Origin: Bacillales bacterium
GTDB lineage: Bacteria; Bacillota; Bacilli; Bacillales; JAVBJX01
Reading direction: 5' to 3'
Assembly (NCBI GenBank): GCA_031546705.1
Contig: JAVBJX010000004.1
Span: forward strand, 1,792 to 65,791
Length of the DNA stretch: 64,000 bases
The notes under the pieces: generated by a model
Database searches by the model: none
What the model was told of the DNA's origin: nothing
The model's input: only the letters and a program-made list of their open reading frames with translations
Position numbers and translations under genes: made by a program
Shown here: positions 1-64,000 of the stretch, piece by piece
Layout: each line of letters begins with the position of its first letter
How positions within the stretch are numbered: the stretch's first letter is position 1

Positions 1-1121
1 TCTTTTTCAATACAATTTTGTAAGGTATTTACAATTGTATTGTATCTATTTGCATTACTAAGCATGTCATCATCAAAAAAATAGAATTTGTTTTTACCTA
101 TCTTTTTCGCTTGATACATGGCAACATCCGCATGTTTAATAAGAGTGTTCTCATCTTGACCATCTAAAGGAAAAGTAGCAATACCGATGCTTGCTGTAGT
201 ATAAATCTTAATTTCTCCTATTTTTATAGGTTCATTCAAAATATCGATTAGTTTTTTTGCTGTTTCTTCAAGTTTTTGCTGTGAGCCAATCTGTATCAGC
301 AGGAATTCATCGCCACCTATTCGGGCACACATATTAATCTCTAAATTTTTATTTGAAAATTTCTTCCCAATTTCGATAAGAAGACTATCACCAATACTAT
401 GTCCAAATTCATCATTCACCGATTTAAAATCATCTAGATCAACAAAAAAAATGCCACCAATACTCCCTTCAGCAAGGTGTTTATGCAATCTTTTTGTAAA
501 TGAAAGCCTATTTGGAAGATTTGTTATAATATCATGATGTGCGAAATAGATTTCTTCTGAATGATTTGTACTGTGTATTTGGACACATGTAAACAGTGTC
601 GTAAAAACAAGGGCTATGACGTGAGTAGAGAACATTGTAACTGGATAATCTGCTATATTAAATATCATTTCAGGTAGAAGAAGATAAGTTATGAAATGAT
701 GAATAGCAAAAAGAATTGACATGAGTAAAACAAGTTTAATTTCTCGATAGAACGCAATTATTCCCACTACGATAAAGAAAGAAAAATGCATTTCAATACC
801 ACCACCACTACTCATTATTGAGATACTAGCGAACGCGAATACACAAGTATTGATAAATGGAATAAGTGGATGATTTTTTTTCTGCACGTATAAAATCAAT
901 GTCCAAATGAATAAAATAATCGGGAGTATTGCAATAATATTAATTACCATATTGGCTTGATGACCAAGTTGTTCCGGTGAAATTATTTCCATATTTATAG
1001 AATGTAGAGATGCTGTATGTAAAAATAAGTTAAAGCCTCGTCCTATTATCTGAACAATAACTGAAATGAGCACAACAACAAATGCAACATAATTCATTAC
1101 TTTATTTCTTTCTGCTAACAT
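1..1121 (-). CDS. Membrane-anchored GGDEF (probably GGDEF-EAL) c-di-GMP signalling protein, first ~373 codons; 3' end lies beyond window start
   Basis: Own reverse-strand translation: ATG at comp(1119-1121) after GAGGATG. Several hydrophobic segments are followed by a GGDEF domain incl. MCARIGGDEFLL (comp ~300-332, in frame). No stop before the window edge, so it is absent from the ORF track. Confidence 0.7.
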   Translation of the reverse strand, partial: MLAERNKVMNYVAFVVVLISVIVQIIGRGFNLFLHTASLHSINMEIISPEQLGHQANMVINIIAILPIILFIWTLILYVQKKNHPLIPFINTCVFAFASISIMSSGGGIEMHFSFFIVVGIIAFYREIKLVLLMSILFAIHHFITYLLLPEMIFNIADYPVTMFSTHVIALVFTTLFTCVQIHSTNHSEEIYFAHHDIITNLPNRLSFTKRLHKHLAEGSIGGIFFVDLDDFKSVNDEFGHSIGDSLLIEIGKKFSNKNLEINMCARIGGDEFLLIQIGSQQKLEETAKKLIDILNEPIKIGEIKIYTTASIGIATFPLDGQDENTLIKHADVAMYQAKKIGKNKFYFFDDDMLSNANRYNTIVNTLQNCIEK

Positions 1122-1510
1122 ATTACCACATCCTCAATTTCAGATATAAATAGTGTATCATAATTTTTGAAAATATAATATATCTTAAAATGAGTACAAT
1201 CACGGCTAACGCATGAAAAATTACAGGAAATTGGAAGTGATGTAAAATCAGTGAAAGGAGCTGATTTTACATAGATGATACAAAAATATTTTGAAAACAT
1301 AACAGATAAAAGATAAGTCCATAAGATAAAACTATATGAAATGCACTTTATTTAGCAAAGTCAATGATTTTTTTATCATCCAGTCTATAAAACTATTCCA
1401 AAAATAATTTCTAAATCATCTCCCTTTTTTTCTCTAAACAAAACGCATATCTCAAAAAATCACTGCATAGGATGGGATGAAACGTTTTATATAGGGAGGG
1501 TTTGCAATCT

Positions 1511-2041
1511 ATGTCTGAATACAGAGAAATTATTACAAAAGCTGTCATTGCTAAAGGTCGAAAGTTTACGCAGTCTACGCATACCGTTTCTGCACCACAC
1601 TGTCCGACAAGTATTTTGGGATGTTGGATTATTAATCATCGTTATGAAGCTCATAAAACCGATCATTGCGTAGAAATTCATGGGAATTATGACGTAAATG
1701 TGTGGTATTCATACAGTGACAACACAAAAACAGAAGTTGTGACGGAAACGGTATCTTATAAAGATGTCATTCATTTAAAATATCGTGAGGATGAGCTTGT
1801 TAGTGATGAGCAAGAAGTAATTGCTCGGGTGTTGCAGCAACCGAATTGCTTAGAGTGTGCGATTATCGAAGGGGAAGACAAGATTGTTGTGCAAGTAGAG
1901 CGAGAATTTATTGTAGAACTTATCGGTGAAACAAAAGTTTGTATTGAAATTTTCCCACATGCATGTGGCGATGATGAAGATTGTGTGGATGAGAACGAAC
2001 TTGAGAATTTGAATCCAGATTTTTTGGAGAAACAGGACTAA
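1511..2041 (+). CDS. cotE: Outer spore coat morphogenetic protein CotE
   Basis: ORF 1502-2041. [19 protein letters not shown].. matches my recollection of B. subtilis CotE from its first residue. ATG 1511 follows GGGAGGG; acidic C-terminus; cotE-mutS-mutL synteny. Confidence 0.9.
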
Positions 2042-2050
2042 TTTTTTTAT

Positions 2051-2104
2051 AGGGTGATTGAATCGTGCAGAAGTTGCATAGATTCAATCACCCTTAAATT
2101 TTTT
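2051..2104 (+). terminator. Rho-independent terminator after cotE
   Basis: Perfect 14-nt stem AGGGTGATTGAATC (2051-2064) / GATTCAATCACCCT (2081-2094), followed by a T-run. Confidence 0.8.
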
Positions 2105-2165
2105 CGATAACCTCACAACAATTTTTCATGTATAATAAGTTGATAGAAAAAAGTGAGGGATTAAT

Positions 2166-4712
2166 ATGTATACACCAATGATTCAACAATATTTAGCGAT
2201 AAAAAAACAATACAAAGATAGTTTTCTTTTCTTCCGACTGGGAGATTTTTACGAAATGTTTTTTGAAGATGCGATTCAAGCATCGCAAGAGTTAGAGATT
2301 ACATTAACAGGTCGTGATGGTGGAAGTAGTGAAAAAATTCCAATGTGTGGCGTGCCACATCATGCCGCTGCAAATTATATTGAGCAACTCGTAGAAAAAG
2401 GATATAAAGTAGCTGTTTGTGAACAGGTAGAAGATCCAAAAGTTGCTAAGGGCGTAGTACGCAGAGAAGTTGTTCAACTCATTACACCAGGAACACTAAT
2501 GGAAGGAAAAACTATTCGTGATAAACAAAATAATTATATCGTAACTATTTCTATTTTTGCAGAGAATACAATTGGTTTTGCTTATACAGATATATCAACT
2601 GGTGAAAATCGGGTGACGATTCTAACAAGACAAGAAGATGTCATGAGTGAATTGTATTCGATCGGAGCAAAAGAAGTTGTTGTAAGTTCCAACTTTCCAA
2701 GTAACTGGTTAAAAAGTTTGCAAGAGCGTTATCATTTTACGGTTTCAATAGAAGATGAAACCGAAGCAACTATGTTTAGTGACATGCTTGCGTGTATTAC
2801 AAAGCCGTATGTAAAAGAAACAATGAGCCGTTTACTTGTATATCTGCATAAAACACAAAAACGTTCTTTAGATCATTTACAAAAACCACACCTTTATTAC
2901 ACAAATGAATTTATGAAAATAGACCTTTTTTCCAAAAGAAACTTAGAGATAACAGAAACAATTCGCTCTAAAGGAAAAAAAGGATCGCTCCTTTGGTTAT
3001 TAGATGAAACGGTAACAGCAATGGGTGGGCGACTGTTAAAACAGTGGTTAGATCGTCCGCTTATTAGTGAAGAAAAAATCGAGAAACGTCACAATATTGT
3101 TTCGATATTTTTAAATGATTATTTTCATCGTCATGAACTACGAGAATTACTAAAAAGTATCTATGACTTAGAAAGATTAGTTGGACGAGTAGCGTTTGGA
3201 AATGTGAATGCCAGGGATTTAATTCAACTAAAAAAATCACTTCAACAAATTCCAATTGTTAAAAATGTGCTTTTAGCCATGGAAACACCAATGCAAAAGA
3301 TTGCTCAAAATATGGACGATTGTTCGGAACTAGTGAATTTATTAGAGCGAGCGATTCAAGATAATCCACCTATCTCAGTAAAAGATGGAAGTATGATTAA
3401 AGACGGTTATAATGAAAAGCTCGATACATTCCGTGATGCCAGTAGAAACGGGAAAACATGGCTTGCAAGTTTAGAACAAAAGGAAAGAGAGCGGACAGGA
3501 ATTAAAACATTAAAAATTGGTTACAATCGTATTTTTGGTTATTATATTGAAGTAACAAAAGCAAATATAAGTGCGTTACCTGAAGGGTTATATGAACGAA
3601 AACAAACACTTGCCAATGCCGAAAGGTACATTACGCCAGAGTTAAAGGAAAAAGAGACGTTAATTTTGGAAGCCGAGGAACGGAGTGTAGAATTAGAATA
3701 CGAAATATTTTTAGCGATTCGTGAGCAAGTAAAAGTATTTATTCCACGTCTGCAAAAATTAGCAACAGTTGTAAGTACATTAGATGTGTTACAGTGTTTT
3801 GCGACTATTAGCGAAGAACGACATTATGTAAAGCCAGAGTTCCAACAAACGAGAGAACTAATTATTGAAGCTGGACGGCATCCAGTCATTGAGAAAGTGC
3901 TTGGAACACAAACGTATGTAGATAATGATTGTTTAATGAATGAATCAAGAGAAGTATTTCTAATTACAGGGCCAAATATGTCTGGAAAAAGTACGTATAT
4001 GCGACAAATTGCCTTGACTGCTATTTTAGCTCAAATTGGTTGCTTTGTTCCTGCAAAACGTGCGGTGTTACCTATGTTTGATCAAGTCTTTACTCGCATT
4101 GGAGCAGCAGATGATTTAGTTTCTGGACAAAGTACATTTATGGTCGAAATGATGGAAGCGAGAAATGCAGTTGTTTATGCGACACAAAATAGTTTAATTT
4201 TATTTGATGAAATTGGACGAGGAACATCTACGTATGATGGAATGGCATTAGCACAGGCAATTATTGAATATGTACACGATCGAATCGGAGCGAAGACGTT
4301 ATTTTCTACACATTATCATGAATTAACCGATTTAGACAAACAACTGTCAAGATTAAAAAATGTTCATGTCAAAGCGGCAGAAGAAAATGGACAAGTTGTT
4401 TTTCTGCATAAAGTAGAAGATGGAGCGGCTGATGAAAGTTATGGTATTCATGTGGCAAAACTTGCTAATATGCCAGAGGAAATTATTTCGAGAGCCAATA
4501 CAATTTTACTAGAGTTAGAAAAAACAGTAACGGAAATCGCTATTTCTACGGAAACACCAAAAGATACAGCAGTTGTTTGTGAACAAATGGCAATGTTTAC
4601 AGATACAACGGAAAAAGAAATTGCTGAAGAGTTACGAAATTTAAATGTATTAGAGATGACACCAATGGACGCAATGAATACACTGTATAAGTTACAAAAG
4701 AAAGCAAGGTAA
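2166..4712 (+). CDS. mutS: DNA mismatch repair protein MutS
   Basis: 848-aa ORF. N-terminal [23 protein letters not shown], Walker [17 protein letters not shown]. Confidence 0.97.
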
Positions 4713-4717
4713 ACACA

Positions 4718-6574
4718 ATGGGAAAAATAAAACTACTAACAACAGAACTCGCAAATAAAATTGCCGCTGGAGAAGTTGTGGAACGTCCTGCTTCTGTTGT
4801 CAAAGAATTAGTGGAAAATGCCCTTGATGCGGAAAGCACCATTATTGAAGTGGAACTATTGGAAGCTGGCCTTAAAAAAATTCGAGTGATTGATAACGGA
4901 ACAGGGATGACCAATGAAGATTGTTTGCTTGCTTTTTTGCGGCATGCTACAAGTAAAATTGAAAATGAGCATGATTTGTTTCGAATTCGGACACTTGGAT
5001 TTAGAGGGGAGGCATTACCAAGTATTGCCTCAGTTTCCCATTTTGATTTAAAAACAAGCACGGGTGAAGATGCAGGAACGCATGTCCGATTAGTTGGTGG
5101 CCAAATGGTAATCAATGAAAGAACGAATAGCCGCAAAGGAACAGATATTTCGGTAGAGCAGTTATTTTTTAATACACCTGCTCGCTTAAAGTATATGAAA
5201 ACACTTCATACAGAACTTGGGAATGTGACTGATTATTTAAATCGTATTGCTTTAGCTCATCCACATGTATCATTTAGACTTCTTCACGAAGGAAGAACGA
5301 TTTTTCACACATCGGGGAATGGAAATATTCAACAAGTATTAGCAGGAATTTATGGCGTACCAATTGCTAAGAAAATGATTCCTATTTTGATGGAATCTCT
5401 TGATTTTAGGATTAATGGTTTTCTAACGCTTCCAGAAATTACGAGAAGTTCACGAAATTATATGTCTGTCATGATTAATGGGCGATATGTCAAAAATTAT
5501 CCACTAATGAAAGCAATTGAAGCAGGATATTACACACTGCTTCCGATTGGACGATATCCGATTGTTTTATTACATATTCAAATGGATCCGATTTTAATTG
5601 ATGTCAATGTTCATCCTGCAAAATGGGAAGTACGGATTAGTAAAGAAGCGGCACTTCACCATCTTGTAGAAGCTTCTATTCGTAATGAATTTAAAAAACA
5701 AGTATTGATTCCAGAAGTTACAGCAAGACAACCGAAACCAAAAGTAGATACACAGCAATCATTTTCACTACAACATACACCAAGAGAAACAATTGTTGAA
5801 TCAAAAGAAATAGTTTTTGAACGAAGAGAACAACCGATGTATGTGAAAGAAGAAATGCCAATAGAAGAAATGTGGGAAGTGGAAAGCTTAGTACATTTAT
5901 TAGGGAAAGAACCGATTGCATTTGAACAATTTCAAGATAAACATATAATGGAAAAAATACCCATAGAGAAAGATTCACACACCGTTGAACCAAGAGTACC
6001 AGTTCTTTACCCAATTGGACAAATGCATGGCACATATATACTTGCTCAAAATGAAAATGGCTTATATATTATCGATCAGCACGCTGCACAAGAGAGAATT
6101 TTTTATGAATTTTATCGTGAAAAATTAGGACAAGTAGAAAAAGAACTCCAACAAATGCTTGTACCATTTACGTTTCAATACCCACTCAATGAATATTTAC
6201 TTATTGAACAACATCAACAACTATTAAAAGAGTGTGGTGTATTTTTAGAGCCATTTGGTGAGCATTGTTTTATTGTTCGTTCTCACCCACAATGGTTTCC
6301 AAAGGGAGAAGAAACAACGATTATCGAAGAAATGATTGAACAAGTAGTAAACATAAAAAAAGTAGATATCACAAAACTTCGAGAGTCATCCGCTATTATG
6401 ATGAGTTGTAAAAAATCAATTAAGGCAAATGAGCATTTGCGAAACGATGAGATTTTTGCTTTACTAGAACGATTACGAACAACAAGTGATCCATTTACTT
6501 GTCCACATGGGCGACCAATTATTGTGACGATTTCTACATATGAAATGGAAAAAATGTTTAAACGTGTGATGTAA
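4718..6574 (+). CDS. mutL: DNA mismatch repair endonuclease MutL
   Basis: 618-aa ORF starting 6 nt after mutS. GHKL ATPase N-terminus [28 protein letters not shown]; C-terminal DQHAAQERI and CPHGRP motifs. Confidence 0.97.
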
Positions 6575-6621
6575 GCAAAGTTTGGCTATAATGACAAATA
6601 TGAGGAAAGCAGTGAAGATAC

Positions 6622-7521
6622 ATGGAAAAATTGGTTGTGTTAATTGGACCAACTGCCGTTGGAAAAACAAAACTAAGCATTGAACTAGCCAAGAAATTAA
6701 ATGCAGAAATTATTAGTGGTGATTCGATGCAAATTTACCGAGAAATGGACATTGGCACAGCAAAAATAACAAAAAAAGAAATGGATGGTGTGCCACATCA
6801 TTTAATGGATATTAAAAATTACGATGAATCTTTTTCTGTTGCCGAATTTCAACAGCTAGTAAGAAACCTTATTACAGAAATACACAGGCGTGGGAAAATG
6901 CCAATGATTGTTGGTGGTACAGGGCTTTACATTCAATCCGTATTATATGAATATGAATTTGCTAATGCTCCAAATGATGAAGTATACCGAGAACATTTGG
7001 AACAACTAGCAAAACAAGATGGAGCAAAAGTCTATCAAATGCTTGAGCAAATTGATTTAGAAAGTGCAAAAAGAATTCATCCAAATAATGCTCGTAGAGT
7101 TATTCGAGCGTTAGAAATTTATCATTGTACAAACAAGACAATGACCGAGTGGCAAGAATTACAGACAAAAAAATTATGTTATGATGTTGTTCTAATTGGT
7201 TTAACAATGGATCGTGAAAAGTTATATGAACGTATTAACAAACGAGTAGATTTAATGATAGAACAAGGGCTACTGGATGAAGTAAAGAAATTATATGATA
7301 GAAATTTTTTCGGACAATCCATTCATGCAATTGGTTACAAAGAAATGTACGATTATTTCTCAGGAAAAAGAAGTTTAGAAGAAGCAGTTGAGCAACTAAA
7401 ACAAAATTCTCGTAACTATGCCAAAAGGCAACTAACATGGTTTCGTAATCAGTTACCTGTGCATTGGATAGATGCTGAAAGTACAGAAGAAATTTTTAGA
7501 TATATAGAAGGAAAGATGTAA
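6622..7521 (+). CDS. miaA: tRNA dimethylallyltransferase MiaA
   Basis: P-loop GPTAVGKT, ISGDSMQIYR, GGTGLY motifs; position between mutL and hfq. Confidence 0.95.
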   Translation: MEKLVVLIGPTAVGKTKLSIELAKKLNAEIISGDSMQIYREMDIGTAKITKKEMDGVPHHLMDIKNYDESFSVAEFQQLVRNLITEIHRRGKMPMIVGGTGLYIQSVLYEYEFANAPNDEVYREHLEQLAKQDGAKVYQMLEQIDLESAKRIHPNNARRVIRALEIYHCTNKTMTEWQELQTKKLCYDVVLIGLTMDREKLYERINKRVDLMIEQGLLDEVKKLYDRNFFGQSIHAIGYKEMYDYFSGKRSLEEAVEQLKQNSRNYAKRQLTWFRNQLPVHWIDAESTEEIFRYIEGKM

Positions 7522-7566
7522 ATCAATCACGAATATATGTGAATAGAAAAAAAGAGGAGGATTTGT

Positions 7567-7791
7567 ATGAAAAATACTGTCAATATTCAAGACCAAGTAT
7601 TAAACCAACTTCGCAAAGAAAATATACCTGTGACAGTTTTCTTGACGAGTGGTTTTCAAATGCGTGGACTTGTGAAAGCATTTGATAATTTTACTGTACT
7701 ATTAGAAGCGGAAGGGAAACAACAAATGATTTACAAACATGCTATTTCCACTTTTTCGCCAAGTAAAAACGTAAAGATTGAATCAGAATAG
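7567..7791 (+). CDS. hfq: RNA chaperone Hfq
   Basis: 74 aa. [47 protein letters not shown] closely matches B. subtilis Hfq as I recall it. Confidence 0.97.
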
Positions 7792-7814
7792 AATATAAAC
7801 GTAGAATTGTTTTT

Positions 7815-7871
7815 AGAGGATGAATTTTTCGGGGTATTTTTGCCCGAAAAGTCATCCTCTCTTCATTTTTT
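7815..7871 (+). terminator. Rho-independent terminator after hfq
   Basis: Long stem AGAGGATGA..TTTTCGGG / CCCGAAAA..TCATCCTCT (7815-7860), then CTTCATTTTTT. Confidence 0.8.
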
Positions 7872-7964
7872 ATTGGAAAGATGAATACAATATAAAAAGA
7901 ATTATTTCTTGGGAAACCGCAAGACTCGACAAAATTCGCATGTGAAATAAAAGAGGTGAGCCTC

Positions 7965-8897
7965 GTGGATCAACCGATGACAATGAGAGATAATGGACAA
8001 ATTAACATTGTTCTAAACGGGCAAGTGAAAAAAATGAAGGTCACGACTACTAAAGAAGTTGTTAATATGAAACATGAAGTCTTACAAGCAATTGAAGAGG
8101 AAATGGATTCTTTAGTTGGTCTAAAAGCAATGAAACAAACGATGCGGGAAATTTACGCCTCTGTTCATATGTATAGAAAGCGTGAAGAATATGGATTAAA
8201 AACACAAAAACAAGCATTACACATGATGTTCAAAGGAAATCCTGGAACTGGAAAAACAACTGTAGCTAGACTTATTGGAAAAATGTTTCAAAAAATGAAT
8301 GTTTTATCCAAGGGACATTTAGTGGAAGCAGAACGAGCCGATTTAGTTGGGGAATATATTGGTCATACTGCACAAAAAACGAGGGAATTGATTAAAAAAG
8401 CAATGGGTGGCGTTTTATTTGTAGATGAAGCATATTCACTCGCTCGTGGTGGGGAAAAAGATTTTGGAAAAGAAGCGATTGATGTATTAGTTCGCCATAT
8501 GGAAAATCATCAGCATGAATTTATTCTCATTTTGGCAGGATATAGCCGAGAAATGGAATATTTTTTATCATTAAATCCAGGGTTAGAATCACGATTTCCA
8601 TTTGTTGTTGATTTCTTAGATTATGGTGTAGAGGAATTAATGGAAATTGCCAATATGCAGTTGTGGGAGAGGGAATATCGGCTTAGTCAAGAAGCGGAAA
8701 CAAAGCTCTTAGAACATCTTCATGGGGTGAAAGAAAAATTAGAGCGAAAACCATTTAGTAATGGGCGTTATGTGCGAAATATTATTGAACAAGCAATTCG
8801 TCATCAAGCAATGCGATTGCTTTCGTATACGACTTTAGATAGATATGAGTTGATGATGATTCGTGGGGAGGATTTGGAGTTTAAATTGAAGGAATGA
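7965..8897 (+). CDS. spoVK: Stage V sporulation AAA+ protein SpoVK
   Basis: ORF 7956-8897. NGQINI.LNG, Walker A GNPGTGKTT, ILILAGY. The track start GTG 7956 sits inside the AAGAGGTGA RBS, so GTG 7965 (or ATG 7977) is more likely; start uncertain. Confidence 0.88.
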   Translation: MDQPMTMRDNGQINIVLNGQVKKMKVTTTKEVVNMKHEVLQAIEEEMDSLVGLKAMKQTMREIYASVHMYRKREEYGLKTQKQALHMMFKGNPGTGKTTVARLIGKMFQKMNVLSKGHLVEAERADLVGEYIGHTAQKTRELIKKAMGGVLFVDEAYSLARGGEKDFGKEAIDVLVRHMENHQHEFILILAGYSREMEYFLSLNPGLESRFPFVVDFLDYGVEELMEIANMQLWEREYRLSQEAETKLLEHLHGVKEKLERKPFSNGRYVRNIIEQAIRHQAMRLLSYTTLDRYELMMIRGEDLEFKLKE

Positions 8898-9150
8898 AAC
8901 TGGTAAAGCTCATTCTATTTCTGTGTAGATATTCCTAAATAAACATTGAAAAAATGGGTCATCTTGATTCGAGATTTTGTCGATGAGGGATGATCTCTTT
9001 ATGAAAGGTTCAAAAACAAATGTTTATATTGCGGAAATATTCTTGTAATTTGATATAATAATCACAGTGAGGATCAGTGGAGAAATATTTAACAGAACGT
9101 CTTTATCTTATCTGAAGATATGGATATAAGAAAATAGGAGAATTATAATC

Positions 9151-10350
9151 ATGCGGAAAAATCCGAAAATTTGGTTATTAGCGATAGGGAATAATATCCC
9201 TAGTTTTTTTACTTATGCGTATAGTTTTACAAGTTTATTATTATTCTATCATTTGACAAACTCGTATATTATTTCAGGAGTTTTTAGTACCGCTTCTATT
9301 ATTGTTTCTCGTATCACAATGATTATCTTAATTCCTTATTGTAAAGGAGTTTCACCAAGAAGATTAGTTATTTCAGGATTAGTAGGATTAATAGGTGTTT
9401 CGTGTATTGGAATAATGTTATATCCCACTAATAAAGATTCAATCTGGTATTTTGGATTGATTCTTTTAAGTTTCAATGTTTTTCAAGAAATATTAGACTC
9501 GTATATACGTCCCTTAATTCCTTTGATAGTACGAAAAGAAGATTTGTTTCAAACAAATAGTTTTATGGGTGTTACTAGGAGTTTTATGTTGATTATTGCT
9601 CCTTTATTTGGGAACTATGTAGCAAATGAAAAAATTAATATATTATATACAGGTATGATATTATTCAGTAGTATAAACATTATTCTATTCTCTAAATCTA
9701 TTTTTAAGCAAGCAATACAAGAAGAGCAAAAAAGTAAAAAATTTATTCAAGAGTGGATGAAATCCATCCAATTGATTAAAGGGAACGCTGAAATCGCTTT
9801 TTGTCTTTTAGTTGCTATTTTAATAAATTTAGCTTTTGCAGGAATGAACACAACAGGTGTGTTAGCCATAGGAAAGGGGAACGATGGAGCAACTTTAATT
9901 AGAATCATGCTTGGATTAGGCTCATTCATTGGTATACTAGCAGTAATGAAAATAAAAACTGAAAATAATTATCAAAAACTCCTAAATATTTCTATGATAG
10001 GTATTCTTATTTCGTTGATAGGCTGTTATTTTTCAGCTTCAACTATTTATATAGAAGCAGTGACTATGTTTTTCTTATTTGCTTTCATTATGTTTGTGAT
10101 GAATGCCACAGGAACAGTTCTGCAATTACTTGTTCCTCAAGAGGAAATACCATCTATCTATGAAATTCGTTCTAGCATTATTGCAATTGTAGTTCCTGTT
10201 TCCACTATTTTAACTGGTTGGATTTTAGAAGTAACCACAGTTTTCGTGTATTTTTTTATCATCTTTATTCTTGTTTTATGTTTAACTGTTATTCGCTTTT
10301 ATTATGTTTATCTTCAACAGACCAATCATTCGAATGACAAAATAATTTAA
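9151..10350 (+). CDS. MFS-type transporter (12-TM-like, substrate unknown)
   Basis: 399-aa very hydrophobic ORF with repeated TM segments; RBS AGGAGAA upstream; TGaTATAAT extended -10 at about 9050. Confidence 0.6.
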   Translation: MRKNPKIWLLAIGNNIPSFFTYAYSFTSLLLFYHLTNSYIISGVFSTASIIVSRITMIILIPYCKGVSPRRLVISGLVGLIGVSCIGIMLYPTNKDSIWYFGLILLSFNVFQEILDSYIRPLIPLIVRKEDLFQTNSFMGVTRSFMLIIAPLFGNYVANEKINILYTGMILFSSINIILFSKSIFKQAIQEEQKSKKFIQEWMKSIQLIKGNAEIAFCLLVAILINLAFAGMNTTGVLAIGKGNDGATLIRIMLGLGSFIGILAVMKIKTENNYQKLLNISMIGILISLIGCYFSASTIYIEAVTMFFLFAFIMFVMNATGTVLQLLVPQEEIPSIYEIRSSIIAIVVPVSTILTGWILEVTTVFVYFFIIFILVLCLTVIRFYYVYLQQTNHSNDKII

Positions 10351-10386
10351 TGAATCAGAAGTAAAATTAGATAGCAAATTATTATA

Positions 10387-10431
10387 AAAGCTTTCTCCCA
10401 TCAGAAAATCTGAAATGGGAAAGCTTTTTTG
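10387..10431 (+). terminator. Rho-independent terminator after MFS gene
   Basis: AAAAGCTTTCTCCCAT / ATGGGAAAGCTTTT stem followed by TTTTTT. Confidence 0.75.
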
Positions 10432-10480
10432 TATTCCTACCATTCCCTAGCCGTTTCTGCTATGATAATGAGAAAGTTTA

Positions 10481-11773
10481 ATGAAAGCAGGTGTCTATTT
10501 GGAAGAAATTATTGATAAAACAAATGAAAAAGTAATCCTTGTTGGCTGTCAGTTACCTAATATAGATGAAGAACGGTTTAACTATTCATTAGAAGAATTA
10601 GCACGTTTGACTTCTACCGCAGATGGTGAAGTAGCGCTGACGGTTACGCAAAAACGGACATCTATTCACCCAGCTACTTATATTGGTAAAGGAAAAGTGG
10701 AAGAACTACAAAATTTACTAGAGGAATTAGATGAGGTAAGTTTAATAATTTTTAATGATGAATTATCTCCTAGCCAAAATCGTAATTTATCAAAAGCATT
10801 TGATGTTCGGATTATTGATCGCACTCAACTTATTTTACATATTTTTGCCAAACGTGCGAGATCAAGAGAGGGGCTTCTTCAAGTCGAACTTGCTCAGCTC
10901 GAATATTTACTTCCACGACTTGCAGGGCAAGGTATTTCCTTATCACGATTAGGTGGAGGAATTGGTACTCGTGGACCGGGCGAAACGAAGTTAGAAACAG
11001 ATCGCAGACATATCCATAAGCGAATTGATGAAATAAAAATCCAACTACAAGCGGTTGTGAAACATCGTTATCAATACCGTGAGCGAAGAAAGAAAAATCT
11101 TGCATTTCAAATTGCCGTTGTTGGCTATACAAATGCAGGGAAATCTACTATTTTTACCAAATTAACGGAACATGATACGTTTGTTGAAAATTTATTATTT
11201 GCGACACTTGATCCACTAACAAAACAACTTGCATTGCCAAGCGGTTTTCAAGTATTAATTACTGACACTGTTGGGTTTATTCAACATTTACCAACGACCG
11301 TAGTTGCGGCTTTTCGCTCCACACTTGAAGAAGTGAAGGAAGCGGATTTAATTTTGCACGTTGTGGATAGTTCAAATTCAGATTTCTACAATCATGAACA
11401 AACAGTCTACGAATTACTTGAGCAGTTGGAAGTGACATCTGTTCCAATTCTTAATGTGTATAATAAAAAGGATAAAGCAATTGATTTTGTACCATCTACT
11501 AAGAATGAATTTATTCAAATTAGTGCATTTGCCAAAAAAGATATTGGGCATTTAAAAGAAATGATTGAATCACAAGTGCTGAAAAAAATGTTACCTTACC
11601 ATATGTTTGTTGACTCAGAAAATGGAAAATTACTAGCAAGGTTAAAAAGCGAAACCATTTTACAATCAATCCAATTTGATGAAGAGCAAGAAATATATGA
11701 ATGTGAAGGGTATATATCAGAAACACATCCATTAGCAACGCAATTATTCCAAAGAAAAAGTGAGGATTTTTAA
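10481..11773 (+). CDS. hflX: GTPase HflX
   Basis: 430 aa. HflX N-domain (..[35 protein letters not shown]), G1 [16 protein letters not shown]. Confidence 0.93.
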
Positions 11774-11774
11774 A

Positions 11775-13040
11775 ATGTTTCAATTAAAAAATAGTGAGCA
11801 AATTTCTAAATTGTTGATAGAAACAGAACGACAAATTTTTGATGTACATAAGCAAATTGAACAAAGAATAGATAGCAATCAATTTCGAGTACTGGATAGT
11901 TATCGTAAAAATAAAGTTAATGACAGTCATTTTATACCTTCGACTGGTTACGGTTATGACGATGCAGGGCGTGACAAATTAGGCGAAGTGTATGCGGATG
12001 TGTTTGGAGGAGAGGCTGGACTTGTTCGCCCACAAATTATTTCGGGAACACATGCTATTTCGATTGCTTTATTTGGGATTTTACGTCCAAATGATGAGCT
12101 TCTATATATAACAGGAAATCCATATGACTCATTAGAAGCCATTGTTGGGATTCGGGGAAATGGAATTGGTTCACTGCAAGAGTTTGGTATTACTTACAAA
12201 AGTGTTCCGCTCCAAAATGGGAAAGTTGATTTTGAAGCGGTGCAAAAAGCAATTACAAGTAAAACAAAAATGATTGGTATTCAGCGTTCAAGAGGATACA
12301 CAAGGCGGGCTGCTTTTACAATGGAAGAAGTCAAAGAAATGATTGCTTTTGTCAAAGAAGTCAAGGAAGATGTGATTGTTTTTGTTGATAATTGTTATGG
12401 AGAATTTACAGAAGAAAGAGAACCATGTCATGTTGGAGCTGATTTAATGGCAGGGTCACTTATCAAAAACCCTGGTGGTGGAATTGCCAAGACAGGCGGC
12501 TATATTGTTGGGAAAGAAAAATATGTGGAAATGTGTAGTTATCGGATGACTTCACCAGGACTTGGAGCAGAGGCAGGAGCATCTTTGTATAGTTTACAAG
12601 AAATGTATCAAGGATTTTTTCTCGCTCCTCATGTAGTTGGACAGGCATTAAAAGGAGCAGTACTGACAGCTGCAATGTTAGAAAAATTAGGAATGAATAC
12701 ATATCCAGCATGGAATGCCGTCCGAGCTGACTTAGTTCAATCTGTTGAGTTTAATAATGAAGAAGCAATGATTGCTTTTTGTCAAGCGATTCAATATGCT
12801 TCCCCAATTAATTCACAATTCACACCGTATCCAGCGTATATGCCGGGTTATGTGGATGATGTGATTATGGCGGCAGGAACATTTGTCCAAGGAGCAAGCA
12901 TTGAATTAACGGCTGATGGGCCACTCCGACCTCCATATGTTGCTTATGTACAAGGCGGACTTACTTATTCACACGTGAAAATTGCTATTTGTATGGCAAT
13001 TGATTATTTGATGGAGAAAAAATTATTGGCAGGTGAATAG
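11775..13040 (+). CDS. ynbB: YnbB-like PLP-dependent protein (aluminium-resistance / Cys-Met lyase-like family)
   Basis: ORF 11760-13040. ATG 11775 follows GTGAGGA and lies just after the hflX stop. hflX-ynbB synteny as in Bacillus; IQRSRGY.. and ..GSLIKNPGGG.. motifs. Confidence 0.8.
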   Translation: MFQLKNSEQISKLLIETERQIFDVHKQIEQRIDSNQFRVLDSYRKNKVNDSHFIPSTGYGYDDAGRDKLGEVYADVFGGEAGLVRPQIISGTHAISIALFGILRPNDELLYITGNPYDSLEAIVGIRGNGIGSLQEFGITYKSVPLQNGKVDFEAVQKAITSKTKMIGIQRSRGYTRRAAFTMEEVKEMIAFVKEVKEDVIVFVDNCYGEFTEEREPCHVGADLMAGSLIKNPGGGIAKTGGYIVGKEKYVEMCSYRMTSPGLGAEAGASLYSLQEMYQGFFLAPHVVGQALKGAVLTAAMLEKLGMNTYPAWNAVRADLVQSVEFNNEEAMIAFCQAIQYASPINSQFTPYPAYMPGYVDDVIMAAGTFVQGASIELTADGPLRPPYVAYVQGGLTYSHVKIAICMAIDYLMEKKLLAGE

Positions 13041-13041
13041 T

Positions 13042-13563
13042 ATGGACGTGTATTTAGTGGAACCAACGATTGAATTGAAAAATGAATATCTCGCTTTCTA
13101 TAATGATTGGGCTGATTTTGGAGAGAAGGCAGTGCCATGGGTTGTTAGAAAAGAACCATTTGATTTTGAAGAAATGTTAGGTTATTTACGTGCTAAAGAA
13201 AATGAGTCTACTTGTATAGATGACTTACCAAACACAACGTATTGGCTTGTTGGAGAAAATAAAATAGTTATTGGAGCAGTAAATATTCGCCACTATATAA
13301 CAGGAGATTGGGAGAATATGGGTGGACATATTGGTTATGGTATTCGTCCATCTGAAAGAAGAAAAGGATATGCAACAAAAATACTGACACTTGCTTTAGA
13401 GAAAGCGAAACAATTTAAGATTACAAATGCACTTTTGACATGTGACAAAAATAATATTGCTTCAGCAAAAACAATCATAAACAATGGTGGTGTAGCTGAT
13501 AGTGATTATGTAATGGAAGATGGAGTTGTCATAAAACGATTTTGGATAAAAATAGAGGATTAG
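13042..13563 (+). CDS. GNAT family N-acetyltransferase
   Basis: ORF 13033-13563. ATG 13042 follows AGGTGA. Acetyl-CoA motif ..IRPSERRKGYATKIL..AL..A. Confidence 0.7.
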   Translation: MDVYLVEPTIELKNEYLAFYNDWADFGEKAVPWVVRKEPFDFEEMLGYLRAKENESTCIDDLPNTTYWLVGENKIVIGAVNIRHYITGDWENMGGHIGYGIRPSERRKGYATKILTLALEKAKQFKITNALLTCDKNNIASAKTIINNGGVADSDYVMEDGVVIKRFWIKIED

Positions 13564-13569
13564 CATGAG

Positions 13570-13605
13570 AATCTGCAAGGAGTAAAATCTTTGCAGATTT
13601 TTTAT
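13570..13605. terminator. Terminator between convergent genes
   Basis: AATCTGCAA / TTGCAGATT stem followed by TTTTTATT; lies between the + GNAT gene and the - hypothetical gene. Confidence 0.7.
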
Positions 13606-13667
13606 TCTAATATAGCCAGTATAAATAAGACAGTCCCAACCTCGTTTTGCTTTCCATTTATCCATAG

Positions 13668-14303
13668 TTATTTTAATGAACCTACCCAAATATCACCAAT
13701 ATGACGAACATACATTAAATCAGGTTTTCCATCGAATGTTTTAGTTTTCAAAACGTTGTTAGTTTTTTTACGAGTTTCATTCCATTCATTATCCGTTGCA
13801 TTTCCATCTTCAATCCACTTAATCCAATCACTTTCATTTTGGTACTCACTGTCAAAGTAAAGATCCCATTGAAATTCTTTTAACCGTTCTTTTAGTCGAG
13901 GGTATTTTTCATATGGAAATTCTTTTTTTAAATCGTTTTTCTCAAAGGTCGAGTCATAGAAATTAATAAAATTTTTATACGCAACAACGATTTGTGAATA
14001 AATGAATTTCGGATCATAAATCCATAATTTCAAGTAATATGGTTGATTTATGCTTTCCATACTATTTTTCCAATTCTCGTATACATCAAGCATTGCTTCT
14101 AATAGAAATTCACAGTACCAATATGGTGGATTTCTTTTTTCTAAAGTGTAGAATGGATGAATCCACAGTTTTTCATAATCTCGCTTATTGATTGCTAAGT
14201 CATCAAGGTCTAACTGAATGGCATTTTGTTTCCAACGTTCAATTTTACGTTTGTGCCTTTTCCATCCTCTAATTTTCTTACGGCGTTGACTATGAAATTT
14301 CAA
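13668..14303 (-). CDS. Hypothetical protein with strongly basic N-terminus and Trp/Tyr-rich body
   Basis: 211-aa ORF with GGAGGAGA RBS just upstream (comp ~14310-14318). I recognise no family motif. Confidence 0.55.
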   Translation of the reverse strand: MKFHSQRRKKIRGWKRHKRKIERWKQNAIQLDLDDLAINKRDYEKLWIHPFYTLEKRNPPYWYCEFLLEAMLDVYENWKNSMESINQPYYLKLWIYDPKFIYSQIVVAYKNFINFYDSTFEKNDLKKEFPYEKYPRLKERLKEFQWDLYFDSEYQNESDWIKWIEDGNATDNEWNETRKKTNNVLKTKTFDGKPDLMYVRHIGDIWVGSLK

Positions 14304-14426
14304 AAAATCTCCTCCAATTTATCAAGCTGTTATTTATCATTTTAGTTTATAATTCCTTAGTTTCATAATAAAGTATGTTTCACCCAAAAAATCTATTATA
14401 ATGTAAGAAAAAACAAGGTGCTACCA

Positions 14427-16673
14427 ATGAAAAAGAAAACTCTTACTGAACTAATTCACGAATTGCGAGCAAATCCCAATATTGTCCATTGGCACGAAAT
14501 AGAGCCAACTGAAGCAAAAATAACTCCAATTCCAGCAATAGATGAACGAATTAAAGCAGCACTACAAAAAAGAGGAATTAATGATTTATATACACATCAA
14601 TCAACTGCATTTGAAGCGGTCAACAAAGGAGCAAGTATTGTTACTGTTACCCCAACCGCTTCTGGAAAAACACTTTGTTATAACTTACCAGTCTTGCAAT
14701 CTATCGCTGAAAATGAAAACAATCGAGCGTTGTATATTTTTCCTACAAAAGCGTTGGCACAAGATCAAAAAAGTGAATTAAATGAAATCATTCAAGAAAT
14801 GGGCATGGACATTAAAAGTTATACATATGATGGCGACACTTCTCCAAGTATTAGACAAATTGTTAGAAAAGCAGGGCATATTGTCATTACAAATCCTGAT
14901 ATGCTTCACTCTGCTATTTTGCCACACCATACGAGTTGGGTGTCACTATTTGAAAACTTAAAGTACATTATTATTGATGAACTTCATACATATCGAGGCG
15001 TATTTGGTAGTCATGTTGCCAATGTGATTCGGCGTTTAAAACGTATTTGTCATTTCTATGGGTCTTCTCCACAATTTATTTGTACATCCGCAACCATTGC
15101 TAATCCCAAAGAATTAGCAGAGCAATTAACTGGTGAACAGGTGCAATTAATTGACAATAATGGAGCACCCAAAGGAAGAAAGCATTTTGTTTTTTACAAT
15201 CCACCAATTGTCAATCAACCACTAAATATAAGAAAAAGTGCAACAGTTGAAGTAAATTGCCTAGCAAGAGAGTTTCTTAGAAATAAAATTCAAACGATTA
15301 TTTTTGCTAGAAGTAGAGTGAGGGTAGAAATTATTTTGAGTCACATTCAAGAACTCGTTAAAAATGAACTTGGCACAAAATCCATTCGAGGATATCGAGG
15401 AGGTTATTTGCCAAATCAAAGGCGAGAAATTGAAAAAGGACTCAGAAGTGGAGAAATTTTAGGTGTTGTTAGCACAAATGCTTTAGAATTAGGCGTGGAT
15501 ATTGGGCAGTTACAAGTGTGTGTCATGACGGGCTATCCCGGTTCAATTGCCAGCACGTGGCAACAAGCGGGACGAGCTGGAAGAAGGCATGGGGAAGCAC
15601 TAATTATTATGGTTGCCAGTTCGACACCAATTGATCAATATGTCATTCAACATCCAAGTTATTTTTTTGAGAAATCGCCAGAATCAGTGCGAATGAATCC
15701 GAATAATTTAATTATTTTAATGGATCATTTGAAGTGTGCAGCCTATGAATTGCCATTTAAAAAAGACGATACATTTGGTGATGTTGAGGAACTACATGAT
15801 TTGCTAGATTTTTTAAAAGAAGAAAGAGTGCTACATGAACGTGGTGGAAAATGGTATTGGATGAATGAATCTTTCCCTGCAACGAATATTAGTTTACGTT
15901 CCGCATCACAAGAAAATGTCGTCATTATTGATAAATCACAAGTCGAAAAAGTAGCTGTTATTGGTGAAATGGATCAATTTAGTGCCATGACTTTGCTTCA
16001 TGAGGAAGCTATTTATTTTCATGAAGGTGTACAATATCAAGTGGAAAAATTAGATTGGGAACATAAAAAAGCGTATGTCCGACAAGTCGATGTCGAATAT
16101 TTTACCGATGCTAATTTAGCGGTACAGTTAAAGGTATTAGAGATAGATAAGTCGGTAATTAGAGAAAATACGAGCATCCATTACGGTGATATTACAGTAA
16201 ATATGTTGCCAACTATCTACAAAAAAATAAAGCTGTCTACATTTGAAAATATTGGTTCTGGCCCTATTCACTTACCAGAGGAAGAACTACATACAAGTTC
16301 GACTTGGTTAGAAATAAATAAACTCTCTGAGGAAATAGAAGAGATGGCATTAGAACAATTGTTATTAGGCATAGCGAATGTATTAAATCATGTTGTTCCA
16401 CTCCATATGATGTGCGATAAAAATGATATTCATGTTGCACCGCAAATAAAAGCAAATCATACAGGACTGGCAACAATATTTTTATACGACCATTATCCTG
16501 GAGGAATTGGATTAGCGGAAGCAATGTATAAGAATTTTGAACAGGTGAGAGAGTCGGCAAAAAATATGATTGAAAAATGCCCATGCGAAAGTGGTTGTCC
16601 ATCTTGTATTGGAATGGAAATAGATTTGAAGAATGCAAAGAGTAAGTGTATACAGTTGTTAGAATTGTTTTAG
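14427..16673 (+). CDS. mrfA: DEAD/DEAH-box helicase MrfA/YprA (Lhr-like, C-terminal Zn-binding domain)
   Basis: ORF 14418-16673; ATG 14427 follows AAGGTG. TPTASGKT, DELHTYRG, QQAGRAGRR and C-terminal CPCESGCPSC cysteine cluster; followed by yprB. Confidence 0.9.
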   Translation: MKKKTLTELIHELRANPNIVHWHEIEPTEAKITPIPAIDERIKAALQKRGINDLYTHQSTAFEAVNKGASIVTVTPTASGKTLCYNLPVLQSIAENENNRALYIFPTKALAQDQKSELNEIIQEMGMDIKSYTYDGDTSPSIRQIVRKAGHIVITNPDMLHSAILPHHTSWVSLFENLKYIIIDELHTYRGVFGSHVANVIRRLKRICHFYGSSPQFICTSATIANPKELAEQLTGEQVQLIDNNGAPKGRKHFVFYNPPIVNQPLNIRKSATVEVNCLAREFLRNKIQTIIFARSRVRVEIILSHIQELVKNELGTKSIRGYRGGYLPNQRREIEKGLRSGEILGVVSTNALELGVDIGQLQVCVMTGYPGSIASTWQQAGRAGRRHGEALIIMVASSTPIDQYVIQHPSYFFEKSPESVRMNPNNLIILMDHLKCAAYELPFKKDDTFGDVEELHDLLDFLKEERVLHERGGKWYWMNESFPATNISLRSASQENVVIIDKSQVEKVAVIGEMDQFSAMTLLHEEAIYFHEGVQYQVEKLDWEHKKAYVRQVDVEYFTDANLAVQLKVLEIDKSVIRENTSIHYGDITVNMLPTIYKKIKLSTFENIGSGPIHLPEEELHTSSTWLEINKLSEEIEEMALEQLLLGIANVLNHVVPLHMMCDKNDIHVAPQIKANHTGLATIFLYDHYPGGIGLAEAMYKNFEQVRESAKNMIEKCPCESGCPSCIGMEIDLKNAKSKCIQLLELF

Positions 16674-16685
16674 AGGGAGAAATTC

Positions 16686-17909
16686 ATGTCATTAAAAACA
16701 AAATTAGCACGAATGAAGAAACAAGAGAACAAGGTAGAGAAAGTGGATGAAAATGAAATTCCATTTTTAGATAAGTGGCAGACTTTGGACACACAGCAGT
16801 TCTGTTTTGAAGAAGATTATTGCCTTGTACGTGAACGGCATTATCCACTTTCTTATCAACACGGTGTATACGTATTGGGAGATTTTTTACACGCTTGTGA
16901 GTTATGGCAAACAGCTAGTATAAATCATCCTCTGTCTTGTAAAGGTTACAAAGCAAATGATTTGTTTTTCTTCGATACAGAAACAACAGGGCTTAGTCAA
17001 GGTGCAGGAACAGCGATTTTTTTACTAGGTCATGCAAGATTTGAGGAAGATAAAATAATTGTTCGGCAACATTTCCTTCCACATATTGGCAGTGAAATTG
17101 CTATGTATCAAAGTTTTTTAGAGAATGTAGACTATACCACACTTGTTACCTATAATGGGAAAAGTTTTGATTGGCCAAAAGTAAAAGCAAGACATACATT
17201 GCTTAGACATCATATTCCACAACTGCCATCTTTTGGTCATTTTGATTTATACCATTCTGCAAGGCGGATGTGGAAAGATGAACTAGAATCTGTACGTCTA
17301 TCGATTGTCGAAAAAGAAATTCTTGGAATTCAACGGGAAAATGATATACCTGGATTTTTAGCTCCAGCGATGTATTTTGATTTTGTGGAAACAAAAAATC
17401 CTGAAAGTATATTTGGGATTTTTGAACATAATGAGCAAGATGTTTTGTCATTAATTTGTCTATATACACATTTGACTTATACTATTTTACAAGAGAGAAA
17501 TATATCAAATAGAGAAACATTTGAAATCGGACGATGGTTAGCAACACTTGGAGAGAAAGAAGAAGCAATTGTTATTTATGAACAATCTTTAACCTCACAA
17601 ACAGATAAAAGAACAAACTTTGCACTTTCTATGCTCTATAAAAGGACTGGAAAATGGCAAGAAGCTGTTTCTTTATGGAAGGAAATTTGTTGCGAAGAAA
17701 AAGAGAATAAAATAGACACATTAATAGAGCTTGCTAAATATTATGAGCATCGAGAAAAAAACTACAAACAAGCATTTGCATATGCGGATGAGGCATATAA
17801 ACAATTAGAAGTAAGTGGAGTTTTTAAAGAAAAGTGGCTAGGTGAGAAATTAAACATAGAAAAACGTATGGAACGGTTAAAAAAGAAATTAAAAAAGTAC
17901 AATTCATAA
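16686..17909 (+). CDS. mrfB: RNase H-like exonuclease MrfB/YprB with TPR-like C-terminus
   Basis: 407 aa. FFFDTETTGL DEDD-type exonuclease motif; HNEQDVLSL; adjacency to mrfA as in B. subtilis. Confidence 0.85.
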   Translation: MSLKTKLARMKKQENKVEKVDENEIPFLDKWQTLDTQQFCFEEDYCLVRERHYPLSYQHGVYVLGDFLHACELWQTASINHPLSCKGYKANDLFFFDTETTGLSQGAGTAIFLLGHARFEEDKIIVRQHFLPHIGSEIAMYQSFLENVDYTTLVTYNGKSFDWPKVKARHTLLRHHIPQLPSFGHFDLYHSARRMWKDELESVRLSIVEKEILGIQRENDIPGFLAPAMYFDFVETKNPESIFGIFEHNEQDVLSLICLYTHLTYTILQERNISNRETFEIGRWLATLGEKEEAIVIYEQSLTSQTDKRTNFALSMLYKRTGKWQEAVSLWKEICCEEKENKIDTLIELAKYYEHREKNYKQAFAYADEAYKQLEVSGVFKEKWLGEKLNIEKRMERLKKKLKKYNS

Positions 17910-17994
17910 GTAAAATAGGTGTTTGTATTAGTACATCCATCATTCTCTATTCATAAAGTAGTAATGTAGTAAGAAAATGAAAAGGAGAATAAGG

Positions 17995-18504
17995 ATGAGA
18001 AAATATATGCCTAATATGATGCCGCCAATGGGTGTTTCCCCGATGGAAATGAATCCGGGACAAATGCCGCCATTTAATCCAACAGCAGTAAGCCCGATGG
18101 GAATGAATCCGATGGGTCCAAGTTCCCCAGGAATGCCATTTAATCCAACAGCAGTAAGCCCAATGGGAATGAATCCAATGGGTCCAAGTTCCCCAGGAAT
18201 GCCATTTAATCCAACAGCGGTAAGTCCAGTAGGAATGAATCCTTTTGGACCACCAATGGGAATGCCACCACAAGTATTTCCACCAACGGTTGCACCGCCA
18301 GTTGTTTATCCGACACAAAATTTTGTAGATAATATGTATCATACAACGATTGTTCCAAATGTACATCCATCTCATGTAACGCATGTGAATCATCAGTTAT
18401 ATCAAAATCAGCATTACTTTCCACATACAAATTCCTTTGTAAATGAAGTTGCTGTGCAAGATATAAATTGTTGTCGCCCGCCATTTCCACCAAGATTTTT
18501 TTAA
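17995..18504 (+). CDS. cotD: CotD-family spore coat protein with Met/Pro-rich tandem-repeat N-terminus
   Basis: ORF 17977-18504; ATG 17995 follows AAAGGAGAA. The C-terminal TIVPNVHPSHVTHVNHQLYQNQHYFPHT..CC resembles B. subtilis CotD. Position between yprB and gpsB matches B. subtilis synteny. Confidence 0.75.
   Translation: MRKYMPNMMPPMGVSPMEMNPGQMPPFNPTAVSPMGMNPMGPSSPGMPFNPTAVSPMGMNPMGPSSPGMPFNPTAVSPVGMNPFGPPMGMPPQVFPPTVAPPVVYPTQNFVDNMYHTTIVPNVHPSHVTHVNHQLYQNQHYFPHTNSFVNEVAVQDINCCRPPFPPRFF
18064..18245 (+). repeat. In-frame 66-nt tandem repeat (~2.7 units) inside the cotD-like gene
   Basis: Units start at 18064 (69 nt, one extra CCG), 18133 and 18199. Each encodes MP(P)FNPTAVSPMGMNPMGPSSPG, and units 1 and 2 are nearly identical. 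Confidence 0.9.
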
Positions 18505-18536
18505 GATTATGCGAATAAATTGGCAGCTTTTAGCAT

Positions 18537-18668
18537 AAAATTTTTTTTGGACGGTTTGTCAGTGAAGTGAATGGTTTACTAAAATGTTGATTTTATAGAA
18601 TCTTAGTAACCATTCATTTCACAATGATAGGACAATCGGGGTTCTTTTTACTCCCTTTGTCTTATTAT
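18537..18668 (+). repeat. Intergenic two-hairpin repeat element, copy A
   Basis: T-run, then hairpin 1 (GTGAATGGTT.ACTAA ... TTAGTAACCATTCA), then hairpin 2 (GGACAATCGGGG..CTCCCTTTGTC). Aligns along its whole length with 26392-26520. Confidence 0.7.
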
Positions 18669-18749
18669 CTTATTTTTGTTTATGTTTGACATTTCAACCA
18701 TTTTTTGGAAAAATAGAGAAGAAGTAGAAGTGAGTAGAGGTGGACAAAA

Positions 18750-19061
18750 ATGTTTCCAAGTTTAAAATTAAGTGTACAGACAATAGTTGAAAAAGAATTT
18801 AAAACAAGTATGCGTGGATACAACCAAGATGAAGTTGATAAATTTTTAGATATTGTCATTAAAGATTATGAAATGTTTCAGCAATATGCAACAGAGCTTC
18901 AAAAAGAAAATGAACGCTTGAAAAAACAAGCAAATACATCTGTAAGACCACAAGCACAAACAACTGCACCGAATGTCGATGTGCTCCAACGCCTGTCTAA
19001 TTTAGAGAAAACAGTATTTGATTTAGAAAAAAAAGTAGACGGTGCTAATTTTTTCCGTTGA
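18750..19061 (+). CDS. gpsB: Cell-cycle / divisome protein GpsB
   Basis: 103 aa. [24 protein letters not shown] DivIVA-like N-domain; located just upstream of rnpB as in B. subtilis. Confidence 0.9.
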
Positions 19062-19086
19062 AAAAAATTTAGAATTTGTTTATACT
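19058..19086 (+). promoter_or_regulatory. Sigma-A promoter of rnpB
   Basis: TTGAAA (19058-19063), 17-nt spacer, TATACT (19081-19086), about 8 nt before the RNase P RNA 5' stem. The -35 overlaps the gpsB stop codon. Confidence 0.7.
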
Positions 19087-19094
19087 GTAGAAAT

Positions 19095-19470
19095 GGTGTT
19101 CAAGGTAATTGCTGCAATTTATATTGTAGAGGAAAGTCCATGCTCGCACGGTGCTGTGATGCCCGTAGTGTTCATGCCTAGCGAAACGATAAGCTAGGGC
19201 GATGACGGCAAGGAAAAAACCTACGTCTTAGGATATGGTTTGACTACTTTGAAAGTGCCACAGTGACGAAGCTCTTATGGAAACGTAAGAGGTGGAACGA
19301 GGTAAACCCCATGAGCGAGAAACCCAAATAATGGTAGGGGCACCTTCTTGAAGGAACAAAACAGATAGAAGGACAAGCATTTGCTTGTAGATAGATGATT
19401 ACCACTTACTGTACGAGGCGTGAGCCGCTTGTAGTACGTAGGAACAAAACATGGCTTATTGAACACCTAA
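19095..19470 (+). ncRNA. rnpB: RNase P RNA, type B (Bacillus type)
   Basis: Universal GAGGAAAGTCCATGCTCGCACGGTGCTG..GATGCCCGTAGTGTTC.., ..AGTGCCACAGTGACGAAG.., ..GGTAAACCCC..GAGCGAGAAACCCAAAT... P1 pairing GGTGTTCAA (19095-) with TTGAACACC (-19467). Confidence 0.95.
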
Positions 19471-19474
19471 AGTG

Positions 19475-19528
19475 AACGGTCGCCAAAGTCTTGAGCAGTC
19501 AAGGATTTGTGTGACCGTTTGTTTTTTT
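19475..19528 (+). terminator. Terminator after rnpB
   Basis: AACGGTCGC...GTGACCGTT stem enclosing an inner TCTTGA/TCAAGG hairpin, then TGTTTTTTT. Confidence 0.7.
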
Positions 19529-19551
19529 AAAAAGCGAAGAGGATGAAAAAA

Positions 19552-20679
19552 ATGAAAGAGCTGACGTTGATTGCAACGTGTGCAATGGGAATTGAGTCAT
19601 TGGTAGCCGATGAAGTACGTGCGTTAGGCTATGAATGCCAAGTGGAAAATGGAAAGATTACATTTCAAGGTGATATATTAGCTTTGTGCAGAGCGAGTAT
19701 GTGGCTCAGAACGGCTGAACGGATAAAAATTAAAATTGGTGAATTCAAAGCACTAAGTTTTGATGAGCTATTTGAAAAAACAAAAGCACTTCGTTGGGCT
19801 GATTATATTCCAATTAATGGGGAATTTCCTGTTAGTGGGAAGTCGCTAAAATCAAAGTTATATAGTGTTCCTGATTGTCAAGCAATTGTTAAGAAAGCAA
19901 TTGTTGAAAAATTAAAAGAAAGTTATCATATTCAATGGTTTCAAGAAGATGGACCATTTTTCAAAGTAGAAGTTGCCATACATAAAGATATTGCTACATT
20001 ATTAATTGATGCAACTGGTGCGATGCATAAGCGAGGTTATCGAGTTGACCAAGGCGAAGCACCACTTAGAGAAACGTTAGCGGCAACACTTGTGAAACTG
20101 ACGAACTGGAAACCAAATCGTCCATTTATTGATCCGTTGTGTGGTTCAGGAACAATTCCGATTGAAGCAGCACTAATTGGGCAGAATATAGCTCCTGGTT
20201 TTAACCGAGAGTTTGCGTCTGAACGGTGGAGTTGGGTCAGTAGTGATATTTGGAGTCGTGTCAGAGAAGAAGCGGATGATTTGGCGAACTATGATACACC
20301 ATTGGATATTTCGGGCTACGATATTGACCACAAAATGATTGAGATCTCCACAGCAAATGCCCTAGAAGCAGGTTGTAGTGAGATACATTTTAAGCAAATG
20401 CAAATAAAAGATTTTACAACAAAAAAAGAGTATGGTGTGATTGTTGGAAATCCGCCATATGGTGAGCGAATTGGTGAACAAGAAGAAGTTCAAAGAATGT
20501 ATTCCGATATGGGCAAAGTTTTTAGCAACTTTCCTACATGGTCGGTATACATATTAACTTCCGATAAAGAGTTTGAGCATTTGTATGGAAAAGAAGCAAC
20601 AAAAAGGCGTAAATTGTTTAACGGATTTATTGAAACGCAATACTACCAGTTCTTTGGATTGCGTCCACCAAAACAATAA
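19552..20679 (+). CDS. ypsC: THUMP-domain class I SAM-dependent RNA methyltransferase (YpsC/RlmL-like)
   Basis: ORF 19543-20679; second ATG (19552) is better spaced from AAGAGGA. LIATCAMGIESLVA.EVR.LGYE.., DPLCGSGTI, GNPPYGER. Confidence 0.88.
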   Translation: MKELTLIATCAMGIESLVADEVRALGYECQVENGKITFQGDILALCRASMWLRTAERIKIKIGEFKALSFDELFEKTKALRWADYIPINGEFPVSGKSLKSKLYSVPDCQAIVKKAIVEKLKESYHIQWFQEDGPFFKVEVAIHKDIATLLIDATGAMHKRGYRVDQGEAPLRETLAATLVKLTNWKPNRPFIDPLCGSGTIPIEAALIGQNIAPGFNREFASERWSWVSSDIWSRVREEADDLANYDTPLDISGYDIDHKMIEISTANALEAGCSEIHFKQMQIKDFTTKKEYGVIVGNPPYGERIGEQEEVQRMYSDMGKVFSNFPTWSVYILTSDKEFEHLYGKEATKRRKLFNGFIETQYYQFFGLRPPKQ

Positions 20680-20708
20680 ACATTTAATATTTGGAGGTTT
20701 GGTGATTG

Positions 20709-22631
20709 ATGTATAATCGTGTTCCTTTTACAATGGAAAAAAACGAGAATTTTTTTGATAAATTAAATGAGTGGATTGGCGATATTTTCTATGATATTTT
20801 GCCTGAAAATGGTTTTGAGCTTCGGGATGAACAAGTATATATGGCATTCCAAGTGGAACGAACATTTAAGGAGAAAATCCCAATCTTTGCTGAAGCTGGC
20901 GTTGGAACTGGAAAAACAATTGTCTATTTACTGTATGCTCTTTGTTATGCGAGATATACAGGAAAGACGGCAATTATTGCTTGTGCAGATGAAACATTAA
21001 TTGAGCAACTTGTAAAAAAAGAGGGTGATATTGCCAAGATTTCTAAAGTACTTAATTTGGAAATTGATGCAAGACTTGCGAAATCACCCGACCAATATTT
21101 ATGTTTGCGAAATTTAGATGCGGCAATGATGGAAGATGATGCCGAATTATATGAAGATATGTTTGATGAACTGCCTGATTTTGTTCATGATTTAAAAGGA
21201 ATGCAAGCTTTCCATCATTACGGTGATCGAAAAGAATTTGCGACTTTAAATGATGAGGAATGGAAGAAAGTAGCATGGGATTCATTTCAAGATTGTTTTT
21301 CTTGTGAAAAACGGCATCGTTGTGGACAAACATTGTCAAGAGATTATTACCGAAAAGCGACGGATTTAATTATATGTTCGCATGATTTTTATATGGAACA
21401 TGTCTGGACTGCCGAAACTCGGAAACGTGAAGGACAGCTGCCGCTTTTACCAGAAGCAAGTTGTGTTGTTTTTGATGAAGGGCATTTACTTGAATTTGCT
21501 GCTCAAAATGCTTTGACATACCGTATGCAGGAGTCAACGATTGAACATCTGCTTGAGCGGTTGGCAAAAAATGAAATTCGTGAGCAGTTTGCTTATTTTC
21601 TCGAAGAAACATTTAAGCTAAATGAACGTTTTTTTGATGAGTTGTCAAATAATGCAACAGAGGTCGTTGGGTCTAATCGTCAAGAAGTTTATTTAACTGA
21701 TTCAACTAGAACAATGGCAGAAGTATTGTGTAAAAATATTGCTCGTATTGGTGATGAACTTGTGTTTGAAGGGGGAACCCATACCATTAACGAGTATGAA
21801 TTAAAAATTATTGATGAATATTTAGACCAAATTGAGTATTTACTAGGTTTGTTTTTACATAACCAAGAGGCTATTGTTTGGTTAGAATCTTCAACAGATA
21901 GTAGTACACTTGTTGTTATGCCTCGGACTGTTCAAGAGATTCTACGGGAAAAAGTATTCTCACAACCGATTCCATTTATTTTCTCATCGGCAACGTTGTC
22001 AACAGATGGAGCATTTAATTATATGGCTGAAGCACTGGGTATTGATGATTATTTATCATTTACAGTAAAATCCCCATTTGATTATGATGAGCAAATGAAA
22101 ATTACCATGCCAGTCATTGAAAAAAATGACCAGCAATTTGAAGAAAAATATAAACAAGCTATCCAATTGCTTGAAAAAACGAATGGACGAGCATTAATTT
22201 TATTTCAATCTCGAAATGAACTAGCAAAGTTTAAGGAAAAAGCACAGCACGAATCATTTTCATTTTTGTTTGAAGGTGATCGTGAAATTAGTGAATTAGT
22301 GGCAACTTTCCAAAATGAAGAAGAAACCGTTCTTTGTTCAGAGCATTTGTGGGAAGGACTTGATATTCCTGGACTCGCATTATGTAATGTAATTATTTGG
22401 GGACTTCCGTATCCACCAAATGATCCTGTGTTTCAAGCAAGGCGAAAAGCAACACTTGTCCCATTTTATGATGTGGATGTACCATATATGTTACTTAGAC
22501 TTCGTCAAGGAATTGGGAGACTCATTCGGACACATGAAGATAGTGGGATTGTGACGATCTTTATTTCCAGTGATGAATCAGAGGAAGTTGTCGAGAAAAT
22601 AAAGGCTGTTTTGCCTACGGAAGTAGAATGA
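20709..22631 (+). CDS. ypvA: DinG/Rad3-family ATP-dependent helicase (YpvA-like)
   Basis: ORF 20706-22631; ATG 20709 follows GGAGGT. Walker A AEAGVGTGKT, VFDEGHLL (DEGH box), C-terminal LWEGLDIPG; synteny next to ypsC. Confidence 0.85.
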   Translation: MYNRVPFTMEKNENFFDKLNEWIGDIFYDILPENGFELRDEQVYMAFQVERTFKEKIPIFAEAGVGTGKTIVYLLYALCYARYTGKTAIIACADETLIEQLVKKEGDIAKISKVLNLEIDARLAKSPDQYLCLRNLDAAMMEDDAELYEDMFDELPDFVHDLKGMQAFHHYGDRKEFATLNDEEWKKVAWDSFQDCFSCEKRHRCGQTLSRDYYRKATDLIICSHDFYMEHVWTAETRKREGQLPLLPEASCVVFDEGHLLEFAAQNALTYRMQESTIEHLLERLAKNEIREQFAYFLEETFKLNERFFDELSNNATEVVGSNRQEVYLTDSTRTMAEVLCKNIARIGDELVFEGGTHTINEYELKIIDEYLDQIEYLLGLFLHNQEAIVWLESSTDSSTLVVMPRTVQEILREKVFSQPIPFIFSSATLSTDGAFNYMAEALGIDDYLSFTVKSPFDYDEQMKITMPVIEKNDQQFEEKYKQAIQLLEKTNGRALILFQSRNELAKFKEKAQHESFSFLFEGDREISELVATFQNEEETVLCSEHLWEGLDIPGLALCNVIIWGLPYPPNDPVFQARRKATLVPFYDVDVPYMLLRLRQGIGRLIRTHEDSGIVTIFISSDESEEVVEKIKAVLPTEVE

Positions 22632-22638
22632 TTTGAAG

Positions 22639-22672
22639 AAGTGAGGCGAATTTTTGTCTCACTTTTATTTTA
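22639..22672 (+). terminator. Terminator after ypvA-like helicase
   Basis: AAGTGAG / CTCACTT stem followed by TTATTTTAT. Confidence 0.65.
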
Positions 22673-22743
22673 TAGGATATTTCTGTTCAAGAGTTACTTT
22701 TTCTAGCACTGCGAGTTAATTTGAAAATCGGGAGGTTTTTCAG

Positions 22744-23601
22744 ATGATTGAATTAAAAAATGACATCCTGCATGTACAACTAAAACAAGCTGGTGCAGAA
22801 ATTACTAGTGTGAAAAGGCAAGGAGAAGAATACATCTGGCATGGAGATGCTGCATATTGGGCTAGACATACACCGGTTTTATTTCCAATTGTTGGTCGCC
22901 TAGCTAATAACCAATATATACATAATGGAAAAATATATTCACTTCCACAACACGGCTTTGCACGTGATATAGTGTTTGATGTTATGAAACAAACAAATAC
23001 AGAAGTAACTTTTCGTTTAAATGCCAATGAAGAAACAAAGGCGAAATATCCATTTGATTTTACGCTACTCATTCGTTATGTTCTCGATAAAGATACACTA
23101 TCAATAGAATGGACAGTTGAAAATAAAACAGATGGAGTCATGTATTTCTCTATTGGTGCTCATCCTGCTTTTACAGTGTCAATCGAAGATAACGATTATG
23201 ATGAAGTTGTTATGTCCTTTAAAGGTGAAAAAAGCAGAGAAAGTTTCACATTTGCTGAAGGAAAAGTGTATCAAGAGAAAATTCCTGTTTTTGATGGTTC
23301 GCAAATTAAAGTAACTGCTGATTTATTTAAAAAATTTAATACAATTATTTTAGAAAATGAAAAAGAAATCAAACTTCATCATAAAAATAAGCAAATCACT
23401 ATTTCATTTGAAAACTTTCCTTATGTTGGGATGTGGTCACCAATTATAAATGATTCACCTAGTCCATTTGTATGTATTGAGCCATGGTTTGGTATTGCTG
23501 ATTTTAATGATGATCCAGGGGAAATAAAAGAAAAAGTAGGTATTCAAACACTTTCTAGCAATGAAATATTTCAAACGACTTATACGATAGCTTTTGATTG
23601 A
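22744..23601 (+). CDS. Aldose 1-epimerase family protein (LacX-like)
   Basis: 285 aa. ..PVLFPIVGR..N..Y...GK.Y.L.QHGFAR.. and ..GAHPAF.. motifs typical of the family. Confidence 0.75.
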   Translation: MIELKNDILHVQLKQAGAEITSVKRQGEEYIWHGDAAYWARHTPVLFPIVGRLANNQYIHNGKIYSLPQHGFARDIVFDVMKQTNTEVTFRLNANEETKAKYPFDFTLLIRYVLDKDTLSIEWTVENKTDGVMYFSIGAHPAFTVSIEDNDYDEVVMSFKGEKSRESFTFAEGKVYQEKIPVFDGSQIKVTADLFKKFNTIILENEKEIKLHHKNKQITISFENFPYVGMWSPIINDSPSPFVCIEPWFGIADFNDDPGEIKEKVGIQTLSSNEIFQTTYTIAFD

Positions 23602-23814
23602 ACTATATGGATATAAAGCGATTGATATTATTGAAGACTATCCTCTGGGAAGCAATTATTATACAATGGTAAAAATAGTAGATGCTGATGTATAGATGTT
23701 TAAAAAATAATACATCTAATATAGAATCTCAGTGGCAAAAAACATACGCTAAGTAGATTTTGATATGAAAAATCTGAATTTTTCTACTTAAATAAAATCC
23801 TTATTTTTAATTAT

Positions 23815-23872
23815 AAAAAAGAGTTTGGAACGAAAATCAATTTTGCAGATTTTCGTTCCAAACTCTTTTTTT
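23815..23872. terminator. Bidirectional terminator
   Basis: AAAAAAGAGTTTGGAACGAAAATC / GATTTTCGTTCCAAACTCTTTTTT; an A-run and a T-run flank a ~18-bp stem. Lies 3' of the MarR gene (-). Confidence 0.8.
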
Positions 23873-23936
23873 GTGATCCGTATATTCCTGTTAATTTTCC
23901 CCCTTCGTTACACGAATGTTAGATTGCGGTTTGTTT

Positions 23937-24410
23937 TCATCGCACTGCACCGATAATTTTTGTTGCAAGGATAGATAGTTGCGAGCATTCATTCTCAGTT
24001 AGACTGTCGGCAAGGGCGGTTACTTGTCGTCCGATTTCGGTAGCAACTTCTATCGTGAGTTTCTGTCCAACAGGGGTTAATATGACGTTTACTCCTCGAC
24101 TGTCGTTAGGGTTAGCAGTTCGCTTGACGAGATCACGATGTTCAGCACGATTGATAAGCCCAGTAACACTTGATTTATCAAGATTTAAGTGCTGTGCCAG
24201 TTGCAACATACTAGGTTCACGGTCTCTTAATATGCCAAATAGGCGAATCTGTATAATGGACAGATTGTAACTTTCTCCAACACGGCTAAGAATAGAGTGG
24301 ACGAGATACGACAATTGCACGAGACTGTCAACAATTCCAAGATTCTCCTCTTCTCTAAACGATTTTTCATTTTCCCCTTGAAGTAATGATTTTTTTGACA
24401 TGAATTTCAT
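23937..24410 (-). CDS. MarR-family transcriptional regulator
   Basis: 157 aa. Winged-HTH region ..LSIIQIRLFGILRDREPSMLQLAQHLNLDKSSVTGLINRAEHRDLVKR; divergent from the flavodoxin/ferredoxin gene. Confidence 0.85.
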   Translation of the reverse strand: MKFMSKKSLLQGENEKSFREEENLGIVDSLVQLSYLVHSILSRVGESYNLSIIQIRLFGILRDREPSMLQLAQHLNLDKSSVTGLINRAEHRDLVKRTANPNDSRGVNVILTPVGQKLTIEVATEIGRQVTALADSLTENECSQLSILATKIIGAVR

Positions 24411-24451
24411 CCTTTCTCTTTCAATTACTTAAAATAATTTCATCCTACCTA

Positions 24452-24498
24452 TTGATTTAGTTTGCGATACAAACTATAATATTTGTATCGCAAACTAA
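24452..24498 (+). promoter_or_regulatory. Sigma-A promoter overlapped by a perfect 17-8-17 inverted repeat (probable MarR operator)
   Basis: TTGATT (24452-57), 17-nt spacer, TATAAT (24475-80). Arms TTAGTTTGCGATACAAA (24457-73) and TTTGTATCGCAAACTAA (24482-98) are exact reverse complements. Confidence 0.8.
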
Positions 24499-24528
24499 TT
24501 TTACACTATTCATCATCGGAGGTAAACA

Positions 24529-25338
24529 ATGAAAACAATTATTTATTTTTTTAGTGCATCTGGTAATAGCTTGAAAATTGCTAAAGAATTAGCACATCAT
24601 GTTGAAAATGTTGATATTGTACAAATACATCAGGAACAATTGGAAAATCAGATTGGGACAGATGCAGATACGATTGGATTTGTTTTTCCAACTATTTATT
24701 GCGGAATTCCAGAACTAGTAGAACAGTGTATTAAAAAACTTGAAGTAAAAAATCCTCAGCCATATATTTTTGCAATTGCAACTCACGGAGATGAAGATGG
24801 TGGTGGATTTGTCTTTAAGCAAATTTCAACTTTATTAAAAGAAAAATCGCTTCTGTTATCCTCTTCTTTTAGTATACAAATGCCACATAGTGCACCAGAA
24901 AAGGATCATGTAACAACATCAGAAGAAAAAGAGCAACTATACAAACAAGCGAGTGAACGCATTCCAAGAATAGTCGAAAGCATTGTAAATAAAGAATGTA
25001 CCCCACATCATAGCAAGAAAATAAAACAATTTCTTGAAAAAATGAATTATACATCTTTCCGTAAAAATTCTTTTGATACAAAGTTTACTGTAAGTGATGA
25101 CTGTATCAGTTGTAAGCGGTGCTCTCAAATTTGTCCTGCTAAAAATATTGAAATGGTGAATGGAAAACCTAATTGGAAGTTAGATAACTGTCAGGGGTGT
25201 TTAGCTTGTTTGAACTGGTGTCCCTCTACTGCTATTCAATATACAAAAAGTACAAAAAGCGTGGAGCGTTACCATCATCCTAATATAAAATTGAAAGAAA
25301 TTATCTATAAAAAGAAAATTACACGGAATGAGGTATGA
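24529..25338 (+). CDS. Flavodoxin-like / 4Fe-4S dicluster fusion protein (EFR1-type ferredoxin)
   Basis: N-terminal flavodoxin-like IIYFFSASGNS; C-terminal CISCKRCSQICP and CQGCLACLNWCP cluster motifs. Confidence 0.75.
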   Translation: MKTIIYFFSASGNSLKIAKELAHHVENVDIVQIHQEQLENQIGTDADTIGFVFPTIYCGIPELVEQCIKKLEVKNPQPYIFAIATHGDEDGGGFVFKQISTLLKEKSLLLSSSFSIQMPHSAPEKDHVTTSEEKEQLYKQASERIPRIVESIVNKECTPHHSKKIKQFLEKMNYTSFRKNSFDTKFTVSDDCISCKRCSQICPAKNIEMVNGKPNWKLDNCQGCLACLNWCPSTAIQYTKSTKSVERYHHPNIKLKEIIYKKKITRNEV

Positions 25339-25594
25339 GATGAAAAATAAGCAAAAGTAGCAAGTTTGGATTCCATTTAGTTTTTCAGTAATAGTCAAAG
25401 TGATAATCACGGCGTATTATTTCTATTATATTTTCTTACTAGAAAAAATAATGCTTAGAGAGAATGAAGACCAAACATGTGGGATAAGTATTTTTTTATT
25501 CTCTCATTAAAAATTAATGGAATTTTCGTGTTCTTATGTTATACTTGTCAATCATATAGACAAAATATTTATTCTTCCAAAGGAGGGTGTAAAT

Positions 25595-26314
25595 ATGTTT
25601 GGTGGTTATCAAGAAAAATATGATTTTCACATGTTTTCTACTGCTCATTGGACAGCAATTATTGTGATAATTATTGGTGTGATTCTTCTCTATTTATCCA
25701 AAAATCATCTTCGATTAAGTTCACACTTATGAACATTTGAAAAACTAGTAGCTATTTCATTAATTATGATGGAAAGTTTATATCACATTTGGCTCATTCA
25801 TATAGGAAAGTGGAACGTGAAAGATTCATTACCGCTTGAACTTTGTAGTGTGAGTTTAATTTTAACTGTATTGTTACTTTTTACGAGAAACAGAATGTTA
25901 TATAATTTTGTGTTCTTTCTCGGAATTGGTGGAGCATTGCAAGCCATACTGACACCTGTTCTTGATCTTTCATTTCCACATTTTCGTTTTATTCATTTTT
26001 TCTATACGCATACTTTCCTTATTTTAGTTCCACTTTATTTTACGTGGGTACATGGATTCTATCCGACTTTTCGAGCGGCTATTCAGACGATGATTTTTTT
26101 GAATTGCTTGTTGCCTTTTATTTTGGTTGTGAATTTTCTAGTTAACGGAAACTATATGTTTTTGCATGAAAAACCAGAAGGAGGTAGCTTACTAGATTTT
26201 CTAGGGGATTATCCGTGGTATATTGGATCATTAGAAGTAGTGGTGTTTGTGAATTGTTTGTTGCTTTGGTTGATTTTTAGAGAAAGAATGGAGAAAAAGG
26301 AAGTGGAGATGTAA
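25595..26314 (+). pseudogene. YwaF/TIGR02206-like integral membrane protein interrupted by an in-frame TGA
   Basis: ATG 25595 follows AAAGGAGGGTG. Track ORFs 25517-25732 and 25766-26314 share one frame, separated only by TGA 25730-25732 (..LRLSSHL*TFEKLVAISL..). Confidence 0.7.
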
Positions 26315-26391
26315 TAAAGTATATGAGTAGTTGAAAGTTCACATAGATGATAAAATGATTAATCATGTGTATTAATTGGAGTCTGAGGCAT

Positions 26392-26520
26392 AAGTTTTTT
26401 TGAAAGGTTTTTTATGAAATGAATGGTTCACTAAAACGTTGATTTTTTGTGTTTTGTCAACCATTCGTTTCATTAGTTTGGGTCAAAAGGGGTATTTTTC
26501 ACTCCTTTTGACCCAAACTC
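26392..26520 (+). repeat. Intergenic two-hairpin repeat element, copy B
   Basis: GAAATGAATGGTTCACTAAAACGTTGATTTT.. aligns with copy A's GAAGTGAATGGTTTACTAAAATGTTGATTTT... The second hairpin is GTTTGGGTCAAAAGGGG..CTCCTTTTGACCCAAAC. Confidence 0.7.
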
Positions 26521-26544
26521 AATAAATATAAAGGAGAATTTCTA

Positions 26545-28047
26545 ATGGAAGTAAAAGAAATGGAACAATCATTTTTACAGTTCATTAAAAAAATGAACAG
26601 CTACAATGAGGCTTTATCACTGATGCAATGGGATTTGCGAACAGGTTCACCAAAAAATAGTGTTGCTGGGCGTTCGGAAGCAATTAGTTTGTTATTTGGA
26701 GATGTGTTTGAAATGTCTACGGGTGAAGAAATGGCAAATTTTCTTGAGAAATTAATGCCACATAGTGAACAATTATCTGATGTTGCCCGCCATACATTAG
26801 CTTATTGTAAGAAAGAGTATGATCGAAACAAACTTATTCCTGTGGAAGAGTATAAAGAATACGTCATGTTACAGACACAATCAGAATCTGTTTGGGCAGA
26901 AGCAAAAGAGAAAAGTGATTTTACGATATTTCAGCCGTATTTAGAAAAAATTGTAGCATTCAATAAAAAATTTATTGGCTACTGGGGTTATGAAGGAAAA
27001 CCTTACAATACACTATTAGATTTATATGAGCCAGGGGTCACTGTAGATGTATTAGATGAAGTGTTTGGAAAGTTAAAAGAAAAACTTGTTCCGCTTGTGC
27101 AAAAAATTAGTCAAGCAAAGAAACTAGATACAAGTTTTCTATATAGACATTTTCCAAAAGAAAAACAACGAGAGTTAAGTGTAGCGTTATTGAAAGAGCT
27201 TGGTTATGATTTTGATTCAGGGCGTTTGGACGAAACGATTCATCCATTTCAAATTACAATTAACCGTGGAGATGTACGGGTGACAACACAATACAATGAA
27301 TCAAACTTTCAATCTTGTATATTTGGAACGATTCATGAGTGTGGTCATGCAGTATATGAGCAAAATATTTCCAAAGAATGGGAAGGAACACCGATGTGTA
27401 GTGGAACATCTATGGGTATCCACGAATCACAATCATTATTTTATGAATCATTTATCGGACGCACAAGAGGTTTTTGGGAAAGAAACTATGAAGTGTTTAA
27501 ACAATATGCACCAGCATTTCAAGACGTTTCATTGGATGATTTTTATAAAGCAGTTAATGAATCAAAACCTTCATTGATTCGGATTGAAGCAGATGAAGTA
27601 ACATATGCCTTACATATTATGGTGCGTTATGAAATAGAAAAGGGCTTATTTAATGGAGAAATAGAAGTGAAAGACTTGCCAACTATTTGGAATGATAAGT
27701 ATGAACAATATCTTGGTATTCGTCCAAAGAATGATGCAGAGGGAGTATTACAAGATGTTCATTGGTCTGATGGAAGTTTTGGTTACTTTCCATCGTATGC
27801 ACTTGGGTATATGTATGCCGCACAACTAAAAACTACACTGCTAAAAGATTTACCGAACTTTGAGGAATTAGTTGCAGCTGGTAATATCAAACCGATTCAA
27901 GAATGGATGACAAAACATATTCATCAGTTTGGTAAAACGAAAAAACCGTTGGATATTTTGCGTGATACAACTGGTGAAGGATTAAACGTTCATTATTTTG
28001 TGAATTATTTAGAAGAAAAGTACAAAAAAATGTATGAATTAATATAG
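26545..28047 (+). CDS. ypwA: Carboxypeptidase M32 (Taq-type, YpwA-like)
   Basis: 500 aa. HECGHAVYE zinc motif, GIHESQS, DVHWS.G.FGYFPSY. Confidence 0.92.
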   Translation: MEVKEMEQSFLQFIKKMNSYNEALSLMQWDLRTGSPKNSVAGRSEAISLLFGDVFEMSTGEEMANFLEKLMPHSEQLSDVARHTLAYCKKEYDRNKLIPVEEYKEYVMLQTQSESVWAEAKEKSDFTIFQPYLEKIVAFNKKFIGYWGYEGKPYNTLLDLYEPGVTVDVLDEVFGKLKEKLVPLVQKISQAKKLDTSFLYRHFPKEKQRELSVALLKELGYDFDSGRLDETIHPFQITINRGDVRVTTQYNESNFQSCIFGTIHECGHAVYEQNISKEWEGTPMCSGTSMGIHESQSLFYESFIGRTRGFWERNYEVFKQYAPAFQDVSLDDFYKAVNESKPSLIRIEADEVTYALHIMVRYEIEKGLFNGEIEVKDLPTIWNDKYEQYLGIRPKNDAEGVLQDVHWSDGSFGYFPSYALGYMYAAQLKTTLLKDLPNFEELVAAGNIKPIQEWMTKHIHQFGKTKKPLDILRDTTGEGLNVHYFVNYLEEKYKKMYELI

Positions 28048-28117
28048 AAAAAGGATGGGACAATTGAGATGAAAAATCACCCAATTGCCCCATCAATAAT
28101 TTCAGTTAGAATTGTAT

Positions 28118-28170
28118 AAAAAAGAGAGTAAACAAAGTGCAACATTTGCCTTTGTTCACTCTCTTTTTTT
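28118..28170. terminator. Bidirectional terminator between convergent genes
   Basis: AAAAAAGAGAGTAAACAAAG / CTTTGTTCACTCTCTTTTTTT. A second hairpin (28054-28094) lies just upstream. Confidence 0.8.
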
Positions 28171-28182
28171 GTACACATTTTG

Positions 28183-28638
28183 TCACTTATCTTCAATAAT
28201 AAGGATAATTTGGATACTTCCTTTTCCTTCAATATTAACAGGAAGACGAAATGCAGTACTGAATCCATAAAGTTTCGTTTGACCAACAAGAACAGTTGGT
28301 GGAGTAATATCAATGATTACTCCTTTTTGTGACATAATTGTCGCTAAGCTTCCAGCAATCATATTTCCAAGTTCACCTGTGAAGGATTCAAGCATTTCTC
28401 CTTCTAAAGTCATTCCAAACATTGTTTCACCAATACCACCAAATGATGAAAAGGGACCTTCAATGACAATACGTCCTCGAATATCTCCTACAACCCCGAT
28501 TAATACACCAATTTCTGATTGTGTATGTGGAGCAGTGAACCTAGTTGGTTTGTCAATAACTACAGGAATTGGGATAAGTCCTTTGATTGCTTCAATTGTT
28601 CCATTCATAATATGAGTAATTCTCTCACCTAAAGACAC
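28183..28638 (-). CDS. CheC/CheX-like domain protein (stand-alone)
   Basis: 151 aa; GTG start follows GGTGGGGGG. ..GVLIGVVGDIRGRIVIEG.. and ..ELGNMIAGS.. resemble the CheC/CheX/FliY-type fold. Family call is from memory. Confidence 0.5.
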   Translation of the reverse strand: MSLGERITHIMNGTIEAIKGLIPIPVVIDKPTRFTAPHTQSEIGVLIGVVGDIRGRIVIEGPFSSFGGIGETMFGMTLEGEMLESFTGELGNMIAGSLATIMSQKGVIIDITPPTVLVGQTKLYGFSTAFRLPVNIEGKGSIQIILIIEDK

Positions 28639-28826
28639 ATTAAACCCCCCACCAAAATAATCACTACTTAATTATAACAGTTCTTGTTCATTTTTCACAC
28701 ATTAATAAAAATTATTTTTTTCCACGTATATTTTATCGGATTTCTTTCATTTTTTTAACATGTATTTGGATAAATCTTCTCTATCTGGGGATGTTAATAG
28801 GAAACTTATATCACTTGGAGGAACAT

Positions 28827-29858
28827 ATGGCATTTATTACGGCAGTTGGTACGGCTAAACTTCCATTTATTTTGGAACAGTCACAAGTATGTCAATTTAC
28901 CAAGTCACTTTTTTCAAACGTTCGTCATATTGAAAAGCTACTTTCTGTTTTTGAAAATGGGCAAATCGAAACAAGAAGTTTTGTAGAGCCATTAGAATGG
29001 TATCAAACAACTCATTCATTTGCCGAAAAAAATGATTTATATATACAACATGCTGTTCGTTATGGCTGTGAAGCAATTAAGGATTGTTTAGAGAAGGTCA
29101 ACTTTCATCCAGAAGATATTGATGCCCTATTTTTTATCTCTACCACAGGGCTTGCGACACCGAGTATTGAGGCTCGGATTATGAATAATTTATCTTTCTC
29201 CAAACATACAAAAAGAATTCCTATTTGGGGATTAGGTTGTGCAGGTGGAGCAGCTGGACTTGCAAGAGCTTATGAATATTGCACAGCATTTAAAAATGCA
29301 AAAGTTTTAGTAGTAGCAGTAGAATTTTGTAGTCTCACTTTTCAATTAGATGACATCTCCAAAAGTAATTTAATCGGTACATCTTTATTTGCTGATGGAG
29401 TTGGTTGTGTGTGTGTTGTCGGGGAAAATGTCGTAGATAACGGTTTACGAATTGTAAGAACGCAATCAACCCTTATGTCAAATTCTGAATCAGTGATGGG
29501 CTGGGATGTTCGGGACAATGGTTTGTACGTCATTTTCTCCAAAGATATTCCAACACTTATTGATTCATGGTTAAAACCAAATGTTGAAAACTTTCTTGAT
29601 GGAAAAAAAGTAGATCATTTTATTGCCCATCCCGGTGGAAAAAAAGTATTAGATGCCTATATACATAGTTTCGATTTATCCGAAGAACAATTACAAGAGT
29701 CCACAGATGTATTAAAAAAATATGGCAATATGTCATCTGTCACTATTTTGTATGTGTTAGAACAAATGCAAACAAAAGGGAATATAGGAGAAATGGGGTT
29801 AATGGCGGCACTTGGTCCGGGATTTAGTTCAGAATTATTACTACTACGGTGGGAGTGA
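28827..29858 (+). CDS. bpsA: Type III polyketide synthase (BpsA/BcsA)
   Basis: ORF 28791-29858; ATG 28827 follows GGAGGAA. MAFI..GT.., RIPIWGLGCAGGA, AHPGGKKV, GPGFSSELL match B. subtilis BpsA as I recall it. Confidence 0.92.
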   Translation: MAFITAVGTAKLPFILEQSQVCQFTKSLFSNVRHIEKLLSVFENGQIETRSFVEPLEWYQTTHSFAEKNDLYIQHAVRYGCEAIKDCLEKVNFHPEDIDALFFISTTGLATPSIEARIMNNLSFSKHTKRIPIWGLGCAGGAAGLARAYEYCTAFKNAKVLVVAVEFCSLTFQLDDISKSNLIGTSLFADGVGCVCVVGENVVDNGLRIVRTQSTLMSNSESVMGWDVRDNGLYVIFSKDIPTLIDSWLKPNVENFLDGKKVDHFIAHPGGKKVLDAYIHSFDLSEEQLQESTDVLKKYGNMSSVTILYVLEQMQTKGNIGEMGLMAALGPGFSSELLLLRWE

Positions 29859-29863
29859 TGTAG

Positions 29864-30430
29864 ATGCTAAGACTATTTTTTATTTTTATTTTTTGCTTGC
29901 TTGTGCAACGGTTGGTAGAGATAGTGGTTGCTAGAAAAAATGAAAAGTGGATGAAGGCACAAGGAGCAGTAGAGTATGATTCTCCTTTCTATAAATACAT
30001 TGTCATGCTCCATACATTATTTTTTGTTTCTTTGATTGCCGAAGTAGTTTTGTTACAGAAAGGAATGTCGGCGATTGCCATTCCACTATTCACTATTTTT
30101 TTCCTCACCCAGCTTCTAAGAATTTGGGCAATTTATTCATTAGGACGCTTTTGGAATACAAAGGTAATTGTACTGAAAGATGTGTATGTCAAAGCCAAAG
30201 GTCCATATAGATGGATAAGACATCCGAATTATCTTGTTGTTGGGATAGAGATGTTAGTTGTGCCACTGTTATTTCAAGCGTATGGTACGGCATTTCTTTT
30301 TTCTGTTTTAAATATGTATTTACTGAGTATTCGGATTTCTAGGGAAGAGAAAGCACTTAGAAACGATACAGCGTATGATGATTACTATAAAACAATTTCA
30401 AGATTTTTCCCGACACGTCCCGTTAAATAA
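29864..30430 (+). CDS. bpsB: Isoprenylcysteine carboxyl methyltransferase-family membrane protein (BpsB/YpbQ)
   Basis: 188-aa hydrophobic ORF 5 nt after bpsA. ..GPYRWIRHPNYL..E.. ICMT motif. Confidence 0.88.
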   Translation: MLRLFFIFIFCLLVQRLVEIVVARKNEKWMKAQGAVEYDSPFYKYIVMLHTLFFVSLIAEVVLLQKGMSAIAIPLFTIFFLTQLLRIWAIYSLGRFWNTKVIVLKDVYVKAKGPYRWIRHPNYLVVGIEMLVVPLLFQAYGTAFLFSVLNMYLLSIRISREEKALRNDTAYDDYYKTISRFFPTRPVK

Positions 30431-30450
30431 ATGGGACGTTGTTTTTATTT
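30415..30450 (+). terminator. Terminator after bpsB (left edge of accessory island)
   Basis: ACGTCCC / GGGACGT stem overlapping the stop codon, then TGTTTTTATTT. Confidence 0.65.
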
Positions 30451-30497
30451 ATCAAAAAGATTATAATTTTTATATAAACCATTGGGAGTGGGGGGAA

Positions 30498-33266
30498 ATG
30501 GGGTATCAGAGGGAAGCGCAGTTAGAGAAACAATTAGTAGCTTAGTTAATCAATCAAGAATATAAAAAAGTCACCATCGCAACAGAAGATGACTTAATGA
30601 ATAACTTTAGAATTCAACTAAGTAAATATAATGAAAAAAAGCTAAATGGAACACCGTTTTCAGACAAAGAATTTGAGAGAATCATTCGTCATTTGGAAGG
30701 GAAAAGTGTCTTTCAAAGTGCCAAACTTCTTCGAGATAAATTTATACTTGAAAGGGAAGATGGTAGTGAGATTTATATAGAATTTTTTGATACAAAACAT
30801 TGGTGTAAAAACTTATTTCAAGTAACAACTCAAACAACTGTAGTCGGTAAATATACAAATCGGTATGATGTGACATTACTGATTAACGGCTTACCACTTA
30901 TTCAAATTGAGTTAAAACGTAGAGGATTGGATTTGAAAGAAGCATTTAATCAAATAGAACGATATAAAAAACATTCCTACCAAGGGCTGTATAGATATCT
31001 TCAAGTGTTTGTAATAAGTAATGGCGTGGATACAAAAAATACTTTGCTAATAATGATCGAGAGCTTTTATTTAGTCATACATTTTTCTGGACGAATGAAA
31101 AAAATGAACGAATTAGTAACCTCAATGAATTTACCGCTACTTTCTTAGAAAAATGCCATATCTCAAAAGTAATCGCCAGATATATGGTCATTAGTGATAC
31201 AGAAAAAATGCTGATGGTTATGCGACCTTATCAAATTTTTGCAGTGGAAGCCCTTGTAAATAGAGCATTAGAAACAAAGAATAATGGTTATGTCTGGCAT
31301 ACAACAGGAAGCGGAAAAACATTAACGTCATTTAAAGTAAGCCAAATATTAGCGAATGAGCCACGCATTAAGAAAGTGTTCTTTCTGATAGATCGAAAAG
31401 ATTTAGACAGCCAAACAATAGCAGAATTTAATAAATTTGAAAAAGATTGCGTAGACACAACAGATAAAACAAGCACATTAGTCAAGCAAATAAAAGAAAA
31501 TACACCGCTGATTATTACAACGATTCAAAAGATGTCACATGCCATTAATTCTCCACAATATGCTGAGATTATGAATCGTTATAAAGATGAACATGTTGTC
31601 TTTATTATTGATGAATGTCACCGCTCGCAATTTGGCGATATGCACAAGTTAATCAACACACATTTTTCCAATGCCTAATACTTTGGCTTTACTGGCACAC
31701 CACGTTTTACAGAGAATAGAAGCCAAGATGGACGCAGCACAGCCGATTTATTTGAGAAGTGTTTGCATACGTATTTGATTAAAGATGCGATTAAAGACAA
31801 TAATGTGTTAGGTTTTTCGATAGAATATATTAAAACTTTTTCAGGGCAATTTGAAGAAGAGGATGACACACGGATCAGTGCCATTGATACAGAGGAGGTG
31901 TTTATGAGTGATGAGCGAATTTATTTAGTTAGTGAACACATGCTCAAACATCACGCTTTAAAAACAAGAAATATGACCTACACAGCAATTTTTACCGTGC
32001 AAAGCATACCAATGCTCATTAAATATTATGATAAGTTGAAAGAACTCAACCAACCTTTAAAGATAGCGGGCATATTCACCTTTGGAGCAAATGAAAATAG
32101 CGAAGGCAGGGATGAACATTGAACATTCCAGAGATAGTTTAGAAAGAATGATAGGGGATTATAACCAGCTTTTTGCCACAAACTTTTCAACAGATACGTT
32201 CTCAAATTATTTTGCCGATGTCTCCAAAAAAGTGAAGACAGCTCAAATTGATATTTTACTAGTTGTAAATATGTTTTTGACTGGCTTTGATAGTAAAACA
32301 CTAAACACATTGTATGTAGACAAAAATTTAACGTATCATGACTTACTTCAAGCTTTTTCAAGAACAAATCGAGTAGAAAAATCAACCAAGCCATATGGAA
32401 ATATTGTGTGTTATAGAAATTTAAAGAAGCAAACAGATGAAGCTATCTGTCTATTTTCACAAACACATAGTACAGATACCGTACTCATGCAAAGCTATGA
32501 GCATTATTTAAAACTGTTTAAAGTACAAGTTGAAAAATTATTTCATATGGCTCTTACACCAAATGACGTTGATTTACTTGAGAGTGAAGAAGATAAGAAA
32601 CAATTTATTATTGTATTTAGAGAGTTATCCAAGCTTCTCCTAAAGCTACAATCATTTACAGAATTTGAGTTTGATGAAAATATGCTAGGGATGAGTGAAC
32701 AGAAATATCAAGATTTCAAAAGCAAATATTTCTTATTGTATGATGAAACAAAAATAGCTAATGGCGAAAAAGTTTCTATTCTATCTGATATTGATTTTGC
32801 TATTGAACTGATGCACACAGATAAAATCAATGTAAATTACATTATGAATTTGATTAGAAATATTGATCTTGGAAATAAAGAGAAGAGAGAAAAAGATATT
32901 CAGCATATTATTACCGAGCTAGAGCGAGCGGATAGTGAAGAACTAAGACTCAAAGTAGACCTCTTAAAAGCATTCTTAGAAAAAGTCGTGCCACATCTTG
33001 AGCCAGAAGATTCGATTGATGATGCTTATATGGAGTTTGAAGATGTCCAGAGGAAAGAAGAAGTAAATCAGTTTGCGAGTGAAATAGGAATGGAAACAAA
33101 GATGATAAAAGAGCATATTTCGGAGTATGAATATGCTAGGGTTATTAATCAGGAATTGTTAAGTGACTCTATTAAGGCTTCTACTAATGCCACGTTTTTA
33201 AAGAGAATAGAAATAACGAAACAAGTGAAAGAGTTTATTACTACACATGTGGTGAGGTATGAGTGA
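30498..33266 (+). pseudogene. hsdR: Type I restriction enzyme R subunit, multiply disrupted
   Basis: ATG 30498; TTGTTT-17-TATAAT upstream. Lesions: in-frame TAG 30543-45; frame change in A-run 31034-39 (..GVDTK|[17 protein letters not shown]..); in-frame TAA 31676-78 ([14 protein letters not shown]); second frame change ~32095-32120. Motifs [37 protein letters not shown] across track ORFs 30597-, 31184-, 31763-, 32082-33266. Confidence 0.9.
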
Positions 33267-33305
33267 GTTGGATTTGGTTTTTCTATAAACTGAAAGAGGT
33301 GGAAA

Positions 33306-33821
33306 ATGATGAGCATGATAGGTAACTATTGTATGATTACAAAAGAGCAATTTGACGCATTACACAATCAAGAAATCTCTATATCAAATTTTCTTTATTC
33401 AGAGCCTAGTAAAAGAGAAGCTAAAAATTTTTTAGACATTGATAAAGCGTGGGATGCGATCCAGTTTACATTGACTGGACATGGTTTTATAGATGTAGGG
33501 AATACAGAAAGAACACCATTATTTGATATTGTTGTGGGTGGACAATCCATTAGTGAAGAAGATGTGGGTTATGGGTGTGCAAGATATTTAACAAATAAAG
33601 AAGTGAAAGAATGCTATCAAGCTATTAAAAATATCACAAAAACGGAATGGAAGTCTAAGTTTAATATGAATGAAATGCTAATAGAACAAGTGTATCCATT
33701 ATATGGAGCTGAAGATGAAGAGGAATTTTTTGAGTATACTTATAACCATTTCGAAGCGTTACAACATTTCTTCAGAACAGCAAGTGATGAGGATAGGTAT
33801 ATGTTGTTATATATTAACTAA
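33306..33821 (+). CDS. YfbM/DUF1877-family protein
   Basis: 171 aa. M(S)MIGNY.., LDIDKAWDAIQFTLTG parallel E. coli YfbM (MGMIGYF.., LDIDKRWDFLHFGLTG) as I recall it. The start could be 33309. Confidence 0.6.
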   Translation: MMSMIGNYCMITKEQFDALHNQEISISNFLYSEPSKREAKNFLDIDKAWDAIQFTLTGHGFIDVGNTERTPLFDIVVGGQSISEEDVGYGCARYLTNKEVKECYQAIKNITKTEWKSKFNMNEMLIEQVYPLYGAEDEEEFFEYTYNHFEALQHFFRTASDEDRYMLLYIN

Positions 33822-33835
33822 GGGACAGTGAAGAT

Positions 33836-33880
33836 AGTTTGGGACAATTAGATTTTTTTCTTTTGTCCCAAACTCTTTAT
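33836..33880. terminator. Bidirectional terminator between convergent genes
   Basis: AGTTTGGGACAA / TTGTCCCAAACT stem with a T-rich loop; sits between the + YfbM-like gene and the - cargo block. Confidence 0.7.
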
Positions 33881-33906
33881 AAAAAGATGGTTTTTGCATT
33901 CAGGAA

Positions 33907-34431
33907 CTACATTGTCTCATAATCAATCCATTTTTCATCAGCATAACTGCATGTATAACAAGTTAATCCAATTGTAATCCATCCAAAAGCATTGACCCAA
34001 TCATCCTCTGAAAACTCAGATGTTTCATCTCCAAGTTCTAGTTCATTAATAAAATCCTCTTTACCCTCTGAAGAAATAAATATCCTTATACGGTGAATAT
34101 CAGAACCACATTGAGGGCAATTCCATGAAGTTAATGTATTCTCAGGTGGAGAGATACCATCATGACACACAAATCCATTCCAACCATGCTTGCTGTCATC
34201 AAAAATTATATATTCTTTCTGACAATCCATACAAATAGTCTTGATTACTAAAGCATAATCATCCTCGTAGCTACGAACTTGAGGATATCCATTAGAAGTA
34301 TCAGCAAATATTTTTATATGAAAACACTTGCATCCACATGTACAACGAATCTCTCCATTTATCTGATACTCATTGTTTTTATTTCCTATAGGAATGAAAA
34401 TATCATGCAAATGTATGGGGATGGGTAACAT
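33907..34431 (-). CDS. Hypothetical Cys-rich protein (several CxxC pairs, Zn-ribbon-like)
   Basis: 174 aa. CTCGCKC, CMDCQ, CPQCG, CYTC pairs; RBS GGAGGAATAAATATG. No family recognised. Confidence 0.55.
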   Translation of the reverse strand: MLPIPIHLHDIFIPIGNKNNEYQINGEIRCTCGCKCFHIKIFADTSNGYPQVRSYEDDYALVIKTICMDCQKEYIIFDDSKHGWNGFVCHDGISPPENTLTSWNCPQCGSDIHRIRIFISSEGKEDFINELELGDETSEFSEDDWVNAFGWITIGLTCYTCSYADEKWIDYETM

Positions 34432-34473
34432 ATTTATTCCTCCTATATTTCTTGCGACAATTTGTTTCAGTAT

Positions 34474-35103
34474 TTACAATCCACTTTCCGTAAATGACAA
34501 CCAATTTTTATATTTTATTTTATATGTATCTCTTTCCTCACGAGTAGCTAGAAAAATGTCTACTCCACCATCATAAGGAGCGATGATACGATTTTTCATA
34601 ACATCTATTATTAAGATTTTACATGTAAATGTATCCGTATTTCCATCCAAATAAATTGTTTTACCTCCATTAGCAACTTCCGTTAAATAGTCGTTCAAAT
34701 CACCTGTTAGCCAAACTTTATTGATAAATACTGAGTGCAGATAGAATTCATTCTCATATTCCTCAGAAAGTACAGTGTCAAGACGAATGCTGTTCAAGAT
34801 AATTGCATCAGGTACTGTTTCAAAAAAGTTTTCGGAGGGCTCATCAGACATAGTAGATAGAAACAACAAATACTGATTTTGCTCACCAATTAAATCACTT
34901 ATCAAAGCATTTTGTCTATCAAGGATAATTTCCATTTCTTTGTTGTTGTCAGCATATCGTTTGGAATTTGGTAAACTGTGAATTCGAAACCACCTGTCAT
35001 GAAAGAAATGATTTCTGATTATGTGTCCGATTGGCAACAGTTCAGCATACTTATCAGCCCAAAACTTCTCAAATTGTTGTTTAGTTATTTTTTCTTGTTG
35101 CAT
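34474..35103 (-). CDS. Conserved hypothetical protein (motif DRWFRIHSLPNSKRY; family name uncertain)
   Basis: 209-aa ORF with RBS AGTAGGAGAA. The motif is one I recall from widespread hypothetical proteins, but I cannot assign the Pfam family with confidence. Confidence 0.5.
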   Translation of the reverse strand: MQQEKITKQQFEKFWADKYAELLPIGHIIRNHFFHDRWFRIHSLPNSKRYADNNKEMEIILDRQNALISDLIGEQNQYLLFLSTMSDEPSENFFETVPDAIILNSIRLDTVLSEEYENEFYLHSVFINKVWLTGDLNDYLTEVANGGKTIYLDGNTDTFTCKILIIDVMKNRIIAPYDGGVDIFLATREERDTYKIKYKNWLSFTESGL

Positions 35104-35151
35104 AAGATTCTCCTACTGATTAATTGTAAAAATCAACCATTTTCTTTTTCA

Positions 35152-35871
35152 TCAATCTGTGTAAAAGTTAGCAGTTGCACCCAAACTACATAAATACTCC
35201 ATGTCGTCTTTGAGATGTTTCAAGTATCCTTTTTTAACTTCTATTAAAGGCTGTTTACTCAATGTTAACGTCTGCTGAGGTGTTAGTCCCAATTCTGTTT
35301 TAAGGTAGGTGATCACTTTCATTTTGTTTGGACCACGTTCAATAGTACCGAGGTTAGTAATAATGAGCCTACCCATAATCCAATCAGACGTATCAACACT
35401 TGTTGATTCATTTTCAGTACGTTCTTGATTGAACTCCTCATGTACCTCTTTCCAAAATTCATTATTAATATCTATGATTTGCGTTAAAAGTCCCATTTCA
35501 CTAGGGAATTTTTCTTCATTTTCTTTAATTTTTTGTAAAATAGACTCAAACTGATCAGTAGTTTCTGCAACTTGAATTGGTTCCCACATACCTGCTCCAT
35601 GAAAAGAAAAATAGACAGGATATCCTAGTTTCTGTTCAGAGAAATCTACATAGAAAGGATCAGCAAAATAGTTTTGTGCAATTACATACCAGTTCTCTTG
35701 CCAGTCACCATTTTTTTCTGAAACAAGAGATTTCCCTGTACAAGCATGAATACGATATCCTATTTGCATATCATTGAAATTTTCGACATTAACATAACGA
35801 TTTGGTAATATACACATATCGCTGATAATATTAGATTTAATCAGATGTTTTATTTCAATAGGTATATCCAT
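35152..35871 (-). CDS. SMI1/KNR4 (SUKH)-like protein with possible L7/L12-C-like tail
   Basis: 239 aa. ..W.ENWYVIAQNYFADPFYVDF....YPVYF..HG.G.W.. resembles SUKH immunity-type domains. The C-terminal KVITYLKTELGLTPQQ...L.....IEVKKG is L7/L12-CTD-like (tentative). Confidence 0.5.
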   Translation of the reverse strand: MDIPIEIKHLIKSNIISDMCILPNRYVNVENFNDMQIGYRIHACTGKSLVSEKNGDWQENWYVIAQNYFADPFYVDFSEQKLGYPVYFSFHGAGMWEPIQVAETTDQFESILQKIKENEEKFPSEMGLLTQIIDINNEFWKEVHEEFNQERTENESTSVDTSDWIMGRLIITNLGTIERGPNKMKVITYLKTELGLTPQQTLTLSKQPLIEVKKGYLKHLKDDMEYLCSLGATANFYTD

Positions 35872-35994
35872 TATGTATCCTCTCCAATTCTTTTAATTAT
35901 AACTAACATTTTCTAGTATAGTTTCAATACTTACAGGAAAGTAGTTATTCACATCTACCCCAACATTAAAAGCTCTGTCTCCTAAAATATTTAA

Positions 35995-36432
35995 TCACTC
36001 TTTTTGAATAGGATCTTTACTACAATTATGTACATGACCATACAGATGAATAGAATCTCTAAAATAGCCATCCCATTCTAAAATTGGATAGTGAAAAAGC
36101 ACAAACTTTCTTTTTTTATAATCCAACACATAATAGTCTTTAATCCATTCAAATTGTTGTGTATTAAAATTTTCATCATTTACATATTTATCATGATTTC
36201 CTCTGATTAAATATTTTTTGCCTTTCAATTTCTTGAGGATTTCATTTGCTTCCATGCCATTCCCTTTATGAATAAGATCGCCTAATATATAAATCTCATC
36301 TCGGTCAGATATATAGGAATTCCAATTTCGAATCAACGACCTGTGCATATCATCCAGATTTTTGAACGGTCTATTGTTGAGATTAATAACATTAGAATGA
36401 TAGAAATGGGTATCGGCAGTAAAGTAAATCAT
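35995..36432 (-). CDS. Small calcineurin-like metallophosphoesterase
   Basis: ORF 35995-36453; ATG at comp(36430-36432) follows GGAGGTG. Motifs DTHFYH, GDLIHKG, GNHD, GHVH. Confidence 0.8.
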   Translation of the reverse strand: MIYFTADTHFYHSNVINLNNRPFKNLDDMHRSLIRNWNSYISDRDEIYILGDLIHKGNGMEANEILKKLKGKKYLIRGNHDKYVNDENFNTQQFEWIKDYYVLDYKKRKFVLFHYPILEWDGYFRDSIHLYGHVHNCSKDPIQKE

Positions 36433-36577
36433 ATTTTCACCTCCATTATTCATAATAAAGTAAGTTAATTGCTGAAAATAAAAACGGATTATTTTTCTTA
36501 TAATGAATTATACAAAGTAGGATGAATGAATACAAGTTGGAGTTTCAATGGTTGATGCTGGTATTTTAGAAACATGA

Positions 36578-37003
36578 TACAATAATTATCACAATGTATA
36601 TCAGCTTTATGATAAAAATACAGATTCATTATTTACAGACTTGTTGGAAATAAATACGCTTGAATTGCCTAAGTTACCAATAGAAACAGATGACACAGCA
36701 TTGTTTAACTGGTTAAGTTTCCTAAAAGCTGAACAAGAGGAGGAATACGAAATGCTTGCCGAAAAAAATCAAAGTATAAGTAAAGCATATGGCGTATTAA
36801 AAGAATTAAGCCAAGATGAACGGACAAGACTTCTTTTTGAGGAACGAGAGAAAGCACGGCGTGATGAAATGGCAAGAATAGAAGGAGCTTATTCAAATGG
36901 AAAAAGAGATGTAGCAATAAAAGCTTTGAAAAAAGGTATGTCCATTGAGGATATAGTTGACTTGACTTATCATGAAGTACAACAAATAGCAGATAGTATG
37001 TAA
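36578..37003 (+). pseudogene. 5'-truncated Rpn (YhgA-like) family gene: C-terminal domain only
   Basis: The open frame after TGA 36575-77 reads ..HNVYQLYDKNTDSLFTDLLEINTLELPKL.. This parallels residues ..HNTFQLYEKNERFLLVDDLEIHTIELPKL.. of the full copy at 41982-42839. The N-terminal nuclease domain is absent, and no SD precedes the TTG at 36641. Confidence 0.7.
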
Positions 37004-37008
37004 CACAG

Positions 37009-37047
37009 AAGTGACTTATATCATTAGACGGTATGAGTCACTTTTTT
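37009..37047 (+). terminator. Terminator after Rpn fragment
   Basis: AAGTGACT / AGTCACTT stem followed by TTTT. Confidence 0.65.
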
Positions 37048-37131
37048 ACATCAAAACAAAACTCCTGTTTGCAAACACCCCTTTTTTTCTGTATGCTCAT
37101 TTATATAGAAGAAACAAATCAGGAGGACAAT

Positions 37132-38484
37132 AGGTCAACAAACGAAAAGCACCAAGAACAACAATCTTCTCTACACACAAAATTATGGGCAATCGCCAAT
37201 GATTTAAGAGGAAATATGGAAGCCAATGAATTTAAGAATTATATATTAGGATTAATATTCTACCGCTACTTATCTGAAAAAGTAGAAGGGCGTGTCGAAA
37301 ATTTACTATCAGAAGATAAAATTTCTTATGAAGAAGCATGGCAAAATGAAGAGTACAAAAAAGCACTACAAGACGAACTTCTCGGACAAATTGGTTACTT
37401 TGTTGAGCCGAAATATTTATTCTCTTCCTTAATGAAAGACATCCAATCAGGAGATTTTGATATTGAAATATTGCAAGGGGCAATTATGCGTATGAATATT
37501 TAATCGGACAATTTGCGGCAAATGCTGGAAAGAAAGCGGGAGAATTCTATACACCACAACAAGTATCAAAAATCCTTGCGAAATTAGTAACGATAGGGAA
37601 AAAAGATTTAAGAAATGTCTATGATCCTACTTGTGGCTCTGGCTCATTACTCTTACGTGTTTCCAAAGAAGCGAATGTCCGTAAATTCTATGGTCAAGAA
37701 TTAACATCGACAACGTACAATCTCGCTCGCATGAACATGCTATTACATGACGTATCATATCAAAATTTTGACATTAAAAATGAAGACACATTAGAACACC
37801 CAGAACACACCCACAAAAAATTTGAAGCCATTGTTGCCAATCCACCGTACAGTGCCAATTGGAGTGCTGATCCGAAATTTTTGGATGATGAAAGATTTAG
37901 TGTGTACGGAAAATTAGCACCAAAATCAAAGGCAGACTTTGCCTTCATTCAACACATGATTTACCAACTAGATGACAAAGGAATCATGGCAGTTGTCTTA
38001 CCACATGGTGTATTATTTCGAGGAGCAGCCGAAGGGGTTATTAGAAAATATTTGATAGAAGAAAAAAATTATTTAGATGCCGTCATTGGCTTACCTGCAA
38101 ATATCTTCTTTGGCACATCCATTCCAACCGTTATTCTTGTGTTTAAAAAATGCCGTAAAAGTGGCGACAATGTTTTATTTATAGATGCTTCTAATGACTT
38201 TGAGAAAGCAAAAAATCAAAACGCATTACGTAATCAAGATGTAGAGAAGATTATATTAACGTATGTAGCTCGTGAAACAGTTGAAAAGTATGAGTATGTC
38301 GCAACTTTGCAGGAAATTAGGGAGAATGATTATAACTTAAAATATTCCTAGATATGTCGATACATTTGAGGAAGAAGAAATGATTGATGTGGAAGCGGTG
38401 AAGGTACAGATTCAACAAATTGATGAGGAAATTGTTGAGATTGATAAGCAATTAGAAGTTTATTTGAAAGAGTTGGGGTTGTAA
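37132..38484 (+). pseudogene. hsdM: Type I R-M methyltransferase subunit, multiply disrupted
   Basis: AGGAGG 37121-26 is followed 5 nt later by AGG (37132), where ..STNEKHQEQQSSLHTKLWAIANDLRG begins (probable ATG>AGG). Internal deletion/frame break ~37475-37488 (ILQGAI|AYEYLIGQFAANAGKKAGEFYTP). NPPY at VANPPYS. Extra A in run 38339-42 precedes ..NIPRYVDTFEEEE..KELGL*, stop 38482-84. Confidence 0.88.
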
Positions 38485-38487
38485 GGG

Positions 38488-39669
38488 GTGGAAGTGTTGG
38501 AGAAGAAAGTTCCTAAGTTGAGGTTTTCGGGGTTTAGTGGGGAGTGGGAGGAGAAAGGGCTAGGAGACATTGTTGAAATATCAAAATCTAAATATAACCC
38601 TGTAAACAGGAAAAAAAGTTACAAATGTATAGAACTAGAAAACTTATCCCAAGAGACCGGAAGGATATTAGGATACTTTAATTCTGACGAACAAAAAAGT
38701 ATAAAAAATAAATTCAATGAGGGAGAGGTACTTTTTGGAAAGTTAAGACCTTATTTGAAAAAGTATTGGAAAGCGGAATTTGATGGAGTTTGTTCTAGTG
38801 AAATATGGGTTTTAAAGGGAAAAGGAATTTCTAATGATTTTCTCTTTAGAATAGTTCAAACGGATAAATTTAATTTTATTTCAAATATATCGTCAGGTTC
38901 AAAAATGCCAAGAGCTGATTGGAGTTACATGTCTGAATTTTCTTTTAGTATTCCATCTTTAGAAGAACAACAAAAAATAGCAAACTTCTTTTCTCTTATT
39001 GACCAAAAAATGGAGAAACAACGAAAGAAAGTTAAGTCTTTAGAGCAGTATAAAAAAGGGATGATGCAGAAGATTTTTTCACAGGAGATACGGTTTAAGG
39101 ATGAAAACGGTGGGGAGTATCCAGAGTGGAAAAAAACAAAGATTGGTCAATTATTTGCTGAGAGAAGTAGTAAAGGATTTGCAAGTAAAGAGTTATTATC
39201 TGTGACAATTAATAACGGAGTAATAAAAAGAAATGAGATTGAAGGTAAAGATAATTCTAGTGAAAATAAAGAAAACTACAAATTAGTTTCGATTTCGGAT
39301 ATTGTTTATAATTCTATGAGAATGTGGCAAGGAGCAAGCGGGGTTTCCAATTATGAAGGAATAGTTAGTCCAGCATATACAGTTCTTGTTCCTCAAAAGA
39401 GTGTAAATAGCCACTATTTTGGATATCTATTTAAAACAACAAAAATGATATATCAATTTAGAGTTAATTCTCAAGGTTTAACATCTGATACATGGAATTT
39501 AAAGTATCCATTAATAAAAGATATAGCCATTAAAGTTCCATCCTTCGAGGAACAAGGAAAAATAGTAGCCCTTTTATCACAATTTGATTTTAAAATTAAA
39601 AATGAACAAAAGAAATTGGAGTTACTAAACCAATGGAAAAAATCCCTACTACAACAAATGTTTATCTAA
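38488..39669 (+). CDS. hsdS: Type I R-M specificity subunit HsdS (apparently intact)
   Basis: 393 aa; GTG 38488 lies 3 nt after the hsdM stop. Two target-recognition halves are separated by conserved LEEQQKIANFFSLID..., with C-terminal FEEQGKIVALLSQFD... helices. Confidence 0.88.
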   Translation: MEVLEKKVPKLRFSGFSGEWEEKGLGDIVEISKSKYNPVNRKKSYKCIELENLSQETGRILGYFNSDEQKSIKNKFNEGEVLFGKLRPYLKKYWKAEFDGVCSSEIWVLKGKGISNDFLFRIVQTDKFNFISNISSGSKMPRADWSYMSEFSFSIPSLEEQQKIANFFSLIDQKMEKQRKKVKSLEQYKKGMMQKIFSQEIRFKDENGGEYPEWKKTKIGQLFAERSSKGFASKELLSVTINNGVIKRNEIEGKDNSSENKENYKLVSISDIVYNSMRMWQGASGVSNYEGIVSPAYTVLVPQKSVNSHYFGYLFKTTKMIYQFRVNSQGLTSDTWNLKYPLIKDIAIKVPSFEEQGKIVALLSQFDFKIKNEQKKLELLNQWKKSLLQQMFI

Positions 39670-39733
39670 CAAGAAAATAAATCTCATATCAGCTATCAAA
39701 TTTGAAAGAAAACAAATAGGGGTGAAAAGTCTA

Positions 39734-40924
39734 ATGCTTATTAAATCATTTAGTTATCACGATAAATTGAGAAATTGGAAGTTGGAAAAAGTAGATTTTC
39801 AAGAACTTACATTATTGGTTGGAGCTTCAGGTGTAGGTAAAACCAAAATCTTAAAAGCGTTAGAAAATCTTAAAAGAATAGCCTTTGAAAGTAGCTTTCT
39901 TTTTATGGGATTTGGAGATGATCTCAAAGAAGCATTAGGAAATATAATTCAGAGAATATCTTGGAATCTTGAATTTGAAGAGAAAGATCGTACCTACATT
40001 TGGCAGGGAGAAACAGATTATCAAGAAGATAACGCAATGGAATTTGAAAGATTCTCATTAAGTAAAGACTTTAGTATAAATTCAGAGAAACTCACAATAG
40101 AATCTGAACAAGAAAGTATAACGATTTTTGAACGTAATAAAAATCAAATAGTTGTTAATGGAAAAGAATCTCCAAAAATAACTCAGTCAAGAAGTTGTAT
40201 GGATATATTTTCAAGTGAAGATAGCATTAAAAAAGCAGTAGAAGGCTTAGAAAAAATGTTGTTTTTTCATTTTGAAGAAGAAAAAAATCAGTTAGTTAGT
40301 AAAATTTTGGAGATAGATACTTTTAAAGATTTTAATGTGTCACTTGATTCTATAAAAAAAAGCAATTTATCTACAGTCAGTAAATTAGTTTTTGTGTATA
40401 CACGATTTCCCTCTAAATTTTTAGAAATAAAAAAACAGTTTATTGAAGTATTCCCATATGTAACAGATGTTGCATATAAGTTAATTGAGAACAATAAATG
40501 GAATGAACAATATAAAGATGATATGGTTTATGAACTCCATATTAAAGAAGAAGACAGATGGATAAGCAAAAATGACATTTCTTCTGGAATGTTAAAAACT
40601 CTTCTATTCATCTCCATGCTACACCTATCCCCAGAAGGTAGCGTAATTTTCGTTGATGAATTTGAAAATAGCCTAGGAATTAATTGCATTGACATTCTAT
40701 CTTCCATTGCTTCTAGCACATATAGCAACCAACTTATTTTAACAAGCCATCATCCATATATAATTAATAATATTTCCATGAATAATTGGAAGATTGTTAG
40801 TCGAAAAGGTGGTACAGTTGTCGTTAAAAGTGCGGAAGATTATGATTTAGGTAAATCAAAACATAAAGCTTTTATGCAATTATTAAATTTGGAAGCTTAT
40901 AGAGAAGGAAGGGATTCTGATTGA
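39734..40924 (+). CDS. ABC-type (AAA_15/21-like, OLD/AbiLi/RloA-class) ATPase
   Basis: ORF 39722-40924; ATG 39734 follows AGGGGTGA. Walker A GASGVGKT, signature SSGM, Walker B VIFVDEFENSLG, H-loop LTSHHP, with a ~250-aa insert between Walker A and the signature. Confidence 0.8.
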   Translation: MLIKSFSYHDKLRNWKLEKVDFQELTLLVGASGVGKTKILKALENLKRIAFESSFLFMGFGDDLKEALGNIIQRISWNLEFEEKDRTYIWQGETDYQEDNAMEFERFSLSKDFSINSEKLTIESEQESITIFERNKNQIVVNGKESPKITQSRSCMDIFSSEDSIKKAVEGLEKMLFFHFEEEKNQLVSKILEIDTFKDFNVSLDSIKKSNLSTVSKLVFVYTRFPSKFLEIKKQFIEVFPYVTDVAYKLIENNKWNEQYKDDMVYELHIKEEDRWISKNDISSGMLKTLLFISMLHLSPEGSVIFVDEFENSLGINCIDILSSIASSTYSNQLILTSHHPYIINNISMNNWKIVSRKGGTVVVKSAEDYDLGKSKHKAFMQLLNLEAYREGRDSD

Positions 40925-41616
40925 ACTTATACATTTTAGTTGAAGGGCAATCAGAAGCAAATGTTTATCCAAAATGGTTAGCGGAACTAATCCCAGACTT
41001 TATCCGCATCCAAAATCCATATGATGTTTTGGATAATAATTATGTTCTTTATAGTTGTGGTGGTTTTCCGAGTATTTTGGATGAAATAAAACCTGCTGTT
41101 GAAGAAATGAATGAGATTAAGAAATTTGAGTACCTACTCATTGTAATAGATGCAGATGAATTGGATGTAGAAGATCGGAAACAGGAAGTATTAGATGTAT
41201 TTGTTGAAGAGAAATTAGATTTCGATTTAAATAAATTGTTTATAATCGTACAAAATCGCTGTTTTGAAAGTTGGTGTCTTGGGAATACGAGATTTTTTCC
41301 TAGCAATATAGAAACTACAGACTTTCAAATATGTAGGAATCATTACGATGTTAAAACGCAAGACCCAGAAAAAATGCCAAGAGATACGAACATCAAAACT
41401 ATTACAACTGTAGCACAATACCATGCATATTATTTGAAAAAGATGTTTGCTGAAAGAAAACTAACGTACAAAAAAGCGGGATGCGAAGTTGTTGGTGAAG
41501 GATATTATTTAGAAGAACTAATTAAGCGAATAGAGAATACTACCCATTTGAACACATTTAGAAATTTTGTCAGTGTGTTGAAAATGATAAATGAGAAAGT
41601 TACTGTGTCCAATTAA
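40921..41616 (+). CDS. Toprim-like DUF4276/RloB-type protein, translationally coupled to the ATPase
   Basis: The TTG start overlaps the ATPase stop (TTGA 40921-24). Contains LYILVEGQSE (E8), LLIVIDADELD (D77/D79) and a CFESWCL motif. Family assignment is by remembered motif layout and needs an HMM check. Confidence 0.65.
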   Translation: MNLYILVEGQSEANVYPKWLAELIPDFIRIQNPYDVLDNNYVLYSCGGFPSILDEIKPAVEEMNEIKKFEYLLIVIDADELDVEDRKQEVLDVFVEEKLDFDLNKLFIIVQNRCFESWCLGNTRFFPSNIETTDFQICRNHYDVKTQDPEKMPRDTNIKTITTVAQYHAYYLKKMFAERKLTYKKAGCEVVGEGYYLEELIKRIENTTHLNTFRNFVSVLKMINEKVTVSN

Positions 41617-41677
41617 TTTTTTCGATGCTTAATTAATACAAAAAGTATTTGGCAGAACATACTAACGGAGGAAACCA

Positions 41678-41899
41678 ATGCCAGACATCAAATTTGAAAT
41701 CAAACAAACAATCGGAAGTATTTCACAGTCTCCAAAAGGATGGAACAGGGAACTAAATTTCATTAGTTGGAATGATAAAGAACCAAAATATGATTTAAGA
41801 GATTGGTCACCAAATCATGAAAAAATGGGCAAGGGGATAACACTTAGTGTAGAGGAATTAAAAAGTCTAAAAAACATTTTAAATGAAATGGATTTGTAA
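41678..41899 (+). CDS. ydbC: YdbC / PC4-like single-stranded DNA-binding protein
   Basis: 73 aa; RBS ACGGAGGAAA. ..KGWNRELNFISWNDKEPKYDLRDWSPNHEKMGKGITLS.EE matches the YdbC family as I recall it. Confidence 0.75.
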   Translation: MPDIKFEIKQTIGSISQSPKGWNRELNFISWNDKEPKYDLRDWSPNHEKMGKGITLSVEELKSLKNILNEMDL

Positions 41900-41981
41900 G
41901 TTCACAGCTAGTACAAATGATTTTATATATTTCGTAATTTTCCTCTCTTCTTGGTATAATAATCAAAAGGGAGGATTTCTT

Positions 41982-42839
41982 ATGAGAACCATGCGTCCAA
42001 TTAATGATATAGTTTTCAAACAGTTATTCGGTCAAGAGGAAAACAAAGACTTATTGCTTTCTTTTTTAAATGCCGTTTTGCGTCTTCCAACACCGCTAGA
42101 TACTATCACGCTCATTGATCCTCATTTAAATGCCGATCAAATAGGCGATAAAAATTCTATTCTCGATGTGAGAGCTAAAACAAAAACAGGGGAACAAATC
42201 AATATTGAAGTTCAATTAGTAAACCAAAAAGATATTGAAAAGCGAACATTGTATTACTGGTCAAAAATGTATGAGAAACAATTAGTGGAGGGAGAGCTAT
42301 ACAAAAATCTCAAAAAAACCATCACGATTAATATTCTTAATTTCAAGTATTTCTCTACTGAACAGTTGCATAACACTTTTCAACTATATGAAAAAAACGA
42401 ACGCTTTTTACTTGTAGATGATTTGGAAATTCATACGATTGAACTTCCAAAACTCACAGAAGAATACCTTGAATCGGGTGAGTTACTCGCTAAATGGTTA
42501 GCTTTTTTACGAGTAAATGAAGAGACAGAATTGGAGGAATTTAGAATGCAAATTCAAGAGCCAATGATCGAAAAGGCAGTAAATTTATTAAGTATCATCA
42601 ATGGTGATCCAGAAAAACGTAGATTGTACGAAATGAGAGAAAAGGCAATGAGAGATCATGCGAATATTATGGAAACTGTAATGGAAAAGGGTATGGAAAA
42701 GGGCATAGAAAAAGGGAAACAAGAAGGAATAGAGGAAGTAGTTAAAAATATGCTAAAAGAGGATATGGAAATTTCTACCATCTCTAAAGTGACAAAAATG
42801 CCTATAGAAGACATTGAAAAGATAAAATCGAATATGTAA
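41982..42839 (+). CDS. Rpn-family recombination-promoting nuclease / putative transposase (YhgA-like PD-(D/E)XK), full length
   Basis: ORF 41883-42839. ATG 41982 follows AAGGGAGGA and a TGGTATAAT extended -10 (41951-60). N-terminus INDIVFKQLFG..LLLSFLNAVL, ILDVRAK..INIEVQL nuclease core. Confidence 0.8.
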   Translation: MRTMRPINDIVFKQLFGQEENKDLLLSFLNAVLRLPTPLDTITLIDPHLNADQIGDKNSILDVRAKTKTGEQINIEVQLVNQKDIEKRTLYYWSKMYEKQLVEGELYKNLKKTITINILNFKYFSTEQLHNTFQLYEKNERFLLVDDLEIHTIELPKLTEEYLESGELLAKWLAFLRVNEETELEEFRMQIQEPMIEKAVNLLSIINGDPEKRRLYEMREKAMRDHANIMETVMEKGMEKGIEKGKQEGIEEVVKNMLKEDMEISTISKVTKMPIEDIEKIKSNM

Positions 42840-42884
42840 ATCTGCTACAATCAACATAAAGATATAGAATTGGAAGTGTTTAAA

Positions 42885-43339
42885 ATGAAAATATTCTTCA
42901 AAGAAACATCCATGGGAAAAATTGGCATTAGAGAAAACAATGGCTTTATTACTCATCTATATTTTGAAATGGATACAATTCCAGAGGATATAGAACTATG
43001 TGAAACACGCTTATCAAGATAGCTTTTGAACAACTAGACAGCTATTTGAATAAGCAAATCACAGAATTTTCTCTGCCGATGATACCAGATGGAACGGTTT
43101 TTATGAAAAATGTATGGCAAAAACTTTGTGAAGTACCATATGGAACAATGGCGAATTATAAAGACATTGCCACAGCGATAGAAAATCCAAAAGCTGTTTG
43201 GGCGGTGGGCATGGTAAATAACAAGAACCCGATTCCCATTTTTATTCCGTGTCATAGAATTATTGGATCACATGGAAAACTAGTAGGCTATCGTGGTGGT
43301 TTGGATATGAAGAAGAAATTGTTAGAGCTAGAAACATAG
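42885..43339 (+). pseudogene. Methylated-DNA-protein-cysteine methyltransferase paralog with frameshift
   Basis: ATG 42885. MKIFFKETSMGKIGIRENNG.. parallels the intact ogt N-terminus. A 1-nt loss ~43011-14 leads to TAG 43020-22. The remainder (track ORF 43046-43339) keeps IPCHRIIG. Confidence 0.8.
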
Positions 43340-43366
43340 AAGGAGTGGGTGACTGTCCTCTCCGCA

Positions 43367-43535
43367 TAAAAGAGAGCCATGAATGCTTTTTGTCTGCATT
43401 TGTGGCTCTTGATTTTGGTTACATACTTGATTTTATTTTTTTGATTTCTTCGATAGACATGTAGATGACTCATTCGAGAAAAAAACCGAAAGCAATTTTT
43501 TCCTACATATTTACATACAAATAGTGAATCTAAAA
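43367..43535 (+). repeat. Intergenic element X (homologous to 48484-48657)
   Basis: Shares AAAGAG(A)GC[C/T]ATGAATGCTTTT, CTCT(T)GATTTT, GGTTAC, TTCT[T/G]CGATA, GAAGCA.T.TTTTTC and TACAT(A)TTTACAT.CA...ATAGTGA blocks in the same order and orientation (alignment by eye). Confidence 0.6.
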
Positions 43536-43649
43536 AGGATAGCGGTTTTGGCTTAAACAGCATGTGATCTACAGTGGTTTGTTATATTTCAACATTTTAA
43601 CTGTCCATTTGGTTAATACAAATAGTAGTTGCTATAATCTTTTTCCTCC

Positions 43650-43680
43650 TAAGAATTGAAAAGTGATATTCCGAAAGACA
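43650..43680 (+). promoter_or_regulatory. 31-nt conserved promoter-region motif, copy 1 (upstream of OYE gene)
   Basis: TAAGAATTGAAAAGTGATATTCCGAAAGACA; differs at 2 of 31 positions from 45000-45030; contains TTGAAA. Confidence 0.6.
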
Positions 43681-43752
43681 GTCAACTATCTATTCATGTA
43701 CTATAAAAAAGCAGTAAATAATAACTAACAAGTTAAAAGGAGAACACAGATT

Positions 43753-44874
43753 ATGACAAATGATGTAAATGTATTTAACCCAATAAAACTAAAGTCAGAG
43801 GTAGTTTTAAGAAATAGAATATTAATGGCACCTATGACAACAGCATTAAGTTTTGAGAATGGTATGATTACAAGTGATGAGATTGCATATTATGAATTGC
43901 GTTCAAAAGAAGTTGGTGCAGTTATCACTGCTTGTGCGTACGTTTCTTATGAAGGAAAAGCATGGAAGGGCGGCCCTTCAGCAGATTCAGATGATATGAT
44001 TCCTGGACTTACTAAATTAGCAAGTAGTATTCAAAAAAATGGTGCTAAAGCAATTTTGCAATTATACCACGGTGGTCGTAGGGTTCGTAAGGAAGCAATT
44101 GGTGGTGGGCAGAATGTAAGTGCAAGTGAAGTGGCTTCTCTTCAAAATAGTGAAAATACGCCAGTAGCTTTAACTCATGATGAAATCAATGAAATGATAG
44201 TTAAGTTTGCAGATGCTACAAAAAGAGCAATTGACGCTGGCTTCGATGGCGTTGAGATCCATGGTGCTAATGAATATTTGCTTCAACAATTCTTTTCACC
44301 ACATTCCAATGTAAGAACAGATAATTGGGGTGGTAGTTTAAAAAACAGAATGAGTTTTCCATTAGCAATAGTGGAAGCGGCAAAGAAAAAAATTGAAGAA
44401 CATGCTACGAAGCCGTTTGCATTGGGTTATAGAATCTCTCCGGAAGAATCAAGTGTGCCAGGAATTAATTTAGAAGACACTCTTGCTTTCATTACAGAGT
44501 TGAAGAACTTACATTGTTTGGACTATTTACATGTATCATGGGGTAATACACCTGCGTCAAGCAATGATTCAAACGATCAAGATTCAGTGGCTGTAAAAAT
44601 TAAAAAAATTACGCAAGATGATCTTGTTTTAATTACCAATGGAAATATCAGCAGCAAAGAAGATTTATCAAAAATTTCCGAATCAGGCGTAGAGATGGTT
44701 GCAGTAGGAAGACCTTTACTTATTGATCCAAATTGGGTAAGTAAAGTTGAACAAGGCATTTCTCCTAGAACAACCTTAACAAAATCTATATTGGAAGAAA
44801 TAAAAGTACCAGAACCTCTATGGGCTTTTGCAGTATCTTTTGGTGGATTCATACCATTTAACTTAAATGACTAA
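43753..44874 (+). CDS. NADH:flavin oxidoreductase (Old Yellow Enzyme family)
   Basis: 373 aa. ..APMTT.., GFDGVEIHGANEYLLQQFFSPHSN.RTD.WGGSL.NR..F. Confidence 0.88.
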   Translation: MTNDVNVFNPIKLKSEVVLRNRILMAPMTTALSFENGMITSDEIAYYELRSKEVGAVITACAYVSYEGKAWKGGPSADSDDMIPGLTKLASSIQKNGAKAILQLYHGGRRVRKEAIGGGQNVSASEVASLQNSENTPVALTHDEINEMIVKFADATKRAIDAGFDGVEIHGANEYLLQQFFSPHSNVRTDNWGGSLKNRMSFPLAIVEAAKKKIEEHATKPFALGYRISPEESSVPGINLEDTLAFITELKNLHCLDYLHVSWGNTPASSNDSNDQDSVAVKIKKITQDDLVLITNGNISSKEDLSKISESGVEMVAVGRPLLIDPNWVSKVEQGISPRTTLTKSILEEIKVPEPLWAFAVSFGGFIPFNLND

Positions 44875-44924
44875 GTTATAGGATAGTATGTCCTTTAGGA
44901 TGGTAGTATAGTAAACATAGAAGG

Positions 44925-44962
44925 GACACAAGTTCACACAGAGCTTGTGTCTTTTCTATTTT
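44925..44962 (+). terminator. Terminator after OYE gene
   Basis: GACACAAG / CTTGTGTC stem followed by TTTTCTATTTT. Confidence 0.7.
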
Positions 44963-44999
44963 ACCCAAATGCTATTCTTTGCAGTAATTGTTTGTCGTT

Positions 45000-45030
45000 T
45001 AAGAATTGAAAAGTGATATTTCGAAAGATA
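45000..45030 (+). promoter_or_regulatory. 31-nt conserved promoter-region motif, copy 2 (upstream of ogt operon)
   Basis: TAAGAATTGAAAAGTGATATTTCGAAAGATA. TTGAAA (45006-11), 17-nt spacer, TAAATG (45029-34) is a possible -35/-10. Confidence 0.6.
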
Positions 45031-45174
45031 AATGATTGTAGCAACATGTATACTAATAATATTCAGCTTCATACAGCATTTTAGTGAACTGGACATAAAA
45101 ATTTTAACCACTCTTATAGACATGATGAAGTGGTCATAACCCTATACATGGAGAATGAACAGGAGGTAATAACT

Positions 45175-45648
45175 TTGAAAAATATATTTTTTTATCAAAC
45201 AGAGATTGGTGAGATTGGGATTGAAGAAAATGCTAGAGCGATTACAAATGTCTATTTTGGTAGGCAACCTATATCTAGTGATGCTACATTAAAAGAAACA
45301 GCTTTGCTTAAAGAGTCGGCGAAACAATTAAATGAATATCTCCAAGGAAATAGAAAAGTGTTTGATTTACCACTGGAGCCTACAGGAACTGAATTTCAGA
45401 CAAAAGTTTGGACTAATTTGCTTACAATTCCATATGGTCAAACGTATAGTTACAGAGAAGTTGCAAGTTCTATAGGAAAAGAGAAAGCGACACGTGCAGT
45501 AGGGAATGCAAATAACAAAAATCCAATTCTTATTTTTATTCCTTGTCATCGTGTTGTGGGGTCTGATGGTAAACTGGTTGGCTATGCCGGAGGATTAGAA
45601 ATCAAGAAACATCTATTGAATTTAGAGAAGCAATATGCAAATAGTTAA
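45175..45648 (+). CDS. ogt: Methylated-DNA-protein-cysteine methyltransferase (Ogt/AdaB)
   Basis: ORF 45130-45648; TTG 45175 follows CAGGAGGTAA. ..TEFQTKVW..L..IPYGQTYSY.E.A...G...A.RAVGNANNKNP..I.IPCHRVVG. Confidence 0.9.
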   Translation: MKNIFFYQTEIGEIGIEENARAITNVYFGRQPISSDATLKETALLKESAKQLNEYLQGNRKVFDLPLEPTGTEFQTKVWTNLLTIPYGQTYSYREVASSIGKEKATRAVGNANNKNPILIFIPCHRVVGSDGKLVGYAGGLEIKKHLLNLEKQYANS

Positions 45649-45681
45649 AACGAAATTTTTTGAGTATGTGGCAATTGGAGT

Positions 45682-45994
45682 ATGAATTCATCTCTTTTCA
45701 AGAAAAAATATATACTATTGGATGCCAACCAAAAAAATTATGAAAGTGATACAATGGGCACCTTAGGGGGCTATAGAAGAGGACGAATCTACGGACAACT
45801 GGACTGTCCAATCTGCCCTACGTGCTATAGCCAAGGGAGGCTATGTTAGGCATCGTGTGTTTTTTGCAAATGAAAGTATTGCGATAACAGCTGGGTACCG
45901 TCCATGTGCTGTTTGTATGCCATTGGAATATAGGAAATGGAAAAATTCTATAACAAATGGAAGAGAAAAGAGTAAACCAATTGGCAAGGAGTAA
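45682..45994 (+). pseudogene. Small Ada-metal-binding-like protein, +1 frameshifted (or sequencing error)
   Basis: Own translation: ATG 45682 MNSSLFKKKYILLDANQKNYESDTMGTLGGYRRGRIYGQLDCP. After an extra A at ~45810-11 it continues in the next frame as SALRAIAKGGYVRHRVFFANESIAITAGYRPCAVCMPLEYRKWK.., stop 45992-94. Both halves are under 60 aa, so neither is in the track. Confidence 0.45.
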
Positions 45995-45998
45995 TTTT

Positions 45999-46706
45999 GT
46001 GGAACGAAATATACAAGAACAACTATTTTCTATGGCGGAAAGTGATTATCAAAAGTTTTCAGCATCACTTCTACCCGGTGTTAACAATATACTAGGCGTT
46101 CGATTGCCAAAACTTCGCAAACTTGCCAAACAAATTGCGAAAGAAGATTGGTGCGAGTATTTTAAAGCTACACAAGCAAAAAATAAACAAAATGAGTATT
46201 TTGAAGAGATTATGTTGCAAGGCATGGTAATTGGATATATGGATACAGATGTGGAAACAATAGTAACTTATATTTCAGACTTCCTTCCTAAAGTTGATAA
46301 TTGGTCGGTTTGCGATAGCTTTTGTATTGGACTAAAATTTACGAAGCAGAACATGGAGCAAGTGTGGGATTTTTTGCAGCAGTATTTTTATTCTGAAGCG
46401 GAGTATGAGGTTCGATTTGTCGTGGTGATGTTACTTAATTTTTATATTGACCAAGTGCATGTGGAGCGGGTTTTGATTATTTTAGACAAAGTCAACCATA
46501 GTGGCTACTATGTGAAAATGGCTGTAGCATGGGCTATCTCCATTTGTTATATAAAATTTCCCATCTTGACAATGGATTACTTGAAAAATAATCACTTGGA
46601 TGACTTCACTTATAACAAATCACTTCAAAAAATTACAGAATCACTTAAAATAGACCGTGATACAAAAATCATTATTAAAAATATGAAACGTAAAATTTCA
46701 AAATAA
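45999..46706 (+). CDS. DNA alkylation repair protein (AlkC/AlkD-like HEAT-repeat family)
   Basis: ORF 45957-46706; GTG 45999 follows AAGGAG. ..Y.KF...L.P......LGVRLPKLRKLAKQI.. typical of the family. Confidence 0.75.
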   Translation: MERNIQEQLFSMAESDYQKFSASLLPGVNNILGVRLPKLRKLAKQIAKEDWCEYFKATQAKNKQNEYFEEIMLQGMVIGYMDTDVETIVTYISDFLPKVDNWSVCDSFCIGLKFTKQNMEQVWDFLQQYFYSEAEYEVRFVVVMLLNFYIDQVHVERVLIILDKVNHSGYYVKMAVAWAISICYIKFPILTMDYLKNNHLDDFTYNKSLQKITESLKIDRDTKIIIKNMKRKISK

Positions 46707-46752
46707 GAAGTCCGTTACTAATTTTAAATATAAAACAAGGAAGGGAAATTAT

Positions 46753-47322
46753 ATGGCGTTAGAATATAAAGAAAAGTGGAATGCAGTCATTGGGAATGAT
46801 AGCTTTTATGATGGGATTTTCTACTATGGTGTAAAAACAACAGGTATATTTTGTCGGCCATCATGTAAATCCAAAGAACCTAAGCCTGAAAATGTTTCGT
46901 TCTTTGACAATATTGATCAAGCTTATCATGATGGTTTACGCCCGTGCAAAAGGTGTAGACCAGATTTGATTTATTTTAATCCAATGGATGAAACAATTGA
47001 AAAAGCCGGACAAATGATAAATACGTATTTTACAGATCCAGAGACGCTTTCCGAAAAATTAAAGGAACTCCGTATAAGTCAAAATTATTTTATCAGTTTA
47101 TTTCGGAGTAAATATGGCATTACGCCTGTAGAATATATCAAAAGTTTACGAATGAAAAAAGCAACGGAATTACTTTCTTCTAGTGAACTAACTATTTTAG
47201 ATATAGCAATAGACTGCGGCTTTGGTAGCTTATCGACTTTTTACGAAGCTTTCAAAAAATATTTTAAAATGACTCCGAAAGAATACAGAAAAACAAATGG
47301 TGGAAATACAAATGATAATTAG
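46753..47322 (+). CDS. adaA: Methylphosphotriester-DNA alkyltransferase / AraC-type activator AdaA
   Basis: 189 aa. Ada Zn motif FCRPSCKS..PCKRCRP followed by an AraC HTH (..GFGSLSTFYEAFKKYF.MTPKEYR). Confidence 0.88.
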   Translation: MALEYKEKWNAVIGNDSFYDGIFYYGVKTTGIFCRPSCKSKEPKPENVSFFDNIDQAYHDGLRPCKRCRPDLIYFNPMDETIEKAGQMINTYFTDPETLSEKLKELRISQNYFISLFRSKYGITPVEYIKSLRMKKATELLSSSELTILDIAIDCGFGSLSTFYEAFKKYFKMTPKEYRKTNGGNTNDN

Positions 47323-48250
47323 TGCCAGTAGAAGAACGGATATACCCGCTTTTTATTCAGAGTGGTTTATAAATCGTTTGAAAGAGGGATATGTATTCGT
47401 TAAAAATCCGAGAAACCCCAATCGTCTTGCTCGTATAGCTTTAAATCAGGATGTTGTAGACTGTATCGTGTTTTGGTCAAAAAACCCTGCTCCTATGTTA
47501 GATAGACTAAGCGAAATTGAAAATATGAATTATCCGTTTTATTTTCAATTTACACTTACGCCCTATAATAAACAGGTTGAACGAAGACTTCCATCAAAAA
47601 GTGAATGTATAGAAACATTTAAAAAATTAAGTGACAAAATTGGTTCGCAACGGGTTGTGTGGCGTTATGATCCTGTTATAATTGGTGAAAAATATACGAC
47701 TTCCTATCACTTGGATTCCTTTGGAGAAATGGTCAAAAATCTACATGGCTATACAAATCAATGCATTTTTAGTTTTATGGATAACTATCCTAGGATGAAG
47801 AATAGAACAAAAGGAATTGCGGATGCAGAAATAAGCGAATCGAACATGCACGAGATTGCAAATGGTTTTTCTGAAATTGCTAGTGAATATGGAATAAAAC
47901 TTAAAACTTGTGCAGAGGCAATTCATTTGAGTCAATATGGTATTTCTCATGCTTCATGTATGGATAAAAAAATGATAGAAGATATTGTAGTTTGCAAGAT
48001 ACATGCAAAAAAGGATAAAAATCAACGTGAAGCATGTGGATGTATAGAAAGCATTGACATCGGTTCATATGACAGTTGTGCTAATGGCTGTGTTTATTGT
48101 TATGCAACAACGAATGAAAGTATAGTAAAAAAAAACATATCTATGCATGACCCCAATTCGCCACTCTTGATTGGATATGAACATGGAGAGCAGACGATAG
48201 TAAACCGTGAAGTAAAATCCTTAAAAGAAAAACAATTATCCCTGTTTTAG
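47312..48250 (+). CDS. DUF1848 family protein (C-terminal Cys cluster)
   Basis: ORF 47297-48250. ATG 47312 follows GGTGGAAA and overlaps the adaA 3' end by 11 nt. IISASRRTDIPAFYSEWF..R...GY..V.NP.N, VFWSKNP, WRYDP, CGC..S.DIG.YD.C..GC.YCYA. Confidence 0.8.
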   Translation: MIISASRRTDIPAFYSEWFINRLKEGYVFVKNPRNPNRLARIALNQDVVDCIVFWSKNPAPMLDRLSEIENMNYPFYFQFTLTPYNKQVERRLPSKSECIETFKKLSDKIGSQRVVWRYDPVIIGEKYTTSYHLDSFGEMVKNLHGYTNQCIFSFMDNYPRMKNRTKGIADAEISESNMHEIANGFSEIASEYGIKLKTCAEAIHLSQYGISHASCMDKKMIEDIVVCKIHAKKDKNQREACGCIESIDIGSYDSCANGCVYCYATTNESIVKKNISMHDPNSPLLIGYEHGEQTIVNREVKSLKEKQLSLF

Positions 48251-48387
48251 AGATTAACAAACATTGGGATATGAATAATTTTTGATTAGAGAATAGTATT
48301 ATTTTGTTTGATGAGTGAAGAAGTTAAACATAACCGATTAACAATTCTATTTCTTAATTAGTGGAATTATCAACGACACAAACCGAT

Positions 48388-48424
48388 AGGTCATGGCATG
48401 ATAAGCTGTGACCTTATTTTTTTG
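48388..48424 (+). terminator. Terminator after the ogt-adaA-DUF1848 operon
   Basis: AGGTCATGGC / GCTGTGACCT imperfect stem followed by TATTTTTTT. Confidence 0.65.
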
Positions 48425-48483
48425 CTTTTTATTTCGTCGAACTCACGTTAAAATATCATATCAAATCCAGATGGTTCACTCCA

Positions 48484-48657
48484 GAAAAAGAGCTATGAAT
48501 GCTTTTAAATCACATGTAGGACTCTGATTTTCTGATGGTTACCTTCTTCACTACTTCTGCGATAATCCTCTCCACTAATGGAAGCACTATTTTTTCGCAT
48601 TTTCTCACTCTATTTTTTATCTTACATTTACATTCAGTTTACATAGTGAGATTATAA
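48484..48657 (+). repeat. Intergenic element Y (homologous to 43367-43535), ends in a promoter
   Basis: Same ordered blocks as X. Contains three TTACAT direct repeats (48622-48645) just upstream of TATAAT (48652-57), in front of the ABC transporter. Confidence 0.6.
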
Positions 48658-48703
48658 TAAGGACACAAGTTAGAAAATGTGTCAAGGAAAGGAGGAAAGT
48701 ATC

Positions 48704-49609
48704 ATGATTGACACACAACATCTAACAAAACATTATGGGGATGTACATTCTGTTAGTGACCTGTCCTTATCTGTAGGAAAAGGAGAAATTTATGGTTTTC
48801 TTGGACTGAATGGTGCGGGAAAAACAACAACGATTCGGATGCTGCTTGGAATGATCCGCCCAACGTCAGGAACGGCTTTTTTAAATGGAGAAAAGGTGGA
48901 TGCAGGAAATACAGCTCTTTGGAATAAGGTTGGTTATCTTGTGGAAGTTCCGTATGCTTATCCTGATTTAACTGTGTATGAGAACTTAAAAATTATTTGT
49001 CGTCTGCGTCAGTTATCAGAAACTTCTATTGATATAGTGATTGATAAATTACAGTTAGGTACATACAAACACCGCAAAGCAAAAAATTTATCTCTTGGAA
49101 ATGGTCAGCGGCTTGGGCTTGCGAAAGCGTTGATTCATCGGCCATCTATTTTAATTTTGGATGAGCCGTCTAATGGTTTGGATCCTTCGGGAATTGCTTA
49201 TCTTCGGGAACTCTTAGAAGACCTTGCTGAAAACCATGGTGTAACTATTTTTATTTCTAGCCATATTTTGGGAGAAATATCAAAGCTCGCTACTCGAATG
49301 GGAATGATTCATGAAGGACGACTGATTCAAGAAATAAATGCAAGTGAACTACATAACCATCTGCAGAAAAAAGTACTTGTTGATGCGATTCATAAAGAAA
49401 TAGCTTATGAAAAACTTTTTGAGGCTGGATTTAAAGTGAAGACTAGAGAAGATGGACTCTTAGAAATGATGGATGAACGTGCGGTTTGTTATCCAGAACA
49501 GATTGCCACTATGTTAGTAAATGAACACGTTTCATTAACAAAGCTAAATGTAGAGGTAGAAGATTTGGAATCGTATTTTCTTAGAATGATAGGAGCCCCT
49601 AAAAAATGA
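48704..49609 (+). CDS. ABC transporter ATP-binding protein (ABC-2 exporter type)
   Basis: ORF 48677-49609; ATG 48704 follows AAGGAGGAAA. GLNGAGKTT, LSLGNGQRLGLA, ILILDEPSNGLD. Confidence 0.9.
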   Translation: MIDTQHLTKHYGDVHSVSDLSLSVGKGEIYGFLGLNGAGKTTTIRMLLGMIRPTSGTAFLNGEKVDAGNTALWNKVGYLVEVPYAYPDLTVYENLKIICRLRQLSETSIDIVIDKLQLGTYKHRKAKNLSLGNGQRLGLAKALIHRPSILILDEPSNGLDPSGIAYLRELLEDLAENHGVTIFISSHILGEISKLATRMGMIHEGRLIQEINASELHNHLQKKVLVDAIHKEIAYEKLFEAGFKVKTREDGLLEMMDERAVCYPEQIATMLVNEHVSLTKLNVEVEDLESYFLRMIGAPKK

Positions 49610-50379
49610 AAGATATACTGTGGGCAGAAATATTAAAAATTCGTCGTTCAAAAGTTTTCTGGATTATTCTTATTGCTTTCTCTGTTATGCCTGTGATGAT
49701 GGGGTTTATTATGTTTGTGATGAAAGATCCAGAGCTTGCGAAAAGTGCTGGATTAATGGGGAAAAAGGCTTCGTTGCAAGGGAATGCTGATTGGCAAACA
49801 TATTTAGGGATGTTGGCACAATTAATTTCTATTGGTGGCGTTGTTGGATTTGGATTTATTACGAGTTGGGTGTTTGGTCGGGAATATGCAGAGCGGACAA
49901 TGAAAGATTTATTGGCGTTGCCGATTTCGAGAATTTCGATTGTATGGGCAAAGTTTATCGCCATATGTATGTGGTGTTTGTTTCTAACGTGTATGATTTT
50001 TGCTTTAGGAATGACAATAGGTGCACTTATTCAGTTAGATGGATTTACAAATGAGATTTTACAAGATAGTATGGTTACCTTTTTTGTATCTGCTCTGCTT
50101 GTTATTTTATTATGTCCACCAGTTGCTTTTTTTGCTAGTTTTGGAGGTGGATATTTGTCGCCAATTGGCTTTGTAATTTTGGCAGTCATTGTTGCTCAAG
50201 TGGCAGGGGCAGTTGGATTTGGTGATTATTTTCCATGGGCAATTCCTGCATTGTATAGTGGAGCAGCAGGAGCAGAAAATGCCAAGCTAGAAATGATTAG
50301 TTTTGTAATTTTATTTATGACAAGTGTGATTGGAGTTATAAACACATTGATATGGTGGAGATATGCAGATCACCATTAA
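49606..50379 (+). CDS. ABC-2 family transporter permease
   Basis: 257-aa six-TM-like ORF overlapping the ATPase stop by 4 nt. Confidence 0.8.
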   Translation: MKDILWAEILKIRRSKVFWIILIAFSVMPVMMGFIMFVMKDPELAKSAGLMGKKASLQGNADWQTYLGMLAQLISIGGVVGFGFITSWVFGREYAERTMKDLLALPISRISIVWAKFIAICMWCLFLTCMIFALGMTIGALIQLDGFTNEILQDSMVTFFVSALLVILLCPPVAFFASFGGGYLSPIGFVILAVIVAQVAGAVGFGDYFPWAIPALYSGAAGAENAKLEMISFVILFMTSVIGVINTLIWWRYADHH

Positions 50380-50476
50380 ATTGTCTATAAGTCTAAAGCC
50401 TTTGATATAATACATCTTCGGTAGGTGGAGAACACTATTTATTACTGATAAGATGAAAAAAAGAAAGGAATCATTT

Positions 50477-50623
50477 GTGAAAAAGAAATCAATTGCAAAA
50501 GCGGTGTTAATGATAGGATTATTTGGTGGAATGGTAATGATGCCAGAAACGGTTTCGCCAAAAATAGTAGAAGTAGCAACGCAAGACAAATTGAAGAAGA
50601 AACGAGGAAGTTTAAAACGTTAG
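50477..50623 (+). CDS. Small (48-56 aa) membrane/leader peptide ORF preceding MFS pump
   Basis: Own translation: GTG 50477 follows AAAGGAA (or in-frame ATG 50453). KKKSIAKAVLMIGLFGGMVMMPETVSPK..KLKKKRGSLKR. TGATATAAT extended -10 at 50403-11. Ends 18 nt before the MFS start. Confidence 0.35.
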   Translation: MKKKSIAKAVLMIGLFGGMVMMPETVSPKIVEVATQDKLKKKRGSLKR

Positions 50624-50641
50624 AAAAAGGGGAGATTTACT

Positions 50642-52180
50642 TTGGAAGCAGTAGTAGAAAAACAAGCAGGTACACAAAATAATAGAATGTTAGTTATTAT
50701 TGGTCTTATTATTGGTCTTATTTTTTCAGAATTAGATGAGCAAGTGGTAGCAACGGCAATGCCAACAATTATTCGTGATCTTGGTGGATTGTCGATGTAT
50801 GGTTGGGTTAGTGGTGTATATATGTTGACAATGACAGCATTTATGCCAATTACAGGAAAGTTAGCGGATTTGTACGGAAGAAGAGTTGTTTACTTATGTT
50901 GTATGGGACTTTTTATTGGTGGATCTATTTTTAGTGGATTATCTCTTTCTATGCCGATGTTAATTATTGGTCGAGGAATTCAAGGAATGGGTGCAGGGGG
51001 ATTAATGCCGCTTGCAATGACTATCTCTGGTGATTTATTTCCAGTAGAACAACGTGCGAAGTTACAAGCATTTATGGGACCAATTATGTTTGTGCCTATA
51101 TTACTCGGACCTTTAATGGGTGGATTCTTTGTTGAGCACGCAAGTTGGCATTGGATTTTCTTTATAAATATTCCAGTTGGTTTAATCGCAGCAGCATTTA
51201 TAGCTATGGGACTACGTGAATCAAAAGGAGTAGCAAATCCTTCGATTGACTGGTTTGGATCATTCCTCTTGATTTCGGCTATTGTTTCGATGTTAATTAC
51301 ACCAGTTTTAGTAGAAAATCAAGGATACACATGGCATTCACCACTTATTATTGGGCTATTAGTTCTTGGTGCAGTGCTTACAGGGATTTTTATTTGGGTT
51401 GAATCAAAGGTAAAAGAACCAATTATTCCACTGCATTTATTTAAAAATCGTAATGTTGCGGTGATGTCGCTTCTTTTATTTACAGTTGGAATGGGACTTA
51501 TGGGATCATTTTCTGCTTTCCCATTGTATTCACAAACCGTACTCGGACTTTCACCAACAAAAGCGGGATATATGTTTTTACCGTTGATGATTGGACTTAT
51601 GGCAATGGCAATAGTGTGTAGCTTTTTTATTACAAAAGTTCGTTATCGTGAATTATTTGCATTCTCTTTTCTTGTACCAATTGTTGGGTTTTATTTATTC
51701 ACAACGGTTACTGTTGAGACTTCAATCATCACCATTATCGCTTATTTCTTTGTGATTGGTTTGGGTATGGGACCAATGTTTGGTGGAGATAATTTGATTG
51801 TTCAAGAGTCTGTGGATAAAGAAAATGCTGGGACTGCCTTAGCAACTGTCCAATTGTTTCAAGCACTTGGCATGACAGTTGGAGTGAGTGTATTTGGAAA
51901 TATATTAGCTTCTTCCATAACTGATAAAATGGCGGGGATTGCAAGTAAACTTCCATCGAATATGTCGCCAGATATGAAAACATTATTAGGCGGTGCAAAA
52001 TTACCTGCAGAAATAGCAACACAAGTGAAAACAATTATTGTTGAATCATTCACACATATATATTCCATGGCGTTTATTATGGCTATTGTGGCATTTGTGA
52101 TTTGTTGGTTTTTGAAGAAAGAAGTATTAAGTGTGAAGAAGGAAGATGAGAAAGAGAAAGTAGAAGTTTCTTCATTATAG
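50642..52180 (+). CDS. MFS drug:H+ antiporter, 14-TM EmrB/QacA type
   Basis: 512 aa; TTG start follows AAAGGGGAG. ..G.LADLYGRR.. motif A and GRGIQGMGAGG. Confidence 0.85.
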   Translation: MEAVVEKQAGTQNNRMLVIIGLIIGLIFSELDEQVVATAMPTIIRDLGGLSMYGWVSGVYMLTMTAFMPITGKLADLYGRRVVYLCCMGLFIGGSIFSGLSLSMPMLIIGRGIQGMGAGGLMPLAMTISGDLFPVEQRAKLQAFMGPIMFVPILLGPLMGGFFVEHASWHWIFFINIPVGLIAAAFIAMGLRESKGVANPSIDWFGSFLLISAIVSMLITPVLVENQGYTWHSPLIIGLLVLGAVLTGIFIWVESKVKEPIIPLHLFKNRNVAVMSLLLFTVGMGLMGSFSAFPLYSQTVLGLSPTKAGYMFLPLMIGLMAMAIVCSFFITKVRYRELFAFSFLVPIVGFYLFTTVTVETSIITIIAYFFVIGLGMGPMFGGDNLIVQESVDKENAGTALATVQLFQALGMTVGVSVFGNILASSITDKMAGIASKLPSNMSPDMKTLLGGAKLPAEIATQVKTIIVESFTHIYSMAFIMAIVAFVICWFLKKEVLSVKKEDEKEKVEVSSL

Positions 52181-52195
52181 TGATAAGAGTAACGT

Positions 52196-52276
52196 ATGTT
52201 TGAATGATTTTTAGTCAAACGCTACATGAGTATGGAATAATCGGGGTGTTTTTTACCCTGTTTGTCCCATACTCAT
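52196..52276 (+). repeat. Possible degenerate third copy of the two-hairpin element / terminator after MFS gene
   Basis: ATGAGTATGGAATAATCGGGGTGTTTTTTACCCTGTTTGTCCCATACTCAT resembles hairpin 2 of copies A and B (AATCGGGGT core). Confidence 0.4.
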
Positions 52277-52349
52277 TTCTTTAGAGTTTTTTTCTTGTTC
52301 ATTTTTATGCCCATTTCAATAGAGAAACTTCCACTAATTTTCTTTTCAT

Positions 52350-52465
52350 GTCTATATAGACGGCAAAAAAGATTTTAATTGATTTAAAACTATTTGTATC
52401 GAACATGAATAGTTCCAAGATTTATATTTTTGCCTAACTGAAAACAATATTACCGTCTATATAGT
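52350..52465. promoter_or_regulatory. Two copies of palindromic site GTCTATATAGAC ~100 nt apart in a long AT-rich leader
   Basis: GTCTATATAGACGG (52350-63) and CCGTCTATATAG (52453-64). The core TCTATATAGA is self-complementary, and the two sites are inverted relative to each other. Confidence 0.45.
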
Positions 52466-52641
52466 TTATTATATTTAAGAAAATTTCTATTCAAAAATTT
52501 TCTTAAACAAGGTATACTGAAAGAAAAGATACTATAAGTCTATCTTATTGGAATATAATAGTTTTAAAAATTGTTTATAATTTCTGTAGCCATTGAATAT
52601 TTTGTGGATGAAAAAACAGGTAAAGAAGGTGTTTGGATAGT

Positions 52642-54672
52642 ATGGATGCTAGTTATTTACTTAATACGTTATTACAGGATACTAATTCCCTGTGGATTAT
52701 CTGGAAAAGTGATTTATCTTATATAGATTTTAATGTGTATATGAAAAATACAGTTGACAAAACAGTGAATCCATTAGATAAGACATTTCTCAAACGACTA
52801 TTTGGAGAGTTTGAAGATATTTATGAAGCTGTTTGGAAACTTAATAAAGAGAAGAAGTTTCATGTTATTAAAATGACCAATGGCACAGAGCATCACATTT
52901 TATTTCAAACGATGGTTTTAGAGAAGACAGGGAATACTTCTACATTTTTGTCAGTCGGAACAGATATGACAGAAGTTGTGATTTTACGACAAGCATTAAT
53001 AAATAAAAAACAAATGCTTACGGATATGGAAGAAAGATATAATTTATCGTTAGAAGAGGCTGATTTAGGAATTATGATATTTGATTTAGAAGGTTTTCTT
53101 GTTTATATTTCAGAAAATTCAAGGGGATTACTAGGGATTGATAAAAAATATGATATTTCCATTATGGATATTCATTTACAAATACATTTAGATGAGCGTG
53201 ATGGAAATCTTTTCCAGTTGAGTCAATTGTTAAAAGGTACAATTGAAATATTTGCTTCTGAATATCGTCTTTTAGTTAATAACATATATCGTCATTTTTC
53301 TTTTAAGTTCAAAAATGTTCGAGATGAAAAAGGAAATATACTGAGAGTTACAGTTGTATTTTTTGATATAACTGCTCAAAAAGAAATGGATGAACTCATT
53401 AATAAACGAACATTTGAAGACGAATTAACTGATCTTCCAAATAGACGAAAATTTTTAATTGATGGGGAACGAATCATTGAAACAACAAACCAAAAAATTA
53501 GCCTTATTTATTTTGATTTAGACAGCTTCCAAATTATGAATAATTTACATGGCTATGGTTATGGGGATGAGATTCTTAAAAATGTGGCAAAAGTTATTTC
53601 TGAAATACTAGAAGAAAATACGTTATTTGCAAGACTAGGTGGAGATGATTTTGTTATATTAATAACTGGTAAAAACGAAATGGAAATTGAAGAATTTGTG
53701 ATTCAATTAAATGAAGCTATTGTGAAAATGGAGACTTCTAATCAAAAAGATGTCATAAGCATCAGTGTAGGTATTAGTCTATCTGTAAATAAAAGAGATA
53801 TTGCTACGTTGTTGGCTGAAGCAACGATGGCTGTTGGAGTTGCTAAAACTGATCAGAACAAATTTTATCGTTTTTATGATGAAGCAACAAAAAATTTAGC
53901 TATTGAGAAAGAGATATTAAAAAAAGAATTGCTAGTAGCATATGAAAAAAAACAATTTACTATTTACTATCAGCCGAAATTTTCGTTTGCTGAACGTAAG
54001 TTAGCTGGAGCAGAAGCACTCATTCGTTGGGTTCATCCCAAAAAAGGTTTAGTTCCGCCTAATCTTTTTATTCCCGTTGCGGAGGGAATGGGGCTGATTA
54101 CCAAAATAGATGAGTGGGTCATGAGGGAAGTCTGTAGACAAAATAAACAATGGCAAGATTTAGGAATTCCGCCAATTAAGATTTCTGTCAATATTTCTCA
54201 AGCACAATTTTATCATACAGATATTTTAGCAACGATTCAAAGTACGTTAAAAGAGACTGACTTATCAGCAGAATATTTAGAGATTGAATTGACAGAAACA
54301 ATGGCGATGCAAAATATACAAACAACGGTTGAAACACTAGAAAAAATTAAAGAATTAGGTGTTAGTGTTTCTATGGATGATTTTGGTACAGGTTATTCTT
54401 CACTTAATTCGCTCAAAATACTTCCGTTAGACACACTAAAAATCGATAGAAGCCTTATTATAGATGTGGAAACAAATGAGTTATCAAGAGAGATTGTTCG
54501 TTCAATTATCAATCTTGCCAAAATTATGAAGCTAAAGACGGTAGCCGAAGGTATTGAAACGGATGAACAAAGCAACTCTTTAAAACAAATTGGTTGTGAT
54601 TTGGCACAGGGATATTATTATGGAAAGCCAGAGTCAAGTGAGAAGTTTTTGAGTTTCTATAGCAATATTTAA
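52642..54672 (+). CDS. PAS - degenerate GGDEF (GGDDF) - EAL protein, likely c-di-GMP phosphodiesterase
   Basis: ORF 52633-54672; ATG 52642 follows AAGAAGGTG. RLGGDDFVIL in place of GG[DE]EF. EAL motifs intact: EALIRW, DDFGTGYSSL, KIDRSLI, EGIET, QGYYYGKP. Confidence 0.88.
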   Translation: MDASYLLNTLLQDTNSLWIIWKSDLSYIDFNVYMKNTVDKTVNPLDKTFLKRLFGEFEDIYEAVWKLNKEKKFHVIKMTNGTEHHILFQTMVLEKTGNTSTFLSVGTDMTEVVILRQALINKKQMLTDMEERYNLSLEEADLGIMIFDLEGFLVYISENSRGLLGIDKKYDISIMDIHLQIHLDERDGNLFQLSQLLKGTIEIFASEYRLLVNNIYRHFSFKFKNVRDEKGNILRVTVVFFDITAQKEMDELINKRTFEDELTDLPNRRKFLIDGERIIETTNQKISLIYFDLDSFQIMNNLHGYGYGDEILKNVAKVISEILEENTLFARLGGDDFVILITGKNEMEIEEFVIQLNEAIVKMETSNQKDVISISVGISLSVNKRDIATLLAEATMAVGVAKTDQNKFYRFYDEATKNLAIEKEILKKELLVAYEKKQFTIYYQPKFSFAERKLAGAEALIRWVHPKKGLVPPNLFIPVAEGMGLITKIDEWVMREVCRQNKQWQDLGIPPIKISVNISQAQFYHTDILATIQSTLKETDLSAEYLEIELTETMAMQNIQTTVETLEKIKELGVSVSMDDFGTGYSSLNSLKILPLDTLKIDRSLIIDVETNELSREIVRSIINLAKIMKLKTVAEGIETDEQSNSLKQIGCDLAQGYYYGKPESSEKFLSFYSNI

Positions 54673-54676
54673 TTTA

Positions 54677-55072
54677 GTGTATAAAGCCTCAAAATTTGCT
54701 TTGTGGTACATGGATATGATAAAAGGAGATCTTTTAAATCCATCTAACACATTTCAATGGTCACAGGAATTTAGAGATATGCTAGGTTTTACTGATGAGA
54801 CAGATTTTCCTAATATTTTCAGTAGTTGGATTAACAGATTACACCCAGAGGACCTAGATGAGACACTAATAAAGGTTAGTGCTCATGTTCTATAACAGGT
54901 AAGACACCATTTGACACCAGTGTACAGGCTAAAGAAGAATGGGATGTATAGCTATTTTCACGCCTATGGATCGACAATAAGAGATGAGGAAGGCTATGCC
55001 CTTAGAACGGCAGGTGCACTAGAGGAGATAAGTGAAGAAACAGCAAAAAAATTAAAAACGAAGTTGAATTAA
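54677..55072 (+). pseudogene. Remnant of a PAS-domain sensor gene (frameshifted, no output domain)
   Basis: Track ORF 54677-54895 (..ALWYMDM..W..EFR.MLGF......F..W...LHPED). Continues in other frames as TGKTPFD / YRLKKNGMYSYFHAYGSTIRDEEGYALRTAGALEEISE, stop 55070-72. Confidence 0.55.
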
Positions 55073-55166
55073 TTATACATATATTCGATAGTGTTTGTGA
55101 TTTGTTAGTTTTTGAAGAAAGAGGATAGGTGGAAACCTCAATTTTAACAGAAAAGGAGCAACAATT

Positions 55167-55550
55167 ATGCTACACCACATTGAAATCTATGTAGCCAACA
55201 TTAAAAAGACTAGTATCTTTTGGAATTGGCTTCTAACAGAGTTAGGCTATGAAAGCTACCAAAAATGGGAATCTGGGATAAGCTTTAAATATAAAGGAAC
55301 ATATATTGTATTTGTTCAAGTAGAAGAACGATTTGCGAATAATTCGTACCATCGCTGTAATATAGGCTTAAATCATCTAGCTTTTCATGCAATATCAAGA
55401 GAGCATGTAGATGAAATGACGTTGAAATTGCAAGAAAAAGAAGTACGAATTTTATATCTGGATAAGCATCCGTATGCTGGTGGGGAAAACTATTATGCTG
55501 TTTTCTTTGAAGATCCAGATAGAATAAAAGTAGAATTAGTAGCACCATAA
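55167..55550 (+). CDS. VOC/glyoxalase-family protein
   Basis: 127 aa. MLHHIEIYV.., ..LNHLAF.., ..YAVFFEDPDRIKVELV. Confidence 0.75.
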   Translation: MLHHIEIYVANIKKTSIFWNWLLTELGYESYQKWESGISFKYKGTYIVFVQVEERFANNSYHRCNIGLNHLAFHAISREHVDEMTLKLQEKEVRILYLDKHPYAGGENYYAVFFEDPDRIKVELVAP

Positions 55551-55580
55551 TAAAAGCGGCCTCCTAAAAGAGAGCCGCTT

Positions 55581-56117
55581 TTATTGTAACTTTCTCCATT
55601 CACTCTGCAAAATTCCCATATAAATTAAGTCGTATTTTTCTCCATTACGAAGAACGCCTTCACGAACGATTCCCTCATGAACAAAACCAACTTTTTCATA
55701 ACAACGAATTGCTCCGTAATTATTAGACATCACCCGTAAGCCAACTCGATTAAAATTCAGTTCATCAAAGGCATAACGAATAACGGCTTTTGTGGCTTCC
55801 GTACCGTATCCTTTATTTCGATATTTTGACTCCCCAAGTCCAATAGTTAAATAGGCAGATTGGTTATTCCATTCCATATTATAGAAACTGGCATAACCAA
55901 TAAATATATCGCTGTGAAGTAAGCGGATACCCCATTTAATACTAGATGTATCTGCTTGAAATTCTGCACGAAAATAAGTTGCGGTTCGTGGCATGGCATA
56001 ATCTGTATCTAGACTTTGAAAAAATTCAGAGTCTTCACTCCAACGAGCGAACATATCCATATCTTGCATCGTTAAGGCAGCAAGGCGAATACGTTCTGTT
56101 TTAAATAAATTTTTCAT
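55581..56117 (-). CDS. GNAT N-acetyltransferase (RimJ/RimL-like)
   Basis: 178 aa. ..YRNKGYGTEA....I.YAF.ELN..R..L.V...N..AI..YEK.GF..EG. Confidence 0.8.
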   Translation of the reverse strand: MKNLFKTERIRLAALTMQDMDMFARWSEDSEFFQSLDTDYAMPRTATYFRAEFQADTSSIKWGIRLLHSDIFIGYASFYNMEWNNQSAYLTIGLGESKYRNKGYGTEATKAVIRYAFDELNFNRVGLRVMSNNYGAIRCYEKVGFVHEGIVREGVLRNGEKYDLIYMGILQSEWRKLQ

Positions 56118-56125
56118 TTTTTCAC

Positions 56126-56569
56126 CTACACTTTAAATTCTTCACGAAATATTTCCATGTAGTGTTCTGGTTCTTCTAATTTATGAAACCCGAAATCTGC
56201 ATAAAATGATTGGGCATTTTCTGTACGTAAATTAATTCTAGGTATTGAACAAATATCTGGATGTCTCATAACACATTTCATCATCCATGAACCAAGTTTT
56301 TGACCACGGTAATCTTCATCAATGAAGAAGTCACACAAATAAGCGAATGTTGCTCCATCAGTCACGACACGAGCAAACCCAATTTGAACATCATCTGTAG
56401 ATAAGGAAAAACAAAGCGAGTGGTCGAATGATTTTTCCATTCTTTCTCGTGAACGATCGCTTGCCCAATAAGACTTTTTTAAATGTCGAAAAACAGCATT
56501 AACATCCACATCTGATCTGCGTGTGGAAATAATAAATGCATCATTTACATATACTTCATCCGTAAACAT
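56126..56569 (-). CDS. GNAT N-acetyltransferase
   Basis: 147 aa. ..FIDEDYRGQKLGSWMMKCV.. acetyl-CoA-binding motif. Confidence 0.75.
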   Translation of the reverse strand: MFTDEVYVNDAFIISTRRSDVDVNAVFRHLKKSYWASDRSRERMEKSFDHSLCFSLSTDDVQIGFARVVTDGATFAYLCDFFIDEDYRGQKLGSWMMKCVMRHPDICSIPRINLRTENAQSFYADFGFHKLEEPEHYMEIFREEFKV

Positions 56570-56755
56570 GTGATTCTCCTTACTAACTATTTTTTATATA
56601 ATTGTAAATGCTAAAAAAGTATGTGTCTATAGAAAGAAAGGAGAAATTTAAAAATTTTTTTGAAAAACTATGTGCTAAATAAAAAATTAAGCAGGAAAAA
56701 GGTATTTCTATCTTGAATAATTCCTATAATGAAAAAAAGGAGGAGAAATAATTTT

Positions 56756-57145
56756 ATGAAAGAAACAAAAGAACGTGAAAAAAGAACGTCCAGTGGTTTT
56801 TTATTAACACAACGTGCGTTTCTCAAATTATATTTAATTACATTGACGGAGCAAGAAAGATTGTATGGACTCAAAATACTAGACTTAATTCGTCATGAGT
56901 TTAGTGAATTTGGTTATCGTCCAAATCATTCGGAAGTTTACAAAGCACTCCATGATTTAATCGAAGATGGTGTGTTATTACAAATAAAACGAAAAAAAGA
57001 GGGTATGAAATACCAAGAGGTTGTGTATTACACATTTCCAAGCGGTGGCTATGAGAAAGCACAGTTATACAAACGCCAACTAAAAACAGAATTGGATCGT
57101 TGTGAAGGACTTTTAAAAAAAGCAATTAAAGATAATTTTTCTTGA
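56756..57145 (+). CDS. PadR-like winged-helix transcriptional regulator
   Basis: ORF 56729-57145; ATG 56756 follows AAGGAGGAG. ..LYGLKILDLI......YRPNHSEVYKALHDLIEDGVL. Confidence 0.55.
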   Translation: MKETKEREKRTSSGFLLTQRAFLKLYLITLTEQERLYGLKILDLIRHEFSEFGYRPNHSEVYKALHDLIEDGVLLQIKRKKEGMKYQEVVYYTFPSGGYEKAQLYKRQLKTELDRCEGLLKKAIKDNFS

Positions 57146-57150
57146 GAAAA

Positions 57151-57178
57151 TGAAACTTTTTTTAGAGAAGTTCGTAAG
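57151..57178 (+). promoter_or_regulatory. Sigma-W (ECF)-type promoter of the ter/yce operon
   Basis: TGAAAC (57151-56), exactly 16-nt spacer, CGTAAG (57173-78). The B. subtilis sigma-W consensus is TGAAAC-N16-CGTA, and B. subtilis yceC is a known sigma-W/M/X target. Confidence 0.75.
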
Positions 57179-57390
57179 TATATGCGGAAGGCGGGAAAAT
57201 CGCAACTAATTGTGAACAAGTAAATTTAATTATCAAGATTGATTTACTATGTAAGTTGACACAAGGAGTTGGACCGTGCTTACAACCTTGTAATGCGTTG
57301 GGTAGCAGGTTCAAAATAAAAGGGGAATCATTTGGCTTTTGTCAAAATATACGATATTATGATTACACATAACGAAATGGAGGAAAAGAA

Positions 57391-57993
57391 ATGGCAATTT
57401 CTTTGCAAAAAGGACAAAAAATTGATTTAACAAAGGGAAATGCAGGGCTTTCCAAAATTATAGTTGGTCTTGGTTGGGATGTTGCAGCTAAAAAAGGTGG
57501 ATTTTTTGGCTTTGGTGGCGGCGGCAGTGGTAAAGATGTTGATTGTGATGCATCCGTTGTGTTACTTAGTGAACAAGGAAAAATTACTAAAAAACAAAAC
57601 TTAGTTTATTTCGGTAACAAAGAAAGTGCATGTAAAGCTGTTCGTCATTCTGGTGACAATGTAACTGGAGAAGGGGCTGGGGACGATGAGCAAGTTTTCA
57701 TCGACTTAAACAATGTTGCACAAGATGTACATAAAATTTCGTTTGTTGTTAATATTTATCAATGTGTAGAACGAAAACAAGATTTTGGCATGATTAAAAA
57801 TGCATATATTCGTATTGTGGATGGTTCATCTAATGCAGAATTAGCTCGCTTTAATTTAACTGATGAATTTGCTGGACTAACAACACTATTCCCTGGGGAA
57901 ATTTATCGTCATTCTGGAGAATGGAAATTTTCAGCTATTGGTGAAGGAACGAAAGACACAGGGCTTGCCCAAATTATGGAAAGATACCAATAA
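57391..57993 (+). CDS. yceC: TerD-family stress protein (YceC-like, with Gly-rich insert)
   Basis: 200 aa. MAISLQKGQKIDLTK, GLGWD, GDN.TGEGAGDDEQ Ca-binding motif. Insert KKGGFFGFGGGGSGKD. Confidence 0.9.
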   Translation: MAISLQKGQKIDLTKGNAGLSKIIVGLGWDVAAKKGGFFGFGGGGSGKDVDCDASVVLLSEQGKITKKQNLVYFGNKESACKAVRHSGDNVTGEGAGDDEQVFIDLNNVAQDVHKISFVVNIYQCVERKQDFGMIKNAYIRIVDGSSNAELARFNLTDEFAGLTTLFPGEIYRHSGEWKFSAIGEGTKDTGLAQIMERYQ

Positions 57994-58010
57994 ATTAGGA
58001 GGAACATATC

Positions 58011-58589
58011 GTGGCAATTAATCTTTCAAAAGGACAAAAAGTTGATTTAACAAAAACAAATCCAGGTTTAACAAGTGTAATTGTTGGTCTAGGTTGGGAT
58101 ACAAATAAATATGATGGCGGAAAAGATTTTGATTTAGATTCTTCCGTATTCTTATTGAATGCATCTGGAAAATGTGGCTCGGAATCAGACTTTATTTTTT
58201 ATAACAATAAAATAGGTGCTAATGGTTCTGTTGAACATAAGGGAGATAACAAAACGGGTGCTGGCGATGGTGATGATGAGCAAGTGAAAGTAAACTTGGC
58301 AAATGTACCAGCAACTATTAGTAAAATTGCGTTTGCAATTACGATTCATGATGCGGATACTCGTCAACAAAATTTTGGGCAAGTAAGCAACTCGTATGCT
58401 CGTCTCTTTAATGAAGCAACAGGAGAAGAGTTAATTCGTTATGATTTAGGAGAAGACTTCTCGGTTGAAACAGCTGTAGTTGTGGGTGAATTATATCGTC
58501 ATGGTAGTGAATGGAAATTTAATGCTATCGGTAGTGGCTATCAAGGTGGTCTTGGTTCATTAGTAAAAGATTATGGTTTAGATGCGTAG
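58011..58589 (+). CDS. yceD: TerD-family stress protein (YceD-like)
   Basis: 192 aa; GTG follows [40 protein letters not shown]. Confidence 0.92.
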
Positions 58590-58672
58590 TTAAACCAATC
58601 TTTATTATGAAATAACCACAAAATCCTGCAATTAATGTAGTATTTTTATTTCATTGAAAGAAGGAATACGTT

Positions 58673-59251
58673 ATGGCAATTTCTTTGTCTAAAGGTCAAC
58701 GAATTGATTTAACAAAAGGAAATCCTGGGCTTACAAAAGTAATTATTGGTCTAGGTTGGGATACAAATAAATATAATGGGGGACAGGACTTTGATTTAGA
58801 TTCTTCTGCGTTCATGGTGAATGGGCAAGGAAAAGTTCAACAGGATGAAGAATTCATTTTTTATAACAATCCCAAAAGCCCGACTGGAGCAGTGGAACAT
58901 ACAGGAGATAATCGAACAGGTGCGGGTGATGGTGATGATGAGCAAATGGTTGTTAATTTTTCACTAATGCCTGCTCATGTGGAAAAAATAGGAATTACTG
59001 TTACAATTCATGATGCCGATGCACGCAAACAAAATTTTGGCCAAGTATCAAACGCCTTTGTTCGGGTAATGAATGCCGTAACAAATGAAGAAATACTTCG
59101 TTATGATTTAGGAGAAGATTTCTCCATTGAAACAGCAGTTGTTATTTGTGAATTGTACAAACACGGAGCCGACTGGAAATTTAATGCGATTGGTAGTGGA
59201 TTTTCAGGTGGTCTCGAAGCATTATGTAGAAATTATGGATTGCAAGTATAG
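58673..59251 (+). CDS. yceE: TerD-family stress protein (YceE-like)
   Basis: 192 aa; diverged paralog of 58011-58589 with the same motif set. Confidence 0.92.
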
Positions 59252-59274
59252 CTTGCAGAAGGAGTAAAGAATAG

Positions 59275-59967
59275 ATGGAGTTATTAGGTATTACATTCTC
59301 AACAGAAGCATTGATTGCATTGTTGAAAATTATTGGAATCGATATTATTTTGTCTGGTGATAATGCGGTAGTTATTGCGATGGCAACACGAAATTTACCG
59401 AAAGAAGGACAGAATAAGGCGATTTTCTGGGGGACAGCAGGAGCTGTTGTGCTTCGGATTATTTTTGCAGCGTTAATTGTTTATTTGTTACAAATACCAT
59501 ACGTTCATATTATCGGTGGATTACTTCTTCTTTGGATTGCCTACAAAGTATTGGTAGAAGACGGAGACGGAGACGCTGATATTAAGGGACATAGCAGTAT
59601 GACGCAAGCGATCCAAACAATCATTATTGCGGATGCAGTAATGAGTTTAGATAATGTTGTTGCTGTAGCTGGAGCTGCTAATGGACATCTTGGAATGATT
59701 GCTCTTGGTGTATTTATCAGTATTCCAATTATGATTTTTGGTTCAAAGCTGATAGTAGGATTAATGGAAAAATATGCATGGATTTCTTATGCTGGAGCAG
59801 GAATTTTAGCATGGACAGCTGGAGAAATGATTTTTAAAGATGAGAATGTATTAAAATGGTTAAATATTTCCCATGGTCCAATCACGTATGCGATTGTTGG
59901 TGTGATAACACTAGCTATTTTGGCGGTTGGGTATTTAAAAAAAAGTAAAGCACAAGCAAAAAGTTAA
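59275..59967 (+). CDS. yceF: TerC-family integral membrane protein (YceF-like)
   Basis: 230 aa. ..ILSGDNAVVIA.. and ..SLDNVVAVAG.. duplicated TerC motifs. Confidence 0.9.
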   Translation: MELLGITFSTEALIALLKIIGIDIILSGDNAVVIAMATRNLPKEGQNKAIFWGTAGAVVLRIIFAALIVYLLQIPYVHIIGGLLLLWIAYKVLVEDGDGDADIKGHSSMTQAIQTIIIADAVMSLDNVVAVAGAANGHLGMIALGVFISIPIMIFGSKLIVGLMEKYAWISYAGAGILAWTAGEMIFKDENVLKWLNISHGPITYAIVGVITLAILAVGYLKKSKAQAKS

Positions 59968-59981
59968 CCCCTGTTTATGGG

Positions 59982-60030
59982 AGCGATTGAATCAAGGGGG
60001 CGATTTCTTGATTCAATCGCTTTTGTTTAT
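59982..60030 (+). terminator. Intra-operon hairpin / partial terminator between yceF and yceG
   Basis: Perfect 15-bp stem AGCGATTGAATCAAG (59982-96) / CTTGATTCAATCGCT (60007-21), then TTTGTTTATT. Confidence 0.7.
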
Positions 60031-60054
60031 TTGAAAGTAAAAGAGGGAACAAGT

Positions 60055-61635
60055 ATGAAAAAAATACAACCAATAACAATTGATGTAAACAAAACAGACT
60101 GGTTATCCATTTTCAAACAGCCAATTTCTAAGCGAAATAATTATATACATACAGATGAACAATTGACTTATACACAAGTAGTTGGCAAATGTTTAGGAAC
60201 ATACTTAGATACAGATGAATATTTTACAATTCTATATGACTTGTCCACTGAAAAAAATATTTATAATTTAAGTGAAACATTGGATAAATCCATTTCCCCA
60301 GAAAGATTTCAAGCAGTACAAAAATTACTGTTAGTTAATCAATCAGAAGGGGGATTGTCTGTTAACCGTTTTATTGCCTTTATGCATGGAGAACAATTAA
60401 TTTCAAGTGGATCAACTCTCTTTCCATATGAACATATACGTGAAAAAATAAGACTGTTGTTTCTGCACTTTAGAGAAAATCATGCTAATGGATTTCTTCA
60501 TCCAGATTTTCGCCGTTTTCTTGTAGATATAACAAAATGGCAGTTTAATCATTTAGAGAAATGGTTGAAAGAAGAGGATGTTCCAAAAGTAATGTGGTAT
60601 GGAGAAGCAAATTCAAGTGAGCAATATTTTTTGTATTTTTTAATTTTAATTGGTTGTGATATACTTTTATTTCATCCAGAAGGAAAAGATGTATTGCCTA
60701 TTAGCCAAGATAAAAATTGTATTTATATGTATCCAACAACAGCAAAATTAACGGAATTCCCAACTAGTCAACCAGTCAGAAAAGGAACAGTAGCCTTTCA
60801 AGCATCACAAGAAATTAATTCGATACTTCATAGCGATGATTCCATGCTATATAAACCTTGGCAATTTAATGCGTATGCACCGAGAGCGATTACCTTAAAG
60901 ACAACGTATGATGAATTATTTTTATTGATGAAAGAACTTGCATTTATTCGTCCAAATTTTAAAGTGGAAAATAATACGGTGCATATACCAGCAGTTTTTA
61001 GTAAAGTTTCAGGGATATCTAGGAACAAAAAAAGCTATTGGGAGCGAATCCAGAAGCTTTGTGAAAATGAATTAACACTCTTAATAAAAACTGCTCCATT
61101 CACAGAAGAAGTTACAGGAAATAACCAATATCATTATCAAAATGCCTTAGGAAGAAATGGACTAGACCCAGAAAAAATGGTCGTTGGAAATTGGTGGATA
61201 TATAAAGAACTTCCAACTGGCTTGCAATATGGTTTGGCATCTGCTATATCAAGGTATTGTGCAAATCCAAAGTTAAAACTATTGGTACATGAGAATACAC
61301 AACAATTGCAGATGTATTTGTTTAATCAAGCACTTCATGTAAGAAAAGACGTACTCATGTTACTGCAACGCTTTGATTATTCACAACAAGTGCCACGAAT
61401 TATTATTTACCATAATGAAAAAAGTGGAACATTTCAGCGTTCTGATGCGGCATTACTGGCATTAATTAGTGAAATAGGTTTTGATATTGTCTTATATAAT
61501 CCAACTGGACAAAATGACCTTGAACAATATGTTGAAGAAAGTTATTATGATTTGCATTTGCTAGAAGATCGAAGTTTCAATGAAGAATTCCAAGAGGAGT
61601 CATCATTTAAAAAGCTATTTAAAAAGTTGTTCTAA
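60055..61635 (+). CDS. yceG: YceG-like protein (Ter-cluster associated, function unknown)
   Basis: ORF 59977-61635. ATG 60055 follows AAGAGGGAA. The upstream 26 codons are the terminator hairpin. Size and position match B. subtilis yceG. Confidence 0.8.
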   Translation: MKKIQPITIDVNKTDWLSIFKQPISKRNNYIHTDEQLTYTQVVGKCLGTYLDTDEYFTILYDLSTEKNIYNLSETLDKSISPERFQAVQKLLLVNQSEGGLSVNRFIAFMHGEQLISSGSTLFPYEHIREKIRLLFLHFRENHANGFLHPDFRRFLVDITKWQFNHLEKWLKEEDVPKVMWYGEANSSEQYFLYFLILIGCDILLFHPEGKDVLPISQDKNCIYMYPTTAKLTEFPTSQPVRKGTVAFQASQEINSILHSDDSMLYKPWQFNAYAPRAITLKTTYDELFLLMKELAFIRPNFKVENNTVHIPAVFSKVSGISRNKKSYWERIQKLCENELTLLIKTAPFTEEVTGNNQYHYQNALGRNGLDPEKMVVGNWWIYKELPTGLQYGLASAISRYCANPKLKLLVHENTQQLQMYLFNQALHVRKDVLMLLQRFDYSQQVPRIIIYHNEKSGTFQRSDAALLALISEIGFDIVLYNPTGQNDLEQYVEESYYDLHLLEDRSFNEEFQEESSFKKLFKKLF

Positions 61636-61647
61636 GGAGAGATATAA

Positions 61648-62688
61648 ATGAACGAAAATGAATTAAGCCAAACAGATACAAAACTTCAACTGCGTCAAGA
61701 TAAAGAAGTAATGAAACTTGCTCAACTGATTGATACTCGTGATCAAATTTCATTGCTTGAATATGGAAAAGAGCCAGCAAATGAAATTTCTACATTTTCT
61801 GGGCGAATTTTAAATACAATTAAATCAAATAGTGTTGAAGAATCAAGTGTTTTATTTACCCAACTTGGAAAAATAATGGATAAGTTCGACAGCAAAGATT
61901 TTGCCGAAGAGGAAAAAGGATTTTTTGCTAAAATGTTTAATCGTGGTGAGAAATTAATGGAGAAATTATTTGCGAAGTACCAAACAATGGGTGGCGAAAT
62001 TGACAAAGTTTATGTGGAAATTAAAAAGTATGAAACAGAAATGAAAAACTCTACGCAAACACTAGAGCAATTGTATGAACAAAATTTTCAATACTACATG
62101 GATTTAGAGAAATATATCGTAGCTGGAGAAATGAAAGCAGAAGAATTACGGACAAAGCTTCCCGAGTTAGAAGAACGAGCAATGAACAATCAACTAGCAT
62201 CATTAGAACTAACAACACTTACGGATGCTATAGAGCTACTTGAACAAAGGGTGTATGACTTAGAAATGGCAAAACAAGTAGCCTATCAATCAGCGCCACA
62301 AATTCGACTTCTACAAAGAGGGAATACAAAATTAATCGCCAAAATTAATTCGGCATTTGTCACAACTATTCCGATTTTTAAAACGGGATTAATTAATGCG
62401 ATTGCAGCGAAACGGCAAAATCTTGTTGCAAAATCAATGGAAGAGTTAGACAAACGTACAAATGAAATGCTATTGAAAAACGCTCAAAATATCACAAATC
62501 AAAGTGCACATATTGCTCGTCTTGCGGGTTCTCCGAGTATTAAAATTGAAACAATGGAACAAACATGGGCAATTATTATGAAGGGAATGGAAGAAACAAA
62601 GGCAATTGAAGAAGAGAATAAAAAGATTCGTGAAGAAGGTAAATTACGTTTAGAACAATTACAAGAGAACTTTAAGAAGATAAAATAA
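61648..62688 (+). CDS. yceH: TelA/YceH toxic-anion-resistance family protein
   Basis: 346-aa coiled-coil-rich ORF; ..LLEYG.EPA.EIS.FS..IL.. N-terminus typical of TelA; last gene of the yce cluster. Confidence 0.88.
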   Translation: MNENELSQTDTKLQLRQDKEVMKLAQLIDTRDQISLLEYGKEPANEISTFSGRILNTIKSNSVEESSVLFTQLGKIMDKFDSKDFAEEEKGFFAKMFNRGEKLMEKLFAKYQTMGGEIDKVYVEIKKYETEMKNSTQTLEQLYEQNFQYYMDLEKYIVAGEMKAEELRTKLPELEERAMNNQLASLELTTLTDAIELLEQRVYDLEMAKQVAYQSAPQIRLLQRGNTKLIAKINSAFVTTIPIFKTGLINAIAAKRQNLVAKSMEELDKRTNEMLLKNAQNITNQSAHIARLAGSPSIKIETMEQTWAIIMKGMEETKAIEEENKKIREEGKLRLEQLQENFKKIK

Positions 62689-62739
62689 ATTATGGGACAA
62701 TCAGAGGAGAAACACTTTGATTGCCCCATAATTTATTTT
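62684..62739. terminator. Bidirectional terminator between yceH and azlD
   Basis: AAATAAATTATGGGACAATCA / TGATTGCCCCATAATTTATTTT. Confidence 0.75.
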
Positions 62740-62761
62740 AATAGGATGGAACAAGATTTAT

Positions 62762-63133
62762 TTATAATAGATTAACAGGCGTATAGAACCAATCTGGAAC
62801 TGGAATAATTTTCATTGTAACTAGAACGCAACATACTAAACCAACTAAGAAGCTAATAAATACATTTCGTGTAAAAGCCATTGTGACAATACAAAATAAG
62901 GCAGCGGTAATATAAATGGGATTTAATACAATACTAAGTACACCGTCCAACTTGTGTGTGAAAATTCCTGGGAAAATAAGTGAAGCAAAGATTCCTGGGG
63001 GAATAAAAACTAAACTTGCTTTTAAACGATCAGATAAAAGGCGGTCGGGAACTCTAAGTAATGAACGACGAGTAAGATAAGTGATGACACCCATTCCGAT
63101 AATGACGATAAGATTATACGAACTTGAAATCAT
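62762..63133 (-). CDS. azlD: Branched-chain amino acid exporter small subunit AzlD
   Basis: ORF 62762-63208. ATG at comp(63131-33) lies 1 nt after the azlC stop. ~123-aa hydrophobic protein MISSSYNLIVIIGMGVITYLTR. Confidence 0.8.
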   Translation of the reverse strand: MISSSYNLIVIIGMGVITYLTRRSLLRVPDRLLSDRLKASLVFIPPGIFASLIFPGIFTHKLDGVLSIVLNPIYITAALFCIVTMAFTRNVFISFLVGLVCCVLVTMKIIPVPDWFYTPVNLL

Positions 63134-63134
63134 A

Positions 63135-63851
63135 CTATGCAGCTGCTCCTTTCGCTTTTTCAGGTTCTTTATATGAAAAGTAACCGATGAAAAAAGCAAT
63201 AATACCACTTATAAGAATATGGAGACTATATGGTAATGCTGTTGCTAAATAAGTGGATAACAAACCACACAAAATAAAGGTAAAAAGTAAAAATTTGGTA
63301 GATAATTGATTAAAAGCCATCGCAAGGAACATAGCAGTAAATGTAAAGCTAAATCCCATTGTTCTTGGATCTCCAGGAATTAATTCACTAATAAGTGTTC
63401 CAATAAGTGTTCCTAAAATCCAACTACCGTACAAAAAAAGACTAACTGCTGTAATATAAGATTTAGTACTTCTATAATGGCTAAAATGTGTATAAGTAAC
63501 AGCATACTGCTCATTACTCATAAAAAAAGCAGAAATATTAGAGAAACTAGATCCGAATTGTGCGTAGTATGGTGACATAGATAATGATGTTAAGAAGTAA
63601 CGAGAAGAAAGTAGAAAGACTGTAAGAAAAACAGTAATCATACTAGCTTGGTCAGCAATCATTGGAAGTGCAGCGAATTGAGCAGCACCAGCGAACACAG
63701 ATGCAGACATCAAAACAGCTTCAAATGGTGTTATACCACTTTGCATAGCCATTACGCCGAATATTCCACTGAATAATAACAAACTAATTGAAATGGGTAG
63801 AGCGTCTTTTAAGCCCCTTCGCCATTCTTTTTTGTTAATCTTAATCTTCAT
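63135..63851 (-). CDS. azlC: Branched-chain amino acid exporter AzlC
   Basis: 238 aa. ..G..FG......G......L.S..VFAG..QF.. AzlC signature; paired with azlD. Confidence 0.85.
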   Translation of the reverse strand: MKIKINKKEWRRGLKDALPISISLLLFSGIFGVMAMQSGITPFEAVLMSASVFAGAAQFAALPMIADQASMITVFLTVFLLSSRYFLTSLSMSPYYAQFGSSFSNISAFFMSNEQYAVTYTHFSHYRSTKSYITAVSLFLYGSWILGTLIGTLISELIPGDPRTMGFSFTFTAMFLAMAFNQLSTKFLLFTFILCGLLSTYLATALPYSLHILISGIIAFFIGYFSYKEPEKAKGAAA

Positions 63852-64000
63852 ACAAAAAACACCCTCTCTATAATATTCAACATATATAAATGTATTGTTA
63901 ATAAATTTAACAAAATCTTAATAAAGCAGTATTCAATTACAAATTTACCATAATATAACTCTACTAGTCAATGAGAATTATGGTGTAAATAGTCTAAATG

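Follow-up and report, generated by a model that had tools for sequence, protein, structure and literature searches.

Systems that join an ABC ATPase to a Toprim or Toprim-like protein come both as two separate genes and as a single fused gene. PARIS pairs AriB, a ~35-kDa Toprim protein of the DUF4435/OLD type, with AriA, a protein of 464 aa that binds the trigger with its coiled-coil legs. In OLD and GajA, both domains are fused into one polypeptide. AbiL of Lactococcus lactis, an experimentally shown abortive-infection system, is encoded by an operon of two genes, the first for the ABC ATPase (AbiLi) and the second for a small Toprim-like protein (AbiLii). A review superposes a model of AbiLii on OLD (6NJV), and PARIS-i on 212 of the 453 aa of AbiLi. 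The AbiLii of Fusobacterium proved toxic in E. coli, and AbiLi gave no neutralisation; even for AbiL, then, sequestration of the PARIS type has yet to be established.

Other members of this group are found in the company of further immune genes. RloA and RloB of Campylobacter are an ATPase and an RloB-type Toprim-like protein encoded among type I restriction-modification (R-M) hsd genes. HEC-01 (Hma-embedded candidate 01) combines an ABC ATPase with a TOPRIM protein and lies in or near other immune systems; HEC-01B has the OLD metal-binding site, and the system gave no protection in E. coli in the one test reported (Payne et al., bioRxiv 10.1101/2024.01.29.577857). MADS, a methylation-associated system of several genes, includes Mad3, an AAA15/21 ABC ATPase, and Mad4, a DUF4276 homologue (PMC12065111). 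DUF4276 and RloB have been placed in the Toprim superfamily (PMC12065111), and the literature puts DUF4276, RloB and AbiLii in Toprim as well as in defence.

Here, we describe a gene pair from a 64,000-nt stretch of Bacillales DNA (hereafter, the window) that has the gene order of AbiL. The original prediction for this locus read it as an ABC ATPase with a Toprim-like partner of the DUF4276/RloB type, that is, as a candidate defence module apart from a dead R-M system, and this core reading is supported by our analysis. Its further statement, that no experiment has characterised the DUF4276 branch, no longer holds in full, given Mad4, the HEC-01 test and the toxicity of Fusobacterium AbiLii.

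RESULTS

ORF1 is a predicted ABC ATPase of the Rad50/SMC type

The pair and its translation signals occupy the following positions in the window:

39719..39726, + strand: Shine-Dalgarno-like AGGGGTGA, 7 nt 5′ of the ORF1 ATG (read from the sequence)
39734..40924, + strand: ORF1, predicted Rad50/SMC-like ABC ATPase (AAA_21 type), 396 aa (Pfam, PADLOC, motifs, AF2, Foldseek)
40904..40914, + strand: Shine-Dalgarno-like GAAGGAAGGGA for ORF2, within the 3′ end of ORF1 (read from the sequence)
40921..40924, + strand: TTGA start/stop overlap, translational-coupling junction (read from the sequence)
40921..41616, + strand: ORF2, predicted Toprim-like protein (DUF4276/RloB/AbiLii-related), 231 aa (Pfam, PADLOC, AF2, conserved acidic residues)

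The start of ORF1 is the ATG at 39734, in agreement with the public gene call. The coordinates, Walker A, ABC signature, Walker B and H-loop that the original prediction had given for ORF1 were all found, namely, GASGVGKT at residues 30–37, SSGM at 283–286, VIFVDEFENSLG at 303–314 and LTSHHP at 336–341. These motifs proved family-invariant in an alignment of 58 homologues, specifically at G30, G33, G35, K36 and T37 of Walker A, at S283, G285 and M286 of the signature, at D308–N312 of Walker B and at H339 of the H-loop; the Walker B/D-loop reads DEFENSLG.

ORF1 is a member of Pfam AAA_21 (1.8e-18; 68.1 bits against a gathering threshold of 27), which it matches over profile positions 1–304 of 304. 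The PADLOC models that matched it were AbiLi (1.3e-21, spanning profile positions 72–270 of 326), AriA (1.4e-18), HEC-01A (2e-17) and mad3 (9e-12), whereas in NCBIfam no model names ORF1, the sole match being MAD3, which stays far below its cutoff (28.4 of 420 bits). When PDB sequences were searched with the ORF1 profile, the best match among solved structures was AriA (8ux9; 5.5e-5). The AF2 model (pLDDT, 83; pTM, 0.85) has a predicted ABC/SMC head fold and lacks the long coiled coil of Rad50/SMC. With this model, Foldseek gave 207 matches in the PDB at E ≤ 1e-3, led by Rad50 (5da9; 9e-12) and the retron-IA PtuA (9n6c; 2e-11), and the best 50 of the 207 are Rad50/SbcC, retron PtuA and SMC heads. 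By its motifs and its model, ORF1 is thus predicted to have all elements of an ABC ATPase active site, carried on a head like those of Rad50 and PtuA; by analogy with the systems described above, we propose that it may serve as the sensor and regulator subunit.

ORF2 is a predicted Toprim-like protein at the edge of DUF4276

The TTG start of ORF2 (40921) sits 6–7 nt past GAAGGAAGGGA and is confirmed by the N-terminus MNLY[FI]LVEG, which is conserved across homologues. What had been read from the sequence of ORF2, i.e., the TTG start within TTGA, E8, D77/D79 and CFESWCL, was also borne out and is conserved among 71 homologues. Specifically, E8, E12, C114 and E116 are each present in 71/71, D77 in 70/71, D or E at position 79 in 70/71 and E or D at position 80 in 68/71. 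The AF2 model (pLDDT, 95.1; pTM, 0.90) consists of a beta-alpha-beta N-terminal domain (residues ~1–120) followed by a helical C-terminal domain. In this model, a strand at residues 3–7 is followed by E8, and strand 3 (residues 71–77) ends at D77, with D79 and E80 next in line. Model and conservation together place a Glu directly behind strand 1, and acidic residues of the DxD type directly behind strand 3, as expected of the Toprim superfamily. ORF2 is therefore predicted to carry an alpha/beta domain whose conserved acids E8, E12, D77, D/E79, E/D80 and E116 stand at the Toprim Glu/DxD positions.

Profile comparisons put ORF2 at the periphery of the DUF4276/RloB/AbiLii group. The best Pfam match of ORF2 is DUF4276 (PF14103; 3.1e-6), which covers profile positions 1–140 of 192 and, with 28.0 bits, falls below the gathering threshold of 30.2, so that ORF2 is a peripheral relative rather than a clean member of DUF4276. 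Weaker Pfam matches were DUF3226 (2.7e-4), RloB (0.012) and OLD-like_TOPRIM (0.052); there was no Pfam match to DUF4435 at E ≤ 0.1 and no AriB among the PADLOC matches. PADLOC again ranked AbiL first (AbiLii, 2e-5), with a best stretch of only profile positions 32–68 of 170, ahead of mad4 (2.6e-4) and HEC-01B (7e-4). Among 18 members of the ORF2 family, DUF4276 was matched at E < 0.01 by 13 (best, 3.5e-9), RloB by 6 (best, 4e-5) and the PADLOC AbiLii model by 17 (best, 3.2e-7). NCBIfam has no model for ORF2.

A Foldseek search of the PDB and BFVD with the ORF2 model gave no significant match, including to any solved Toprim structure, and hence no direct structural proof of Toprim for ORF2; the best BFVD match was an “RloB-like protein” (E = 7.6e-3). 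Nothing relevant was found with the ORF2 family profile among PDB sequences, and plasmid sequences, in which an OLD Toprim alignment was sought, held no match to the Old C-terminus. The profile of 71 sequences was compared by hhalign with P2 Old, a single pre-chosen target represented by a single sequence: residues 5–60 of ORF2 aligned with residues 395–444 of Old over 48 columns (E = 0.0025; probability, 12%), a region that holds the Glu motif only, with the LVEGxxE of ORF2 paired with Old 395–406; the aligned stretch of Old includes LLVEGKTE. The same profile did not match the RecR control (E = 0.41). The Toprim relationship that had been predicted is thus upheld by the sub-threshold DUF4276 match and by the matches of its family, but not by a significant solved Toprim structure in Foldseek. 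Again by analogy, ORF2 is proposed to act as a metal-dependent nuclease effector.

The two genes form an obligate pair that is independent of the hsd genes

We found an ORF1 homologue directly upstream of the ORF2 homologue in all 88 related loci, as expected if the two genes are conserved neighbours, so that their pairing is far beyond chance. Wherever both genes are complete (83/88), they are separate ORFs, and they overlap by 4 nt in 51 and by 1 nt in 11 of these 83 loci (together, 62/83). The pairwise identities of ORF1 and ORF2 are correlated (Mantel r = 0.72, a value reached in 0 of 999 permutations). ORF1 and ORF2 are obligate partners that co-evolve, are translationally coupled and keep a constant order.

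In contrast to this constancy, the genes around the pair vary from locus to locus. The nearest ORFs upstream (n = 134) and downstream (n = 139) belonged to 247 and 196 Pfam families, respectively, with the commonest family present in only 4 to 5 cases, and no conserved third gene was found by Pfam among the nearest neighbours of the related loci. In the window, the neighbours are hsdS and a PC4-like gene. The latter, which lies 3′ of the pair, was considered as a further member of the cassette and rejected, since it is conserved with the pair in 0 of 88 loci. The hsd genes are as follows:

30498..33266, + strand: hsdR pseudogene, two in-frame stops (30543–45 and 31676–78) and two frameshifts (domains on four ORF fragments)
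37015..38484, + strand: hsdM pseudogene, two frameshifts (~37480 and ~38345; HsdM_N and N6_Mtase fragments in different frames)
38488..39669, + strand: hsdS, intact, 393 aa, two target-recognition domains (Pfam Methylase_S, 2.2e-21, two stretches)

As originally predicted, hsdS is intact and the R-M operon is dead, with both hsdR and hsdM broken. The predicted number of at least seven lesions has to be lowered to six that are unambiguous (four in hsdR and two in hsdM), as a seventh is not demonstrable. The hsdR fragments carry HSDR_N, SWI2_SNF2/ResIII, T1R_D3-like and EcoR124_C domains, and 3.7 kb of unrelated genes lie between hsdR and hsdM.

ORF1 begins 64 nt 3′ of hsdS and runs in the same direction, and the interval holds no convincing promoter or terminator, an arrangement that would suit a type I R-M accessory that fires when phage anti-restriction proteins disable HsdMSR and that has outlived its partner here. 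Such a guard would also have precedents in RloAB, which lies inside type I R-M loci, in the HEC-01 pairs embedded in Hma systems and in PARIS, which senses the anti-restriction protein Ocr. However, relatives of the window's HsdS, HsdM and HsdR were found by tblastn beside the pair in 0 of 88 related loci, R-M families are absent from the commonest neighbour families, the closest relatives of the pair are phage cargo (see below) and the R-M partner in the window is itself dead; we consider a guard function of this kind improbable. Because there is no conserved third gene and no relative of the window's R-M genes beside the pair elsewhere, the adjacency to hsdS is local to the window, and the recurrent R-M or Hma placement of RloAB and HEC-01 is not a property of this family.

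An accidental insertion of the pair into a variable island best explains its place behind hsdS. The nearest genome is syntenic only from position 43611 onward, and the GC content drops to 27.5–29% over ORF1. A composite transposon bounded by two PDDEXK_2 genes was also considered and rejected, as the two copies are only 37% identical and long DNA repeats are absent.

The pair is patchily distributed and carried by mobile elements

The family was represented by 483 stretches in 185,579 species genomes (~0.26%), with a patchy distribution over many phyla, mainly cyanobacteria, Bacteroidota and Bacillales, and also Proteobacteria. The ORF2 family forms ~814 clusters at 50% identity, all of ~220–250 aa. 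In the species-representative genomes, a set without the window genome, the best match to the window ORF2 reached 45% identity, an exact look-up of the window ORF2 gave no record in the contig index, and the closest known relatives of the pair (52% and 58% identity) are on a siphovirus-like contig, where the pair lies between early genes and terS. In the P2-like prophages L092–L096, the pair is flanked by gpA (plus DinI) on one side and by the portal gene on the other. This interval is the old/tin hotspot of P2 (PMC9122126), and the pair fills the exact locus where P2 has old. Furthermore, an inovirus-like replicon of 9.8 kb carries the pair adjoining an integrase, and on the small plasmid pAV2 the pair is flanked by two ISNCY copies and lies beside a RelE toxin-antitoxin (TA) pair. 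Positions of this kind on mobile elements are typical of defence cargo.

Carriage on an integrative inovirus-like replicon and on small plasmids, there in the company of a RelE/ParE TA pair, would likewise be consistent with an addiction module, in which a nuclease toxin and its ATPase antidote mainly stabilise the carrier element or island and have no real antiviral role. The tight coupling of ORF1 and ORF2, the toxicity of the Fusobacterium AbiLii and the formal behaviour of PARIS as a TA pair point in the same direction. Nevertheless, AbiLi showed no antitoxin action, the P2 gpA/portal hotspot and the moron position before terS are typical of exclusion genes, and the majority of copies are single chromosomal insertions amid housekeeping genes, where no stabilising is needed. 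Addiction as the main role of the pair therefore appears unlikely.

The pair is intact within a decaying island

Pseudogenes in the surrounding 13 kb comprise hsdR, hsdM, a PDDEXK_2 fragment and a split ogt paralogue, and the pair might be intact in this island by chance, or silent owing to the broken hsdM/hsdS promoter context. By our own estimate, 6 lesions in ~4.2 kb predict ~2.7 lesions in 1.9 kb, with P(0) of ~0.07, which is not compelling. In addition, no promoter or terminator of its own was found for the pair, in scans for consensus sequences that are uninformative because their hits were at or below shuffle expectation. On the other hand, both genes are full length and keep all residues that are invariant in the 58 and 71 homologues, and the coupling junction and the Shine-Dalgarno site of each gene are undamaged; loss of function in the window thus seems quite unlikely. 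The original prediction had taken the intactness of the pair as a sign of selection independent of restriction. At P ~0.07, this argument is statistically weak when it stands alone, and the family-wide independence from R-M supports selection better than intactness does.

A role as a DNA repair or recombination accessory, in which a Rad50/RecF-like ATPase and a Toprim partner would act on host DNA by the domain logic of RecF-RecR, is very unlikely: Rad50, SbcC and SMC heads are among the best structural matches of ORF1, and recQ, uvrB and recR occur among some neighbours of related pairs, but these neighbours are not conserved (commonest upstream family, 5/134), the distribution is patchy at ~0.26% of species genomes, phages and plasmids carry the pair, ORF2 shows no match to RecR, and ORF1 has no long Rad50/SMC coiled coil.

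DISCUSSION

Taken together, these data indicate that the window pair is probably a self-contained, mobile two-gene anti-phage cassette, acting by abortive infection or exclusion, of the ABC-ATPase + Toprim class. By analogy with its relatives, phage defence would be the most likely role of the pair, and the best explanation of its setting is that the cassette is independent of the restriction system. Its mode of action may be modelled on PARIS, OLD and Gabija. An ORF1 oligomer would keep ORF2 inactive and would sense a phage-derived trigger; upon ATP binding or hydrolysis, ORF2 would be released or activated and would cut nucleic acid (DNA or tRNA) with the help of two metal ions. Cleavage by ORF2 would in turn halt phage replication, possibly at a cost to the cell. 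Several observations weigh against this reading: HEC-01, the nearest analogue that has been tested, failed to protect E. coli, AbiLi of Fusobacterium left AbiLii toxic, the confident ORF2 model drew no significant solved Toprim match in Foldseek, the window ORF2 stays under the DUF4276 threshold, and chromosomal copies lie mostly amid housekeeping genes, outside recognisable defence islands.

The closest described relatives are best taken to be AbiL, HEC-01, MADS3-4 and RloAB, and the logic of the pair resembles that of PARIS. AbiL shares the two-gene layout and gave the best PADLOC match for both proteins, but these matches are weak and partial, AbiLi is longer than ORF1, and the window pair represents a separate family. 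HEC-01 resembles the pair in its combination of an ABC ATPase with TOPRIM and in its placement in or near other immune systems, as that of the window pair by hsdS; its HMM similarity is weak, however, and, as a rule, the window family does not lie within other systems. MADS differs in being multi-gene and methylation-associated, whereas no mad-type partners flank the window pair. RloAB also unites an ATPase and an RloB-type Toprim-like protein among type I hsd genes, although the RloB profile matched the window ORF2 only poorly. With OLD and GajA, the pair has in common the type of ATPase and, in ORF2, the Toprim signature LVEGxTE ... DxD; it differs from the fused OLD proteins of classes 1 and 2 in consisting of two genes, and ORF2 has no significant structural or sequence match to them over the whole Toprim domain. 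AriA of PARIS, which ranked first by sequence among solved structures for the ORF1 profile, provides a template for the mechanism, but it has coiled-coil legs that are lacking from the ORF1 model.

It is quite possible, if somewhat short of probable, that the pair belongs to a distinct unnamed family of ABC-ATPase/Toprim-like immunity cassettes, comprising ~800 clusters at 50% identity, that moves among chromosomes, plasmids, inoviruses and prophages of the P2-like and siphovirus kinds. Such a family would respond to a trigger of its own and attack a nucleic-acid target of its own, with a compact ATPase that lacks coiled coils and would sense infection in a manner unlike AriA. It might correspond to the “unnamed two-gene system of Nostoc” of the PARIS/AbiL literature.

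We conclude that the pair falls into the known ABC-ATPase + Toprim class of two-gene defence systems, as a member yet to be characterised, and is not categorically new. ABC-ATPase + Toprim pairs rank among the predicted immune modules with the widest distribution, and, to our knowledge, mechanisms have been worked out only for PARIS, Gabija and OLD, while AbiL, RloAB, HEC-01 and MADS3-4 are black boxes. In ~480 species genomes, the pair is annotated as “hypothetical protein” plus “AAA family ATPase” or, misleadingly, as “AbiEii toxin”. Since it is compact (two proteins of 396 and 231 aa and no further gene), has usable models and exists in phage-borne versions in well-understood hotspots, it offers a tractable entry point for asking what a Toprim nuclease of this kind cleaves and how its activity is licensed by a minimal ABC ATPase.

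Conservation of the gene pair as a unit

Inspection of the sequence bore out the original prediction as to the limits of both ORFs, their motifs, the TTGA overlap and the intact state of hsdS, the last gene of the decayed type I restriction-modification (R-M) operon upstream of the pair.

38488–39669: hsdS, intact
39734–40924 (+): ORF1, from an ATG (396 aa; identical start in the public gene call), with the Shine-Dalgarno sequence AGGGGTGA 7 nt upstream
40921–41616 (+): ORF2, from a TTG at 40921 (231 aa) within the TTGA ending ORF1, 6–7 nt after GAAGGAAGGGA

The TTG start was confirmed by the N-terminus MNLY[FI]LVEG, which is common to all ORF2 homologues. Clustered at 50% identity, the relatives of ORF2 among 1.84 billion representatives numbered 814, with lengths of about 220–250 aa throughout; 185,579 species genomes held 483 occurrences. 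As predicted, the Toprim-like gene pair is conserved as neighbours elsewhere: a full-length ORF1 homologue (33–46% identity) ended at the start of the ORF2 homologue in 88/88 loci examined. Of 83 loci, 51 showed a 4-nt overlap of the two genes and 11 a 1-nt overlap, and the pairwise identities of the two proteins correlated (r = 0.72; 0/999 permutations as high). The neighbours were heterogeneous: the two closest ORFs upstream (134 proteins) and the two closest downstream (139) fell into 247 and 196 Pfam families, the commonest of which occurred 4–5 times, and relatives of the window's hsdS, hsdM, hsdR or PC4-like gene were found in none of the 88 loci. Given this constant pairing, the varied neighbours and the absence of hsd relatives from other loci, the cassette is autonomous, and its place behind hsdS is particular to the window genome. 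The same absence, and with it the independence of the family from R-M, makes it improbable that the pair serves as an R-M guard; that it is an addiction module appears no more probable.

In a Methylovulum metagenome-assembled genome (L007, 6895–8681, and L008), the pair lies between hisG and hisD within a string of histidine-biosynthesis genes; the cassette is therefore compact and promiscuous. In about 6 of about 75 species loci, a second, mad3-like AAA ATPase gene (PADLOC mad3 down to 5e-45) adjoins the pair, as Septu PtuA/PtuB does in one, and such neighbourhoods are possibly small defence clusters.

Several unrelated mobile elements carry the pair at exclusion-gene positions. The closest known relatives (ORF1 52%, ORF2 58%) are on a siphovirus-like contig (L098, 8001–9919; JGI 3300077312), directly upstream of terS, followed by terL, portal and capsid genes, with early genes (DnaB, dUTPase and a small integrase-family gene) on the other side. 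On five P2-like prophage contigs (L092–L096, IMG/VR), whose flanks are 76–90% identical to one another, the pair (4868–6711 in L092) occupies the hotspot between the gpA nickase gene (plus DinI) and the portal/terminase genes. This is where P2 has old and tin, a locus shown by Rousset et al. to be a defence hotspot (PMC9122126). On the 9.8-kb Methylovorus "plasmid" pMsip02 (L089), which is inovirus-like (Zot, DUF2523, integrase), the pair adjoins the integrase gene, and on Acinetobacter pAV2 (L090) it lies together with a RelE/ParE toxin-antitoxin pair between two identical ISNCY transposase genes.

Properties of the two proteins

ORF1 encodes a full-length ABC ATPase of the AAA_21 type (68 bits; Pfam cutoff 27) with the motifs GASGVGKT, SSGM, VIFVDEFENSLG and LTSHHP, ~245 residues separating Walker A from the signature, and its catalytic motifs did not vary across a 58-sequence alignment. 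The AlphaFold2 (AF2) model (pLDDT 83, pTM 0.85) shows a compact head that lacks a long coiled coil. Its top solved-structure matches were Rad50 and PtuA, the ATPase of retron-Septu complexes (E ~1e-11), and PARIS AriA was the nearest solved protein by sequence profile (5.5e-5). A 17-residue in-frame insertion (SSFLFMGFGDDLKEALGNII; 39890–39945, residues about 53–70) follows the Walker A helix; it is specific to the window, being absent from the other homologues among the rows listed (every second row of the alignment, which holds 57 sequences besides the window protein), and the model is of low confidence there (residues 54–59, pLDDT <50).

ORF2 carries ILVEGQSE (E8, E12), LLIVIDADELD (D77, D79, E80) and CFESWCL (C114, E116). 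Among 71 homologues, E8, E12, C114, E116 and E150 never vary, while D77 is kept in 70, position 79 is D/E in 70 and position 80 is E/D in 68. The AF2 model is excellent (pLDDT 95.1, pTM 0.90) and comprises two domains, the first beta-alpha-beta-alpha-beta-alpha-beta-alpha and the second helical, with E8 directly after strand 1 and D77 ending strand 3. The Glu and DxD of Toprim domains sit after strand 1 and at the end of strand 3. The predicted similarity to Toprim-fold families held in part, in that profile matches were found but all fell below threshold: DUF4276 (3e-6, 28.0 bits vs 30.2) and, more weakly, DUF3226, RloB and OLD-like_TOPRIM in Pfam, and AbiLii, mad4 and HEC-01B in PADLOC; NCBIfam gave no match. 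Across 18 homologues the signal was consistent (DUF4276 in 13, RloB in 6, AbiLii in 17). Foldseek returned no significant match to the model in PDB and BFVD (best, "RloB-like protein", E = 7.6e-3), and the family profile found nothing among PDB sequences. In a single pre-chosen profile comparison with P2 Old, ORF2 residues 5–60 aligned to Old 395–444 (E = 0.0025; RecR control, E = 0.41), a stretch holding the Toprim Glu motif LLVEGKTETNV, with Old ILADCDF then at the expected distance. We assign ORF2 to Toprim on the basis of motif position, this weak profile evidence and the published classing as Toprim of DUF4276 and RloB (PMC12065111), AbiLii (PMC13064643) and HEC-01B (bioRxiv 10.1101/2024.01.29.577857).

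The variable island and the decayed R-M operon

A variable island holds the pair. The nearest available genome (GCA_031546905.1; 83%, about 80–84% nt identity) is syntenic with the window only from ~43611 rightwards, while everything to the left, the pair included, is absent from the corresponding contig, which has Mn-catalase and ADH genes instead. GC content over ORF1 is 27.5–29% vs 32–36% around it. Other features of this region are as follows:

33306–36453: insert block between hsdR and hsdM, with DUF1877 (+) and, on the minus strand, an unassigned 174-aa protein, DUF3885, SUKH/SMI1_KNR4-like and metallophosphoesterase genes
36641–37003 (+): C-terminal fragment of a second PDDEXK_2 gene, in the hsdR–hsdM interval
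41678–41899 (+): PC4/YdbC-like ssDNA-binding protein gene (73 aa; PF02229, 9.5e-13), 61 nt downstream of ORF2
41883–42839 (+): full-length PDDEXK_2 (Rpn-type nuclease/"transposase") gene
42870–43339 (+): second paralogue of ogt (O6-methylguanine methyltransferase), broken into two ORFs that differ in frame
45130–45648 (+): intact ogt, 2 kb downstream of the split paralogue

The insert block, part of 3.7 kb of unrelated genes between hsdR and hsdM, resembles a row of orphan immunity genes for polymorphic toxins, and the split ogt is another pseudogene of the same island. The PC4-like gene is probably cargo unrelated to the pair, since it accompanies none of the 88 related loci. The two PDDEXK_2 copies bracket hsdM-hsdS-ORF1-ORF2-PC4; a recent composite element bounded by them was ruled out because they are only 37% identical and long DNA repeats are lacking.

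Both hsdR (in-frame stops at 30543–45 and 31676–78, plus two frameshifts) and hsdM (two frameshifts) are broken; we counted six unambiguous lesions rather than the "at least 7" originally claimed. Six lesions in ~4.2 kb predict ~2.7 in the 1.9-kb pair, with an estimated P(0) of ~0.07, so that intactness alone is a weak argument for the proposed selection independent of restriction. Such selection is nevertheless plausible, because every family-invariant residue is kept and the family is independent of R-M. The retention of all these residues in both ORF1 and ORF2 likewise speaks against the pair being an inert remnant in the window strain, which we consider unlikely.

Putative function and relation to known systems

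We consider it moderately likely that the pair is an autonomous anti-phage cassette, a reading based on the observed gene coupling, co-evolution, complete ATPase site, carriage by several mobile elements where exclusion genes sit, and the conserved cluster of acidic residues that ORF2 bears on its alpha/beta domain; a role as a repair factor is very unlikely. By analogy with PARIS and OLD/Gabija, an ORF1 ATPase oligomer would hold the ORF2 nuclease inactive and detect a phage cue, whereupon a switch in nucleotide state would free or activate the Toprim nuclease ORF2, which may cut DNA or tRNA. Several points suggest that the PARIS model does not simply carry over to the pair: AriA has coiled-coil legs, which the ORF1 model lacks; ORF2 has no DUF4435 match; Fusobacterium AbiLi failed to neutralise AbiLii; and HEC-01 gave no protection when tested (bioRxiv 10.1101/2024.01.29.577857).

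The pair falls within a known class, the split ABC-ATPase + Toprim systems, where its nearest relatives are AbiL, HEC-01, MADS3-4 and RloAB, with PARIS analogous in logic. Strict membership of each named family fails: ORF2 is below the Pfam threshold for DUF4276, covers the AbiLii model only in part and has no DUF4435 match, ORF1 scores 28 bits on the MAD3 model, where the cutoff is 420, OLD is a single fused protein where the pair is two genes, and, unlike R-M-embedded pairs of the RloAB type, the family is not generally within R-M loci. The most fitting description of the pair is a new family, as yet uncharacterised, within the known ABC-ATPase + Toprim class. The original view of the DUF4276-type branch as wholly uncharacterised needs softening in the light of Mad4, a component of MADS, of HEC-01, which was tested with a negative result, and of AbiLii, which is toxic.
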